Assembly (NCBI GenBank): GCA_047495785.1
Contig: JBLDXI010000025.1
Location: 1,116,001-1,180,000, forward strand
DNA: 64,000 bases
Origin: Lepidodermella squamata
Taxonomy: Eukaryota > Animalia > Gastrotricha
Direction of reading: 5' to 3'
In this document: positions 1 to 64,000 of the stretch, piece by piece
Layout: every line of letters begins with the position of its first letter
Position numbering within the stretch: the first letter of the stretch is position 1
The notes under the pieces: model-generated
Told to the model about the DNA's origin: nothing
The model's database searches: none
What the model saw: the letters and a program-made list of their open reading frames with translations, nothing else
Translations under genes and position numbers: made by a program

Positions 1-881
1 ATAGTTTAACCGCTTGAACAATAAAATTAACTCGAAAGTACGAAGTACGAAGGTAACAGAAAAGCTTATTTACCTCTTCTCATTCTAAAGCGGGATGGGC
101 AGAACATTTTTATCCAAAGCCCTCAGTTCAGTCGTAATCATTTCAAAACCAACTGAAGAAGTGACCAAGGAAGATATTTCAATGCTTCAGAGTGAAGATC
201 GATTCTAATAAAAGGCGAAGCCATTGCAAAAGCCAGCAGGATCGGTACAGAATTAGATAGCACTATCTACCAGAAGTGAGGGCTAGCGATCACGCATGAT
301 CTGGCCGCGGGTCATTTCTATAGCAAAGGAAAAAAGTCCCTGTCCTAACCTAAGGAGGATCCAGTATAATCTGGCGCTAAAGACTATAGGGGCGGCATTG
401 TACATATTCTCCTGCCTCCTGCGATTTGTGTTGGTCGTTTACCGAAGTTTTCTTGCCTAAAATCTCAAATTCCCTCAAATTCTCTCGATTTTAAGGTAGT
501 AATTGCAGCTGAGAATCATCACTTTTGGGAAATACAGCATTTTTGAATATGCACAACATAGAATTATCTCTCACATTGTAGCTGATTGGTTCTGAGAAGG
601 TTAGTCGAAACAGTTGGCTGCAGAAAAAACTAAAATCAAGTGCATTTTGCCTGTTGAATAAACAGTCGCAGACAGTGTGCGTTAATTCCGCCGGTCTGAC
701 GCAAAAAACTGACGCATGTTCGGTGCAGACATGTTTTTTCCGCATATCTGCGCACGCCACTGGCGAAGCGGCGGATGTTTACGAAAATCGGACACAACCT
801 TACTCCTGGACATCTCGAGGGTATAAATTCCCAATTCCTGGCCACAAAATCTCATCCTCATCACTCAATTTTGAAATTATC

Positions 882-2967
882 ATGAAATCATTCGTTCTTC
901 TCATTCTTTTGATCCTTGTCAACGCGGCATCGTCTCAGCAGTGTGCTGGCGCATTTGCGCAATGTGGCGGTCAAACATGGACTGGGGCTAAATGTTGCGT
1001 CTCTGGCTACCAATGCCAGTACAACAACGATTGGTACTGGCAATGTGTTCCGATACCGACTCAATCCAACGGCTGTTCGAATGGCCAATATGCCCAATGT
1101 GGAGGCAATGGTTACACAGGCCTAACGTGCTGCCCAACCAACTATGTCTGCATCTATTCGAATGACTGGTACTCACAATGCAGGCCAAGCTCCGAAGCCT
1201 CGACCGCGCCCACAAGTTCTGCACCATCTGTAACAACGTCAACTGGAGCTCCTTCGACTAGTACTACAACAACCACTACAACTACTACTACCCAGTCCCC
1301 TACTACATCTACCACTACTACAAGAGCACCTTCTACCACTTCGGCCGGTACTCAAGCTCCATCTTCTTCCACTACCCCTTCAGGAGCTTGTAACAACCTC
1401 CTTTGGAACCAATGTGATGGTATCGGCTATAATGGTCCTAAATGTTGCCCATCCGGTTCTGTCTGCGTCTATGGAAATGACTGGTACTGGCAATGCAAAC
1501 CTGGATCTACCGATCCTACAACTCAACCTCCTCAAACTTCAACAACTCCTGCAGGACCTACCACAACTCAAGCCCCACCGCCAACAAGCTTCAACTACGC
1601 TGAAGTTCTTGGAAAGTCGCTCACCTTCTACTATGGTCAAATGTCTGGCAACATTTCGGGAACATTCAACACCTTAACGTGGCGAGGAGACAGCGCTATG
1701 ACTGATGGTGCTGATAATGGCGTCGATCTGACTGGTGGCTATTACGACGCTGGAGATCATGTCAAATTCAGCCATCCCATGTCTTACTCAATGTACATGC
1801 TATCATTCAGTGGATTGCTATACGAGCAAACCTACAAAGCTACAGGCGAGGAATGGCAAAGACTCCTTAATGTTGTCAAATGGGGCACGGATTATTTCCT
1901 CAAAAGCCACACTTCCCGATATGAATTCTATGGACAAGTCGGTCGAGGTGAACTTGGTAAGTCTATGGACCATCAAATTTCGATATTTTGAATATTTTTT
2001 ATCTATAGACCATTCTGTATGGGTTTCTCCTGAACGAATGACCATGGCAAGGCCAAGTTACAAGATTGACGCTACAAAGCCTGGTTCTGACTTGGCTGGT
2101 TCAGTTTCCGCGACTTTCGCCCTATCTTCGATGCTTTTCCGAAATGTCAATTCAACCTACGCTGATATCCTCCTTGATCACAGCCGGCAAATGTTTGATT
2201 TCGCAACTCGTTACCAGGGCAAATACTCTGATTCTATCAGTGATGCGGCTAATTACTACCCATCAGGTGGGTATAAGGATGAGCAAGTCCTCGCAGCTCT
2301 TTGCCTGTACTGGGCGACGAATGAAACTCAGTTCCGACAGTACGCCTATGACAACTCGAGGTCGATTGTTTCCAACACTTACTACTGGGCGCCTAACTTC
2401 GATGATGCCAGCTACATGGATCTTTTCTTGCTATGGAAACTTATGGGTGATACCCAAGCCCAACAAACCTTTGAGACTTGGACGAATTGGTTTATGAATA
2501 ACGCGAAGAAAACGCCTCAAGGAATGGTTTGGTTGATGCAGTGGGGTTCGGCTCGTTTTCCAATGGTTTCCAGCTTCATGATGATGGCTTATGTTGACTC
2601 CAACCCTACCCTGGCTCCTAGCAAAGCTGCTGCTTTTTTGAACTTCTCTGTTAGGCAGATCAATTACGTTTTGGGTAACAACACGGCTGGCATGAGTTAT
2701 CTAGTCGGTTTCGGCAACAAATGGCCGTTGCATTACCATCATGCAGCTGCTCAGGGTTCTACAACCAATAACGCTTGGGATCCTCCGGTAAACAAGTACA
2801 TCAATTATGAGATGGTTGGTGGTCCGGATGATAATGACAACTATCGGGATGCTATTGAGAACTACGTACAAGGCGAGGGTGCTTGCGACATGCAGGTTGG
2901 TCTGGTCGGCTTGGCGGTGGCGTTGGTTAAACGCTTCGGCGGGGCGCCACTGATTGCTTTTCCTTGA
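882..2967 (+). CDS. Secreted GH9 endoglucanase (cellulase) with three N-terminal CBM1 modules and S/T/P linkers; exons 882-1956 and 2009-2967, about 677 aa
   Basis: Signal peptide MKSFVLLILLILVNAASS. Three CBM1-type repeats (QCGG..WTG..CC..GY.C...NDWY.QC). GH9 motifs DLTGGYYDAGDHVKF, PGSDLAG, SYLVGFG, VGGPD and the catalytic Glu in VQGEGACD. A 52-nt GT-AG intron (1957-2008) joins the two ORFs in frame (G+AC = Asp). TATA-like GTATAAAT at about 822. Confidence 0.95.
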
Positions 2968-3828
2968 ATGGATGACTTAAAACTTAACAGGCTATTTATC
3001 AATCTATGCAATTTCGATTAACAATGCTATGGGCTACCTCTCATTGGCTTATTTGTCATCACTGTCGTATTAAACAGGTTTTGTGGAATAAACTGGAATT
3101 CAGGAAATAACCACCACCATCTGATTGAAGTTCAAAAAGTGACAATTCAGTTTGCACTATAGGTATATGAGGGCTGTGATCGAAAGAGTTATGTATTACT
3201 TTTTATGATTTTTTTGCTTATAACGCTAATATAAATCACTCGCGCTAAGTTTTATGTGCAGAAAAGAAACAAAATTGCTGCTGCTAGCGTAGTTCTAATG
3301 TTCTCTTACGTTATTCACGTCATTTGGGTCATTTCCTTCATTCATAAACTTTGACATTGCGCGCACAGGTGAAACACTACCCTCCCGGTCTGCATAACCG
3401 ATGGCCTCAAGAGGATGTTCGAATTCTTTTTTTTTGAAACTGGAAAGCTAGTTTCAACCATATTTCTCAAGAAGAAAATTATCATACAAAATCTACCAAA
3501 AGGTAACTCAATTTTAAATCCGCCAATAGCCAATAGCCGCATTTTCGTGCCACAAACTACCAGTATGCTGATGCCTTTCTTTTGTGATTTTAATCACAAA
3601 CTAGTCGCCGTACTTGATTTACTCATCACTACTCGCCTCCGGCTCGTTTCGATTCGTAAATCTCGTTCAGATAAAAACTTTTTACTCATGTTATATGCTA
3701 TACCATACAAATATAACAATATTTTATCATTGTTTTGTTGTTTTCACCTGATGTACACTGCGAATAATTAACATGCAAATAAAGGATACAATTTTTCAAA
3801 CGGAGTTACGGGCGAAGAAGTACAGGCA

Positions 3829-4242
3829 TCAGTTATTGCCATTCATTATTTTGCGAGCTACCATTTGCGCCCATAGAAAGAATGTAGCTTGATTGTTGCA
3901 AATCGATCGCGACCCCAGAGTAGCAATGCATTTCGCCATTCGTCTTTCCATTTTGAGATTATACAGGTGCTTGACGGCTGCATCAAATCCTTTCGTTGCA
4001 GAAATCAACATCAGCTGTTTATCTGAAATAATAACAATTATGTACTCATAACGAATAGATAGGTACTCAAGTACAATAGGAAACCAACGCGGCTTACACT
4101 TACATGTGATACTGCTCTTACGGGGGCTTTTTGAGACGACTGTGGGGTAGGTGCCAACAATTTGTGTTGGCTTGGATTCGGCCTGCTTTGAGTAGCCGGT
4201 GATAACAACTAAGAAGATGCTCATCGTCATGACAAGATGCAT
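3829..4242 (-). CDS. Small secreted protein with C-x9-C motif (about 110 aa; probable exons 4242-4104 and 4022-3829)
   Basis: Hydrophobic N-terminus MHLVMTMSIFLVVITGYS. In-frame 81-nt GTAAGT...TTTCAG intron in phase 1. The C-terminal RMAKCIATLGSRSIC..LWA segment resembles the gene at 45333-45759. Confidence 0.6.
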   Translation of the reverse strand: MHLVMTMSIFLVVITGYSKQAESKPTQIVGTYPTVVSKSPRKSSITCKCKPRWFPIVLEYLSIRYEYIIVIISDKQLMLISATKGFDAAVKHLYNLKMERRMAKCIATLGSRSICNNQATFFLWAQMVARKIMNGNN

Positions 4243-4790
4243 ATCTGAGTAGAGAATCAAATAAAGACTACTGAAGATTAGCAATGTTCAACGGCAAGCT
4301 TAACTACTCTGCTATTTAAGTGGGTGTTTGGCCACGCGCCACGTTTAGCGTGTTTTATGATTATCGATCATTTTGTCCCCCACTTACATGTTTCATTTTT
4401 CGTGACAGAGTACACGGAATGCGTGTATAAGCTTCCGATTTAGATTGCAGACAGTTCAGACGTCGTCTTCGATCTCCTTACTGAAGTGTAAGTGAAAGCA
4501 AAGTCTATCAGACATTCGACATTCGACATCTCAGGCCGCGTCATCAGCTGATAGATTTCAAATATTCCCACGCGAGATGACATTAGTCCGAGTGACTAAT
4601 TTCGCCTGATAAAAGCAGACAACTCGTCGTTATAATTTCGACTGAAAAAATGTAACCCTTTCTGTGGCGGAATTATTTATCTGCGGACGAAAAAATACTT
4701 GACAGCAATTCTAGGGGTTTCGAAGGCCCTGGTCACGATTTTGAAATCCGTTTGTCTTTATCTTTCACCGTTAAGGCGGTAGAAAAACTT

Positions 4791-5064
4791 GCCGAAATCG
4801 TCTTATCCGCCCAGCTGATTTCAGTCGATTTTTCGAGCACTCTAATTACTGTGTCAGGTGCCTTCAGCTTTGGGATTTTAGATTCTAAATAACTCCTGTG
4901 AATGTCCTTAAGATCTCCTATATCCCTACCACCGAAAGCATTCAGTTTAAAAAAGTTTTAGAGGCTCAGCATTCAGCTTTTCAAGTTTTTCCTCGCGACA
5001 CTTTTGCATCACAAAAATCACGCACTCCGCCTGTATAAGCCTGGGCGGATAGGACGAATTCGGC
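4791..5064. repeat. 24-bp inverted repeat pair (4791-4814 / 5041-5064), probable MITE or TE-end remnant
   Basis: GCCGAAATCGTCTTATCCGCCCAG versus CTGGGCGGATAGGACGAATTCGGC, reverse complements with 2 mismatches; no TSD identified. Confidence 0.45.
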
Positions 5065-5121
5065 CGGTTTGATTGAATTTCAATAGCGGCGTCATTATTA
5101 ATTTCCAACTCGAAAAAATAA

Positions 5122-5260
5122 AAGTATTTTATTACTTGATGTAAAGAGACGACGTTTCAGGCACAACGATATCTGCGTATCGATTTTCGAATTCTAAGGA
5201 CCTGATGATGGGCACTTGTGCCCGAAACGTCGTGTCTTTACATCAAGTAATAAAATACTT
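5122..5260. mobile_element. Penelope-like element pLTR remnant: 45-bp inverted repeat (5122-5166 / 5216-5260) overlapping a hammerhead motif
   Basis: The arms match with 2 mismatches. The right arm carries the 3' half of a hammerhead (GAAACGTC) followed by AATAAA. An inverted partial pLTR copy is typical of Penelope-like elements. Confidence 0.6.
5196..5238 (+). ncRNA. Minimal type I hammerhead ribozyme motif (Penelope-type)
   Basis: CTGATGA (5202-5208), stem II GGGCAC-TT-GTGCCC, then GAAA-CG-TC, the minimal palindromic stem III plus cleavage triplet GUC. Stem I is imperfect in this copy. Confidence 0.65.
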
Positions 5261-5678
5261 GTAGCCAATACAATTTATTTATTTAATTCGTTAATATACC
5301 AAGTCTACATAATTCAAGCCGATGATCGATGATAACGCCTCTTGGTGAGATGATGTGAGCAGATCACATATTTTTTGTTGTTGCACGATCCACAGCCAAA
5401 TTTTCAGTGGTCTTTGCTTTTTCAGTGGACTACAAACTCCTAGTTATAATTTGTACTATTTTAAGCACCAGTTGTTGGATTAAAGGAGAACCAAGTAAGG
5501 ATTTTCTCAGCCTACTTTTGCCAGTTTTAGTGCAATTCGGAAATCGATTCACATCCATGGCAGCATCGCAGCGCCCAATGCTTTCCATAAATATTAATCC
5601 ACATGCACTAACCGGATACATTCAGGGAATGCTTGTCCTGGTGTATTGAAAATTCGAGGTATAATTCGCGAAGCGATC

Positions 5679-6585
5679 ATGTCAACCAAACCAAAACGGA
5701 AGATTTTAGATGTCGAGCTACAAGGGGTTTGATTTGTGAACAATCTCCCATTCATAATTACAATTTTTCTCTTGACTCCAGAAATTATGGAAGTTGGCGT
5801 ATGAGGGCAATACGGCTGCAATAAATTCTCTGCTGGAAAGCCACGCTGATGCAATCGACGTTAATGCATTCGATAAAGCTGGATCTGGGGAAACTGCTTT
5901 GATGCGAGCATGCAGACGAGGTTGCCTTGAATCAGTGAAATCTCTTGTACATGCCAACGCCGATGTGAATTTGAAGAATGAATACTGTAATACTGCTTTA
6001 TATTTCGCTGCCGGGGAGGGTCACGTGGACACAATGAAGTTTTTGATAGAAAATGGCGCAGAAATCAACACACCAGACAAGAAAAGGGATGCTTTGCTTA
6101 ACGCTGTTGAACCGTCCCACCTTGACGCCGTGAAACTTCTGCTGGAGAACGGTGCGAATCCAGACAAGTTATACGAGACTTATTGCACTACCCGCTGTTT
6201 ACATGAAGCCATTCGCCACGAGAATGGTTTTGAAGTCACGAAGCTTCTCGCGCAATATGTTGACGACATAGATGCAAAGAATGGTAATGAGGAAACTCCG
6301 CTCATGTTCGCGTGCCGGCTGCAGGGGCAGCTCAGAGATGGCGTCGTCGGAAAAGCAACGACTGAACTTCAGAAGAAGGTCAGGTTTTTAGCTGGAAATG
6401 GGGCCAAGGTCAACATGGACGTGCTTCGTTTGGCGCTGGTATCCGGCATGCCAGTTGAGACTGTGAAATATCTTGCTGTGAACATGCCTAAGGAAGAATT
6501 TGACAGAGCACTGGTACTTGAATTAGCAAAAAAGCACAGTGATTATTACGAGCAAGCTATCATGCAGGCTATACAAGGTATTTGA
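5679..6585 (+). CDS. Ankyrin-repeat protein; exons 5679-5726 and 5782-6585
   Basis: Repeated ankyrin motifs GETALMRAC, NTALYFAAGEGH, LLLENGANPD and ETPLMFAC. A 55-nt phase-0 GT-AG intron links an upstream ATG exon (MSTKPKRKILDVELQG). Confidence 0.88.
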
Positions 6586-8193
6586 TGATTAATCGGGCAT
6601 TTTGCCATCTCATGTTATGAAATTCGAGTAAAAATTACCTATCCGTCCGTACTTCCGCTGCCGCACTTGCCCAGCGCCCAGCACATCTTTAATAAAATCA
6701 AGCTCGAGTGTGCACACGCAAAATTGAGATAAAAGATGGACCAAAGCTAACGACTAACGAGTGATCTGTGAAACTCCCAAAAAGACCAGTGTCTGAAAAC
6801 TAGAATACTCCTAACCTGATATAATTTTCGGGTAGATCGATAGCCAAGGACGTCAATGAATTTTCGGAAGTTTATTTTGCTGAATTTACATAACGACAAA
6901 ATTGATTCAAATTGCATTAGCATTATCGTAATTATTACAGCTCTGTAGCTATTTTTTCGAAGTTCGAAGCTGTATAGTTTGGAATTTTCTTTCTTTCCGA
7001 TGTCCAGTGGTTGCTGTTATAAAGGCAGCCCAAAACTGATGTGTTATCGCTTTTGGTTGCGACTTGGTTTGTAGCATGAACATTCGCGTTGTTTAAAGTC
7101 CGCGATCCATAGATCGCAACCAAAATTCGATCTCGGCTGATTGCCAGTTAACTGCAATCTTGTAGAACCAAGTTTCCAACCGCAATTATTCCTGATTACA
7201 CGGCAAAGGTCAAAGCACGATCGGCCGTTTTGCCAAATCTCATCGGCCATACAGCGGTACGTAACAACAGCTAAAACGCTACGAAAAACGCGATCGAAAA
7301 TTGGGTCATACTTTTGCGACAGTAAGTAGAAAACAGTAAAACAATTAACTGGCTGAGTATAGCGCCAATAACAGTCATGCGCCCGGATATTGCGCGGCGA
7401 AAATGCGCGAGTCGCTCATCTAGTCAAATAGTTTGACCATGTTCGATTTTAGTGCCTTCTGTGATCAATATCAAAATGATTGTGTTCCCTTGAATACCTT
7501 TCTCTCGCCATTGACCTTGCTAATGGGTTTATGCCCTTGGCAAGTTTACCGTGTTCTATCCATCTATTCACTAGGGAACGAAGTACTGCGAATTCGGCTA
7601 TATTAAACTAAATAATGGCGATATGCAAATAATGCAAAACATAGAGGAAATTGAAATCAAGGAAGTTCAATTCGTGTTTCACTCAGTTGCTGCTTAACCT
7701 GAAACTGCGGCCATCGAGTTAAAAGTTAAAACACAAATTGAGCTGTTGGATGCGAATGGATCTGTTGTGCCGCGTGCCGCGCTCCTATTCGTGCTAAATC
7801 GGAGCTGTGATTATGATCTGATTCATTTCTGGTTGAAACATATAAATAGAAATGACTTCGAAAGAGAAGTATCGACGATCAAATCTCGTAATCTTGCGAC
7901 GATATCATAACATTCTACAGCTTCTCGAGAAATATATGGTGAATTTATTAGCGAGAGTTAGTGCGTCAAATCTTTCACTGCAAGAGGAGTAAAAAAATAT
8001 AGATAAAAGGGCTCCTGCTGGTTTTGCAGAGCAGTTTCAGATCAATACGGTCATTCACCGGTGCTCAATATAATGGAGGAAATATCAACAATTTTTGTTC
8101 CTTATCTGCATTGATAAGGTCCGAAACCACAGATCAGATTCCGGGATTATTTAGCAGATGTAGAGTAGACAATTATCAGTCTGTCGCCTTTCA

Positions 8194-10779
8194 TCACCAA
8201 ACGTCACAACGTTCGTGATAGCGAGGGTTCATCTTCGACCCGCTTGGGCATGAGAAAGCCTTTGCGAAAGGCGCAAAGTTTTTCAGGCCCTCGTTGATCC
8301 TAGAATAAAAATTGAGGCCGATTGATTAAAATACAAAGGACATTCGTCAAAAACCTTTCAGGAGGATAGGCATGTTCATCCTTCAGCATTGCTTCCTTTC
8401 CCTTAGGAGTTGCAGCCTGGCAAAGTGACTGAGCATAGCTGACAAAGAACAGCTGCTCGTTGTTCAGCGGAATAGCAGGAAGCTCAGTGTCTCTCAGCTT
8501 ATCCATGTATGCCTTAGTATAGGCCTGAATTGCATAAAATTCATGTACATGTTGTACTCTTGCGCTATATTCGACTAACCAAATGCGAGATCTTCATGCC
8601 AGCATTGTCGGCAATGTTCTCGCCTAAAACTGCCTCGCCGTAGCCGTCGAAATCAGGTCGCAAGTTTTGAAACTGGTCGAGCAAGCATTGAGTCCGTTTC
8701 TCGAACTTATCAGCCGCATCCTCGGTTAAAACTGGCTTGTACTCACCAACTGCGTTGAACTGAACTCCGTTATTGTCGAAGCCGTGAAACATTTCTACAA
8801 ACAACAATAATCCATGCTATTTGTGAAATATTGAAGCAATTACCATGTCCTATCGTTGTAGCGGCGAAACCCCAATTCCAAGCTGCAGGCATGTCCCATT
8901 TGAACGTTGGAGCGATGAAGTAACCAGCCAGCAATGCGAAAGCATTATCAGTTGATTTGTAATATGCGTTTTGATCCATAACCTTGGACGGCTCGCCATC
9001 ATCCCATCTGACATTAGAAAAGCATCAATCATCACTCAGTCAAAAAAGGTAGAAACTTGCAAGTTTTTAAGGCGGTCGACAGGTTTATCAAGGAGCTGAA
9101 ACCGGTTTCTAATGCGATAATCATTGAAAGCTTTGATGTTATGAAGATAGTCTGGGCCATTGATGTTGAGGTTTTTGAAACGCTCGTCATAGCCCTCATC
9201 CGACATTAAATCATTGGGATAGCCCATGGAAAACAGCATCTTATCGACTTTCACCTTGATTTCATCTCGCGATTTCTCATCCAGCCATTCGATTGATGGG
9301 AGGTATTCGAGGAATTCATTCATTACAGCCCGAGTCATGTCGTTGAGATACTTCACATTCGCATCAGGAAAGTAGCGCTTGACAAATCGTCTTGCAATCA
9401 GGTGATCTCCGAATCTGTTGGTCGTGGCCTCCTTGCATCCTTCCTGATTCTCCTTCACAGCGTAGCAAGCTTCATCGACGGGGGTAATTTCCTGCTGTTT
9501 GATAAGTTTCTTTAGGTTTTCGAATGGTAGACCTATTGAACAGGCAATTTCATTGAAGTAAGGCTCCAAAGTTACTAAGGTGATATAGTTCTGAAGAATT
9601 CGCTTTCCACGATCCTTTCTCGCCAAAGTTTCTTTAATCAAAGCTTCCAACCTCCTGAAATAGCTTTTGTGACGGATTGAGAGCCGCAAATTGATGATAT
9701 TCTTCTCGGCCAAAGTTTTTGTTCCGATTTTCTTGCCAAGATTAGTGAAAAATTCCTCCCAATCGAAATTCCACCCAATTTCATACTTTAGTTCGTAGGC
9801 AGGCATGTCAAATTGATTATCATAATCGGTAGCGTAGCTCTCATCATCATTATCGTCGTTATTCTCATCTTCATCTTCATCCATAACTGGGGTAATCTAA
9901 ATTTCATCGATTTTAGCGTCGGAGTCTGAGAAGAGAAGGTAAACTTACTTCTGCAAGCTTCTGTTCGAATTTGATCATATCAGCAATGTATTTATTGTTG
10001 AAGTATCGTTGCGGTCTTGTTGCTGTTTTTGTCGCCAGGTCTTTCACGAGATTCTCATAGGTTTCCTCGATCTCTTCTATCAAAAGCGAAGTAGTATTTT
10101 CGTCATCCTTTAATGCATTCATAGTGTCGTTGTTAGAGAAGAACGGCGTCATTACAGGTTTTAGCATGAGCTGATAGCGAGACGAATTGCGGGTATCGAC
10201 TTCGACTGAAACATCGAAAAACGGAAACCCATTAGAACTAATTGCATTAGCTAGGGCTTTCTCGAGACTCCAGATTTTAGGTATGTTCGTCTCAGCGAGA
10301 AAGAATCCTCCAGTTGAGGCAAGAGTAGATCTCAAAAATGAAATTGAGCTTGCTTCGTCGTCAAAACGCTCTTCCCCTTCCTCGCAGGACTAAAGCACAA
10401 AAATCAGTTTTGATGGAATAAATTGCTCTAAATTCACATTGTAAAATTCAAGTAGTTTCGATTCGCTCTCGGGATATTCCGTAGTGTTTCCCTCCAAGAA
10501 GTCCTGCCAAGATTTCGCAACCATGTCCCTGAAACTTGGCTCCATTGGGGTCTGAGTGTCTTCCTTTAAAAACACGTTTTTCTCGAAATTTCCGCAACTG
10601 AATTGATGAAAATCTTCGCATGGATCAGCATTTAAATCGAGATTGCTAAGGGCATAACTTGCTGCCTGGATACAGGACGCGGTCAAGCATGTCCCTCCTG
10701 GAGACGCCGATTCTATTGGGAGACCAGAGGTTACCATCAATACAGCCGCAAGTGCTGATAGAACTGTTAAAAGTGACAT
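8194..10779 (-). CDS. Secreted M13 (neprilysin/ECE-like) zinc metallopeptidase, multi-exon
   Basis: Signal peptide. CLTASCIQAA..NLDLNADPCEDFHQFSCG; QNAYY; GH|EMFHGFD (HExxH split by an intron); GENIAD; EQLFFVSYAQSLC; FSCPSGSKMNP..CDVW. Short GT-AG introns link the ORF-track fragments. Confidence 0.93.
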
Positions 10780-11330
10780 GACAATGAAAAATAATTTCTT
10801 GATATCCACTGTAGATAGCAAGATCAAGAATCGATCTGACTACAGCTTCGCGAGATCGAAATCAGTTCGATGAGTTCATCACAGCGAGAGTGATGATAAA
10901 TTGGCGCGCCGCGGCGATTGAGGGTATGGTACATCTTATTTCTGCTGTAACCCTGCGGGGTAAATATTTGTTTTTTTCTCCTCATTTTTTTCACCGAGAG
11001 CGAGAGTAATTCGCACGTTGAGTTATGCTTGATATACTTGCTTATAAACAGATTGATGAGTAACATGAATGCTCCTTCTCTTTTTTACGTATTCTATACC
11101 ATACCAGCCAGCGGGGTGTTAGCTTGATCCAAAGAGTTATAGCTCGTTCTGGTTGAGCTAGTCAAATTTATTATTGTTTTTGCTCTTGCATCAACACCAT
11201 TTAATCGTGTTCAACAAAACCAGAATAAATAATGTCAATTGAACCGGAGATTTCGAAGCAGCGGAGTCGACGTAGCCAACAATTTGGCTGTTAAATTAGT
11301 TGCATAAGATAGGAGGTTGAATAAGGTAGG

Positions 11331-12730
11331 TTAGGAGCAATTCACAAACCTCTTCTTTATGCATTTAGGGAACGGAGACAAATCAGTATCGTGTCTGTAG
11401 GGCCTGTCCGAAGGACAATCGTCGCAATTTTCCTCGTCATAGCATCCTCGCAGTCCTAATTCAAAATGTGTGTAAATAAGCGAAAACAGACTAAAAGTCG
11501 AGAAATACCACAGAGGCATCGCACAGCCGTCTTTAAAAGAGAATACGAAAATTAGAAACTTAAAAGCCAGTTTTAGTGGAATTACTCTTTAGCTATGCAT
11601 TTTGTGCTATTGCCGCGTTTACAAGGCCATGACCGACCGGGTAAAGAACAAGGCCTGCATTTAGCTTCATCTATTCCATTCGCGCAATCCTGTATAATCA
11701 AAAAGATCCATGACGTTCATTACAACGTTCATCTCACCCACCTTAACATTATCACAGACTTTCCTGTTAAAGAAACGATGGTTTGTGATTGGATAGGCAA
11801 TGAGATAAGTGACTCACAGATTTGAGATGCACATTGTGGAACCAGGGCACAGGTATTTTCTATTTTTCAACGGGCAAGTCGAGCAATTCTTCTCGTCGAA
11901 TCCATTGACACAATCGACCTTGCCGTCACAAATGCGATCCGGTTTGATGCATTGCGTCGAATCGCCACATCGCTCTGACCTACGTCCAGTGCACTGGATT
12001 GCACTTAATGCTTATTATTGCCCAAGCGTAAATAGCTAAGAAAAGTTACCTCCTTTTCACAATAGGTTTCATCTTTTCCATCGGCGCATTCTTTGACGCC
12101 GCTGCACAAGATTTTCTCGCCGATCCAAACGAGACTTTCCGTTACATTGTCAATTTCCGCCAAAGATACGCATTTATTGTTTCCGCATTGGAATTGCCCA
12201 AGCTCGCACAAACAAGACGACTCGTCGGTTGAATCATTCGGGCAATTGATCACTCCGTCGCAAATTTCGCGTTTCCTAATGCATGTACCGTCGTTGCAAG
12301 ACGCTTGGCCACGCTTGATGCATTCCAACTCTACAAAAAATTGATTATTCGACTATGAATCGACCGAACTGAAGCGAAAGATATTACTTTTTATCGCGAT
12401 TCGAGCCTGGTCTGTCAGCGAGGTGATCGGTCGTACTGTAATTAGATGACCCAGTTTTAACTAGAATGCTGCTCTGTACCGATAAGACCTACCGTTGGTG
12501 GAGGCGTTACCACTTACTAAAAGATTAAGGGTAAAAGATGCAACTAGAACTGCTGGTAATCTTACCGTTACTCGAATTTGTTTGATTGGTTTCGTTAAAG
12601 CCACCCTGATTTTTTTATTAGAACATACTTGCACCAGATGCTGAAGGCTTACCTGGCTTAATGAGCTAGTGATAAAAATCGACCATGTTATCACTAAAAA
12701 CAGCAGTGTTCTGAGATAATCGAAGCTCAT
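11331..12730 (-). CDS. Secreted Cys-rich protein with several LDL-receptor class A repeats, multi-exon
   Basis: Signal-peptide exon MSFDYLRTLLFLVITWSIFITSSLSQ. LDLa repeats CNDGTCI....ICDGVINCPNDSTDESSC, CGNNKCV...CADGKDETYC and CIKPDRICDGKVDCVNGFDEKNC. No transmembrane helix seen. Internal exon boundaries are approximate. Confidence 0.8.
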
Positions 12731-13461
12731 TCTCCTGCGGTATAATTTTCTAAAATAACCAAGATTTTATTAATATAAAGTAGTTCTTGATATATATAAT
12801 GTCAAGGTAGCAAATTCTTCACTTTTATCGTTTTTTGCTTATGGGAGCACGTAGTATGTGGCTGCTAGTTAACATTTGTTGTAGTATGCTGGCTGACACA
12901 CGAATAATAGTGGAAAATGCGCGTAAAAAGTAAGAATGCACTGGCATGAGGGCATTTGAGTGAAGAATTGTTTACGCATCAGTCATGCGACCAGTGATAT
13001 GAAAGTGTTAATTCAAGCTCGGAATTCGCATCTTACAATTTTTTTGAATTCCACATAGCTCGAAAAACTACTGTTCTTTTTGAAATCTAGCTCAGCAATA
13101 TAAAATATAACGGAGTAAAAGTGTGTATCTGTTTCAAAGAGCTGGATCTATTTCCGCGTATTTTTATTTTCATCGCATTCAAAACAACACCATGGCTAAA
13201 ATCAAAGTTCCAATTGTTCCAGTTTTATTCTCTGAAAATGAGCTTGTCCGAAGACCAGGGGACCAGATATCGTCTTTGCTGGGGCATAGTCTACCAGTTC
13301 ATATCTAAGGTCATGTGACTCATGGCAAGTGTTATTTTAAAAGCCTGGCACCTAGGTGAATTGCAGCAATAAAATCACGACACACTAAAGATTATACTCC
13401 TGCCTGAAGCAAGGAAGTATCTTGTTCAATACTTTATTTTACTCAATTTTCGGTCTCCCAA

Positions 13462-16400
13462 ATGAATGAAAACGAAGTCGAGGCCGAATCACATGGCCGG
13501 GCTGTAAAAGCAAAGAAATCATCGATAAATCTCCGAGATTTTGGTCACCTCATATTATTTAGATTCGCAGATCGGAAGGATGTTTTGTTGATGATTTTTG
13601 GCTCTTTTCTTGCCCTTGCTCAAGGCGCAGGCGGCCCAGCGTCGACAAACATCTATAGATCAATCATCGATGGATTGATAACATTTAATCCATGTTGGGA
13701 CGAAGTGAGGCAGCAGCTTCAAAACTCATCCCTTGATAACACATCCTCCATCGATTTGGAGAAGGTTTCGAAGTATAGAAAGGAATTTCTTTACGCGAAG
13801 TCAGCCCTGGAGATGGTTGGGCCTTACTGTGGATATTGTGCGCTGACTGGAATTCTTTTGATGGTTACCGGGGTTTTAGGAGGACATCTTTGGAACCTAA
13901 CCACTCAGCGGCAGATTCTTGAATTAAGGACCAATTTATTCAAAGCTATCCTAAATAAGGACATATCGTGGTTCGACAGGCGACAAACTGGTAGTCTGAA
14001 TCACACTCTTTTCGAGTAAGTCTTATCCTATTCGCAGACTGAACTAATTTAAATTCACTTAAGGCAAGTTCGGAAGATCGAGCAAAGTTTGGGTATGAAC
14101 ATGCATCTAGCTCTTTTCTACATTGGAGGGGTATTCACCGGTTACATCAACGCTTTCATTGCGGACTGGAAAGTTGCTCTGGTCATGTTTGCTTTCAGTC
14201 CACCTCAACTCCTCGCATTCGCAGCTATGGTGAAATACACTAGGAAGTTCGCGACCAACCAGTCTAATTCTTACAAGGAAGCTGGAGCTATCTCGTACGA
14301 AGTCTTGGCTGGGTCTAGAACAGTTGCTGCATTCAACAGACAGGAATATGAAGTTGATAGGTACCGAAAAAGCCTGGCTGATACAGTTCACTGGGGTGTA
14401 AGAAAATGCATGGCTACTGGTATTGGTCAAGGGACTGTTCAAATGCTAACAGCTGCTTCAGTCGTTATCACATGGTGGTGGGGTAACAGGTACAGTTATA
14501 CATCTCAGTTATTCAAACGGTAATTGATCGATTTTCAGCATTTCTCAATCTGGAGGAACGGTTATTCAAATCATTATGTGTGTCAACATGGCGGCGATCT
14601 ACTTGACTAATCTCTCCCGGGTTTATGAACTGACAGCTGTGGGTCTCGTGGCTATGAAGGACGTGTTGTCTGTTATAGACGAACCCTCGAAAATCAACAA
14701 TTTTGATGATAGAGGTTTAAAGCCTACTAGCTTGAAAGGAAACATCGAATTCAAAAGCGTTGCATTCTCCTACCCATCTCGTCCTGGCAGTGCTATACTA
14801 AAGGATTTAAGCTTCAAGCTTGAAAGGGGTCAAACGATTGCCTTGGTCGGGCCGTCTGGAAGTGGAAAGTCGACGATACTGAACCTGCTTCTTCGGCTAT
14901 ACGAAGCTACGGGAGGCCAAATAATATTGGATGGTGTTGACATCAAAGATCTGAACATTCGTTGGCTCAGGCAGCAAATCGGAGTTGTTGGTCAGGAACC
15001 AGTACTTTTCGACCTCACCATATTGGAAAACATCAAATTGGGTGCGTTGGAACCGGAAAAAGTAACTGATCAGCAGGTCATTGAAGCCGCTAAACTCTCT
15101 CATGCTCATGACTTCATTTCGAAACTCCCAATGGGATATCAGACAAAGATCGGCGAGAGAGGTGCACAGTTATCTGGCGGTCAAAGGCAAAGAATCGCTA
15201 TAGCAAGGGCGTTGGTCTCAAATCCTAAAATCCTTATTCTCGACGAAGCAACGAGTGCGTTAGACTCGACAAGTGAAAAATTGGTTCAGGATGCGTTGGA
15301 TCAAGCTAGCGTTGGAAGGACTACTCTGATCATTGCCCATCGTTTATCAACCATCAGGAATGCCGATATTATTGCTGTGATAAACGAAGGTCGAGTCGAG
15401 GAGTTAGGAACTCACAATGGGTTACTGGGGAGAGATGGATTATACGCTAGACTGGTGAAGAATCAGCGGGAAGAACCATCTTCAATACTTGATGACACGC
15501 TTCACTATGTACCGAAAAGTGATATTTCAATTCACTTTGGCGATGATTCCAACCATGAGTCGTCTGATAAGTGGTCAAATAAGGATGAGGAATCGCAACA
15601 AGGCCCTGATGGCGCTGGCTTCTTAGGAATTATACCTTCAATAAAAAAAGTAGTCTTAGATTGGGGCAGACCGGAGATTGTTCATAGCGCTACCTGCATC
15701 GGTATCGCCGTGTTAGTCAGCATTCACCAACCTATCACCGCTTACATAGGAAGTGAATTCATCGGAACTTTTTGCCCTGGGGAGTCGGACAAACAGCGTT
15801 TATACACCCTGATGGCTATTCAGATTTCAACCGGAATATTCACAGCTTGCGTCATGACTATCGAATCGTGGCTCTACGGAGTTATCGCAGAGCGGCTAAC
15901 TGAAAGAGTAAGAGGTCGACTATTAGGAAAATTCCTTAGAATGGACGCAGCATGGCTGGATCAAACGAAAAATCAGCCTTCAGCTCTGAATTCTTCCTTG
16001 GACAGAGACACAGTTGATATCAGAGGGGTAACATTCATTATTACATTCGAGCCAATGTTCAAGTTTAATTCGATTTAGGCTAGTGGAATCTTTCTGAACA
16101 ATATCCTCGGATCCTTTTCATCACTTATGATAGCTGTCGTTTTCTCCGCTGTATTACAATGGGAAGTACTGCTAGCTGTTGTGATTATAGTACCACTCAT
16201 ATTCCTATCTACGGCTATCTCAAGTAGGAAGACTCTAATCGCTGGATCTGATCGTGAATTTAGAACCCTTGTCTCAAATGCTACCCAAGCTATGGCTAAC
16301 ATGAGGACAGTCATGTTTCTCAGGCTTGAGCCTTACTTCCTCAACCAATTTACACAACATTATTCATCTTTGGTTGGGGAGGCCGTCATGCAGGAACTGA

Positions 16401-17473
16401 AGATATCGCCGTTCCTTCAATTCAACCGTTGTGGCGCCATGCTAGCGGCCTCGATAATTTTCAGCCTCGGTGCGTACTTGATCGACCGTAAAGAGACTAA
16501 TATCGTCGATTTGGTCCGCATTTACACCCTCGTTGTCTTCTGCGCGACAGCTGCTGGTCGCAAAAATGATTCTATAGCAGATGCTGAAACAGCCAAAAAT
16601 GCTGTCAGAAAAATTTCTGAAACTCTCGCGTACGAAAACCAAATCGATAAGGAAGATCCGAAAACTGGCGAATCTATCGCATTCCAGAATTTCACCTGTT
16701 CAATTGCGAAAACTTCGAGTGAGATTGAGTTTAGAGAAGTTACTTTTGCCTACCCTAGTCGGCCTAAATCAAGAATTCTCAATGGACTCTCGTTCAAGAT
16801 AATAGCCGGGGAGAATGTGGCATTCTGCGGAACAAGTGGCTGCGGAAAATCCACAATATTGAACCTTCTTCAACGGAATTACGATCCAGATTCTGGAGCA
16901 ATATTCGTTGATGGGGGTGATATCAGGCTGGCAAATGTCAGAGACCTTCGTTCTAACATTAGTGTTGTATCTCAAGAGCCTACCCTTTTCGCAATAAGCG
17001 TTAGGGATAACATCGCCTATGGAACAAAGGATCACAGAATCAAGCCATCTGATGAAGTGATTGAAGATGCCTGTGAACGAGCAAATGTTACCAGTTTCGT
17101 CTCTAAGCTACAAAACGGCTTGGAAACTACTGTTGGAGAAAGAGGAGCTCAACTATCTGGCGGGCAAAAGCAGCGAGTTGCAATAGCTAGAGCCCTAGTG
17201 AGAAATCCTTCAATCATGCTACTCGATGAAGCAACGTCGGCTTTGGATACTGAAAGTGAACGGATTGTCCAAGATGCTCTGGACCAGGCATCAAGAGGAC
17301 GGACTAGTTTGACCATCGCTCATCGACTGTCGACCATTCAGCAGTGTGATAGGATCTTCGTCATGGATCAAGGAAAAATAGTGGAGCAAGGTAGTCATAA
17401 TGAATTGATGGCTGCAAGAGGAATCTATTATTCACTTCATCTGATCCAATTATCGAAAAACATAACAAACTGA
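13462..17473 (+). CDS. ABCB1: Full-length ABCB/P-glycoprotein-type transporter (TMD-NBD-TMD-NBD); exons 13462-14015, 14064-14489, 14539-16027, 16079-17473
   Basis: Two NBDs with Walker A (GPSGSGKST, GTSGCGKST), signature LSGGQ and Walker B ILDEATSALD/LLDEATSALD. FSYPSRP/FAYPSRP motifs and FRFADRKD at the N-terminus. Three ~50-nt introns keep the frame. The symbol indicates the family, not proven orthology. Confidence 0.93.
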
Positions 17474-17556
17474 ACAAAAAATTACTCCATTTACTCAAAT
17501 ATATCATTTCAATGAATTGTCAGTATTCAGGTCCATTATTGGGAAACTTCGGTTGT

Positions 17557-17814
17557 TCAAGGAATCTGGTTCTTGCTCAGACGGTTCAGCTTGTGATCGA
17601 CGGGGCGGTACTCGGGTCGCTCATACAATATTTTGCCGTCATTACTGCCTGAAGGGACGAAAACTTCAAGGCTTTTAGCATTGGCTTTCGGGTTGATTTT
17701 CGCAGCTGGACCCATTGGCATGGCAGCTTTCCCAACAAACAGCCGGTTTTTGCTGGCTAGGGTGAAAGTGAATAAGGCGAGAGCAAGGATTAGTCCAAAA
17801 GCGAAACGAGCCAT
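17557..17814 (-). CDS. Small basic secreted protein of unknown function (about 85 aa)
   Basis: Clear signal peptide MARFAFGLILALALFTFTLA followed by a K/P/A-rich Cys-free region; convergent with the ABCB 3' end. Confidence 0.6.
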   Translation of the reverse strand: MARFAFGLILALALFTFTLASKNRLFVGKAAMPMGPAAKINPKANAKSLEVFVPSGSNDGKILYERPEYRPVDHKLNRLSKNQIP

Positions 17815-19010
17815 TCTCTGTGAAATCACCGGTTTTAAAAATAATCTCACTATAGAATAAAAACGACTAGAATGAACTGAAAATGTTGCGACCCACAGTG
17901 TTTACATCGGAAACACTTGACGGAAATTTGGGACAAATAAAGCGTGAAATTTGGCGCCTTTTCAAATTCATTAATCGAATGTTAAATCATGCGAGCTTGA
18001 TCGTATGGAATCTTCTTTTGCTTATAGGGCAGAAAATGTAACATTTTTGCGAGTGACGATTAGTCCCACTTGAGCAATGAATTGAGTCGGAAGGCGCGTA
18101 GGGATTTCCTGACCAGGGATCAATCGGAAATCTGTATTGTGATTGAAGACTTGATATGCCATTCAAACAAAGCTTTCATGGCGACTTCAGGTTGATGAGC
18201 TTCCTGCCCCAGAAAAGAACTAAATTCCCTCGACACTTTGAAATATGAAAACCGGAATCATGAGTCAAATTTATCCGAATCATCGATTTTTTTTTATTTC
18301 ATCGTTATATTAAAGAATGGCACCAAATAAATCAGTGAATTACGTAACCCGTGCTGCAATTCATCCTCATTCTCCAAATTCAAATGATAAAGTAATAACA
18401 GCTTGTAAAGAAATAGAAAAACTCAGTTATTTTTGCCATATATTTTTCGCATATTTTAGCGGCGCTTCTAGTTGAAGCCACAATTTAGAGAGTGGCAAAA
18501 GCGTCTCGGGATGATGACAGCAATCAGACATATATAAGTAGACCCGCATTATGTATGATTTCCTCATAAAATTATACGAGCTGCTGTTTCAAGCACGGAA
18601 AATAGACGTGTAAAAATATGCTGATATCTTTGCCAGCTTTGACGTAAATCAGTAAATAAAAAAACACGAATGGTGTTTCTTTTTCTTCATAATAAGAAAA
18701 CATATTGTTGCGGTAGTTGCGCGATGTAAAAGGTGTAGCTTTGATTTTATACAAAATTTCATATGTAGTTGCAATAACATTCAGTAATTTATAGTATGAA
18801 AAGTAATGTGAGCTGCAGAGGGTCAGAAATCCGAAAAATCAGCCCGAATTCATAAAGAGAGCGATAAGCATTTTTAGGTAAGAATTTGAATAGTAGTTTT
18901 AGAGGATTTCTGACCACCCTGAAGTGACATTTTGAGGATTATGATACAAGAGGTTGAAGTAACGTAACAGGAAAGAAAGAAAGAAGGTTTGCTGCGATGA
19001 GAAGCGCGCA

Positions 19011-19497
19011 TTAAGCGCCTGTGTAATAGGAGCCTTGATCAGGCTTGGGCGGTGTGAAGATGATGAGGGAGACGTGCACCATGACGGCGACGAAAGTCAC
19101 GCAGATGACAACGATGATGGACCAGCAGATGATGCGGCTTATCGTCAAATTCGAGCAGTTGCAGCCGTAACACCGCATGCCGCAGCATTGAGTCACTGCG
19201 ACGGTGGTCGACGAGTGCGATGAACGCAAAAGTTCGAGGTCGGCGGCGTTTGCGTTCGCGATTGAGCCGGGCGGGCCGCGTTTGATCGCGGCGCCGGGGT
19301 ACAGCTCCTCGCCGCATACCGCCAGCAGGCTGGTGTTGCCCGACGATAGGAACGGCGTGCTCGGGTTGTTGGGGTTCAGCAAGTTCAACCCGGACTGCTG
19401 GTGCTGGACGGGGGCCTGCAGCGGCGCCGCAGACACCTGTTGCTGGTTCTGCTGCTGCGTCTGTTGGGGCTGGTTCGGAGCAAAGTTTGTCACTGGA
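19011..19497 (-). CDS. Terminal exon encoding a Q-rich linker, a Cys cluster and a C-terminal transmembrane helix (probably the 3' end of the ParB-like locus)
   Basis: Acceptor TTTTGCAG; GC-rich coding bias; QCCGMRCYGCNC followed by IICWSIIVVICVTFVAVMVHVSLIIF and a stop 13 aa later. Confidence 0.65.
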
Positions 19498-20759
19498 GCT
19501 GCAAAAACAAAAACAGCGTTATAAAAACTGGGACTAAGGACAAATCGCCACTATAGGCCTGGGGGAGATCGATAAAACGCGAGAAAAATAAATCACTTTC
19601 CCTCGCTCTAGTGCCACTAAAGACACATTTGGAGGATTTCAGAAATGTCAAAACAATAATGCTAAACTGAAAGGAAATCGATAAAATTCTGAGTCCAGTA
19701 GCAGGACATTTGTCGAGTGACAAATCTCAGAAAATGACCCCCACAAGAGACCGATCTGGGTATTCTCAGAACCAGCAAGTTTCCAGGAGAAATAAAATTC
19801 AACATATTATCAAGAATTCGATATAGAATTCGCGATATAAAATTTGTAGAGCAGACTGCCATTTCTTCATATTCTGAGATAAGGCAATTTCCTGCGCTTT
19901 AAAATAGTTCTGGTCGCAGTCGATTAATTGTAAAATTAAAGGAAAAATCTTTTCTTGGTTTCTCACGTATAGGAAAACTCCGTTTGCTCATTGTGGACCG
20001 AAAATTGAATGTTTATTCAGGTGATCAACCATAAAATGAAATTCGAAGAAATCTCTCTTTATTTCCTTTAAAAGGCTACACCTTCACCGGGAAACCTTTC
20101 TCAATCCTAATTAAGCAAAAATCCTGAAGAATTGCTGCTTTGCATGTTATGACTTCCTATATTGCAATGGCCTTCCGATTCAATGATTATAAGTTATGCA
20201 GAAAATCTTTCTGCGGTGATTATCTTGTGCTGAATAAATTATTCGTAAAATGTGAACGCAGACTGCACTGTTACTAATATGCATGTCTTACTAATGTCAA
20301 TTTTCTAGATATGCAGATAGCTTCAAGGCGGACTTAGCCAACATCCAGTGAATAGAAGACCTGAATAGGATCTTATGGTGTCTATTACGTTATAAAACAG
20401 GACTTTTTTAAACTAGAGCGTTCCGAAATTTAAAAAAAACGTCTAACCCCGTAAAAAACCCTAGTGTCGGATAAATCGGTACTTTTTACACTTATCAAAT
20501 AAATACTTACATAAAAAAATATTCAAGCTGGAAAAGTTAACAGTCAAACTTTTTTTCGGATCAGAATAATGAGTAACCAACTTAAATTTCCTATCTCCGC
20601 TTAAATTATCGTACGAAAACAAAACACAGGAAGCCTAGTAGGCTTCACGCAACTAAGCTATGAAATTTGAGGTGCGAATGATGAAGGAAGATGAGGAATG
20701 AGTAATGAAGACAGACTTACTGCATTCACATGCTACGCCTAGATAACTAGGCCGTAGCA

Positions 20760-21208
20760 CAACCGAGTTATTTTTGATAAACTGCTCGAATTTCATAATT
20801 CGAGGCCGGGGTATGTTCGAGTAAGGCCCTAACGAGCCGTTCAGCGATCCAGCCATATTCATGGGCGGCGTCGACGGCACCATGGAGTAATTCGCCGAAT
20901 ACATCGCAGCCTCGAATTGCTGCTGCTGTTGCGTTCCAGAAATTACCGAATTGTCAATGGCAGTGTTGTTGAGAAAATTCGCTAGATGAGCGGCTGTGAC
21001 TTGCTGCTGCGCGTGGCTAGGACCCGGGGACATGAGCAATCCAGGCCCGATGCCGCCCATCGAAACCCCGCCGTGCATTTGCTGCGGAGGCACGGGGCTG
21101 GAACTGTTCTGCGGCGATTGCATCATATTTTGATGGTAATGGTGGTGCTGGTGTTGCTGGTGCTGTTGAGCCGGCGAAGAGCCGGCTGTGCCGTCGAACA
21201 TGTCACGG
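20760..21208 (-). CDS. Q/H/P/S-rich low-complexity coding exon
   Basis: Long GC-rich open frame (SSPAQQHQQHQHHHYHQ...) with a CAG acceptor at about 21209; 3' boundary uncertain. Confidence 0.55.
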
Positions 21209-22631
21209 CTGAGTATTTACCACCCGCGACATATCAAGTAAAGGACGCGGCTAACTAAACATGGACGCATAAAAGATATCATAGGCAAAAAATTAACGAG
21301 TGCGATTCCGTCGAGTATCGAGCCATGGGGCAATAAAAAAGTATGCGTGCGCGCTAATGGCTGGCTATAATGATCGCGAGCTCGTTCTATACGTTCCACT
21401 TGGCCGCGAAAATCAAAACCAGACGCCGCCGCGGTGAGCGCATAAAATTATCATAATCGCCGCGGGAGGTGAGCTTGTTTCGGTTTTTATCTGCTCAATC
21501 GAACTCGAAAAAAGTGCGGCCGATATACCAGAAAGAGGACATTTAATACTTGAGGTCCTACTGTGTGCACTAATAAGTGGGCGTCGGAGATCGGCGACAA
21601 GAAAAAAGAGCGAGCTTCTAGGCATCGTCAATTGAATCTCGTCGATTGGTTGTTATCTGCGGCGCGCGAAGAAAAAAGAGCCGCCGCAACATGATAATCA
21701 CTTCGTTACGCTGTGAAAATTGGCGGCTGGCTATACATGATAATAACAATTTGTTGCGCGGTCGAATTCTCAGATGGCGCCCGCTGTGGACAGCTGAAGC
21801 AGCAGAAGCATCATGAGCTTACAGCATCGATCGCGGTCGTAAAACGGCACGCATTTCCGGAGCGCGCGCAGGAAAAAACGCAAACTTTTTCTCCGCGACG
21901 TATTGAATTATTCTTCGCTCGCTCTGTCTCAACACTCAATCAGTCACGGGCCGCGAAAAATTTTTCGCAATATTTTTATGACTTGATAATAATATCATAA
22001 ACTATTGATATCTAATATATAGAGCGAGAGAGAGAAAGGGACTCGAGCTCTACTCGAAAATACGGAAATTGCTGCTATGGTAAGCTTTATTAGCTGAAAA
22101 GTAGCAACGACTGTTTGCTGGCTCTGTGATATTGATCACACGGCAAACAGACGTAGATGCGGAGTCGAGGCACATGTAGAAATGTACACGGAGCGCATCA
22201 ATCGATATCTATTTGCTCAGATGTCGTCTCGTAAGACGCGTGTAAATCAATTCAAACAGGTGTTTTTGCTACACTCAGCACACACGCTCAATTGCGCCCT
22301 TAGACGCCAGATGAGATTAAAATAAATTTTACAAGTTATGAAATCAGCACTCATCCAAAATATATACATATATATTACTCGTCACTGCGGCGTAATTTTA
22401 GCAGTAGCTATTTATTGCTACCAAAATGTAAAAATTAGTTAGAACGTCCAGAATTGGACATTTTTTAAGTTTCAGAAAATTAGTATACATTTAAAAAATT
22501 CGGAAATTTGAAATAAATGGCTGAAACTAGAAAAACGAGTTTTATAGAATTAATTAAACCTAATACCAACTTTAGGAACTGAATGCTTCTCTTACAGGCA
22601 ACAATTTAATTTTGCAACCCTATAAAACCTA

Positions 22632-23722
22632 CGTTGGACGAATTGATGATGGTGGTAGAAAGTATTGGGCAGTTGATTGGCGACATGAGCTGCTACTGCC
22701 ACCTGCTGAACAGGAACCTGCTGTGACGGTATGATCGGTGAATTAGGCCTAGGACTGCCATGGCCACGCATGGTCGAAGCAGGCGAGACTGAGCCAGCAT
22801 GTCTCGCCGGGTTGAAATCGAATGAAACAACCGTAGTGGTAGTTGTAAGAACAGGCTGTTTGCCAGGGTTCAAAGCGTGTTGCTGTGAGGTCGACGTAGT
22901 TAACACGGCCTGATTTGGGACTTTAGCTTTGCCGTGCTGATTCATCCCAGTCTCAGGCAAGGGCGGTAAGGCTGATGGCAGGTAGGTTATCGTAGAAGAC
23001 TTGCTAGGCGATGTTGACAGGATCGGATGGTTGTTACGCTTTAGTGAATTCGACTCGTGGTGATGCTCTCGATAGTGACCATGAGCTTTTACAGACGTAT
23101 TGCCAGAACTTGCTGAGTTAACAACCTTATTCTGTCGATAAGGGGAGGAAGATCCCAAGGGCATAGCTTGAAATTCTTCTAATTCCGGAATCGACGCCTT
23201 GGTAGGCTGGGCAGGTAGGAAGCGTAATAACTTTCGTTTTCGGTAAATATTCACCTGATGGTGAGGTAGCGGTAATGTCGATGAGCTGCCGTAGTCTTTA
23301 TAGCTATGAATGGGTTGTTTTTTCACGACACTAGGGTCGAATTCTTCATCGAGGGAAGAAACCGATGATGACGAGGAACATTGCGAGGAAGACGTAGATG
23401 CCGCGTAGTTATCAGCCGCGCCGCTTGAGTGAACCGCCGCTACACTAGGTGCTTCTAAACTCGCTTGGCGGGGCCGTTCTAAGGCATGAATCAAAACGGA
23501 CGGGCAGAATCGCTCAGGGTCTTCGCCTGATTTCGACGATGATTTGTCGTCGTGTTGCACTGGGATTTCGATGATTTTCCCAGGTACTTTAACGGCAGTT
23601 AACGGCAACAAAGTCGTGTGTTGGTAGGTAGTTAATTTGACTGAACTTGGATTAGCCTGGCTCCGGCGAGGTAAACCAGATGGCTGCTGTTGCTGCGATG
23701 TTGAGGAGGAGGACGAAGCCAT
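22632..23722 (-). CDS. Large S/P/Q-rich disordered coding exon (alternative exon or separate gene)
   Basis: 376-codon ORF ending near a GTAGGT donor at about 22631. No recognisable domain. Phase linkage to the neighbouring exons is not resolved. Confidence 0.55.
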
Positions 23723-25369
23723 TACTTGAATTACATGGTTCCTCTATTATACGAGAAAAATTGCGGGATTAATAGGCGAAGGGGCGCGCAGCTCTTTATT
23801 AAAAGCAAGGGCCGCCCGCAAAAACAAAGCGCAGCTATAATTTTTATTGTTTTCTATTGCTAGTGCGCTCGCCAGTTCCGCAGCCGATTATTGCTAGGTG
23901 TTGCGCGCTGCATTTCGCGGTCTAGTACCTGCTGCGGAAGCGACTTATAATGATTTAACAAATACCATGCGCAAAACAATAAGAAAGAACCGATAAAAAT
24001 CGCGGGGAGGCGAAGAGACCTTTCTGCTGCGGGACAAGAGCCGCAGTGAATTATCTGTTTGTTGGAGCATGAGAGGGGTAAAGGAATTTCTAGCAGTATC
24101 GCGCCTATATCACATCAATAACTAACAAGTAAATTGAAAGGCGCCGATCAGCAATCATCCTATGCTGCCGGCCTTGCTAATTCAATTCAACAATGGTGTC
24201 ATCTAATTTCGAGCAGGCAGGCGCTTGCGCCATTATTCGCGAGTGGTATCTGTTTTCGCCTTATATACGTTGAGTTGCAGTATTAATTTCTCGCCGAAGC
24301 TGTGCCTAGGGACTAAGCGCAGAAAAACAGAAATACATGCGATATATACATTAATTAAAATTCTTGCGTTAAGTGGAACGATGCGCGTAAAAATTTGTCG
24401 TTCGTAATTCGATTGGAAGAATGAAAAACAAATTATTTCAACATATGCAGAGCGGCGCAGGTTGGTCGGTTTTTCCTGTACGCACGCGTGAAATTATTAG
24501 TTTTTCCCCGCATTATATAAAATACTATGTAAGTATCGGCCTTGACAAGATAGCATTCAGTTCCCGGTTTTTTATGAGGCAGAAAGTATGGATCGGCAAT
24601 GGTAAGGAATGGACGAGTGCAAAACAGAGCTTCGTTTTGATTATTCCTGAGTCAACCAATTTTCGAGGGATTAGGCATAACATGTGAGATATAGTGAAAA
24701 CCGAGTGAAAGTCCGGCTAGTGAGAACACTCGGTAATACAGTGGTGGAAGTAACAGAATTAATATTATAGAGATATGGTCAAAAACCATATGTGATTCGG
24801 GCGCCATCATTTTTTACATAAAAAATGAGAGACCAACATAAAGAAATGACAGAACATTCAATACTTTCCGTTTTCATTCCGAATATATGCCGAAGATAAT
24901 TTCCCTTAGGATGTGGGTATGACATGTTTTCAAGGATACATATTTCTTTAGTAAAAAATAGAACTGACTCACCGTGAAACATTAGTTTTGATCGGCAGTA
25001 ATAGGTGAAACCAGCAAAAATCTCAAAACAACTTTCACTTTTGCAAATCGATGGCTCTTCCACGCATTTTTTCGACGAAAACACGCTATTGCACTAGTCC
25101 AGAAATTCACACACTGAAGTCTTGATTAAAAATTTACAGGGAATCATTGGGAATCGGAAGTTCAATTCCCAGTCCGGCAAACCAAGCCTTCGATTTTTGG
25201 TAGGGAAATTGGACTATTTGGGTGCATTTAACACGTCGTAGCAATCATGTGGCGTCACTTTTTACTCGGGTTAAAAGAATTGTTTTTTTTGTTTCAATTA
25301 ACGGATCCAAATAAAATTTACATGAATTTGCGAAAAATGTTGAAAACAGATTAAGTGTTAAGAACTCAC

Positions 25370-27994
25370 GTTTGTGCTTTGAGGGGTGTTGAGGTGGAGG
25401 AGGTATCGAGTGTTGTTGCGGCAGGTAGTCCCTTGTGCTCGGTCGCCGCGCTGCATTCGGGTTAGCTTCAGACGCGCGATGGCGGTCCGAGGCCTGCGGC
25501 GAGTGCTGCGGCGGGAAGCGCATGTTCTCCGGCAGCTGTAGCGAGCACGGCCGTCTCGCCGAGCCATTGGAATCCGCACTGCCCAACTCGCCGATCAGCA
25601 TGTCGCCTGTTGCCATCAAATCGCCGTTTTCCACCATGCGGTGGTACGTGTTGTTGACAGCGGGCGGAGCACCGTTTTGCCGCGGCAGCGAGCCGTTGCT
25701 TTGATCAATGTTGTTACTGTTGTTGTTGTTGTTGTTCGGGTAGGGCGAGGGTGACGAGCGGCTGTTGCGGTAGTTGGACGGCGAGCCTTCACAACTCAGC
25801 TTCGCCGCTTGTGAGTAGTGCTGGTGCGAGGGGGTTGCCTGGTTCGAAGGGGTCAGGAATGTCCCGGCTTGGTGGCATCCTGACGATGAAAGACCATTTT
25901 CAAGAGGAGGCATAGATGACCTGAGAAAGAGGTTACAATCAATTTCAAGATGAAACCATGATAAAGAATAAAGAGTCTTCTATCAAATTTTGGCTACGGA
26001 TTGATACCCATCGTAATTGCTTAAATCTTAGATCATCCTATTGTCTAAGCTGACGTTCAACTAGACTCTTTTATCAATGACTGATAGGAAACCACAATTG
26101 GCTTGGTGCCTAATAAAAATCAATAGACAGGAGAAGCACTAAAACCTTTAAACGTCTGCTCCGTATGGCAAATAAATCTTATTATCGGCTTGAAACTGGA
26201 GATAGCGAAAGCCCTCCCATATTTATAGCAGTCTTTTAATTCTAGATTTCAGGCGTGAAATCGGAATAGTAAGGAATGAGCATACGGGTCCACACTGTAT
26301 TATTGGCTTTTTACAGGCCAACTGAAATAATCTTGCCATGAGTGAGACTCTCTTATTCGGAATCGTTTAAAAAGGAGGTTTTGCGATAGATTCAAGTTTT
26401 GCGCGTCTAGAAAAATGTCCCTTGGAATCATCGACAAAATATCGAAGTAGTTCTCAGGTTCGATGGAGGTCAAGAGTGCATTCTAGTCTTGACCTCAAGA
26501 CCAGATGCCAGAAGGCTACAAGATCTCGTCAAAAAGTAACCACTCACCTTCTGTTTATGAAAAGGACAATGTGCATTATATATCTCTATAACACCACACC
26601 AAAAAATAGCGAATGCTATGTTAGCGGTGTTACTAACGAATACCTTTAAAAGATGTTAGCCCCATTTAATAATTGGCGAGCAAGCTTTAAAAAGCAATAA
26701 ACGTTTATCTGCTGCGAATGCTCAGCGTAACATGGTATTGATAGCCCATAAACATTCTTCCCACACCTCCACCGTTAATTTACACTTACCAATCGCAACA
26801 CCGGTGCTTTATATTGCTATCAAGCAAAAAATCGAAATATCAGAAGTTAGAGCTAATATTCATAATAGCTTCTTAATTGATTGAATTAACAATGCATTGC
26901 TTACCCAACGTTATCGTAAATTGTCTGCTGGCGCCAGTAGTCGGCAGCGATTTCTTCGAGCCGATGATCGATGTTAGGATCGCCACGTATGCAGACAAAA
27001 GTGCCGTTGTTGTGCGTAGTAAAAAGACGATCAAATATTTCTTTATTGAGCGGCTTAACATAGACCTTGACGTTGGACATTGCGGAGAAAAATGACCGAA
27101 CAAAGGAAGAAAGTAAAAAAAAATCAATTGCCGTCTGCACTGAGCTCAAGAGGCGACAAAAAACTCACTTTTATCTCAGTCAGCCGGCCTATTTGTTCCA
27201 GTTTCTTGTAAATGTACAGCCGGTGGTTGCCATTTATCGCCCAGTAGGCTCCCCAGCGGAACATGACCTAGTGTGAAAAAATCAAGAAAAAAATGAAGCG
27301 GCAGACAATAGCGTAATTCGCCACTTTCACGCTGAATTTATATATATGCCCTGCCCCAATAGGATCCAGAGCTAAGGAAATGACCGAGAACTGGCCCAAT
27401 TCTTTAATATCGATTGCAAGGACATCATGGTGTGATCAAGCAAGATCCAAATCAGCCTTACTTTCCCTGGATTAACGCTATTGAAGAGGAAGTGTAAAGT
27501 ATTCATCCCTGTAGTGAATAACCGAACGAAGGTGAAACAAATTTTTACATCTTTGCCCCAATTGTGTAATCTTTGATCGTGAAATTTAATAGAATGATTT
27601 CTCATTCAATTTCGTAATGTTTTCATCGGAATTCAGAAAATAGTTATGTTGAAATTCTAAACAACTTGAAAAGAACTTACGGTGATAGGCTCGAGCTCGC
27701 GGATATCGATGCGTTCGAACAGCAGGGCCTCGAATAGTTCGGACAGCTTCTGGCCGGTTTTGAACGTGTGATTCACCGAATCGGCCATGTAACGTATCAC
27801 ACTTGGGTGGAGGAAGAGCACGTCGGCCGCCGAGCCGCCCCCCTTGCCCTGGCTGTGGGCCGGCGACGGCGGGCAGCGCGCGGTCATGATTCGCGGGCTT
27901 CGGCGCGGCGGGTGGTGCGCGTGGTAGTGGTAGGCGGTTGACTGATAACGCGGCTGATAGGACGGCGGCGGCGGGACACGGCTGTTATACGCTG
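25370..27994 (-). CDS. ParB/sulfiredoxin-like domain protein, 5' coding exons 27994-27681, 27267-27169, 27065-26905, 26816-26790, 25920-25370
   Basis: The spliced product reads LFLHPSVIRYMADSVNHTFKTGQKLSELFEALLFERIDIRELEPIT|VMFRWGAYWAINGNHRLYIYKKLEQIGRLTEIK|VYVKPLNKEIFDRLFTTHNNGTFVCIRGDP. All junctions are GT-AG with consistent phases (0,0,2,2). The GxxR motif GNHRL is ParB/Srx-like. The start codon is uncertain. Confidence 0.75.
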
Positions 27995-30900
27995 CTGAAT
28001 AGTTATGCGAATATCTATTATCAGCAATCAGTTTGAATCAGTTTCTTCTGTTTCACTTGGTGTTTTTTCAGTTCAAGACGAACAGTGATGAGAGGCTCCA
28101 GAACGGTGGAAGCAAGGAACAACCAAGAAGAGGAGGGGAGAGATAAAAGGAACAGTGATAGAGAAGAAAAACGAAGAAGGGGCGTAGCAGCGCACGCAGG
28201 CTCGTGTAATGTGATGGCAGTCGTGCGATTCTCCGAGGGAAATCGATACGGCGGGTGCTCGACGGCTAACGAAATATATGAATCTCGAGCTGGTCGTGCG
28301 TTCCTCACTACACGATCATGTGGCAGCGGCTGCAGCACCGAAATTAGCTTGTACCTGTGTCGACCCAGGTAAGGAAAATTAGGAATTTTAATTAACGAAG
28401 AAAATATCCCGTGATTTTTAACGTGGTTAACGTCCCCCCTGGCGCACCTGCTCGAGGCCTCGAAAGATTTCCGGTATTTCTACCCAGTAAGGATTTCCGG
28501 GGCCCAAATATTATGATTTTCCCAATACCGCCCCGGGAGCATAGTGATTTTTTGTTATAAATAAATACAAAAATCCGTGTTAAAAAGGGTGTAGAAAAAC
28601 ATGCTCATGCGTAGATTACGATGTGGAAAAGTTGTAGTAGTAGCAGTAGTAGTAGTAGCGTAATAATATCAGGAAGTTGTGCTCACCTTGCCGCGTCGAC
28701 TGTGTAGTTGTAGGAAGTTGGAATTAGCAGCGATCATTCATGCCAGCACGGCGCGTTCGCTAGCTTATCAGGCGTTTACTTGCACGGGCGGTCAGCAGTT
28801 TGCCATGCGCATCTCGATCGCCTGGTGCTGCCTCTGGTGTGTTAACAGGCGTTTTTTCAACACAGCCGTTGGGTAAACAAAACTGCGGTTCGTTTATATG
28901 TTTAAACAACTAAAACTCCTAGAAAAACATTGTTTTTGGATGAACTACGACATAAGAACGTGTTTTGATGTCGAAAAATTGCCTTGATCTTGATTGCTTA
29001 TTCGCTGGGATTCATCAAGAATTTCGTGGATTTTAGCTTTTTAATCAAAATTGATGAACGAGTTCAATAAAAGCAGAGTCTCACTATCGCTTCAAGACTC
29101 AATATTTGTCTTCATCCAGGCCTAGATTGGCTTCATAAGCTTTGAGATACGTGCAAAAACCAGGCGCTCAGGGTAGATATCCATTTCACGTTTCGATCAA
29201 GCTTTCCACATTTATCCAATATAACAAATAACTGGACATGTGAATATCTTTTACGAAATTCTTTCCTAGTAAAAATGCATTTGTCTGGGATGAAAAAGAC
29301 AATTTATTATTGTACAGTGAAACCTTTCATCTAGAAGGGCTAAGGTTCCGAAGAATAGACGTAGAGTGAGATCTTCAAAGAGTTTGAAATACAGTGGAGT
29401 TGTCTAAATCGGAGTCGGGTCAAGCCAAGCAAAATTATCCGGTTCAGAGAAAGTCATGTTCAGACATTAAATTTTACCTGATGTAATTTCAATTTTTCGA
29501 GCCACAGTAAGTGGTAAGTTGTCCGGTTTAGAAAACGTCCGGTTGAGGCCGATCTTTTGTGTAAAATTATTAATAAATGTTCGCAAAACGATACGCTATT
29601 GGTCACCCCTTGGAACAATGGAGAGCAGAGAGGCACCAAAACAGAGATTCTGGGCAAAAATGAATGAAACGAAAAATAAGGCTATGGAAACCCCTTCCCA
29701 CTATGAGCAATTTTCAATTGAAAATGACTTAGTGCTGCTTTCTAAAGCGTCAAAAAGAGATGCTGAGCAATTTTAGGCTATTACGGAAATGAAAATATAC
29801 CTAGACTTAGAATTAAGAAACTCATTATTTCCTCCTCGCTTTCCCAAAATACTCGAAAAGGAATTTTCAAAACGAGGCAATCAGCTGCAATCGAAACTTA
29901 GCATCGAGGGATTTACGTTTGCTAAGCCCGTCAATCAGATTTAATTTTGCTTGATGTTGAGAATTCACCCGGCAATTATCGAAACGGCTCTTGTCCAATT
30001 CGAGGGCTAAAGAAGTTTTTCATTAAATTCAAAGCATTCAATAATATGTGAATGCCTCTGTAAATTACTTCACAGCTACATCGTTGGCCAGGCTAAACGC
30101 GAAAGAGAACAATCTATAAGATAATGAACGCTGTCGGCAGAAAATGAGGATTTGGGAAGAAAACACGCTGTTGACATCAGGAGCCTAATAAAGCCACCTA
30201 AATGAGAGGATTAACATTAATAAAGCATGTCCACAGGCGAAGAGGAGCTATTTTAGCCCGAAAATTAGCGTTAATTTCGATGGCCGTTATCGCGCTCGTA
30301 ATGCAAGAAAGCGGCGGTGCATTTCGCCTTCCATTCAGCTTTCATCCTCTAGTGAGTTGATGATGAATGCTGACTGCAGCCTACAACAAGGGCCGAGAAA
30401 ATTGGCCAGGAAATTAGATTAGCGTGTGAACAAAGTACATACACATGCTGCGAACAAGTGAAAACGGCCGCGCGACCATTCATGTGATCGCGACCGATAA
30501 TTACGGAAGCCATAGCTGCGTAATTATTGTCGTCGAGCCAATAGAGAAGCAAAAAGGTTTAGCCACCATTCATGTCGGCGAAAAGATAAGACGAACAAAT
30601 CCGGGCAGAGTGCAAAGGAAATGCGCGCTAAGTAAAAATAGCGCATTGAGGTGCTTCTAATTGAATTTCGCCAGATCTTGATAACGTGCCCGCCATCGAT
30701 TTGTGAGTATAGCCATCAGTCGTAACTATCAATGACTAACGTGGTGTAAAATCTGAACTCAGGGATGGTATATAGCGTGTATACGACGCACGACAAAAAA
30801 GGCGCTTTCGGCCGCGTGCGCATATCGATGACGATAGTATAATGCGCTCACTTCCTGGCGCGTTTTTGATAGACAGATGGCGCAGCGCCCATTACCGGCA

Positions 30901-31993
30901 TGCTTGCGTTCATTTTTCAACAACACCATGTAATAATGCCTCGGCGGCGCAGTAGCCGTTTATTAGTCGGATAGATCACAAAAACACACACGCCATGCGA
31001 ACGAGCGAGACACAACTGATCATTAGCCGCTCGCGTCGGACTTCAGTACAACATTCAATGTTATTTACTAGCAGTAATAATAATCATAATAATAATGGGC
31101 GAAAACTAACTTTTTTCCTTGTTACGCAAAGTCGCGAGAAAAAACGGCTATCGGGGCATAGATATATATTGGATCCCTTGCTACTACGACGACTACTACT
31201 ACTACTGCTACTACAACACCACATATTTTTTCATTATGAAAATTAGATGACGGGAGAATATATTCGAGTGATATGAGCGTGATGAGATGGGTAATCATGT
31301 AATTTGCTGCGCGAAAAAAGACGCGCGTGCATCACGTTGTCATTAATATTATTGACACTCGTGTTTGCTGCTGCCTGCATTCGAACAGCGCGTGCCTAGC
31401 GCCAATATCTTCTCGTGTGTAATTGGCGAAATCATCATCGCCATCATTATTATTATTATTATTAGCATGTACCGAGAGGGTGACGAGAGGCGGGCGCGGC
31501 AGCATGAGCGCGAAAATTATTTGTCGGCATAACTAATAAAAAAACGCTTTGTACACACTTATGCATGCCGTCGATTGATTTTCAAACACAAAACTCTATA
31601 ATTTCATCCAAAAAAGTGGTCCTCAAATAATTTCGACCAATCGAGGTTACACACTCAGACGATAGTAAACACTCAATTAAATCATCTCGTGCCAATTAGG
31701 TTAAAAACCGAGATTTCAAGACGGTAAAGCCCTTCCGAAGTGACGGGTATATGATACCACCGTCAACCCATACGTTAACTGTTCCCAAGTTTTCCACAAC
31801 CCCCAAAAATCACTTGTCAAGCTGCGATTGTTAAGCGTTCGTATTTCACACATAGCCGCGACCGTAATTGCATTACGCGGCTGGTTGCGAAAAAACGCGG
31901 TTCTAGCCGGCATGGTCCATTTTTTCGCTGTTTTTATTTCCTCAAGGGGCAGCCATTCATTGAACCATAAATAACTGAGTTTTGCACCGCGGA

Positions 31994-33121
31994 TCAAGAA
32001 AAATCCAAGTAAGCTCTGTCATATAAACTATGTAAATGCGGCTTATCGTCTGGGTGAGTTCGCCATGAATAGTCGATCGTAGGATCCTGAGAGAGAAAAT
32101 TCATTTTAAGACTATCAATAATTCCATAACATACCGGCCAAGCTTCAATGTCCCACTTCGCAGCCAAAACGCTTAGAACACTCGAGCCATGACCTGATGT
32201 TATCGATTTGCTCTCAAATGACGACAACACACCAAGATTCATCGAAGCCTCCAGCCATTGAGTAACAAATTCAATCGAACGCGCTGTTTTTCTGAAGACT
32301 GCGACATATCCGGACACAAGTTTCCCGTTCAAGCAACGGCCTTCCGAGCAGTTCATTTTTTGAAAGATGCTGTTATGGGCATAGCTAGAGATGGGGTCAG
32401 GTGTCTCGAACAAAGCGATATCTCTCTCCAGTTTCCACAACAAGCAATTCGGGCCGTCGTCGAAATTCCCGATGAAGTATAGGCCAGGATCTGTGTACAC
32501 CAAAATATCGTTTTCATCAACAGCTTCCAGAGCTTTGAGGATAATGTACGGTTTCCACAGCCACAGGTTACCATCACTATTCTCCGCCTTCATGAGCTTC
32601 AAGAAATCTCTATCGAGAGATGAGCTGTTGAAGGAAATGCATAGGTCAAATCCGCCTATTCCGGTTCCAGTGTAGCAGTTGAAACGCTGAGGATTCGGGT
32701 AGCCTCTTTCTGCGTAGTTGACAAGAACCCGTTTGCTGTTCCAGAATTCACCGAGAGGCGAGTCGCACCTATCGCTTCTTGCCCATGAACCACCATGGAG
32801 CACGTTATTACGATAGAAGATGGTCGCATTGGGTAGCCGTTTTTCAAGATCTGTCTTAGTATGCTCTTCCTCTACTGTTGATAAGCTGAGGGCTGGATCT
32901 TGAGTTGAAATCGTGCTTGGCGGCGTAGATTCTGGTTGAGTCTGTGGTAAAGTTGCTGTAGACTCAATCGAATCGTCTTCCGTCGTAGTGGTCGGCTTTG
33001 TTGCACGAGTTACTGGAACGTCAAGCTCTTCCGAAGAAGTCGAAGTCAAGTTTCTATAGAAAAGATAGGCCCATGAAGCTATAAACACGTAGAAGAGCCG
33101 CCGTTTTCTCAGCATGGCCAT
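31994..33121 (-). CDS. Glycosyltransferase-like type II membrane protein, array copy 1 (divergent)
   Basis: N-terminal basic plus hydrophobic anchor, T/S/P stem, LWLWKPYIILKAL, ILVYTDPG and WP|DP intron. Lacks HRNDQS. Confidence 0.8.
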   Translation of the reverse strand: MAMLRKRRLFYVFIASWAYLFYRNLTSTSSEELDVPVTRATKPTTTTEDDSIESTATLPQTQPESTPPSTISTQDPALSLSTVEEEHTKTDLEKRLPNATIFYRNNVLHGGSWARSDRCDSPLGEFWNSKRVLVNYAERGYPNPQRFNCYTGTGIGGFDLCISFNSSSLDRDFLKLMKAENSDGNLWLWKPYIILKALEAVDENDILVYTDPGLYFIGNFDDGPNCLLWKLERDIALFETPDPISSYAHNSIFQKMNCSEGRCLNGKLVSGYVAVFRKTARSIEFVTQWLEASMNLGVLSSFESKSITSGHGSSVLSVLAAKWDIEAWPVCYGIIDSLKMNFLSQDPTIDYSWRTHPDDKPHLHSLYDRAYLDFS

Positions 33122-33401
33122 AGGATGTCGAAATTTTTCCTGTCAAAATTGATGGATAGTACTGCCTCAAAAAGTCCTTAATAAGGCGCTTTGAGGTATA
33201 TTTTCGAGAAAAATCTATCAATGAGAGCAGGTACAAACTCTTTCATAATCAACCACGCAAATTCGCCGTTTGAAAGAAATACACCCACGTCTGATCCGCG
33301 TGGGTGTATAGACTGTGAATGGGATGTTTTGAATAGTCAATTATTGTTTGCAAAAACTACATCTTTTTATTTCAAGGAAGCTGCACCTTATCGTGTGACA
33401 A

Positions 33402-34648
33402 TCACTTGGCGAAGTCTATGAAGATGTTCCCTAACAAGCTTCTGAGATGATGTTTCCCTTTAAAATCCTTCGTAGTCGAACGATGTGTGGACGGATCCTG
33501 TTAATCACAAGAAAATAATGAATCTGATAAAAAAAATAATAGAGTCAAGCTTTTACCGGCCAAGCCTCGATGTCCCACTTCTTAGCTAGAACACTCAAAA
33601 TGCTGGCATCAGGATTGGATCGCTCGAAAGTGTAGTACTGCCTTGGTTCAATCGCGGCCAGACCTAATTCTTCGGAGTAATCAAGCCATTCTTGAACAAA
33701 CTGAATGGCCCTCTTCGTTTTACGTAACAGAATGAATGCAGAAGTCACCATTGTTCCGTTTTTGCACGCATCATCTGTGCAGTTGAGAGCAGAGAAAACC
33801 TCAGGCTTTGCATAGACCTGCATTTTCCGAGATGTTGCGAAAAGAGCAATATCTTTCTGCAGCCTCCACATCAAACAATTCGGGCCATCGTCAAAGTTCT
33901 TCGAGAAAAAAGCGTCTGGGTCTGAATAGAGCAAGAAATCGTTGTCATTCATCGCGAGTAATGTCTGCAAGATGATATACGGCTTCCACTGCCAAAAGCC
34001 GCCCCATGTTCCGTTCACCATCAAAATCTTGTTCTTCTCGCGAAAATCATTGTCAAACGATGATAAATTGAAGGATATGCATAGATCGAAACCGCCTATT
34101 CCAGTGCCTGTGAAGCAGTTGAATCTCTGGGCCTTTGGATAGCCAGTGTCTACGTAATTTATGAGAAATCTTCGGCTTTTGGAGAAATCTCCCAGCGGAG
34201 AATCGCAGTAAATGGAGTTGCGTTTCCATGCCCCACCATGCGCAGCATCATCTCGGTAAAAGATTTTCGTTCCAGGCAATGACTCTTCCAGGCTTAATTT
34301 GGGTCTACCTCGACCTGTGGTGGCTTTCGAAGGCTGATCAGGTGCTCTGCCGAGCTTCAAATTACTTGATGGTATTGAGGATTCAGTTGTAATAGAAATA
34401 ATCGGTAGCTGTGCGATTTGGGTTGTTGTAGTCTTTATATCTCCTGTAACCAAGACGAACGATCGCAGGGAGGAGGACGAGACTCGATGCTGAGTGGAGT
34501 CTGCAATGCTTTCAACAACCTCTTCAGCTAAATTTGGATTTGGATTCCAGATGATGAAGTAAGCTAAACCGAAACATGCAGCTGACACTGAAATTAAGAT
34601 GTAAAATAAGAGCCGGTGTTTTGCCATTATGACATATTCACGCTTCAT
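33402..34648 (-). CDS. Glycosyltransferase-like type II membrane protein, array copy 2 (divergent; last exon possibly frameshifted)
   Basis: TM anchor, GGFWQWKPYIILQTL, FLLYSDPD and WP|DP intron. The last exon stops at 33431 in frame, while the shifted frame resembles the copy 1 C-terminus up to 33402. Confidence 0.78.
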
Positions 34649-34883
34649 TCTTTAGAAAGCGATTCAGAAACGTCTCCGCAAATTGAATGGACTCATGGAA
34701 ATATGTATTCAGCCATTCATTCAAATGAGTTTCTTTTCATCTCAGGGAGATCCACTTCTCGTTTGGGACCAATAAAAATATCGAACTGATTCTCTTAAGA
34801 TGGATCAGGCAATGAGTCGAGTGATTAAGCTCCTATTATTTTAATAGTTTTAGGCCAGTCAGATAGGATCAGCACCAGATTTT

Positions 34884-35973
34884 TCAAGATTTATCTTTCG
34901 TATGCCTTATAAACGTTTTATTGAGTAAAGCGCTGTATTGAGGCTGATTTCGTAACCAAAATCCATAACCACTCTCGCCCCAGTGACCAGGATCCTAAAT
35001 ATAGCGAAATTAATTTTTGAAACCAAACTTCAATATATCGCCTCACCGGCCAGTGCTCAATGCCCCATTTCTTCGCCAAAATGCTGAGAATACTTTGATC
35101 GTTACGATGAGCCACGAATTCCGGGTCCTCGTTTTGCACCAAAGTCGAAGGATCGTTCGCAATTAACCGGAAATCCTCAGCGTAACTCAACCATTGCGCG
35201 GCAAAATGCAGTGATCGCAATGTTTTTCGAAATACAACATAAGCCGCGTTAATTTGAAACCCGTCATAACAGCTTTTGTCTAGGCAATTCATGATCAGAA
35301 AAGTATCTCCTTTCGAGTACTTTCGCTCTTTGTGGTCAGTAGTAAAAACAGCAATGTCACCTCCATTCTTCGCAAGCTGGCAAATCGGTCCGGTGTTAAA
35401 ATCCGCTACAAATTGAGTCCCAGAATCGGCATAGATTAGGATATCATTTTCCTCCATTGTTAGCAGAGCCTTGAACACAATGTAAGGCTTCCATATCCAA
35501 TAACCACCGCCGTGAGAGTCCGAAAGGGCTAATTTGTTACGCATGATGAAATCGTCGTCCAAAATGTGCTTGTTAAACATCACGCAGGTGTCAAAATAGC
35601 TGGAATTCAATCCAGTAGCGCAATTCAGGGGTTGTGACTTCTTACAGCACCGGTTGCCGTAGTTGATTAGAATTCTGCGGCTTGATGTGAACCATTTCGC
35701 TGATCCACATTCAGGAGCTGCGTTTGGAGTGTAGGGTGTACCACGGTGCAAAAATTTAGCTCTTGGGAAGGCGGTTTCTAACCTGGCCCGATAGGATATG
35801 TCGTTCATTCTGGATAGGTTAGTCCTGAGTGAAGCCAATTGCAAATCTGATTCGAGAGCTCGTTGTGTGTGACGAATAATGTGGGTTTTGACACGACTCG
35901 TGATGATATCCAGAGAAAATATATAGGCAAACAACAATGCGATTACGCAACCAATTTTAAAGCTTGTATCCAT
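34884..35973 (-). CDS. Glycosyltransferase-like type II membrane protein, array copy 3
   Basis: TM anchor; GGGYWIWKPYIVFKAL, ILIYADSG, HRNDQSILSILAKKW; terminal exon DPGHWG...HTKDKS*. Confidence 0.85.
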
Positions 35974-36716
35974 GATTTCGCGCCCTGAACCAAAGAATGG
36001 AGACTGATTGCTGAATTTTCTTCTATTGCAAAACTCAAATCAATTTATATGAAATTTAGCAATTGGCATAAATAATAAATAACAGTTGCTGCGGTATAAT
36101 ATGGCTAATTTAACTGTAGGCCATTACCCACTCAGGAAGACATTATTTGTTAGTATAGATAATGATTTAGCATTTAGCTCAGGCCAAGAGAAGCTAATAA
36201 CAAGCCTCTTTTAGCCACTTTCGTGACGAAAAACCCGCACAGTGAGTTGCTGAAAGATAAATCTTGCCTGCATCTCTGACGAATAATCAGCAGGTATTAT
36301 GTATGCTGTTTACACTGATTATAATCTTCCGCGATCTAGACGATGTCCCAGTTCGTAAAATTCGACTAAAATTCCGAGAAGGGAATAGCAAATTCTTGGA
36401 ACATTTCCGGAGAAACTCAAGGAAACTAAAAGTTACAAAATTATGGTCAAAGGTCAGTTTGTCAGTTTAATTCATGGCCGAGAGGCGACAAGTGGACATA
36501 AAACGTAGCACGTAGCAAAAGTGAATGTTCTGTCAAATAAATTTCAAATGGACAGGAATTTCATCAAGATTCTAGCCATGCTGTTTATTGTCCTTTTTCT
36601 CTTTTCATTTTCCTAGCATCCTTACTATAGACTTTATCTTGCGAATTAAAATAAAAATAAGATGTAAAGCCCTCGTGTATAGCATCATTAATGATGGAAA
36701 GTGTTACAGCATGGTA

Positions 36717-37880
36717 TCAAGATTTGTCTCTTGTGTGCTCCATAAAAGTTCTGTTGAGGTATTCGCTGAATTGAGGCTGATTGCGTAACCACTGGCCATA
36801 ATCCGTTATTTGGCCCCACTGTGAAGGATCCTGGAAAATAGAAACTATATCAACAAAAAGACGTGAGCAATTCAGAATTAGTCTAACAGGCCAATGTTCG
36901 ATGTTCCATTTCTTCGCTAAAATGCTAATAATGCTTTGATCGTTGCGATGGTCGACAAAATCCGGCGCTTCACTGGGTTGAATCGTCGAATCATCATTGC
37001 TGATCAAACGATAGTCCTGCGCATAAGTTAACCATTGAGATACAAACTGGATAGTGCGAAACGTCTTCCGGAAAACTAGAAAAGCCGCTGTGAGTTGCGT
37101 ACCGTTGTAGCACTTTTCCTCCATGCAATTCATGACCAGAAAGGTATCAGCTTTTGAGTAATAATGCTCTTTGTGTTCGGTGGTAAACACGGCAATATCG
37201 CCGTCGTTTTTCGCTAGTAAACAAATCGGTCCAGAATTGAAGTCCTCTTTAAAATAAGACCCAGAATCAGCGTAGACAAGAATATCGTCGTCATCCATAG
37301 CTAGAAGAGTCTTGAACACAATGTAAGGCTTCCAGAGCCAAAAACCACCGCCAGTCGATTCTGGGGTGAAGATTTGTCGATTGCGAGATCTAAACTCTTC
37401 GTCCAGAGACGTTTCGTTGAACATAATGCAGGTGTCAAAGCCGCCTTTCACGAGGCCTGTATCACAGTTGAGCGGTTGAGATTTTTGACAGCAACGGGAT
37501 GCGTAATTGACCAAAATTCTTCTGCTGCTATGAAACCATTTTGATTGGCCGCAGTTTGAGCCATTTTTCTCGTGAGGTCCAATTCGATGGCTGATTTTAG
37601 CCCGAGGAAGAGCAGCTGCCAGCTTAGCCCGGTATTCAAGCTCTAGTGGGCTGAAGACGTGGCTTCTATGTGATAACATGCGTTTCTCCAGCTCGGTAAG
37701 ATTCATCCAATTTAGAGTTGAGCAAAGATTCTGAAGGCTGAGCGAGCTGGTCACTTGATTTGCGATGTCAAGGCAAACGATGTAGACGATGAGTACAATG
37801 GCCAGAGCTGCGAAGAGGTGGTAAGCCCTCTGTTGGCGCTGGTTGAGCTGGCACGATTGATAGGCCATTCTCCCCATCAC
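36717..37880 (-). CDS. Glycosyltransferase-like type II membrane protein, array copy 4
   Basis: TM anchor; GGGFWLWKPYIV, ILVYADSG, HRNDQS; in-frame intron at WP|DP; terminal exon DPSQWG...HTRDKS*. The exact start codon is uncertain. Confidence 0.85.
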   Translation of the reverse strand: MMGRMAYQSCQLNQRQQRAYHLFAALAIVLIVYIVCLDIANQVTSSLSLQNLCSTLNWMNLTELEKRMLSHRSHVFSPLELEYRAKLAAALPRAKISHRIGPHEKNGSNCGQSKWFHSSRRILVNYASRCCQKSQPLNCDTGLVKGGFDTCIMFNETSLDEEFRSRNRQIFTPESTGGGFWLWKPYIVFKTLLAMDDDDILVYADSGSYFKEDFNSGPICLLAKNDGDIAVFTTEHKEHYYSKADTFLVMNCMEEKCYNGTQLTAAFLVFRKTFRTIQFVSQWLTYAQDYRLISNDDSTIQPSEAPDFVDHRNDQSIISILAKKWNIEHWPVRLILNCSRLFVDIVSIFQDPSQWGQITDYGQWLRNQPQFSEYLNRTFMEHTRDKS

Positions 37881-37969
37881 AAATGTCGTTAATTCATCTA
37901 CATAAGTACACTCACGATGGCTATCTATGGTCTGTGTTGAGCTTTACAAAAGAAGCATAGTGATAAACA

Positions 37970-39246
37970 TCACACTTTAATGCGAGTCGAGTTAATGTAT
38001 GTCTTTGCGATGGTGGAGAAGATGGCTGAAGTACGCAGCTTTACACCAAACTCATTCTCGCCATTTTGCGACGGATCCTGTAAAACAAATGAATAGCTAA
38101 GATACTCGGCATAACAGACATAATGGATACTAGCCATGAACAGGGTTAAGTTTGAAGCTGGCAAAGTTCTTACGAACAAAGATATGGTCAAGTTAAGGAT
38201 TAGGGTTGGGGTTGTTGTTAGGGTTAAGTCTACGATTAAAGCTTAACTTAAGATACTGACGGGCTTGAGGTGTTGGGGTTAGGGATAGGGTTAGGTTTTA
38301 GGTTTGGAAAAAAGAATGGGACTAAAGATTCTTAGCAATAACTTACTGGCCAAGGATTGATCTTCCATTTCTTTGCAAGGATACTCAAAACAGTCTGATC
38401 ATTCCTATTTGCTTGAAACTCAGCATCATCTTGTCCCAACTCACTCGCATCGTTACCAACAATCCGATAGTCGCTGACATAAGTCAACCATTGACTTACA
38501 AACTCAATCGATCTTAAGGATTTTCTCAGTAAAACGAAAGTTGCTATGAACTGGTTCGTTTCCGTGCAAGATGAGTCAGAAATGTTGCAGTTAATTAAAA
38601 GAAAGGCATCCCCTTTCGAAAAACGCTTCTCCTTCGCCTCATAAGCGAAAAGGACTATGTCTTGTTTTAGCACAGCTTGCAGACAGAAGTGGCCCAGATC
38701 CATGTTATCAATGAACTCACTCCCCGAGTCACTGTACAGCAAAACATCATCGTCCCGCATCGCAAGGAGTGTCTTGAGGATGATGTAAGGCTTCCAGACC
38801 CAAAATGCAGCCTGACCGCCGTAGTCAAACATCTTCTTATGCCGGTTTTTGAAGTCTTGGTCTAGCGAATCTGGAGTGAAGGAGATGCATAAGTCAAAAC
38901 CGCCTAACTGAAGGCCAGTTTCACAATTTCGAGGCTGGGAATTCCAACAACATCCCGCAGCGTAGTTAATCAATATCCGACGACCTTTAACTCGGGCGCA
39001 TCTCGTTTTAGCTGGGGTTTTACGATATCGAATGGTTACATTGTTAAGTTTATCGAGCTTAGAAGGTCCTTCTTCTACCAAATCCTTCTTTGGTATAACA
39101 GATGGAGTGTTAAATGAGGATGCATCAGGTGATTCACAGATACTTGGCACTGATAAGGGGCCCTTGATGAAAATTATTGCTATTCCCAAGACCATAACAA
39201 TAACAGTAAGAATTAAGCCAAGTTTTAGCACCAATGAGGTCTTCAT
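37970..39246 (-). CDS. Glycosyltransferase-like type II membrane protein, array copy 5
   Basis: MKTSLVLKLGLILTVIVMVLGIAIIFI anchor; AAFWVWKPYII, VLLYSDSG, NRNDQT; terminal exon DPSQNG...TRIKV* after a ~270-nt intron. Confidence 0.85.
38190..38307 (+). repeat. Degenerate TTAGGG/TTGGGG telomere-like tract inside the copy 5 intron
   Basis: ATTAGGGTTGGGGTTGTTGTTAGGGTTAAG ... GTTGGGGTTAGGGATAGGGTTAGGTTTTAGGTTTGG. Confidence 0.55.
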
Positions 39247-39457
39247 CTCTTCTTTCCATGAGAGGATGGATGGCAAACTCTAAAATAACTCATGAATGAG
39301 ACACCCAGCGCGTGAATGGACTCATTTTTATTGCTATCCTGTGTATAAAATTTGAGTAAACAAGATGTTTGTTTGCGAATCCATTCACAAAATACAGGTG
39401 TTTATTTTAATGAAAAAGAATTGCACTCTCGCAGGTATTCAGAATTGACATGGCCTT

Positions 39458-40912
39458 TCATTCCTTATTTCGAGTATGATGGATGAAAGTTTTGTTGAGT
39501 CGATTTTTGAAGCGAGGCTCCACGCGTTGATTTTTACCATAGCTGTTCAGAGAACTCCATTGCGAAGGATCCTGAAAAAATTGTGGAATCATAGAAAATT
39601 TGGAAATTAATTGAAATTTACAAACTCGAATTCGGATTTTCAGATTTTTTTCTTTCAAGTGCGCGGATAATAAAATTTAAGATTAAATTGTTGAAATGTT
39701 GAAAAATTCTGAAAACTTTTGAATAAAATTTCTAAAACGTTTACAAAAATTTCGAAAAATTAAGAATAACTGAAATTTTCAAAACTTATTAAATTTAAAT
39801 TTCAAAATCAGTTTCATTTTCACTAGGCGTGGAAGGAGCTTACCGGCCAGTGATCGATGTTCCTGAAAAATAGTTAAATTTTCTTAATGATTATTCGAAT
39901 GATTCATATACCATTTTTTAGCTAATATACTGACAATAGTTTGATCATTCCTATGTCCTTTGAAATCGTCCTTTTCCTTGTCAACAAACTGACTGACGCC
40001 ATTGGCGAGAATCCTATAATCCTGAGCATACGCCAGCCATTGAGTAACAAACTCAATCGACCGCATGGTCTTCCTGAACAGCAGAAACGAACTCGTCAGC
40101 TGCATTTCATCGTAGCACTTCGGCTCGAGGCAATTCATTAGGACAAACGCGTCTCCTTTTGAATACTGCCGCTCGGGACATTCGTAAGAAAACACGGCAA
40201 TGTCCTGCTTCAACTCGGCGAGTAAACAATTCGGCCCGAGGTCGAAATTTTCGACAAAAACCGACCCAGAATCGGCGTAGAGTAGCACGTCATCGTCACG
40301 CATGGCTAGCAACGCCTTAAGAATGATGTAGGGTTTCCACAGCCAGTACCTTGAAGGCGGGGAAGTGGGAGAAGCGAAAATCTCCGAATTTCTAGTTAAG
40401 AAATCTTTGTCCAGAGAAGATTGACTGAAAGACACACATAGGTCAAAACCACCAACCGTGACGCCGGTTTCACAGTTGAGTGGCTGCGAGATTTTACAGC
40501 AATTTTCGGCGTAATTAATCAAAATTCGACGGCCGGTTATCAACGGACATCTCTCCGATTGTTTTTTCTTCGAATATCGAATTTCGACGTTGGGCAATCG
40601 ATCGATTTCTGATATCACTATGTTGTTGTTAGGGTTAGGCTTGGCCTGAGGTTTCGCCTCAGCAGGGTGGCCTAAATAATCTGTGCACAAACACTGAGCT
40701 TGGCCTGCCATCATTTCCAACTTGAATTGCTCAGAACATCCAGCTTCAGCCATCATTTTGAGCCGTTCTGCTTTAAAGTCGCGATTTTTTGCGAACAGCA
40801 GAGGTCCGAGTAATAGATAGGTGATTAACAGGGTGACTGAAATCGATATAGCACAGCAGCACGTGAAATTTGATTTCAACGAAATCGCGAGTAAAATCGC
40901 TCGAAAATTCAT
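39458..40912 (-). CDS. Glycosyltransferase-like type II membrane protein, array copy 6; exons 40912-39912, 39862-39844, 39571-39458
   Basis: TM anchor; RYWLWKPYII, VLLYADSG, HRNDQT; a 19-nt mini-exon encodes (W)NIDHWP. Confidence 0.85.
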
Positions 40913-41909
40913 AATTCATCAATCAGCTTTTCGCTTGGTCATAACTATATAAAATGAGTGGAATTTCTATATAGGATAAATGTATGGAGTGGTGGTAGTA
41001 ATATTTTTCGTCTACTTAAACATAGGAAGTATACTCATACGAATGCTAGCATAGCTATTATTATTACTACCTGTTACAAAATTTGAGCGCAAATAACAAT
41101 GCCGGTTTCAGTAATATTTCACCAAAATAATAACAAGTACATTGTTCAATAAATTTAAATGATATATACATCAGAGTTTTTGTTATTTGCCATGTACGCA
41201 TCTCTTGGCACGCGGCTCGGAATTAGGTATTTACAAAGAACTTTCATAAGCAGCGTGTCCCATAATTAAAGCAAGGTAATGTAAATACACGGCAAAGGGT
41301 CCAGAAACTCTAAAATGAGAGCCGAAGTCACATCTGAAGGCCAGAAATTTGTTAGAAAAATTCAAAATATCACGAAAATAGTAATAAAGTATTGTCGCTT
41401 GTCGATGGGATTCAGTAAATCCGGAAATATTTGACTCAACCGGGTAAAATTCCGATAATTACTGAACCAGTTACCATCGGGGTTTTCCGGGTTTTCTCCG
41501 GTAAAGATGGAAAGTTTAATTTAAAAATTAACTAGATTAATTAATTGCCAAATTAAATAAATAGTTGCGCAACTTCTGGTACACGCTGTTATTATAACCA
41601 CGAAAACATTTACGAGCACCTGAAGATGGCGGCATTTGTGCTATTGTTTACCTTTCCGCAATTCGCTGCTTTTGACGGTTCACAAGACAGAATCTCCTCG
41701 CAACTTTTCCTAAGTGATTACAAAGTCGAACATCTGTTTTTTTATACTACTTTTAGCATGTTTTTTCTCATAAGGCGCAATATTTCCAGGTTTTTTCCCC
41801 AAATTCTAGAACCAATCCTGCACCAGAAAAAAATCGACCTCATTCATCTATCAACTATTTGTCTCATAAATCAGCCACAACTGTTTGTTTTCAAATGTCA
41901 AATTTTATT

Positions 41910-44000
41910 TCAATATTTTTGCCTCGTGTGATTGATAAAATTGCGGTTTAAAAGCTTTGAAAACAACGGCTGGCTTCGCATATCACGGCCGAACTTGCTC
42001 GCTTCGCCCCATTGAGACGGATCCTAAAATAAATTTTAAATACATTTCAGTTTGAGAAAAACATCAAAAAGATTAGGGAAATGAAAGTCCCCAATTTGGA
42101 TAGCCCGGAAAATTCTCAAACTAATTAGATTTTATTGTTTACCTCAAAAGGTATCGGACAAATTTTGAAAAATTTCACGAGATTTAATTAAAGAAATTAG
42201 CTTAAATTCAATTTTAAAAGCTGTCGAAAAAACTCACCGGCCAAAATTGAATTTTCCATTTTTTCGCCAACAAGCTCAAAATGCTTTGATCGTTGCGATG
42301 CTGCCGGAAATCGGGATAATTAGGCCGTAAAAAGCTCAGGTCATTGCTAACAGCTCGATAGTCCTGAACATAGGTCATCCATTCTGAAATGAACTGCATC
42401 GACCTAAGCGATTTTCTAAGCAGTAAAAACGCAGCGTTAGCCTGCGTTGAATTCGAGCATTCAACCTCATCGAGGCAGTTCAGCAGAACAAAAGTATCCG
42501 CCTTTGTGTACAACCGATCGGGTGATTCATTGGAAAATACGACAATGTCCGAATCTAGGTCAGCCATCAATTTGATCGGCCCCTGTTCGATGTTGGCAAT
42601 GAAATGCGACCCAGAATCGGCGTAGAATAGCACGTCATCGTCGCGCATTGTCAGCAGGGTTCGCCATATAATGTAGGGTTTCCACATCCAGTAGCGATGG
42701 ACTAGCAGAGGGTGGCTGAAAATTTTCGAATTCCTGCGTTTAAACTCGACGTCGAGCGACCATTCGTTAAAGGAGATGCAGACGTCGAATCCGCCGGTGT
42801 TTAGGCCCGAATCGCAGTTGAGTTGCTGCGCGTAATAGCAACACCCAGCGGCGTAGTTGATTAAAATTCGCCGGCCGGTAATTTTCGATGATCGCTCGTT
42901 CGAATTGGTTGAAATGTTATTGAGCGCGGCCCATCGCACGACGACGTTTGGAACTTCGGTGAAATCTCCGGTGGATTTTGGCCTCGATTCAACAGAGCTG
43001 GATTCCACTCCTACAATTACATAATTATATTTCATGTCAAGGTTGAAGAGCGATTTTTTTTATTTTCCATTTATTTAATTTCAATTATATTTTAATTTAA
43101 TTTTGGTTGAGAAATTTAAAAAATTCTAATTTTTAAAATGCAAAAAATTTCGAATCTTGCAAAATTTAAAAGCTTGTAAAAATAAAATGTGGCTTCATAA
43201 AATATTGGGGTGTCATTTACGCAAACGGCATTTGCGCTATTTGAGAAAAGTTGCCAAAATGTCGTGCTTAATTGTCGCTTAAAAGTTTGCCTCAGGTCGG
43301 CAACCAATTTTCACATTTTTTAATTTAAAATTACGAAAAGCGCAGGGCATAGATCTCAGAATAAATATAGGCTTGATTATCCTAGGTATTATGGTCCAAA
43401 AATTGAAAAATTGAGCTTAACTTTTGTTGAAATCCCAAAAATAATGTCATCAAAAAATTGTAGAGATTGTTATTAAACAGTTTGGCACGCGCTAAAACAG
43501 CAAAAGCGACAAAATAGCATTTTTGCTATTTATCTAGGTATTCTGCAGTTTTGTCGCGAAATGATTGATCCGCTGCTGTGTCGGGTTTGCTGTTATGGCT
43601 GTCTGCCAAAATTGTCATGCCTCGCTTTCAATGAATTAAATTTAAATGTAGGTATAGTGAATAATCAGGTAAAATTACCTGTATTTGATTTTGGCCTCGT
43701 TTTGGACAAATCGTCGCCTTTCTCATCCGTGCAATAACACCTGGCCTTGATCGCCAATTTCTGCCACTCAACATCTGGACAGTCGAGCAAATCTCTATCG
43801 CGCTGAGCCAGAGCAAGCGCAGTTAGTTTATCGTGAAAAATTCTTCTCTCAGCTTTCAGCTGGAGCTGGCTATCAAAGTAAAAATAGGCAAAACTGGCGA
43901 GTAGCGTTACAAGCGATGACAGAAAACACGCTGTAGCTTTTGATTTGTACAACTGCTGAAACGACTTTGAAGCGGTGAAAGAGTGGTATTTTATCACCAT
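41910..44000 (-). CDS. Glycosyltransferase-like type II membrane protein, array copy 7; exons 44000-43679, 43010-42238, ~42023-41910
   Basis: The TM exon (CFLSSLVTLLASFAYFYF) splices in phase 1 to a catalytic exon with RYWMWKPYII, VLFYADSG and HRNDQS; terminal exon DPSQWG...HTRQKY*. Confidence 0.85.
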
Positions 44001-44956
44001 TTGTAAAATAAACAGCTGAAATTCTCAACTAATTTCCAGGTTTTATGCAGCAGTGATAACCCGCGCCGTGGTAGCTAATGCGTTTAGAGGACGCGTTATA
44101 TGGGTGTTATAACAATAACAATTAACAACGAGATGAGACATGTTATTGTTTGCCTATTGTGCTCCAGTTAGACTGTAGCTTGCAGTCAGCTTCACGGCTA
44201 TTTGTTTTGCTTCTTCTCATCGCGTGCATCTTTCAGCTCACGCGCGCTTATGAGAGCACGTGGCGGTCATATAGGTCATCACACGCAAAAAATCGACGAC
44301 CAGCTCGGCGGCGAAAAATCAGGAAAAACCTGGAACCCAAAAAATGGGTAATAAATGCGCGATAAATAAAAATCAATCAGGTCATTTGCCTATAATTAAA
44401 ATTTCGTCAAATTTTAGTCACGTCGCGCCAATTTTCAATTAGGAAAAACAACGCCAACGCAATTTGGTCAAGCCCCGTAATTTCACGAAATGCAGGTCAG
44501 AAAAAAAGAGTCAGAAAAAGTTCAATTGATCGCAATTAATTTAAACTGGTCAAACTTGGTACCGGCGAGAGATGATAGCCGATGACCTTTCATCAAAATC
44601 AGAACGTGAAATTTCCCGGAAGGAGAAAAGAAAAATGTCATTCAAAATTTGAACACTTAAGCAATTTTGTCATTTAGAATTATCATTTAAATTATTCGAG
44701 GCAGGCATGTATGCTTGATAATCTGCGGATAACAGGTCGCGTTAATTTAATAATCAGCTGGAAAATAAGGACAATTATTGTTACTGACTGAGGCATTTTT
44801 CCCCACCCAAGTTCTATATGGCAATGTATGATTTTATCAAGGTGTGAAAAGTTTAAGGATTTCAAGGCTGAAATGATTTTGAAAATGATTACAAATCGAA
44901 AACTGTTCATAGAAAGCGCAATAAATAGGGAGTACCAAGTTCGCAAGGTAAATGTA

Positions 44957-45259
44957 AGGTTCCAGCACTAAATTTGAGACTTTAGCACTAGATTTCCAAT
45001 TCATGTGGTTTTCCGAGTTTCCGAGTTCAAATTTTTTGTTATCATGCCAAACCAATAAACCTTTATATCGCGCGTATTTCGCGCTACGAGCGGTCAGAAT
45101 TATACTTCATCTTATAGAGCCGATATCGATTCCATGTATCGATTTTGCAAATCGGTGATTTTCCCGATATCGCAGCCGTCTTGGAACCCAACATCGATAA
45201 TGTTTCTACGTGCTTAGTGCACCATCACAAAGAACCCTAAAAATTTAGTGCTGGAACCT
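44957..45259. mobile_element. Putative MITE with 19-bp terminal inverted repeats
   Basis: AGGTTCCAGCACTAAATTT (44957-44975) and its perfect reverse complement at 45241-45259; TSD not resolved. Confidence 0.5.
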
Positions 45260-45332
45260 CATTTTTGTAAATACCATCAAGAATTCAGTTGTTCTGTAGC
45301 GCGTTTAATTTCAAGAATTTTATTTAATTTTT

Positions 45333-45759
45333 TCAGTGCCGAAAATCAATAGCTTTGAGCTGCCTTTGATGGTTAAATCTTGGTTTTGCCATCGAATAAA
45401 CGCCGGCTAGCTTTGCCCAAACTCGCTGGGCTCGTTCGCAGATAGATTTCGAGGCGAAAGCTCGCAGGCATTTATCAAGGCGACCCTGGCCAGTGGCGAT
45501 CGACTCGAGCGAAGTCATCAGCAAGCCAAGCTGCTCTACTTTATCCTCCTCGACTAATTGCAAAGCAAATTGTTCTGAAAAAAATTGTGAAATTCATCAT
45601 TGAAAAATTGAAATTTTCTGAAAAATTACTGAAAACTTGGGTCATATATTTCTGCATTGGCGGCGCATTTTCTTGACTTGAAGGCACGAGATTGCCGAAA
45701 ATGGGCAGCCATAACCCGCATATTAGGAAAATGGGAAAAATAACCGTTGAAAAATGCAT
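45333..45759 (-). CDS. Small secreted protein with C-x9-C motif (about 123 aa; exons 45759-45630 and 45574-45333)
   Basis: Signal peptide MHFSTVIFPIFLICGLWLPIFG; 55-nt phase-1 intron; RLDKCLRAFASKSIC...VWA; TATA-like TATATAAA about 75 nt upstream. Confidence 0.7.
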
Positions 45760-46559
45760 GTTTTATTGTGGTTTAATGACAGCGAAATTGATCGCCTTTA
45801 ATTTATACGGCACGTTTTTTTTGAGCGCTTTTATATATCAAGAAAACATTCCTGTGACAGGTGACATTTGCGGGGCTGGTTTCAGCCCAGCGCTACCTAA
45901 TTAATCAAGTGAGATACGCTAATCAGCCCATCGCTAGGCTTAACTACGGCCGGACAAATTACCCACCGCGGTTTCCACGAAAAAGTCGTTAAACTTGAAA
46001 AAATAGTTTTCTTGTCAGCGCTTGTCATGTGAGGCTTATTTTGGTGACACTTAATCAGGAAGTTTGATTAATTTCTCGGACAAGCTCTCTTGCACAGCAG
46101 GCGAACTAATTGTCGGAAAAGAATGAAGTAGTCTGAGAGACCTTGAACCCTCAACATTCACTCCAGGACCGCATTTCCCAATAATAATGCTGTGGCACTA
46201 CTTCAAAATTGTTTACTTTATCTAATTTCGTTTTAATTAGAGGAGGTGCGATCCTTCCTTTCCTTGTGAAAACCGGATTTGTCCGGTTAAGAGCGAGTTC
46301 GCAATATTTTTTTAAGCCGCATCAATTCCAGAATAGGAAATACTTCTGCAATACGGTACGGCCACTCCGTAACCATGGGGAGTTTTTTGAAGCGGCTTTC
46401 ACCGGTTGGTAGTTCTAGTGCGTTGTAAAATTTCCTGGATTTTTTTAGACTCGGATTTTGAGCGACAAAATTGAAGTATAAATGCCTATTGTTGGGGTTA
46501 TAGATGGCATCATGTAATGGAAAGGCTTCACCCGAACCTTTTCTCAGCTGGGAATCAGG

Positions 46560-47110
46560 CCGATAGCAAATTGCCAATCGGAAACCTACAGAAAGCTTCT
46601 TTTATCCACCAAATGCGATCCGAAATGGCTTTTCGACATTTTCAAGGGATCTGTATGCCAACTTGGCGAAGCCGCAAGTTTCGGCTAGTCGGATAATTCC
46701 GGTGATTGGATCCGCCACGGACCATCTCCCAAAGACTTTTGCATCCTCTAATAAGATCGATGATCAGATCAGCCCTTGCCGCATGGAATCCTTTGATGGT
46801 TACGCAGTTATTAGAAAATAGCGAAAAAATTCTCCGTTTGTCAGCACTTGTTATGTTTTTGGACAATTTATTAGCCGCCGAGGCTGTAACAGGAGTCTCG
46901 CCAAGCTTAGTTTAACTTCTCGGACTACTCGTCCCCTTGCAGTCTCAATTTCGAGCCCTCAAAATTAAACCCTTGCTCGAAAACTTGCGATTTCAACGGC
47001 GGCATTTCCTACATCGCTGTGTCAATTCTGGAAATTCCTTACCTCAATTTTGATTTAATTGGAGGGTATGAGATTGAAATCGGACAGCATCAGGGCGGCG
47101 CACTTCATCG
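46560..47110. repeat. Degenerate dispersed repeat (TE or gene relic); related copies at about 51810-52150 and 61995-62045
   Basis: Shared blocks such as ATGGTTACGCAGTTATTAGAAAA, AAACTTGCGATTTCAACGGCGGCATTTCCTACATCGCTGTGTCA and TCCGCCACGGACCATCTC; only broken ORFs. Confidence 0.55.
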
Positions 47111-47246
47111 ACACATGCAGTGAGAGCTGTCCAAGAACAAGCGAGTCCGAATTCTTTTGAACCTGACCGAGTCCGGACAAGAAAATACGTGTACATTATT
47201 AAGGTATTAAAATCCACGTGGATGTTGATATGGTAACTATGGTAAC

Positions 47247-47346
47247 TACCGTAGTAACCGAAATACAAGCCTGGGCGGCACTACAAAGAACATCAAAGTG
47301 CCGACAAAGGGTTGCCGCCTAGGCTTGTATTTCGGTAACTACAGTA
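47247..47346. repeat. About 34-bp inverted repeat with 32-nt spacer (hairpin or mini-MITE)
   Basis: TACCGTAGTAACCGAAATACAAGCCTGGGCGGCA versus TGCCGCCTAGGCTTGTATTTCGGTAACTACAGTA, 3 mismatches. Confidence 0.55.
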
Positions 47347-47784
47347 ATATTGAGAAGCCAACGAATTCATATTTTCATAAGAGCCTTATCATTTCCCATT
47401 TCCTAGCTGGCCAAAGCGATGACGAATGTCCCCCCAGCTTCTGATGCCCAAGTTCGAGACTGGTGAAAACGAGGGAGGCAACCAGTGTATCGTTTCAACG
47501 ACGTGACGCCTGTTCGAAACTCAAAGCGATGATGGATGTCGCCCTATAAGCCTCTAGAGACTAATATGAAGATATCGATGCTATAGTTTATCTTTCTAGC
47601 TCGTTCAATCGCATAACAAGTTTTTACTATAACATACGCTAAGCTTTTCCGTCATTAAGTTCAATTAAACACTGGTTGTACTGGATTCTGGATGCTTGAA
47701 ATAGTTTACCAATTTTTTACGCCGCCCAGTGCTTAGTATATTATAATATCTTATTATTGAATGAATAATAACGTACTTATAGCC

Positions 47785-47817
47785 GAAAATAACTTTCACC
47801 TGCTGCATGTGACTTGA
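47785..47817 (+). promoter_or_regulatory. Conserved double E-box upstream element of the PAN genes (also at about 49922, 52329, 57954 on the minus strand, 60730; orphan copies 59341 and 59532)
   Basis: GAAAATAACTTTCACCTGCTGCATGTGACTTGA lies about 200 nt upstream of every PAN ATG and is more conserved than its flanks. It is followed by ATTGG (CCAAT) and an ATAAATA TATA-like box. Confidence 0.6.
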
Positions 47818-47986
47818 AGCGAAGTATTTTTGGCTGCAAAATGCTGCGTCATGATGTTTTCAATGCCCGAATTATAGCGTTTCCCATTGGTTGCTTGCCT
47901 CGATAAATACGACCGACAACCCGCTGATATTCATAATTTAATTTTTCATTCTTAAAGTCTCAAGTCTATTCCTATTCACGATTAAA

Positions 47987-48360
47987 ATGGCTGGTTCCAT
48001 GCTCCCTGCATTGGCTGTTTTCATGGCGGTTATTTCAGCTATGGCGGCGCAAACTTGTAAGTTTTCTTATTCCGGCTGCTAATGCACTTTAGCGCGCAGT
48101 TGAGTCAATTTGTACTTTCAGCTATTCCTGGCTACAAGCCTGCTACTTATAATTGCATGGGGACCGGTCGTGATTATAACATTATAGGTGCCACGACGTA
48201 TAGTCCAAACGTTCAGGGATGCGTTGACCGGTGTAACGGAACTAAGACCTGCCGCGCTTTCGGATACGACACTAAAGTCAAGGTCTGCCAGATCTACACG
48301 ACCTGCTACAAAAGCTTTATTCGTCTTACTGCCCAATACGCGCACTACCAGAAGATCTAA
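47987..48360 (+). CDS. Secreted single PAN/apple-domain mini-protein, type A copy 1 (102 aa; exons 47987-48056, 48122-48360)
   Basis: Signal peptide MAGSMLPALAVFMAVISAMAA; six Cys with the PAN pattern QGCVDRC....TCRAFGY......C; phase-1 intron. Confidence 0.85.
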
Positions 48361-49177
48361 TGTGTTGCGGAGCAGAATGCGTCTTGAGAAAAAGGAAATT
48401 CGGATGCATAAATATCTACGCTTTAACATGAATCAGAGTCAACATTTATTGATATACCTAACATATCGCCTATTTTGTCTTAGCTGCTTTGGACTTGGAA
48501 GCACTGAAAATAAAGGCTTATAAGTAACAGTATTGCCGCATTCTTGTTCAAACGTTAAATTGTCGACACATTAGCAGTTCGCTAGCGTTTCGGTATAACT
48601 CGCCATTTGACGGCAATTCCATGTCGCCATTGCTCTCAAGTGTGGTAAATATTTTGACACATTTTCCGCCATTCCACACATTTTCATGAGTTCCACGTTG
48701 GCAATGCTAATACTGGTGACGGTTTTACGTTCTGTCCCTGCTCAACAGCTACTTCTAAGCAGGGTGCGAAGTACAGGGGTGCTGGGGACAACCCAGCAGC
48801 ACTGCAACCAGAGGAAGGCAGCAAAAAAACCACAGGCGGGGTCCTAGAAATCAAGTAGAAAACAATTCAGCATAAGATGTATGTATAATATTATTAATGA
48901 GCGTTATTTTTCCAGGGATTGCTCAAGGACAGCTCAATTGGAAAAGAAAACGTGATTAGTTGAAAGGACGTCATCAATATGGTCCGCCATGTGCTGCTTG
49001 GCAGCTTTACCCGAGGAAGACTCCGGCAGAGACGATGAGTCCTACTTCTTTTGCCTCGAAGGTCAGGTCGAACTAGGCTCGAAGGCCGTTAGCCTGTATC
49101 TCCAACAGTTTCCAGGCCAGGACGTACTCGGCGTTGAGGCGCGGCTTCAGTGTAGAGGCTATTATTTCAAGATGCTA

Positions 49178-49590
49178 ATGTTGGGGCCCGAGCCCGATTT
49201 CGGCCCGTACGCGTTCGGGCCGGCCCGTATGCGGTCGGGTAACAGCACTTTACCACTCCGCACTCGGGCCGGTGTTTAACGTGCCTGTATGCGACGTTAA
49301 CTGCAAATTTAACGAATTTCAACGAATTCCGCTCCACTGCACACGGGCCGTCCAAGGTGATGGCCCGAGCACGGCGGAGAACAATAGGAACCAGTGCTAT
49401 TGTTAGGCGCTCGCGCGCGCCGTGCTCGGGCCGCTGGGTTTGGGCTGGGACTTGAAGAAGTTATCGGTTTTAGAAGGACCCGAGCCCGGCGACCCAAGCG
49501 CGCGGCGGCCCGATTCCAGATGCCCGAGCGGAGCGGCAAATCAATGTTACCCGTCCGCGTACGGGCCGAATCGGACTCGGACCCCAACAG
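49178..49590. mobile_element. GC-rich MITE with long imperfect TIRs and probable TA target-site duplication
   Basis: TA|ATGTTGGGGCCCGAGCCCGATTTCGGCCCGTACGCG ... CGCGTACGGGCCGAATCGGACTCGGACCCCAACAG|TA. The paralogous locus at about 60445 (TATTTCAGATGGTAACTC) resembles the empty site. Confidence 0.7.
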
Positions 49591-50131
49591 TAACTCAAAC
49601 TTAGCTGGCGAGTAAAGTACATCCCGGGGTGCGCGGTTGACCTGATGCAGAGGCTGGCTATAGGCCATAGAGTTCGAAAATCAGCAATGATGGATGTCGC
49701 CTAGTTTAGTTTAAGCCTCTGATGCCCAAGTTCGTGGACGAAAACGAGTGAGGCAATAGTTTATCTTTCTAGCTTGGTCATAATATTTATCGCTAGGCTT
49801 TCCTATCATCAAATTCAATTAAACATTATCTGCACTGGATGCTTAAAGCACTCTACTAATTGTTTTCGTCGTCCAGTACTTGGTATCTTAGTTCACAATG
49901 AACAATACCGTAATTTTTGCGGAAAATAACTTTCACCTGCTGCATGTGACTTGAGGCTGGGTATTTTTGGCAGCAAAATAATACGTCATGATGTTTATAT
50001 TGCCCAAGTTGTTGCTTCCCTGTTCCCTGATTGGTTGCTTGCTTCAATAAATACGACCAAAACCCCGCTGATATTCATCATTTTACATTTCCGTTCTCAA
50101 AGTCTCAAGTCTATTCCTATTCAAGATTAAA

Positions 50132-50509
50132 ATGGCCGGTTGCATGCTTCCTGCTTTGGCGATTTTCATGGTGGCCATTTCAGCCATAGCTGCTCAAAAC
50201 CCCAGTAAGCTACTCCACATCGACTCTATGAAGTCGAGTGATATATTCCATGACTGTTGATTGGTTGTTTTTGTTTCAGCAATTGCTGGCTACAAGCCTG
50301 CAACGATGGGTTGTGCGTATTACAACAATCAAGTCGGTGACACGATCGCCAACATCGCAGATGCCCAGGGATGTGCTGCCCAGTGCACTGCGGCTAAAAC
50401 TTGCAAAGCTTTCACGTACTACAACCAGATCAAATTCTGTCGCCTTTCGACGAGCTGCGCCAACCAATTCCCCATCAATGGCGGAGAAATGCACTACATT
50501 AAGATCTGA
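50132..50509 (+). CDS. Secreted single PAN/apple-domain mini-protein, type B copy 1 (100 aa; exons 50132-50204, 50280-50509)
   Basis: Signal peptide MAGCMLPALAIFMVAISAIAA; QGCAAQCTAAKTCKAFTYYNQIKFCRL; six Cys in the mature domain; phase-1 intron as in type A. Confidence 0.85.
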
Positions 50510-52529
50510 TGTGATGCAGAGCAGTGTATCAGTTGGGAAAGCTTAGACAAGAAAAATTGGATTTATGAGTAACCAGCATGGTGGAATTAATAAAAACTAA
50601 TCAACTCATCGCTTCATTGTTGTTAGCTGCTTTGTAGTGGGTAATAAATGCTGTTACTCATACTAGTGTGACTTATATGAGTTCCTGGTCATCGCTGCAG
50701 AGCTGAAGATCTGATGTGATGCAGAGCAATATACCAGTTGAGAGCTGGGGAAGTTGAGATGAGAAGATAGGGATTCATGAGTGACCACGCTTTAACATGA
50801 ATTAGGGGCTAAATTAATTAATCAACTCATCGCTTCATTGCTGTTAGCTGCTTTGTAGTGGCTAATAAATGCTGTTAATGTACATTATACTCCCGTTTTG
50901 CAGGTCAAAGGTCACACGTGCACACGTGATCAAAACACTAAACTTTTAGGTTGTTGAGTAAGTCATCCCTACCAAGCATACCAGTGAAACCGCATCCTTA
51001 CTTGAAAGCCATCTTGCTAAGGACATCCTTACTAAGGAGATCATCATCAAGAGGATGACTTTTAAGTAAGGACAGCACTTAGCAAAGACGAGTGCCTCAC
51101 TTACTAATAAAGCATCCCTTGCATCCTTAGCATGGAAAATCAACAAGGCGAGGCTATGAACGGCCGTTTATTCGCATCATTCACATCAAGTCGAGTGTCT
51201 AACAAAACGTTATATTTGTTGCATAATTGGAAGCATCCGGCAGCGTGAGTCGTCAAGAGTGAGAATTTTGCATTTTTCGAATTTATCTGATCCTGGATCC
51301 TGTGATATCGCTGAAAAATGCAATGATATCACTGGATCCGCCGAAGATTTTAGGACAGCCGGGATGACTGAGACAACGCTTAGAGACTGATAGCCGAGAT
51401 CTAACTCAGATATTGATCAGCCGTTAGCGGCGAGGCGGGGCTGCGGCCGGATATTTTGAAACAATCCGTGGTGCCTGTGTTCTATCATCGATTTCCCTGC
51501 GGCAGCCAGTTGCGGGCGGGTGTAACTGTTTGTGTGACTGCGGTTACAAAGCAAGTTTAACACCACGCCAGTCTTTGTCTTTTGATCCGAATTACGGCGG
51601 CAACACTAGCTTTTTCCTGCTTTATCGTCAAATTGATATAATATCCTAGCAAAATCACCCAATTTTACCCATATCTGACCGTTGATTATTTCGCAGCATC
51701 AATAAATGTTCCGATAAACCCGAAAAACTCAATTTTAACGTATAAATGCATCCTCGTCTAGCAAGATCGTCTAGCAAGATCCTCGTCTAGCTGATGATAG
51801 ATCAGCCACATGGAATGCGAAATTCCTTTAATGGTTACGCAGTTATTAGAAAATTGCGAAAATACTTTTTTGTCATCACTTGTTATGTGAGCGTGATTTT
51901 GTAGACAATTAATTAGCTGCCGTGGCTAACAGGAGTTTCGCTAAGCTTAGTTTAACTTCTCGGACTTTTCGTCCCGTTGCAGACAATTTTGAGACCTCAA
52001 AATTAAACTCTTTCTCGAAAACTTGCGATTTCAACGGCGGCATTTCCTACATCGCTGTGTCATTTCTGGAAATTATTTACCTTAATACGGTTTAATTAGA
52101 AGAGTTGCGATTGAAATCGGACAGCATCAAGGCGGGCGCACTTCATCGGTCCATCGCATAATAAGTTTTTACTATTATAAACGCTAAGCTTTTCGTCATC
52201 AAGTTCAATTAAACATTGGTTGTACTGGATTCTGGATGCTTGAAATAGTTTACCAATTTTTTACGCCGCCCAGTGCTTAGTATATTAGAGTATCTTAGTA
52301 TTGAATGAATAATAACGTACTTATAGCCGAAAATAACTTTCACCTGCTGCATGTGGGTTGAAGCGAAGTATTTTTGGCTGCAAAATGCTGCGTCATGATG
52401 TTTTCAATGCCCGAATTATAGCGTTTCCCATTGGTTGCTTGCCTCGATAAATACGACCGACAACCGCGGATATTCATAATTTAATTTTTCATTCTTAAAG
52501 TCTCAAGTCTATTCCTATTCACGATTAAA

Positions 52530-52903
52530 ATGGCTGGTTCCATGCTCCCTGCATTGGCTGTTTTCATGGCGGTTATTTCAGCTATGGCGGCGCAAACTTG
52601 TAAGTTTTCTTATTCCGGCTGCTAATGCACTTTAGCGCGCAGTTGAGTCAATTTGTACTTTCAGCTATTCCTGGCTACAAGCCTGCTACTTATAATTGCA
52701 TGGGGACCGGTCGTGATTATAACATTATAGGTGCCACGACGTATAGTCCAAACGTTCAGGGATGCGTTGACCGGTGTAACGGAACTAAGACCTGCCGCGC
52801 TTTCGGATACGACACTAAAGTCAAGGTCTGCCAGATCTACACGACCTGCTACAAAAGCTTTATTCGTCTTACTGCCCAATACGCGCACTACCAGAAGATC
52901 TAA
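52530..52903 (+). CDS. Secreted PAN/apple mini-protein, type A copy 2
   Basis: Encodes the same protein as 47987-48360, within a ~1-kb near-identical direct duplication (47610-48620 versus 52155-53130). Confidence 0.85.
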
Positions 52904-53243
52904 TGTGTTGCGGAGCATTATTCGGGTTGAGAAAAGGAAATGAAGCAGAGTCAACATTTATTTATATACCTAACATATCGCTTAATTTTTCTTTGCTGCT
53001 TTGGAGTGGGAAGCACTGGAAATAAAGGCATATAAGTATGTAATAGTATTGCCGCATTCTTGTTCAAACGTTAAAATGTCGACACATCAGCAGTTCGCTA
53101 GCGTTTCGGTATAACTCGCCATTTGACAGCAATGGCACCTGATCACCTGATTTCGTTCACACCTCACCGGCATTTGCGTCCCTAGTTAACTAGCGAGCTT
53201 ATAAAAGCCAGCTTTGAAGGCGAATATTTCATTGCTGAATACG

Positions 53244-55736
53244 ATGATTTTCTCAACTTTAGCAGTTGCTGCTCTGCTGAACTATGTATCAGCGAAGCCG
53301 ATCGATCCGTCAGTTGGCGTTGGCTCTTGCACAACTCCTGGTTGCGTCAAGGCAGCTGAGTTCATACTGAGCAATCTGGACCTGACTGTCGACCCATGTG
53401 AAGACTTCTACCAATTCGCCTGTGGTGGATATGCTGCTAATGCGATCATTAAAAACCAAAAAACCAAAAAACCGGGATTGGCAGAATGCGATGGCCGATA
53501 CTTTGGGAGATATGACTCAGAGGGCTTTGCTGGACTTCAACAGCGCAAATGTATCTAGCTTATCCCCCGCTGAGAAGAAGTTCAAGGAGTTCATGCAGTC
53601 TTGCGAGTCTGGTTCGGATCGCTATGATGATGTCGAATCTTCTGTCGCGTTTCTTCGCAATCTTGCTCGAGATGTTAGCGGACTGTTCATCAGCGATGAA
53701 GAGGTCAAAACGCGGTTTTGGAGCAGGTCCTCCCAACTACGTTGTTCGGTGGAACAACTGCTTTCTTCTCGGTTGACATCGATGTAAATCCTTCGAATGC
53801 TTCCGAGTTTCAGCTGTTCCTCGGCCCGAGAACTACGTATGTTTTCGGAGATCATGCCACGGTTCAACGTTTGATTGATAGCGACGAAGATAACGAAACC
53901 CTGAGTGATGCCAAAGAAATGTACGTCACCGAGATTACCAAGCTGTTCAAATGATCATACCCAGAAAGGACCGTTACACAGTTTCTGACACCTACATCAA
54001 GGATTTAGTGGAGTTTGAGGTCGAGTTGGCCTTGGTGAGTCAAACTAACGAAAACTGAACGCTTCCTAAGAATTAATTTTGCAGATTTCACCAAATATGG
54101 CAGAATTAGGCGATAAGCGCAATAATGACGTGGAGGATGCCAACTTTGTCGAAAATAAGGAAGACAGATTTGATGAGCGCTTGGAAGAACTTCAGAAAGT
54201 TAGCCCAAACATCGAATGGAAAGAATTTTTCCGTGTGTTGGGAGGCATAGCGGACGTTCCGTCACTCGGCTCAAAGGATCTACGAATTTCGTTCCGCAGC
54301 AAGACCTACTTCGAGAAGCTATCTCTGCTCATCGCCCAAACGAAGACTAAACTCGGCGCTGACCGAAGCAGACGCGTATTCCAGAATTACGCGGTTCTCA
54401 CAGCGATCGGCGCATTTCTCGATCAAATTGCCTGCGACATAACTCAACCACTGTACCAGCTTCAGGTCATCGCGCAGTCCACAGATGAGTCTGAACGTAT
54501 GTATTGCTGATGAAGCGTTTTGCGGGAAAGTCAAAGAATCTCAGCCATCGTGCGATGCCTTGATCCAGCAACAATTCGGCGATCACTTTATCGCCCGCCG
54601 CTTCTTAAAGCGATTCTTCTCCCAGGAAAACGTCGACTACCTATCAAACATGACAAGTCTAGTTTTGGCCGAAATTCGCAACGCTTTTGACAAGGTGACG
54701 TGGTTAGACGCTAAGGCGAAGGCTGCCGTCAAGCTCAAGGTCGAAAAGATTAAATTTTCAATGGGCTTCCCGCCAGATCTGATGAGCGAAGCTTACGATA
54801 TGAAGTACGATGCTCTGACAATCCCGGGACCAGATTTTGTGCACAATAAGAAAGCTCTTGGTGAATTCAACAATGTTCGCCTTTTGAGATTTCTTAATGG
54901 CCCCGTTGATCAACTCGAGCACTTGTAAGTGTTTTAATATGTAAAAACCTTAGAAGAAAATATATTTTTCTTCCAGCTGGCATGGCACTAAGGTTATGCA
55001 GCAAAATGCGTTCTACAGGCCGACCCTCAATACTTTCAGCTTGATCGCTGGTTACTTCGTTGCTCCTTCTTTCTGCTTCGACCTTCCTAGCGCTTGGAAT
55101 TGGGGATTCCCCAGCCAAACAATTGGACATGGTTCGATTCATTATTTCAAATACTCAGTGACTTGTTTATTTTTGAACAGAAATCATTCATGGCTTTGAC
55201 AGCAAAGGAATCAAATTCAATGCCTACGGTGAGTCGAAGTCAATTTTGTAAGGGGCGACGCTTGATAAGTTCAAGGAACAGCTGAAGTGTATCATTGATC
55301 AGTTCCAAGCATTGCGTCCGGACTCATTGAATTACGGAGAAGCCACATTGGCTGAAAATGCTGCTGACAACGCGGGCCTCAAGTTCGCCTATGCAGCCTT
55401 CAAGAAGGCTTTTGGCGACGATGGCCTCAAGAAGTTCGAGGTTCCAGGTGTTCCACTGAACAACGACCAGATATATTTCGTCAGCAATGCACAATCTTTC
55501 TGTCAAGCAGCTACACCGTTGGGGGAGATTATATTGCTTCAGGATGAGCATGCCTACGCTCCATGGCGGTGAGTTGTCTCAACCAAGACATCTAATCTAC
55601 TCATAATCTTCTGATTTACAGAGTTAACGAAGGTATGAAGAATTTCGAGCCATTCGCTACGGCGTTTAGCTGTCCAGTTGCATCAAAGATGAACCCAGAA
55701 GGATGGAAACGCTGCGATCTCTGGGCTCCCCAGTAA
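53244..55736 (+). pseudogene. Second secreted M13 peptidase, with about four frameshifts (pseudogene or assembly indels)
   Basis: Signal peptide, CTTPGCVKAA..VDPCEDFYQFACGG, QNAFY, GH|EIIHGFD, AENAAD and FSCPVASKMNP are all present. The frame shifts near 53455, 53715, 53950 and 54500 without evident splice sites. Confidence 0.75.
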
Positions 55737-56501
55737 AACGCTGTCTTGAAATTCTACCAACAGTGAAATTCGACTACTAAAAATTAGGCCATTATTGCAA
55801 TACTAATAATTTTACTGATTTATTTCCTTTTATAACAAAAGTACTGCTTGACACTGTTAGTTGTAGAGCTCGAAGGCGCCGAGGAAGGCTCCGGTAGAGA
55901 CGATGAATCCTATTTCTTCTGCCTCGAAAGTCAGGTCGAACTAGGCTCGAAGGCCATTAGCGTTCTCGCAGCCAAAGCAGGAGGCAGCATGGACACAGCC
56001 ATAGCTAAAATGGCTAAATTCTCCCGAAAATTTTCTAAATATCCGCAATTATCGATTAATTTATGAAAATCGAAGTAAATGAGAAAAGACCCTGAAATCC
56101 TCCTTATTTTCTCGTATATGGCCTGGCCGAACGGTTGGAATTCTGAGATTGCAGCCTTGGAATGTTAACTCTTAGTCGTGATAAAAATAAACGGTGATGA
56201 CTGAAATTTGAAAATAAATGCAATTACTGATATAGGAAAATGCATTTTGCAAGTAAGATATTTGAAAAGAATGGCGTGTCGCGTTAACATTTTTTTTATG
56301 TTGAAATCTCTGAAGAGATCTACGCTGATCGGGGTCAAAGTGCGTTCGTGACAAAGTAATACTATTGGTATTCCTGACATTAGAACCTCGCAAATCAATG
56401 GCAAAGGGAGCGACATGACCAAGCAGGATCCCATAGCATATTTACAACTTATTACAGGCAATTCAAGGCGACATCTTTCTATTGCACGATTCCATTGTAT
56501 A

Positions 56502-56700
56502 CATAGACATAATTTAGGATAGACTGCTTACTCACGAGAAAAAGGGTGCTACGCCATGGGCACCAGATGGTCAGCTGATTCATCAACGCTTGGAGGTAAA
56601 GTAAACAAAATATTCGATTTGTTTTTAGCTGGTTCCGTGACGATTTCATGCAGCACCCTTTTTCTCGTGAGTAAGCAGTCTATCCTAAATTATGTCTATG
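56502..56700. mobile_element. MITE with perfect 49-bp TIRs and 8-bp TSD (P-element- or hAT-type non-autonomous element)
   Basis: TIR CATAGACATAATTTAGGATAGACTGCTTACTCACGAGAAAAAGGGTGCT at 56502-56550 and its reverse complement at 56652-56700. TSD ATTGTATA at 56494-56501 and 56701-56708. Confidence 0.9.
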
Positions 56701-57405
56701 ATTGTATATCATGTTTTTGCGTCACTTCTTATATTTTTAAATTGCTGCGCCAGTATGTGGAAGCTAGTTAAGTAGCACCAGCTGTTTTTGGTTTTCAAAG
56801 TGGGTAATGCGTAATGGAATGGGGATAATGGATGGATCCATACGCCAGTTACCGCCCCTCTACCCTTATTTCCTCTTATATTAGAGGGGAGAGTCGGTCC
56901 ACGCCATCTCACTGATGACTGACAAACTGACTGACTTTCGCGCGTGTCCTCATGCCTCCCGCCACGTATGGGCTAGCTGTCTTGCGAGTCGAATATGTGT
57001 TTAAAACAACTCAACCATTAAGTCACACTAGTACAATTAACAGCATTTATTAGCCACTACAAAGCAGCTAACAGCAATGAAGCGATGAGTTGATTAATTA
57101 ATTTAGCCCCTAATTCATGTTAAAGCGTGGTCACTCATGAATCCCTATCTTCTCATCTCAACTTCCCCAGCTCTCAACTGGTATATTGCTCTGCATCACA
57201 TCAGATCTTCAGCTCTGCAGCGATGACCAGGAACTCATATAAGTCACACTAGTATGAGTAACAGCATTTATTACCCACTACAAAGCAGCTAACAACAATG
57301 AAGCGATGAGTTGATTAGTTTTTATTAATTCCACCATGCTGGTTACTCATAAATCCAATTTTTCTTGTCTAAGCTTTCCCAACTGATACACTGCTCTGCA
57401 TCACA

Positions 57406-57783
57406 TCAGATCTTAATGTAGTGCATTTCTCCGCCATTGATGGGGAATTGGTTGGCGCAGCTCGTCGAAAGGCGACAGAATTTGATCTGGTTGTAGTACG
57501 TGAAAGCTTTGCAAGTTTTAGCCGCAGTGCACTGGGCAGCACATCCCTGGGCATCTGCGATGTTGGCGATCGTGTCACCGACTTGATTGTTGTAATACGC
57601 ACAACCCATCGTTGCAGGCTTGTAGCCAGCAATTGCTGAAACAAAAACAACCAATCAACAGTCATGGAATATATCACTCGACTTCATAGAGTCGATGTGG
57701 AGTAGCTTACTGGGGTTTTGAGCAGCTATGGCTGAAATGGCCACCATGAAAATCGCCAAAGCAGGAAGCATGCAACCGGCCAT
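57406..57783 (-). CDS. Secreted PAN/apple mini-protein, type B copy 2 (inverted)
   Basis: Reverse complement of 50132-50509; identical protein. Confidence 0.85.
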
Positions 57784-58239
57784 TTTAATCTTGAATAGGA
57801 ATAGACTTGAGACTTTGAGAACGGAAATGTAAAATGATGAATATCCGCGGGTTGTCGGTAGTATTTATTGAGGCAAGCAACCAATCAGAATCGCTATAAT
57901 TTGGGCGACAAAAACATCACGATGCAGCATTTTGCAGCCAAAAATACTTCATTTCAAGTCACATGCAGCAGGTGAAAGTTATTTTCGGATAAAACTAAAT
58001 TATTATTCAATGAATACTAACATACTAAGCACTGGGCGGCGTAAAGAATTGGTAAACTGCTCTAAGAATCTGGTGCAACGTGCAGATAATGTTTAAATGA
58101 TTTGATGACGGAAATAGGGCTTAGCGAGAAGAAAACGAGCTGGAGGAATAAACTGCTGCCTCCCTCATTTTCATCAGTCTCGAACTTTGGCATTTTAGTG
58201 GCTTAGGTTGATATCCATCATCTCTTCGAGTTTCGAGCT

Positions 58240-58600
58240 CTATGTCCAGCGTCTGCGTCAGGCGCATCTCGGGATGTACCTTGCAGCCACCTTACTACCT
58301 TGAAATAATAACCTCAACACTGAAGTCTCGCCTCGTTGCCCATCACGTCCTTACCTTAGCGTCACGTTTTGCCAAAATGCTGCCTAGCGCCCTCCTCGAC
58401 AAGGAAACTGTTGGAAAATGTAGGCTAACGGCCTTCGAGCCTTGTTCGACCTGTCCTTCGAGGTAGCAAAAATCGAAGTCATCTTTTACGCCGACTTTAT
58501 TGAGGATGTTTTCCTTGACGCCTTCGAGCGTTACGGCGAACGCTGCCAAGCAGCAGGTCTCAACATGGCGGACCATAATATCAACGACATCCTCTTTCTT
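58240..58600 (+). pseudogene. Decayed coding-like sequence lying head-to-head with the PAN-B genes; related pieces at about 48960-49170, 55880-55965 and 60265-60450
   Basis: Broken frames give KLLEM.ANGLRALFDLSFEVAKIEVIFYADFIEDVFLDAFERYGERCQAAGLNMADHNINDIL. The copies carry stops, indels and a MITE insertion. Confidence 0.45.
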
Positions 58601-60932
58601 TTTTCTCTCTTTCTCTTTCTCTTTTTCTAATCCTGCTTTCTTTTTCAGTTGAGCTGTCCCACAACCCTGGAATTATAACGTTCATAAATATAAGTAAACC
58701 CTGAAATGACTTTCAGAAAAATAAAATTGGGAGCAATTAAAAGAGACGGGGAGGATTGGATGAGTTGTCAGCATCTTTATCCTAAACTGTTGAGTGGTCA
58801 TTTAAAAAAGTTTGTCATGACGAATAAGTTTTAATGTGTGAGAAAAATGATAATAGAATATTGTTGTCACCTACTACTTTAAAAAATTGTGTTTGCTGAC
58901 CTGTTACTATTCAACCGATCAGTGAATGGGAACAAGTAGCATAATGACAGTGAGCGAGTGATAGCTAAAGGAAAATAGGCGAGAGTCGTCTTTCGAACGT
59001 ATGTAGCCGCGCATAAGGAAGTTAACACGGTTATCTATTGTGGAGCCAACACATTCTTATTTTCATGAGAGCCTTTCTTTACACCATTCCCTATAGAGCT
59101 CAATGTTATCGGGCAGATCCGGGAAGTAACAGCGCCTGAGCGCGTTTTTGACAATGCGCGTGATTTATGCTATAATCAGCAATTTTATAGGGAATGGAAA
59201 AAGGTGATACTTAATGCACATCGTTTTACTCTATCAATAATTGCTATCAATAATTGTTGTTACGCGAATAAAGTTTAACTTTGCATCCCGCATTGTCCCG
59301 CAGTTCTTCCAGCAGTTCATCCCGCAGCCAAAAAGTCGCTTCAAGTCACATGCAGCAGGTGAAAGTTATTTTTCGGTTATAAGCAATAAATTATTCACTC
59401 AACTAGGCACTATGCTCCGTATTAGCCCGGGCCCCCTTTCTACTCTACGAACATTATTATAATATGTTTATACTACTTTATTTGATGCGTCGAGTTCTAT
59501 TCATTGCCAATTACCAAAATACGCAGCCCCGAGTCACACGCAGCAGGTGAAAGTTATTTTTGGCGAAGTGAACGGTGTAATTTCTTCATAACTAATTACT
59601 GGGCGACGTAATTAATAGCCTGCTTTAAGCATCAAGTGCAGCTAATGTTTAGTTAAACTTAATGATGGAGACGCCTTGAGTCATTAATATACGTAGCACT
59701 GGAAGACTGTGAAAGAAATGAATCAAGACTGCGTTGATCGTTGATCAATCAATTTGAGTATTTAATCGGAAAGGCATCGCGCCTTCTCATGAGCAAGACT
59801 GGAGTAACATATTTGTTAATGACGGTGAATTTTATTTCACTCAATTTTCGTCCATTCAGTATTTTGACGGACAAGAACATTAGCCGCCGCCTCACGTCAA
59901 AATTCAGATATCGCGCAATTGGCGCAGCAGACGAATTTCGGGATAATTCGCACACAAGAGCACGCTTTCGAATTGCATCGCCACGTTAGCATAGCAGTTG
60001 GCACGTTAGCATAGCGTTGTGACGTAACAATGCTTTCTCGCATTTTCCAGCAAACGGCACATCACTACGGTGAAACTAACATACTGCGATTCAAGCTTTT
60101 TGTTACTGAGCATTTGGCTCGGCGGTACCGTGGTGATCCCAAAATCGGACGTCTTTCAAAAATGCTTCTCTCAACAGTCAACGGCTTAATATGGAGGAAT
60201 TGTTGCATACCATGGCGCCCAGAGCTTCTACCCAGCTATCTGTATATTATATTCTATGCATCGATTGCTCGAAGGCCGTTCGCCTGCATTTCCAACAGCT
60301 TCCTTGTCGAGGAAGGCGCAAGGCAGCAAAAGGCCTAGGCTGCCATGGACTTTACAACTTCTTGGTATTGGCACAGGATTTCGGCAAAAGCGGGAAGCTT
60401 GGTGAGGACGTACATGACGTCGAAGAGAGCGTTGAGGCTATTATTTCAGATGGTAACTCCTGGGGCAGACGTTGGCAATAGAGCTCGAAACTCAAAGATG
60501 GATGTCATCCCAAGCCTCTGATACCCATAGGTTCTAGCCTACTGAAAACGAGGGAAGCAATACTTTATCTTTTAATCACATAATAATTATACTCACTAGG
60601 CTTTTCCGTCGTCAAGTTCAATTAAACATTTGATGCACTGTATTTTAAGAGCAGTTTAGCATTCTTATTTACGGCGTCGCCCAGTGCTTAGTATGTTAGT
60701 ATTCATTGAATAATAATTTAGTTTTATCCGAAAATAACTTTCACCTGCTGCATGTGACTTGAAATGAAGTATTTTTGGCTGCAAAATGCTGCATCGTGAT
60801 GTTTTTGTCGCCCAAATTATAGCGATTCTGATTGGTTGCTTGCCTCAATAAATACTACCGACAACCCGCGGATATTCATCATTTTACATTTCCGTTCTCA
60901 AAGTCTCAAGTCTATTCCTATTCAAGATTAAA

Positions 60933-61310
60933 ATGGCCGGTTGCATGCTTCCTGCTTTGGCGATTTTCATGGTGGCCATTTCAGCCATAGCTGCTCAAAA
61001 CCCCAGTAAGCTACTCCACATCGACTCTATGAAGTCGAGTGATATATTCCATGACTGTTGATTGGTTGTTTTTGTTTCAGCAATTGCTGGCTACAAGCCT
61101 GCAACGATGGGTTGTGCGTATTACAACAATCAAGTCGGTGACACGATCGCCAACATCGCAGATGCCCAGGGATGTGCTGCCCAGTGCACTGCGGCTAAAA
61201 CTTGCAAAGCTTTCACGTACTACAACCAGATCAAATTCTGTCGCCTTTCGACGAGCTGCGCCAACCAATTCCCCATCAATGGCGGAGAAATGCACTACAT
61301 TAAGATCTGA
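60933..61310 (+). CDS. Secreted PAN/apple mini-protein, type B copy 3
   Basis: Identical protein to 50132-50509, with the same intron. Confidence 0.85.
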
Positions 61311-61671
61311 TGTGATGCAGGGCAGTGTATCAGTTGGCAAAGTTGAGACAAGAAAAATTTGATTCTCGAGTAACCATGCCTTAGCAGGAATCAAAATTAA
61401 TCAACTCATCACTTCATTGTTTTTAGCTCCTTTGTTTGGAAGTAATAAATGCTGCTACTCATACTAGTGTGACTTGATAATATATGAGTTCCAGTCATCA
61501 TTTTTTCGACTCGCAAGACAGCTTTCCCAGAACAGGAGGGAGGCGTGAAGGGATAGGAGCAGAAATATGGAGTCATCGGCGAGATTGTGGGAGCCGACCC
61601 TCCCCTCCAACACAATGGTTGATGTCCATACGATAATTAGCGTAAGGATCCATCCATCATCAACTATTACC

Positions 61672-61740
61672 TACCGTCAAATGGGGTGACTTTAGCTGGT
61701 GGGGCGACTTTGACGCGCCAAAATGGGGTGACTTCGGCAT
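61672..61740 (+). mobile_element. Probable DNA-transposon terminus with GGGG(T/C)GACTT subterminal repeats
   Basis: TACCGTCAAATGGGGTGACTTTAG...GGGGCGACTTTGA...AAATGGGGTGACTTCG; no matching second end found. Confidence 0.4.
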
Positions 61741-62577
61741 ACCAAAAATCGAAGATAGTGAGGTAAATAACCTGTGAGTGGGATACCATACTACTTAAGC
61801 TACCATGTTTCACAGCGCTTTTCAAATGCGTGATGACTTAAAGCTTGCTTTCTTTTGCTTCTATGGGAGCATTCTGACCTTATGAGCCCTGAGCTATTGA
61901 GCCCTCTGAGCCTTGTGACCTTTGTGAGATATGTGAACATTGGAAGGCATCAAAAACGTGAACTTGAAAAGTAAAATCCGCTTAGGAAATCGGTGGCTTG
62001 AATCCGCCACGGACCATCTCTCAGAGAAATTTGAATCCTCTCAACGGGAATAATGATGCGGATGCGAAAACAGCATTTTTATAAAATGGGAATATTCGAT
62101 AAAAATAGTAAATAGTAAAATAGTTTTCACTGCCAATTTATTTGTCCGAATGTAATATCATCCCACGAGGATTTCAAGGGAGTTGAAATGTGAAAACTGC
62201 GTAAAAAAATGTATCGTAGATAACGAAGACACTGTCTTCTTTTTTCAAAGGGTATTTCCAGAAAATTCAATTGCTCGCCTGCCAAGATCAATGCAAAACA
62301 TGCCTTAAATTCTTAGAATAGGTCTAACCCTGCCCTTTATTTCGGTCATACATTTTAATTCGGTATTAAGGTAGTAATAAAATGCGAGACCAAAAATATT
62401 GGCAAGCAATTTCCAAATAAGAAGCTAAAATTCAAAAAATCCTTGGAAATATTGAAAAAAATCGAGGCGTAAAACCATCACAATCTGTTTATTGAGCCTT
62501 ACTACACAAATCGAACAAACAAAACATAAAAATGAAAAACACAAATCGAATTACAGTTTTACACACAGGCTAGAGTT

Positions 62578-63560
62578 TCAGCGCTCATGTTTAACGACAA
62601 CGCCAGCCTTATCGCCCGCAGCCAGCAGCTCGCCATCGCCGTTTTTATTCGCAATCAGCGCCATGAACGCCTCAACCTCCTTCTCCATATCCGGCGCCGG
62701 CTCCGCGTCCTCCGCCTCCATCGCCTCTTCATCGTCACCACCTTCTTCGTCATCCTCCCCTTCCCCATCCTCGCCGGTCGCCGCGTAGAAAGCTTGTTCG
62801 TCCTCCTGCAGCCACGTCATCTGCTCCTGAGCGTCGTAAGCCGCCTCGCTCGCCGTAACGACAATCGACGCGAAAATGGACATGTCAGACGCGATCGACG
62901 CATCGCCCTCCAGGCCTAGCACATGCCGCCAGCCGCCGTGGGCTGTCACGCGGAGTAGCGTCTGCGCCGTGTAGGTGACTCGATCCATCTCTTCGAAGGT
63001 CAGCGCCTCGTGGGCGGAAATGCCGCTGCTGGACTGGCACGGGTCGGGGATGCCGGCGGCTCCGGGGAGGAAAATGCCGCCTGCTAGGAGTTGCAGACAG
63101 CGACGGAAGGCCGGGGCGAGACCGGGCGAGCTCCCAGTGCCGGGTTCTCCCGACCCGCTCGTAGCCGCAGTTCCAGCTTTCGCGCCAGAATTCAACGCAT
63201 GCTAAAAAAAGAACTCAGTAAGCTACGAAAACTGGTCACTGGAAAACACGAAAACTCATTTCCTTCTCAGAATTTTCCGATGAAAATGAGAAATTTATAG
63301 TTCTCAAATTAAGGTCCCTTTTCCAATTGTATGCGCTAAATCGTTTGTTGCCTTGGAAATAAGAAAATTCGATGCTTGGCTCACCTGTGCGAGCAGAAGC
63401 AGCATCCATGGGTTGAGGCCCTGCATGCCTGTGAAGCGGTGCCGCATGTCTCGCAGGATGCGGACTAGCGCTCGGACGCTGGCGTTGTTCGCATTCTCCT
63501 CAAACCACTTGACGTGGCGAACCGCGGCCAGGTGCTGCTCGACCAGCTCGCGAGTCGGCT
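62578..63560 (-). CDS. ILF2: Interleukin enhancer-binding factor 2 / NF45 (DZF domain), last two exons 63560-63385 and 63201-62578; 5' part outside the window
   Basis: RHVKWFEENANNASVRALVRILRDMRHRFTGMQGLNPW and AFRRCLQLLAGGIFLPGAAGIPDPC...YTAQTLLRVTAHGGWRHVLGLEGDAS...IVVTASEAAY plus an acidic tail match the NF45 C-terminus. GT-AG junctions are in frame. Confidence 0.92.
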
Positions 63561-64000
63561 CTACAATTAAATGGAGTCATTAAAAACAATATCAACTGTG
63601 ATTTGACATAAGATAAAATGTTAGCTTGCTCTGTGAGGCGCCTGGCTGGCTTTGCTTACGCGATTAATCAAAATAAATAAACGAAGTGCTCATTTGAAGG
63701 TAATTTCAAAGTTCAACTTTTTTCACGAATTTTCGGGGTTTTCCTGACTTAGTTGCTGTTATATGCGTTACATCAAACTGGCAACAAGATTGTTGATGAT
63801 GCCAACGTTTTTCTACTCGACATGAATCTCACACAGAACGAGAATGAGCAGACTGCTTTCGAAAGCATCAGGCAAGCTCGAAAACCATTGTGGAGCTTGT
63901 GCCGAGTTCACCGGTACGGATATGAAGTACGGATACGGATACGGCTATCAGTTGTATATCAGGCTAATGAATCGACAGATGCTGCTGGTGTTGCTCAAGG

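Follow-up and report, generated by a model that had tools for sequence, protein, structure and literature searches.

A gastrotrich cellulase gene with three CBM1 modules and a GH9 domain whose nearest relatives lie on giant-virus-like DNA

The GH9 cellulases of animals are generally regarded as ancient and vertically inherited. The genome of the gastrotrich Lepidodermella squamata holds a cellulase gene in which three cellulose-binding CBM1 modules precede a GH9 catalytic domain, raising the question of where these parts came from and how they were joined. An earlier note on this DNA proposed a chimera of two kingdoms, with fungal-type CBM1s replacing the CBM3c of a bacterial Cel9A-type enzyme in an animal-type gene. 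Our analysis of the window (the whole 64,000-nt stretch of DNA) and of the surrounding genome instead makes it likely that the gene, now integrated in the host genome and predicted to encode a secreted GH9 endo-beta-1,4-glucanase, stems from a giant-virus-like GH9-CBM3c(-CBM1) pool and was taken up once and later rearranged.

Read from the sequence, the gene occupies positions 882-2967 of the window on the forward strand and consists of two exons (882-1956 and 2009-2964, with the stop codon at 2965-2967) around a single 52-nt GT..AG intron. Its 677-codon open reading frame is intact and the splice exact. Retaining the intron introduces an in-frame stop at 1989-1991; once it is removed, the split codon g-ac gives D, and the spliced product (...GRGEL-D-HSVW...) is gap-free across the junction against both a paralog on contig C19 (GRGDLDHSYW) and the environmental relative P0002 (GQGELDHVWW). 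The coding sequence has a GC content of 48%, compared with 25% for the intron and 43% for the whole window. The features of the locus are:

822..827, forward strand: TATAAA box, 55 nt 5' of the ATG, read directly
882..935, forward strand: start codon, the first ATG 3' of the TATA box, with the predicted signal peptide MKSFVLLILLILVNAASS
942..1046, forward strand: CBM1 module 1, 35 aa, six Cys, 'CC' doublet, 'CA..G' type (Pfam CBM_1)
1074..1181, forward strand: CBM1 module 2, 36 aa, 'CSN..YAQCGG' type (Pfam CBM_1)
1182..1388, forward strand: linker 1, Thr/Ser/Pro-rich (composition; weak Pfam Mucin match)
1389..1496, forward strand: CBM1 module 3, 36 aa, 'QCDG' type (best Pfam CBM_1 stretch, residues 174-202)
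1497..1589, forward strand: linker 2, Thr/Pro-rich (composition count, 37% Thr, 30% Pro)
1590..1956, forward strand: N-terminal part of GH9, with the DAGD catalytic base motif (Pfam GH9 profile 1-122)
1957..2008, forward strand: spliceosomal intron, 52 nt, phase 1, GTAAGT..ATAG, 25% GC (removal restores gap-free colinearity with homologues)
2009..2967, forward strand: C-terminal part of GH9 and stop (Pfam GH9 profile 125-443; PDB matches; conservation table)
3087..3092, forward strand: AATAAA polyadenylation signal, 120 nt 3' of the stop, read directly

The encoded protein runs from a signal peptide, predicted by eye from the hydrophobic core of MKSFVLLILLILVNAASS and its small residues before QQ, through two CBM1 modules, a Thr/Ser linker, a third CBM1 and a second linker to the GH9 catalytic domain. 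Pfam, run on each exon separately, detected CBM_1 in three stretches of exon 1 (E 2.7e-33, 114 bits, cut-off 20.6) and Glyco_hydro_9 in both exons (exon 1, E 2.4e-38, profile 1-122, 133 bits; exon 2, E 7.4e-68, profile 125-443, 230 bits; cut-off 27.7), and this full-length match above the curated cut-off places the catalytic domain in GH9 (PF00759). Its PDB matches include 1KS8 (E 5.4e-61) and 8U49 (E 1.3e-59). Each of the three binding modules has the six Cys and the aromatics at ..[FYW].QC.. and ..DWY[WS]QC that mark CBM1 (PF00734). Linker 1 is 37% Thr and 24% Ser (27 T, 17 S, 8 P and 8 A over 72 aa counted) and is probably O-glycosylated, judging by this composition. The protein ends in ...LVKRFGGAPLIAFP exactly where its relatives run on with PPxETxGxEF..., the start of CBM3c; a stop codon directly follows ...AFP, so that no CBM3c is fused to the GH9 C-terminus, and the 4 kb 3' of the stop contain no remnant of CBM3c. 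Pfam and splice colinearity thus agree with the module order and single intron described in the earlier note, and its view that the GH9 domain stops where CBM3c would begin holds in the alignment at ...FP.

Catalytic residues are retained. YYDAGDHVKF in exon 1 provides the Asp-x-x-Asp base pair (D51 and D54, invariant in the exon-1 alignment). The catalytic Glu is exon-2 residue 289, with no variation in the exon-2 alignment and 99% conservation across 221 sequences. This copy also retains W178 and R182, the His and Tyr of the clamp and, at the Ca site, S/G/D/E (residue roles from PMC10149213). At exon-2 residue 130 it has Phe in place of a conserved Trp. The C-terminal part also departs from what we take to be the PROSITE-type GH9 active-site signature 1, ...[PLIVM]-H-x-R, reading Y-H-H-A where 94% of 221 relatives, and both paralogs, have Arg. 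Six other relatives, the lobster protein P0054 among them, have Ala there too, and our literature search on the role of this arginine (R378 in Cel9A) found nothing.

The genome contains three GH9 loci only: this copy on C25, one at about 471 kb on C19 and one at about 4.76 Mb on C9. The C19 copy is a 2xCBM1-GH9 gene with a 55-nt intron at a different site from the C25 intron, and the C9 copy is an intronless GH9-CBM3c gene; intron counts are therefore 1, 1 and 0, and the sites are non-homologous. The C25 and C19 copies share an N-terminal CBM1a-CBM1b cassette, their modules 1 and 2 being of the same types, and both stop at the homologous FP with no CBM3c remnant downstream. Compared with C19, the C25 copy has an additional module 3, which shares 56% identity with the CBM1 of P0005, a virus-like protein, and it has HHA for HHR. 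Over the N-terminal part of its GH9 domain, identity is 76% with each paralog and 55% with P0320 and P0002. In trees the three copies form one clade with support of 96/90 for the exon-2 part and 99/95 for the independently built exon-1 part, and they share a one-residue insertion (GN/KI-S/T-GTFNTL) absent from every other sequence aligned; in the 76-row tree, their monophyly appears in only 46% of bootstrap trees. That the three genes form one clade points to a single acquisition of the cellulase by this animal lineage.

The GH9 domain falls outside the named animal enzymes. The 76-row tree separates animals and plants from bacteria, environmental relatives and the own copies at 99/99, and it places the own copies inside an environmental clade at 99/98 and 100/99, on the bacterial Cel9A side among GH9s that bear CBM3c. 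In the exon-2 tree the animal clade is one branch within two virus-like layers (11 rows and 16 rows, both 100/99); relationships inside the 11-row clade are a polytomy. The bacterial Cel9A/CBM3c type that the earlier note assigned to the GH9 domain is thus upheld by the trees of both halves and by an AU test against the animal type, and its report of CBM1s in place of a missing CBM3c is seen against the C9 paralog and all close relatives. An intragenic chimera within GH9 was rejected, both halves being placed alike in separate trees. One candidate, L010, was removed from the virus-like set after the tree put it with a bacterial GH9-GH48 protein.

The nearest relatives are environmental GH9-CBM3c proteins with 43-54% identity over exon 2. 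On five of their contigs, which are compact and lack introns, giant-virus-type genes are present. L128, which encodes P0320 (54% identity), has a poxvirus-type poly(A)-polymerase regulatory subunit (PF01358, E 1e-18) and a dUTPase; L126/L009 (49% identity, 30% GC) has Rpb5, XPG, patatin, GT92, DUF5872 and many ORFans; L125 has eIF2-gamma 18 bp away from its GH9 gene; L005 has F-box/ankyrin, SWIB and SMC-like genes; and L008 has a mitochondrial carrier and an Eco57I methylase. The L009 contig was extended by way of its XPG protein, an exact look-up of one of its ORFs having matched no record, and the clade to which this XPG belongs is large, environmental and unnamed, with identities of 36-65%, whereas named cellular FEN1 reaches at most 32%. 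The viral label rests on gene content and compactness because no capsid, PolB or A32 gene was seen on the relatives' contigs and none of their records names a virus. A scan of IMG/VR with the GH9 alignment gave 12 pattern matches, none confirmed, and the Mimivirus early-promoter octamer AAAATTGA had no match in L005 against 1.2 expected, which is uninformative. All virus-like relatives read DCGD where the animal copies, bacteria and termites read DAGD, and EFYGQVG is common to the animal copies and termites; these two characters speak against deep nesting among the virus-like relatives. Literature searches returned nothing relevant on giant-virus GH9 or CBM1 or on gastrotrich or rotifer cellulases, and no published description of the environmental GH9-CBM3c(-CBM1) proteins.

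CBM1 occurs in 4 of the 234 retrieved GH9 relatives (P0001/P0320, P0005, P0090 and P0092), all of them in the clade of the own copies. In these four it is C-terminal, after CBM3c, and of the same six-Cys 'CC' type as the animal's modules; an N-terminal CBM1-GH9 arrangement was found in 0 of the 234. The earlier note took the complete architecture in one donor lineage as evidence against its reading; half of this holds, since the module set exists there but in a different order. Of the separate domain phylogenies it proposed, the one for GH9 gave the placement above on the bacterial/CBM3c side, whereas the origin of CBM1 could not be placed because the modules are short (35 aa) and all pairs among 31 of them are 50-64% identical. 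Among these 31 modules only Cys pattern and module type are informative. The 'CC' doublet is present in the modules of all four relatives and in nearly all animal modules, and the one alignable fungal reference has GCKTC. A search of the ESM Atlas with the CBM1 pair returned CBM1 clusters with scores of 0.83-0.85 and no recorded taxa.

How do other histories fare against a giant-virus-like source? Vertical inheritance of an ordinary endogenous animal GH9 has, in our judgement, a negligible chance: the termite enzyme 1KS8 is the best PDB match by E-value, but the AU test rejects grouping of the own copies with named animal GH9s (delta lnL 282, p 2.1e-6), each half of the domain is placed elsewhere, and the paralog introns lie at different sites with one paralog lacking an intron. 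The gene's non-animal affinities could also reflect a contaminant contig or misassembled viral DNA. This is very improbable, since the gene sits on a 2.48-Mb contig between multi-exon animal genes, with M13 peptidase exons within 3-6 kb on both sides and a multi-exon ABC transporter and a DZF gene nearby; moreover, its spliceosomal intron has host size and composition, and three diverged paralogs are spread across three contigs. With the TATA box and AATAAA signal, the intron and these neighbours justify calling it an animal-type gene. Greater weight, though we still consider it unlikely, goes to a donor among cellular eukaryotes, whether alga, amoeba or other protist, from which giant viruses and the animal alike received the gene, or to passage from the animal lineage to viruses. 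Such a donor would fit the DAGD and EFYGQVG of the animal copies, which differ from every virus-like relative, as well as the polytomy in the 11-row clade and the location of five of its members on contigs too short for classification. It fits less well with the position of the animal clade as one branch inside two virus-like layers, with the retention by the relatives of CBM3c, the bacterial ancestral state, and with the 87 + 150 best matches, among which no named eukaryote is closer than the virus-like proteins.

The assembly favored by the earlier note, in which a bacterial Cel9A-type GH9 and a fungal CBM1 arrived separately and were joined in the animal, we judge improbable. It draws on the position of the GH9 clade on the bacterial, CBM3c-bearing side of the tree, on the absence of N-terminal CBM1 from all relatives, and on at least 30 CBM1 modules on other genes of the genome that are a possible source. 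A word search with modules 1 and 2 produced two candidates, both fungal GH10-CBM1 proteins with 64-67% identity over about 35 aa, and module 2 shares 64% identity with a module from a fungus; CBM1 is, however, too short for such likeness to place it, and the 'CC' doublet links the animal modules to the relatives rather than to the fungal reference. Separate fungal and bacterial donors are not needed because four relatives already join GH9 to a 'CC' CBM1, and named bacteria reach 39-41% identity against 44-54% for the virus-like clade. A different doubt concerns function: the protein may bind cellulose but have weakened catalysis, or the gene may be a decaying copy, a reading we regard as doubtful. 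Animal and plant GH9s work without CBM3c. Cel9I-type enzymes, in contrast, have a GH9 module that is inactive without it (PMC4579020), and its loss here, together with the Ala in place of the conserved HxR Arg, counts against a working enzyme; among the three copies only this one has changed HHR to HHA, and it has also replaced the Trp at exon-2 residue 130. Against decay stand the intact frame and exact splice, the retained DAGD, Glu, clamp His and Tyr, W178 and R182, the natural occurrence of HHA in animal GH9s such as lobster P0054, and a modest terminal branch (0.38 versus 1.0 for the C9 copy).

Under a giant-virus-like origin, a GH9-CBM3c(-CBM1) gene would have entered the animal lineage once and then duplicated into three paralogs. 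The C9 copy would have kept the ancestral GH9-CBM3c layout and no intron, while the common ancestor of the C25 and C19 copies would have dropped CBM3c at the same residue (...FP, then stop) and acquired, at the N-terminus, a cassette made up of a signal peptide, CBM1a, CBM1b and a Thr-rich linker. Later the C25 copy would have gained the third CBM1 and its 52-nt intron, and the C19 copy its 55-nt intron at a different site. We envisage a secreted protein held on cellulose by three CBM1 modules on glycosylated linkers, whose GH9 cleft would cut cellulose chains by an inverting mechanism (Asp-x-x-Asp as base, Glu as acid). Lacking CBM3c, the enzyme would probably be a non-processive endoglucanase with a role in digesting dietary cellulose. 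More tentatively, and with rather less confidence than in the origin itself, the animal may have taken a giant-virus cellulase, dropped CBM3c and put up to three CBM1s in front, while the virus-type 'CC' CBM1 spread to unrelated host genes, including ones for Cys-loop receptor ligand-binding domains.

Known systems offer several comparisons. The bacterial GH9-CBM3c processive endoglucanases (Thermobifida fusca Cel9A (E4), Clostridium Cel9G and Cel9I, AtCelR) fall in the same half of the GH9 tree and are 37-43% identical over exon 2 (PDB E 1e-44 to 1e-59). They share the Asp-x-x-Asp, Glu, clamp His/Tyr, Ca site and a homologous ...GG.PL..FP before the CBM3c linker. The gastrotrich gene differs in lacking CBM3c, in having three N-terminal CBM1s in place of CBM2 or CBM3b, in reading HHA for HHR and E-G-A-C-D-M-Q for E-V-A-x-D-Y-N, and in being eukaryotic with an intron. 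The virus-like relatives (P0001/P0320, P0002, P0003, P0090, P0091 and the L009 ORF) are closest and share the EGxxDMQ signature, but they keep CBM3c and DCGD, are intronless and end in a small W-x-C-x-x-C tail; those bearing CBM1 have one, C-terminal, rather than three, N-terminal. Animal GH9s (termite NtEgl 1KS8, earthworm EF-EG2 3WC3, crustacean and mollusc enzymes) are about 39% identical and resemble this gene in having one GH9 catalytic domain without CBM3c and in being secreted and digestive, as is predicted here. In contrast to the own copies, they group with plants in a clade apart (99/99) and have no CBM1. Nematode GH5 and GH45 and beetle and springtail GH45 are foreign cellulases acquired horizontally (PMC3032686, PMC8826503, PMC13084967). 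As in those cases, a foreign cellulase would have been domesticated in an animal genome, gained introns and been duplicated; those transfers involve other GH families and bacterial or fungal donors, whereas the pool nearest to the gastrotrich gene is giant-virus-like, and rearrangement of the binding modules would have followed the transfer.

Together our results point to a second GH9 lineage in an animal genome, with its nearest relatives on giant-virus-like DNA. The sources of animal plant-cell-wall enzymes known so far are, to our knowledge, bacteria and fungi, which giant viruses would join. The three paralogs would represent successive stages, from GH9-CBM3c through 2xCBM1-GH9 to 3xCBM1-GH9. 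They amount to a natural experiment, asking whether the catalytic domain of a Cel9A-type enzyme can still function once CBM3c is gone and other binding modules are supplied. If the wider spread of the 'CC' CBM1 is also true, one viral transfer would have given an animal two things, a family of digestive enzymes and a cellulose-binding module that could be reused.

A single forward-strand gene occupies the region; its features, and the neighboring M13 exons, are listed below. The exon boundaries and promoter element are read from the sequence.

822-827, forward: TATAAA box
882, forward: first ATG
882-1956, forward: exon 1
942-1046, 1074-1181 and 1389-1496, forward: three CBM1 modules (Pfam CBM_1)
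1957-2008, forward: 52-nt intron, GTAAGT...ATAG, 25% GC
2009-2964, forward: exon 2, followed by TGA at 2965-2967
3087-3092, forward: AATAAA
9036-9884, reverse: M13 peptidase exons, with an upstream set at G000:C25:1108-1114 kb (L130:427-5969)

Retaining the intron stops the frame at 1989-1991; with the intron removed, the split codon encodes Asp and the product (...GRGEL-D-HSVWVSPERMTMARP...) aligns to its relatives without gaps. Exons were searched separately (window:882-1955:+ and window:2011-2964:+), and base count (GC content, length modulo 3) was the sole computation over both jointly. Exon 1 matched three CBM_1 modules (Pfam, E 2.7e-33) and GH9 profile positions 1-122 (E 2.4e-38), and exon 2 matched positions 125-443 (E 7.4e-68). 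Pfam and the splice reading bore out every detail of the architecture described in the earlier note: signal peptide (recognized by eye), two CBM1s, a Thr/Ser-rich linker, a third CBM1, a Thr/Pro-rich linker and GH9, with a single 52-nt intron.

The cellulase is a resident host gene. The window (G000:C25:1116001-1180000) sits on a 2.48-Mb contig, and the cellulase gene has tandem, multi-exon genes for M13 (neprilysin-type) peptidases on either side, with exons upstream at C25:1108-1114 kb and downstream at about 9-10 kb of the window; a DZF-domain gene beyond the M13 exons and a multi-exon ABC transporter (13.4-17.5 kb) follow. The gene is neither a contaminant nor embedded in a block of viral DNA. 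GC content is 48% in the coding sequence and 43% in the window. Two near-duplicate M13 exons (MEGKEVLEDYDASIAF... and MEDYDASIAFMRK...) show local duplication. An ankyrin-repeat open frame with one exon and 263 aa (5794-6585, forward) is found 2.8 kb beyond the cellulase gene on its downstream side.

Two PDB structures matched nearly equally well, 1KS8 from a termite (5.4e-61) and 8U49, an enzyme with GH9 and CBM3c (1.3e-59), so a tree was needed to determine the type of GH9. In a word search with the open frame 1735-2964, scored on exon-2 residues only and with proteins of up to 717 aa eligible, the top five matches were environmental proteins without names (P0001-P0005), each combining GH9 with CBM3c, at 44-54% identity, while termites, actinobacteria and cyanobacteria reached 37-42%. 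An exhaustive search of 1.84 billion representatives returned no relative above 54% identity and added P0090, P0091, P0092, P0094 and P0095 to the environmental group. In a maximum-likelihood tree with 76 rows, covering the region homologous to exon 2, animals and plants were separated from bacteria, environmental relatives and the animal's own copies (99/99), and the own copies fell within the environmental clade (99/98 and 100/99). Grouping them with named animal GH9s was rejected by the AU test (delta lnL 282, p 2e-6). An ordinary animal GH9 is thereby ruled out, in line with the earlier note's reading of the domain as bacterial-like. A separate tree of the exon-1 part agreed with this position (99/95 for the own copies, 96/93 once seven environmental relatives are included), so no mosaicism exists within the catalytic domain.

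These environmental GH9s are probably of viral origin, judging by the genes around them. All five relatives' contigs open to examination are compact, intronless and ORFan-rich, with genes on both strands. The contig carrying P0320, the full-length form of the closest relative P0001, encodes a poxvirus-type poly(A)-polymerase regulatory subunit (L128; PF01358, E 1e-18) and a dUTPase. Others encode Rpb5, XPG/FEN1, patatin, GT92, a restriction-modification pair and DUF5872 (L126/L009; 28.5 kb, 30% GC); F-box/ankyrin proteins, SWIB, an SMC-like ATPase and a GH10 fragment (L005/L006); a mitochondrial carrier and an Eco57I-type methylase (L008); and eIF2-gamma, separated by 18 bp from P0091, a GH9-CBM3c gene (L125). 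About 45 environmental proteins without names are related to the L009 XPG at 36-65% identity, versus at most 32% for named cellular FEN1 proteins. Densely packed, intronless eukaryote-type and poxvirus-type genes are a signature of Nucleocytoviricota. No capsid or PolB gene was seen on the five contigs, no database record of the relatives names a virus, and an IMG/VR scan gave no match.

The eIF2-gamma gene (L125:2094-3383) is itself intronless, on a short environmental contig. On the virus-like contig of P0002, the GH10 (xylanase-family) fragment lies 6 kb from GH9 (L005:3198-3806 and L005:10001-11878), and such genomes may encode more than one plant-cell-wall enzyme. Downstream of CBM3c or CBM1, the virus-like proteins P0320, P0003, P0005, P0090, P0004 and P0002 share a small conserved C-terminal tail, [YK]-W/x-x-C-x-x-C. 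In all of the virus-like GH9 proteins the catalytic base motif is DCGD rather than DAGD; the animal copies have neither the tail nor DCGD (alignments A1 and A2).

CBM1 occurs in 4 of 234 retrieved GH9 relatives (P0001/P0320, P0005, P0090 and P0092), all in the clade of the animal copies and all with CBM1 at the C-terminus, after CBM3c. Their CBM1s, and nearly all of the at least 30 in the animal genome, have six Cys and a 'CC' doublet; the only alignable fungal reference module has GCKTC. Because these relatives already carry 'CC'-type CBM1 with GH9, the pairing is older than the animal genes, and the assembly from two donor kingdoms proposed in the earlier note is not required. An N-terminal, multi-copy CBM1 arrangement without CBM3c was found in none of the 234, and the module is too short to tell descent from the donor gene's CBM1 from another source.

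CBM1 is widely reused in this genome. The N-terminal cassette (signal peptide, 'CAG..' CBM1, 'CSN..' CBM1, Thr-rich linker) also heads genes with no further recognizable Pfam domain, at G000:C19:2625-2627 kb (L111, L112), C25:866.9 kb (L108), C3:1454 kb (L103) and C10:1648-1650 kb (L109, L110). Four adjacent open frames at G000:C2:~624-640 kb (L089:898-2856:+, L106:1276-3087:+, L090, L093) carry 1 to 9 CBM1s each, in at least two cases N-terminal to Neur_chan_LBD, the Cys-loop receptor ligand-binding domain (E 1e-12 to 6e-13, FPFDxQxC motif present), and may encode a cellulose-binding ligand-gated channel.

The product is likely an active secreted endoglucanase anchored by its CBM1s, probably non-processive, since most active-site features are kept: the catalytic Asp-x-x-Asp (DAGD) and Glu, W178, R182, the Ca-site residues, and the +1 clamp His (the first residue whose whole codon lies in exon 2) and Tyr (four positions ahead of the catalytic Glu) (roles in PMC10149213). 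The main functional rival, a weakened or binding-only protein, draws on the precedent of Cel9I, whose catalytic module shows no activity when CBM3c is missing (PMC4579020), and on the H-x-R signature, in which an Arg 94% conserved in relatives is Ala in this copy alone among the three. Ala also occupies that position in lobster and other animal GH9s, and we rate activity as likely with these cautions. The animal copies and the virus-like clade share E-G-x-x-D-M-Q, versus E-V-A-x-D-Y-N in other GH9s.

Foreign cellulases in invertebrates are well established (PMC3032686, PMC8826503, PMC13084967); our literature search turned up no description of a giant-virus-type GH9, of GH9-CBM3c-CBM1 proteins or of an animal CBM1-GH9.

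GH9 occurs at exactly three loci in the genome. The C9 copy (C9:~4.76 Mb) is intronless and encodes a signal peptide, Thr-rich linker, GH9 and CBM3c; in the C19 copy (C19:~471 kb) a pair of CBM1s and a linker precede GH9, and one 55-nt intron follows WDDAS. A focused 32-row tree united the three (96/90; 97% of bootstrap trees). They fall within an 11-row clade that also holds P0001, P0002, P0003, P0090, P0091, P0094 and the L009 ORF (100/99), sister to P0004, P0005, P0092, P0095 and L011 (all 16 rows 100/99). Their monophyly, left open by the 76-row tree, was backed by the exon-1 tree, and a one-residue insertion (SG-N/K-I-S/T-GTFNTL) occurs in all three and in no other aligned sequence; together these points argue for one acquisition. 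The C25 and C19 copies end at a homologous ...FP with no CBM3c remnant found downstream of either stop, which suggests a single loss of CBM3c, in the ancestor that the two share. The first and second CBM1s of these copies match in type ('CA..G', then 'CSN..YAQCGG'). As their introns lie at different sites, each would have been gained after duplication. The third CBM1 and the change from HHR to HHA are peculiar to the C25 copy, which would make it the most derived of the three GH9s and gives an order to the domain changes.

Follow-up and report, generated by a model that had tools for sequence, protein, structure and literature searches.

What do seven related genes that lie side by side on the minus strand of a single contig encode, and are all of them enzymes? 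The genes occupy positions 31994-44000 of the window, which is the whole 64,000-nucleotide stretch of DNA that was analysed. We propose, with a probability of about 0.65, that the products of all seven are type II proteins that cross the membrane once and reside in the secretory pathway, most likely in the Golgi, each carrying a luminal GT-A glycosyltransferase domain of the A111/114R-D1 family, and that genes 3-7 are active whereas genes 1 and 2 are inactive or re-purposed.

Gene models, transcription and topology

The seven paralogues are all co-oriented, with minus-strand open reading frames (ORFs) at 31994-33121, 33545-34648, 34918-35973, 36717-37880, 38332-39276, 39884-40912 and 42214-43035 and an N-terminal exon at 43665-44000. 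Searches with a profile of the array recovered each copy at values from 1e-119 to 3e-148 and found exactly seven copies within the window; their alignment has 45 invariant columns. In all seven, a short basic tail leads into a single hydrophobic anchor near the N terminus, which is followed by a variable stem and a conserved domain of about 250 amino acids. The ORFs, the alignment and the profile search thus bear out a preliminary description of this DNA, which had reported seven co-oriented paralogues with a tail, a transmembrane anchor, a stem and a conserved domain.

A phase-0 intron with GT..AG ends separates WP from DP in all seven genes, as had also been described, and measures 48, 59, 52, 57, 269, 272 and 214 nt in genes 1-7, respectively. 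In gene 1 (31994-33121), whose product has a type II anchor and a stem rich in Ser, Thr and Pro, this intron lies at 32087-32134 between exon 1 (32135-33121) and exon 2 (31994-32086). Gene 2 (33402-34648) is read as exon 1 at 33557-34648, the intron at 33498-33556 and exon 2 at 33402-33497, and gene 3 (34884-35973) as 35047-35973, 34995-35046 and 34884-34994 in the same order. The intron of gene 4 (36717-37880; ATG at 37877) is in frame and occupies 36831-36887, between exons at 36888-37877 and 36717-36830. For gene 5 (37970-39276), the first ATG is at 39246, exon 1 extends to 38347, the intron spans 38078-38346 and exon 2 lies at 37970-38077.

The models of genes 6 and 7 contain an additional intron each. 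Gene 6 (39458-40912) is composed of exon 1 (39912-40912), a candidate intron of 49 nt (39863-39911), an exon of 19 nt (39844-39862), the WP/DP intron (39572-39843) and the last exon (39458-39571). The candidate intron and the 19-nt exon are needed because the frame otherwise closes and the protein is truncated after KKWYMNHSNNH; the spliced reading, AKKW-NIDHWP-DPSQW, matches the paralogues. In gene 7 (41910-44000), exon 1 (43679-44000) encodes the tail, anchor and stem and is followed by a phase-1 intron of 668 nt within the stem (43011-43678), exon 2 (42238-43010), the WP/DP intron (42024-42237) and exon 3 (41910-42023). The stem encoded by exon 1 of gene 7 resembles that of gene 6. A second near-identical copy of the flanking ABC-transporter and GH9 genes was not found, nor was a twin of the array region.

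Genes 1 and 2 are transcribed and spliced at the WP/DP intron. A cDNA contig of 1,103 nt from run X1 covers 32134-33156 in gene 1 and skips exactly 32087-32134, and a contig from the same run skips exactly 33498-33556 in gene 2. Short contigs of run X1 cover the gene 4 locus; no cover was seen in this run for gene 3.

The translations display the features of Golgi type II proteins, namely a short cytosolic tail, a signal-anchor, a stem and a luminal domain. The N-terminal signal-anchor is present in all seven, in line with the type II topology proposed previously, and this topology makes the Golgi the most likely location.

Fold and family of the conserved domain

No Pfam or NCBIfam model matches the conserved domain, and a sequence search of the PDB likewise returned nothing usable; the earlier view, that the domain falls outside the canonical glycosyltransferase families of animals, holds. 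The fold was examined with an AlphaFold model of gene 4 (residues 100-387), which reached a pLDDT of 90.1 and a pTM of 0.89; the gene was modelled as an in-frame read-through and low confidence was confined to the intron-encoded stretch. All 50 of the 50 best solved structural matches are GT-A nucleotide-sugar enzymes, with Z scores of 13.3 for BoGT6a and GTB, 11.9 for glycogenin, 11.5 for LgtC, 11.3 for WbbM, 10.8 for GlyE and 10.3 for XXT1. Foldseek matched the model to GT6 and GT8 with E values of 1e-5. As predicted, then, the conserved domain has a GT-A fold that can be superimposed on solved GT-A enzymes, in agreement with the glycosyltransferase-like character assigned to it in the preliminary description.

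Sequence comparison places the array in the family of domain 1 of A111/114R from the chlorovirus PBCV-1. The viral locus was fetched with a 27-base degenerate pattern, and the domain 1 region corresponds to L215:591-1370. An hhalign comparison of a 107-sequence profile with residues 1-260 of A111/114R gave a probability of 99.95% and an E value of 1.1e-37 over 209 columns, pairing YADSG with YCDS (Asp-85) and HRNDQS with RHDQS (Asp-193/Gln-194). BLASTP of gene 4 against A111/114R-D1 gave an E value of 1e-16. In our tree, PBCV-1 domain 1 forms a long branch that is weakly placed.

A111/114R-D1 is the sole member of the family studied so far. A111/114R is a protein of 860 residues, and its domain 1 was proposed to be an LgtC-like retaining alpha-galactosyltransferase for the core of the capsid N-glycan (PMC7826918). 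LgtC served as the template for a model of the domain, in which DXD is reduced to its first Asp; Asp-193/Gln-194 were equated with the D/EQD motif of GT8 (PMC7826918). A double-Ala mutant of Asp-85 and Gln-194 was lowered in UDP-sugar hydrolysis (PMC7826918); the evidence for activity is of this donor-hydrolysis kind and not a defined transfer product. The word "uncharacterised" in the preliminary description is thus too strong, given one member with published activity and mutant data.

Catalytic residues, proposed function and origin

The array displays the motifs RxLINY, FDxC, WxWKPYI, YxDSG, RKTxRSxxF and HRNDQSxxSxLAKKW. The set is complete in genes 3-7. The motif list given previously is present in the array, with a correction for two motifs in genes 1 and 2: gene 1 reads DPG for DSG and GHGSS for R-N-D-Q-S, and gene 2 reads DPD for DSG and NPDAS for R-N-D-Q-S, so that the Asp is kept and the Gln is replaced by Ala. 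The Tyr-x-Asp pair (Y99 and D101 of the profile, equivalent to Tyr-83/Asp-85 of A111/114R) is present in all seven genes. Arg-x-Asp-Gln (equivalent to Arg-191/Asp-193/Gln-194) is present in genes 3-7, with G-H-G-S in its place in gene 1 and N-P-D-A in gene 2. Over 208 family sequences, Y99, D101 and D209 are conserved at 100% and Q210 and R207 at 97%.

Roles for these residues can be proposed by homology with A111/114R-D1 and the GT8 enzyme LgtC. Tyr-x-Asp, which follows the fourth strand (Y203 and D205 in gene 4), would hold the diphosphate of the nucleotide sugar, probably through one metal ion, and Arg-x-Asp-Gln (R312, D314 and Q315) would bind the donor sugar and join in catalysis. The stereochemistry would most likely be retention, giving an alpha linkage. 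The use of a metal is uncertain because the family reads D-S-G: of the DXD motif by which GT-A enzymes bind metal, the first Asp is conserved and the second is missing throughout. Since genes 3-7 keep all key residues, we infer that they encode active transferases, and since Arg, Asp and Gln are lost in gene 1 and Gln in gene 2, these two are probably inactive or re-purposed, even though they are transcribed. The loop that precedes WxWKPY varies among genes 3-7, which may therefore act on different substrates.

Two other accounts of the domain's function were weighed against a retaining transferase. The whole array could be non-catalytic and consist of pseudo-enzymes that assist other transferases by binding carbohydrate, as chaperone-like factors or as regulators. 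Genes 1 and 2 fit this account, being intact, spliced and represented in cDNA without residues that are 97-100% conserved, as does the absence of a full DXD from the family. However, genes 3-7 retain every residue that is at least 85% conserved over the 208 members, including those mutated in A111/114R-D1, and the placing of bacterial members within clusters for glycan synthesis is what would be expected of enzymes; we therefore regard a wholly non-catalytic array as unlikely. The flanks of prokaryotic members illustrate this setting: the 122 ORFs there include 14 GT2, 10 GT10, 8 GT4, 4 GT11, 4 Wzx-type, 3 GDP-mannose dehydratase and 2 Wzy genes.

Alternatively, the proteins could be active but inverting and metal-independent, with a deoxyhexose donor, like domain 2 of PBCV-1 A064R, an alpha-L-rhamnosyltransferase. 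A single Asp would suit metal independence. Many bacterial homologues and a Pithovirus homologue fused to GT10 are described for A064R-D2, whose family is unclassified; the domain is followed by a methyltransferase domain and needs an extra C-terminal stretch (PMC9614988). Members of the array family likewise occur fused to GT10 and to methyltransferases, as well as to GT4 and Wzy_C, and their C-terminal segment looks essential. Against this, the demonstrated homologue is A111/114R-D1, whose Asp-Gln signature is GT8-like, as in retaining enzymes, and a search of the genome turned up no RmlC-type epimerase, which makes an inverting rhamnosyltransferase-like enzyme quite improbable. An RmlD-like match in the same rhamnose-pathway check was uninformative. 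A word search with P0031, a fused member of the family, found no chlorovirus protein.

The family of the preferred A111/114R-D1-type transferase is large, with 5,695 representatives at 50% identity, and patchy across bacteria, phages and giant viruses, consistent with the occurrence of the motif set in bacteria and giant viruses stated in the preliminary description. Among Pirellulales, examined because PMC9614988 cites a Lacipirellula protein, 16 of 401 genomes hold a member. The host genome has about 48 family loci, with intron positions that differ or with no introns, and sequences from another organism nest within the clade of the array. None of the host's family loci is adjacent to a GT10 gene. 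Six Cys columns are occupied in 70-80% of eukaryote-type sequences versus 0-6% of prokaryotic or viral ones (one column reaches 22% in viral sequences), a pattern that, like the anchors, suggests adaptation to the secretory pathway.

The preliminary description had suggested a horizontally acquired catalytic exon. Because the roughly 48 loci differ in intron positions, the array is an old branch among others instead of a newly imported gene set, and the nested sequences of the other organism also speak against recent import; a horizontal origin of the family in the host is nevertheless plausible. Its rival is an old eukaryotic family, inherited vertically and lost in most animals. Such a history would account for the diverse introns of the host loci, for one coral-labelled protein that belongs to the family, and for a membrane-anchored, Cys-rich set of 31 rows, from several eukaryotic contigs and Adineta, that includes no prokaryotic sequence. 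We nonetheless find it doubtful: the eukaryotic members that bear a name come almost exclusively from bdelloid rotifers, whereas prokaryotic and viral representatives run into the thousands, the domain is covered by no animal family at the level of Pfam, and the anchored clade groups, weakly, with a clade from giant-virus MAGs (FastTree 88; IQ-TREE 37/94). A fuller scenario can be drawn, which is speculative and unlikely. The animal lineage of the host would have taken up an A111/114R-D1-type transferase from a giant virus or a bacterium, equipped it with disulfides and an anchor for the Golgi, and multiplied it to about 48 genes. Working beside equally expanded GT10 fucosyltransferases, and with the products of genes 1 and 2 as non-catalytic partners, these would produce highly branched glycans centred on fucose, a kind hitherto known from chlorovirus capsids alone.

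These results tie a very large unnamed family, for which Pfam and NCBIfam hold no model, to one studied viral enzyme, and they reveal dozens of membrane-anchored copies in the genome of an animal. For glycobiologists, the array offers defined candidate enzymes together with two natural motif-dead controls; for research on gene transfer into rotifers, it offers a family whose closest relatives outside the eukaryotes may be encoded by giant viruses. No new kind of mechanism is implied: the proteins are proposed to be GT-A transferases built in the way that is usual for Golgi enzymes.

Comparison with known glycosyltransferases

DUF1647 (PF07801), GT34 (PF05637) and Nucleotid_trans (PF03407) are neighbours of the array domain by language-model features and predicted shape. 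None of the seven proteins and 60 relatives reached the threshold of any of these three models; one sub-threshold match to PF03407 was seen for gene 7 (E = 0.043). PF05637 had no match anywhere in the genome. The likeness to DUF1647 suggested previously was not upheld, as PF07801 matched neither the proteins and their relatives nor the genome, with control genomes likewise giving none, and the resemblance in shape is distant (TM 0.69). GT114 (A075L) is a different, GT-B family and is irrelevant here.

GT8 (LgtC, glycogenin, GlyE and the C-domain of WbbM) and GT6 (ABO and BoGT6a) share with the array the GT-A fold, at Z scores of 10.8-13.3, and an Asp at the first DXD position, and the published alignment of D1 with LgtC puts Asp-Gln of the array where GT8 has D/EQD. 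Unlike GT8, the array has neither a second Asp in DXD nor the HxxGxxKPW end motif. The array proteins had no match to Pfam GT8 (PF01501) or GT6 at E ≤ 1, and hhalign against the glycogenin-like (GT8) ORF of the same genome gave an insignificant probability of 0.16%. Because sequence similarity to GT8 is insignificant, the proposal of a retaining mechanism draws on likeness of fold and analogy of motifs.

The closest studied counterpart is A111/114R-D1. It has GxGFWxWKPF, YxDS, WTK, QxxAxF, RHDQSILS and SQWG in the same order as the array, an identical spacing of 108 residues from the Asp to the Asp-Gln pair, and, as in the array, only the first Asp of DXD. In contrast to the array proteins, it is soluble, lacks the extra cysteines and stands at the start of a three-domain fusion of transferases, together with a GT2-like and a GT10-like domain, whereas the array proteins are single-domain, membrane-anchored, encoded by intron-bearing genes and only about 26-28% identical to it.

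Structure and transcription of the array

The window contains seven long minus-strand ORFs (31994-43035) and, in addition, a 111-codon ORF at 43665-44000. The alignment of the seven copies has 45 invariant columns, and a profile built from it matched each copy with E values of 1e-119 to 3e-148 and, in this contig region, detected these seven and no others. These results agree with the preliminary description of seven co-oriented paralogues at 31994-44000. Its account of a short tail, a single transmembrane stretch, an unrelated stem and a conserved domain was likewise recovered from the translations. At the N terminus each protein has a short tail, basic for the most part, and then a single hydrophobic stretch, and the stems differ without any relation between copies, being Ser/Thr/Pro-rich in genes 1 and 2. 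The anchor and stem of gene 7 form an exon of their own, connected through a 668-nt phase-1 intron.

All seven copies carry the phase-0 GT..AG intron that had been proposed, located after the Trp-Pro codons near the end of the domain, with the next exon starting at Asp-Pro. Its lengths are 48, 59, 52, 57, 269, 272 and 214 nt for genes 1 to 7, respectively. Since other family members in the genome either carry their intron around profile position 117-131 or have the entire domain free of introns (loci L168 and L169), the WP/DP intron marks the array within the family in this genome. Gene 6 yields AKKW/NIDHWP/DPSQW only when the reading includes an additional 49-nt intron with GT..AG ends (39863-39911) and a 19-nt exon; it ends prematurely otherwise. 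The candidate micro-exon (39844-39862) would be flanked by the 49-nt and 272-nt introns; alternatively, the 49-nt stretch may be an insertion that truncates the gene.

Transcription over genes 1-4 was examined with X1, a public sequencing run that behaves as cDNA. Genes 1, 2 and 4 were covered, with gene 3 and the spacers free of cover. X1 contigs exactly skipped the predicted introns of genes 1 and 2, and one contig ended in what we take to be a SMART cDNA-amplification primer. The evidence for gene 4 expression is weaker because the contigs covering it are short and some match at only about 92%. Many joints between opposite strands occur in short, low-depth contigs at 36620-37819 in gene 4; they have the appearance of artefacts from the assembly of short cDNA unitigs.

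Other genes in the window include a GH9 cellulase ORF (654-2967), which has three fungal-type CBM1-like Cys-rich modules ahead of it and paralogues at 48-63% identity on contigs C9 and C19. A full-length ABCB (P-glycoprotein-type) transporter (13462-17473) reads as four long ORFs separated by very short introns, and genome matches to its family number more than 40. Two genes at 9036-10827 (minus strand) and 54079-54928 (plus strand), presumably of the M13 (neprilysin-like) peptidase type as judged by eye from their translations, flank the array at a distance.

Predicted fold and residue conservation

Sequence searches of Pfam, NCBIfam and the PDB returned no match for the domain. Its fold was predicted from gene 4 residues 100-387, with the intron read through in frame, together with 106 relatives. 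The model had a pLDDT of 90.1, and its sole weak stretch was the 19 intron-encoded residues. The best 50 matches among solved structures were all GT-A nucleotide-sugar enzymes, headed by BoGT6a and GTB (Z 13.3), glycogenin (11.9), LgtC (11.5), WbbM (11.3), GlyE (10.8) and XXT1 (10.3). The Foldseek result agreed, and the predicted structure thus supports the GT-A fold suggested earlier.

The motifs quoted in the preliminary description are present in the aligned copies, but genes 1 and 2 depart from them. Every highly conserved family residue is kept in genes 3-7. Gene 1 lacks Lys138, Asp140, Gln157, Arg207, Asp209 and Gln210 (family-profile positions), gene 2 lacks Arg207 and Gln210, and both have DP(G/D) in place of DSG. 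Judged by these substitutions, genes 1 and 2 are most likely inactive or altered and are probable pseudo-enzymes; nevertheless, spliced transcripts are proven for precisely these two. In the loop preceding WxWKPY, where most family members have GGG, genes 5-7 differ from one another.

Family extent and origin

In an exhaustive HMMER search, 5,695 representatives passed a cutoff of E<=1e-3 and 566 passed E<=1e-30, the typical member being a stand-alone protein of 230-290 aa. Members with a taxonomic name span many phyla of bacteria and include some archaea, and their distribution is patchy (16 of 401 Pirellulales genomes have one); viral contigs, giant-virus MAGs among them, carry more than 485. 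The best structural matches in BFVD (E 1e-17) were phage proteins, a Hyperionvirus protein and an 845-aa protein. The motif set therefore does occur in bacteria and giant viruses, as the preliminary description states. The 122 ORFs flanking 62 prokaryotic members included GT2 (14), GT10 (10), GT4 (8), GT11 (4), Wzx-type flippase domains (4), GDP-mannose dehydratase (3) and Wzy (2), and fused partner domains include GT10, GT4, Wzy_C, DUF1919 and methyltransferases. Such surroundings are consistent with a glycan-building enzyme that frequently acts together with fucosyltransferases. The L. squamata genome has a large expansion of GT10 (PF00852) fucosyltransferase genes, with 89 exon matches at about 70 loci on C1, C2, C9, C19, C24, C45 and other contigs, many in tandem clusters (e.g. 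C19:2107632-2176798). No GT10 gene adjoins any family locus in the genome.

In the IQ-TREE phylogeny, genes 1 and 2 (support 100/99) and genes 3 and 4 (100/89) paired, and genes 1-4 grouped together (99/95). The seven copies joined three metagenomic sequences (99/94), and this group joined three more loci of the genome and two more metagenomic sequences (100/98). Because two metagenomic sequences nest within the array clade and sit singly or paired on animal-type contigs of another organism, some of the array's duplication happened long ago, and that organism does not share the tandem layout. N-terminally anchored sequences form one set without any prokaryotic row and have six common cysteine columns that the rest of the family almost entirely lacks. 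This set lies with a giant-virus MAG clade on one side of a weakly supported branch (FastTree 88; IQ-TREE 37/94). Named eukaryotic members are Adineta vaga, A. ricciae and one coral-labelled protein. The latter, P0291 (407 aa), is labelled Paramuricea clavata, an octocoral, and reflects a second animal lineage or else contamination in the source assembly. In the L. squamata genome the C-terminal half of the domain occurs at about 48 loci, of which two or more are broken. The suggested horizontal origin is thus plausible, and any such transfer, in whichever direction, would be old.

Several near-identical pairs of family loci occur on different contigs (C21:2347041-2352747 and C25:2448315-2454025; C36 and C42; C28 and C34), and the distance between L168 and L169 is about 0.04 changes per site. 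Such pairs stem from recent segmental duplication or from haplotypes that the assembly left uncollapsed. No near-identical twin of the window's array was found in the genome.

Relation to chlorovirus A111/114R

The array is a real, unannotated glycosyltransferase array of ordinary format, and it belongs to a large family of viruses and bacteria in which one member has been studied. The preliminary description of the family as uncharacterised accordingly does not hold for PBCV-1 A111/114R. Shape neighbours in the ESM Atlas include giant-virus proteins that join the family domain to a methyltransferase or to GT2 and GT10, the latter being the architecture of A111/114R. The PBCV-1 locus was retrieved with a short degenerate pattern from a contig of 330,611 bp; inspection of the A111/114R sequence in the supplement of PMC7826918 shows all family motifs. 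The family profile matched A111/114R residues 1-260, its domain 1 (D1), with an hhalign probability of 99.95% (E 1.1e-37), and gene 4 alone matched D1 at E 1e-16. In the tree, D1 forms a long, poorly placed branch. The alignment pairs YADSG with YCDS (Asp-85) and HRNDQS with RHDQS (Asp-193/Gln-194), and the corresponding residues are 97-100% conserved among 208 family sequences. D1 was modelled on LgtC, a retaining galactosyltransferase; it keeps only the first Asp of DXD, its Asp-193/Gln-194 were equated with the GT8 D/EQD motif, and an Asp-85/Gln-194 double mutant showed lowered UDP-sugar hydrolysis (PMC7826918).
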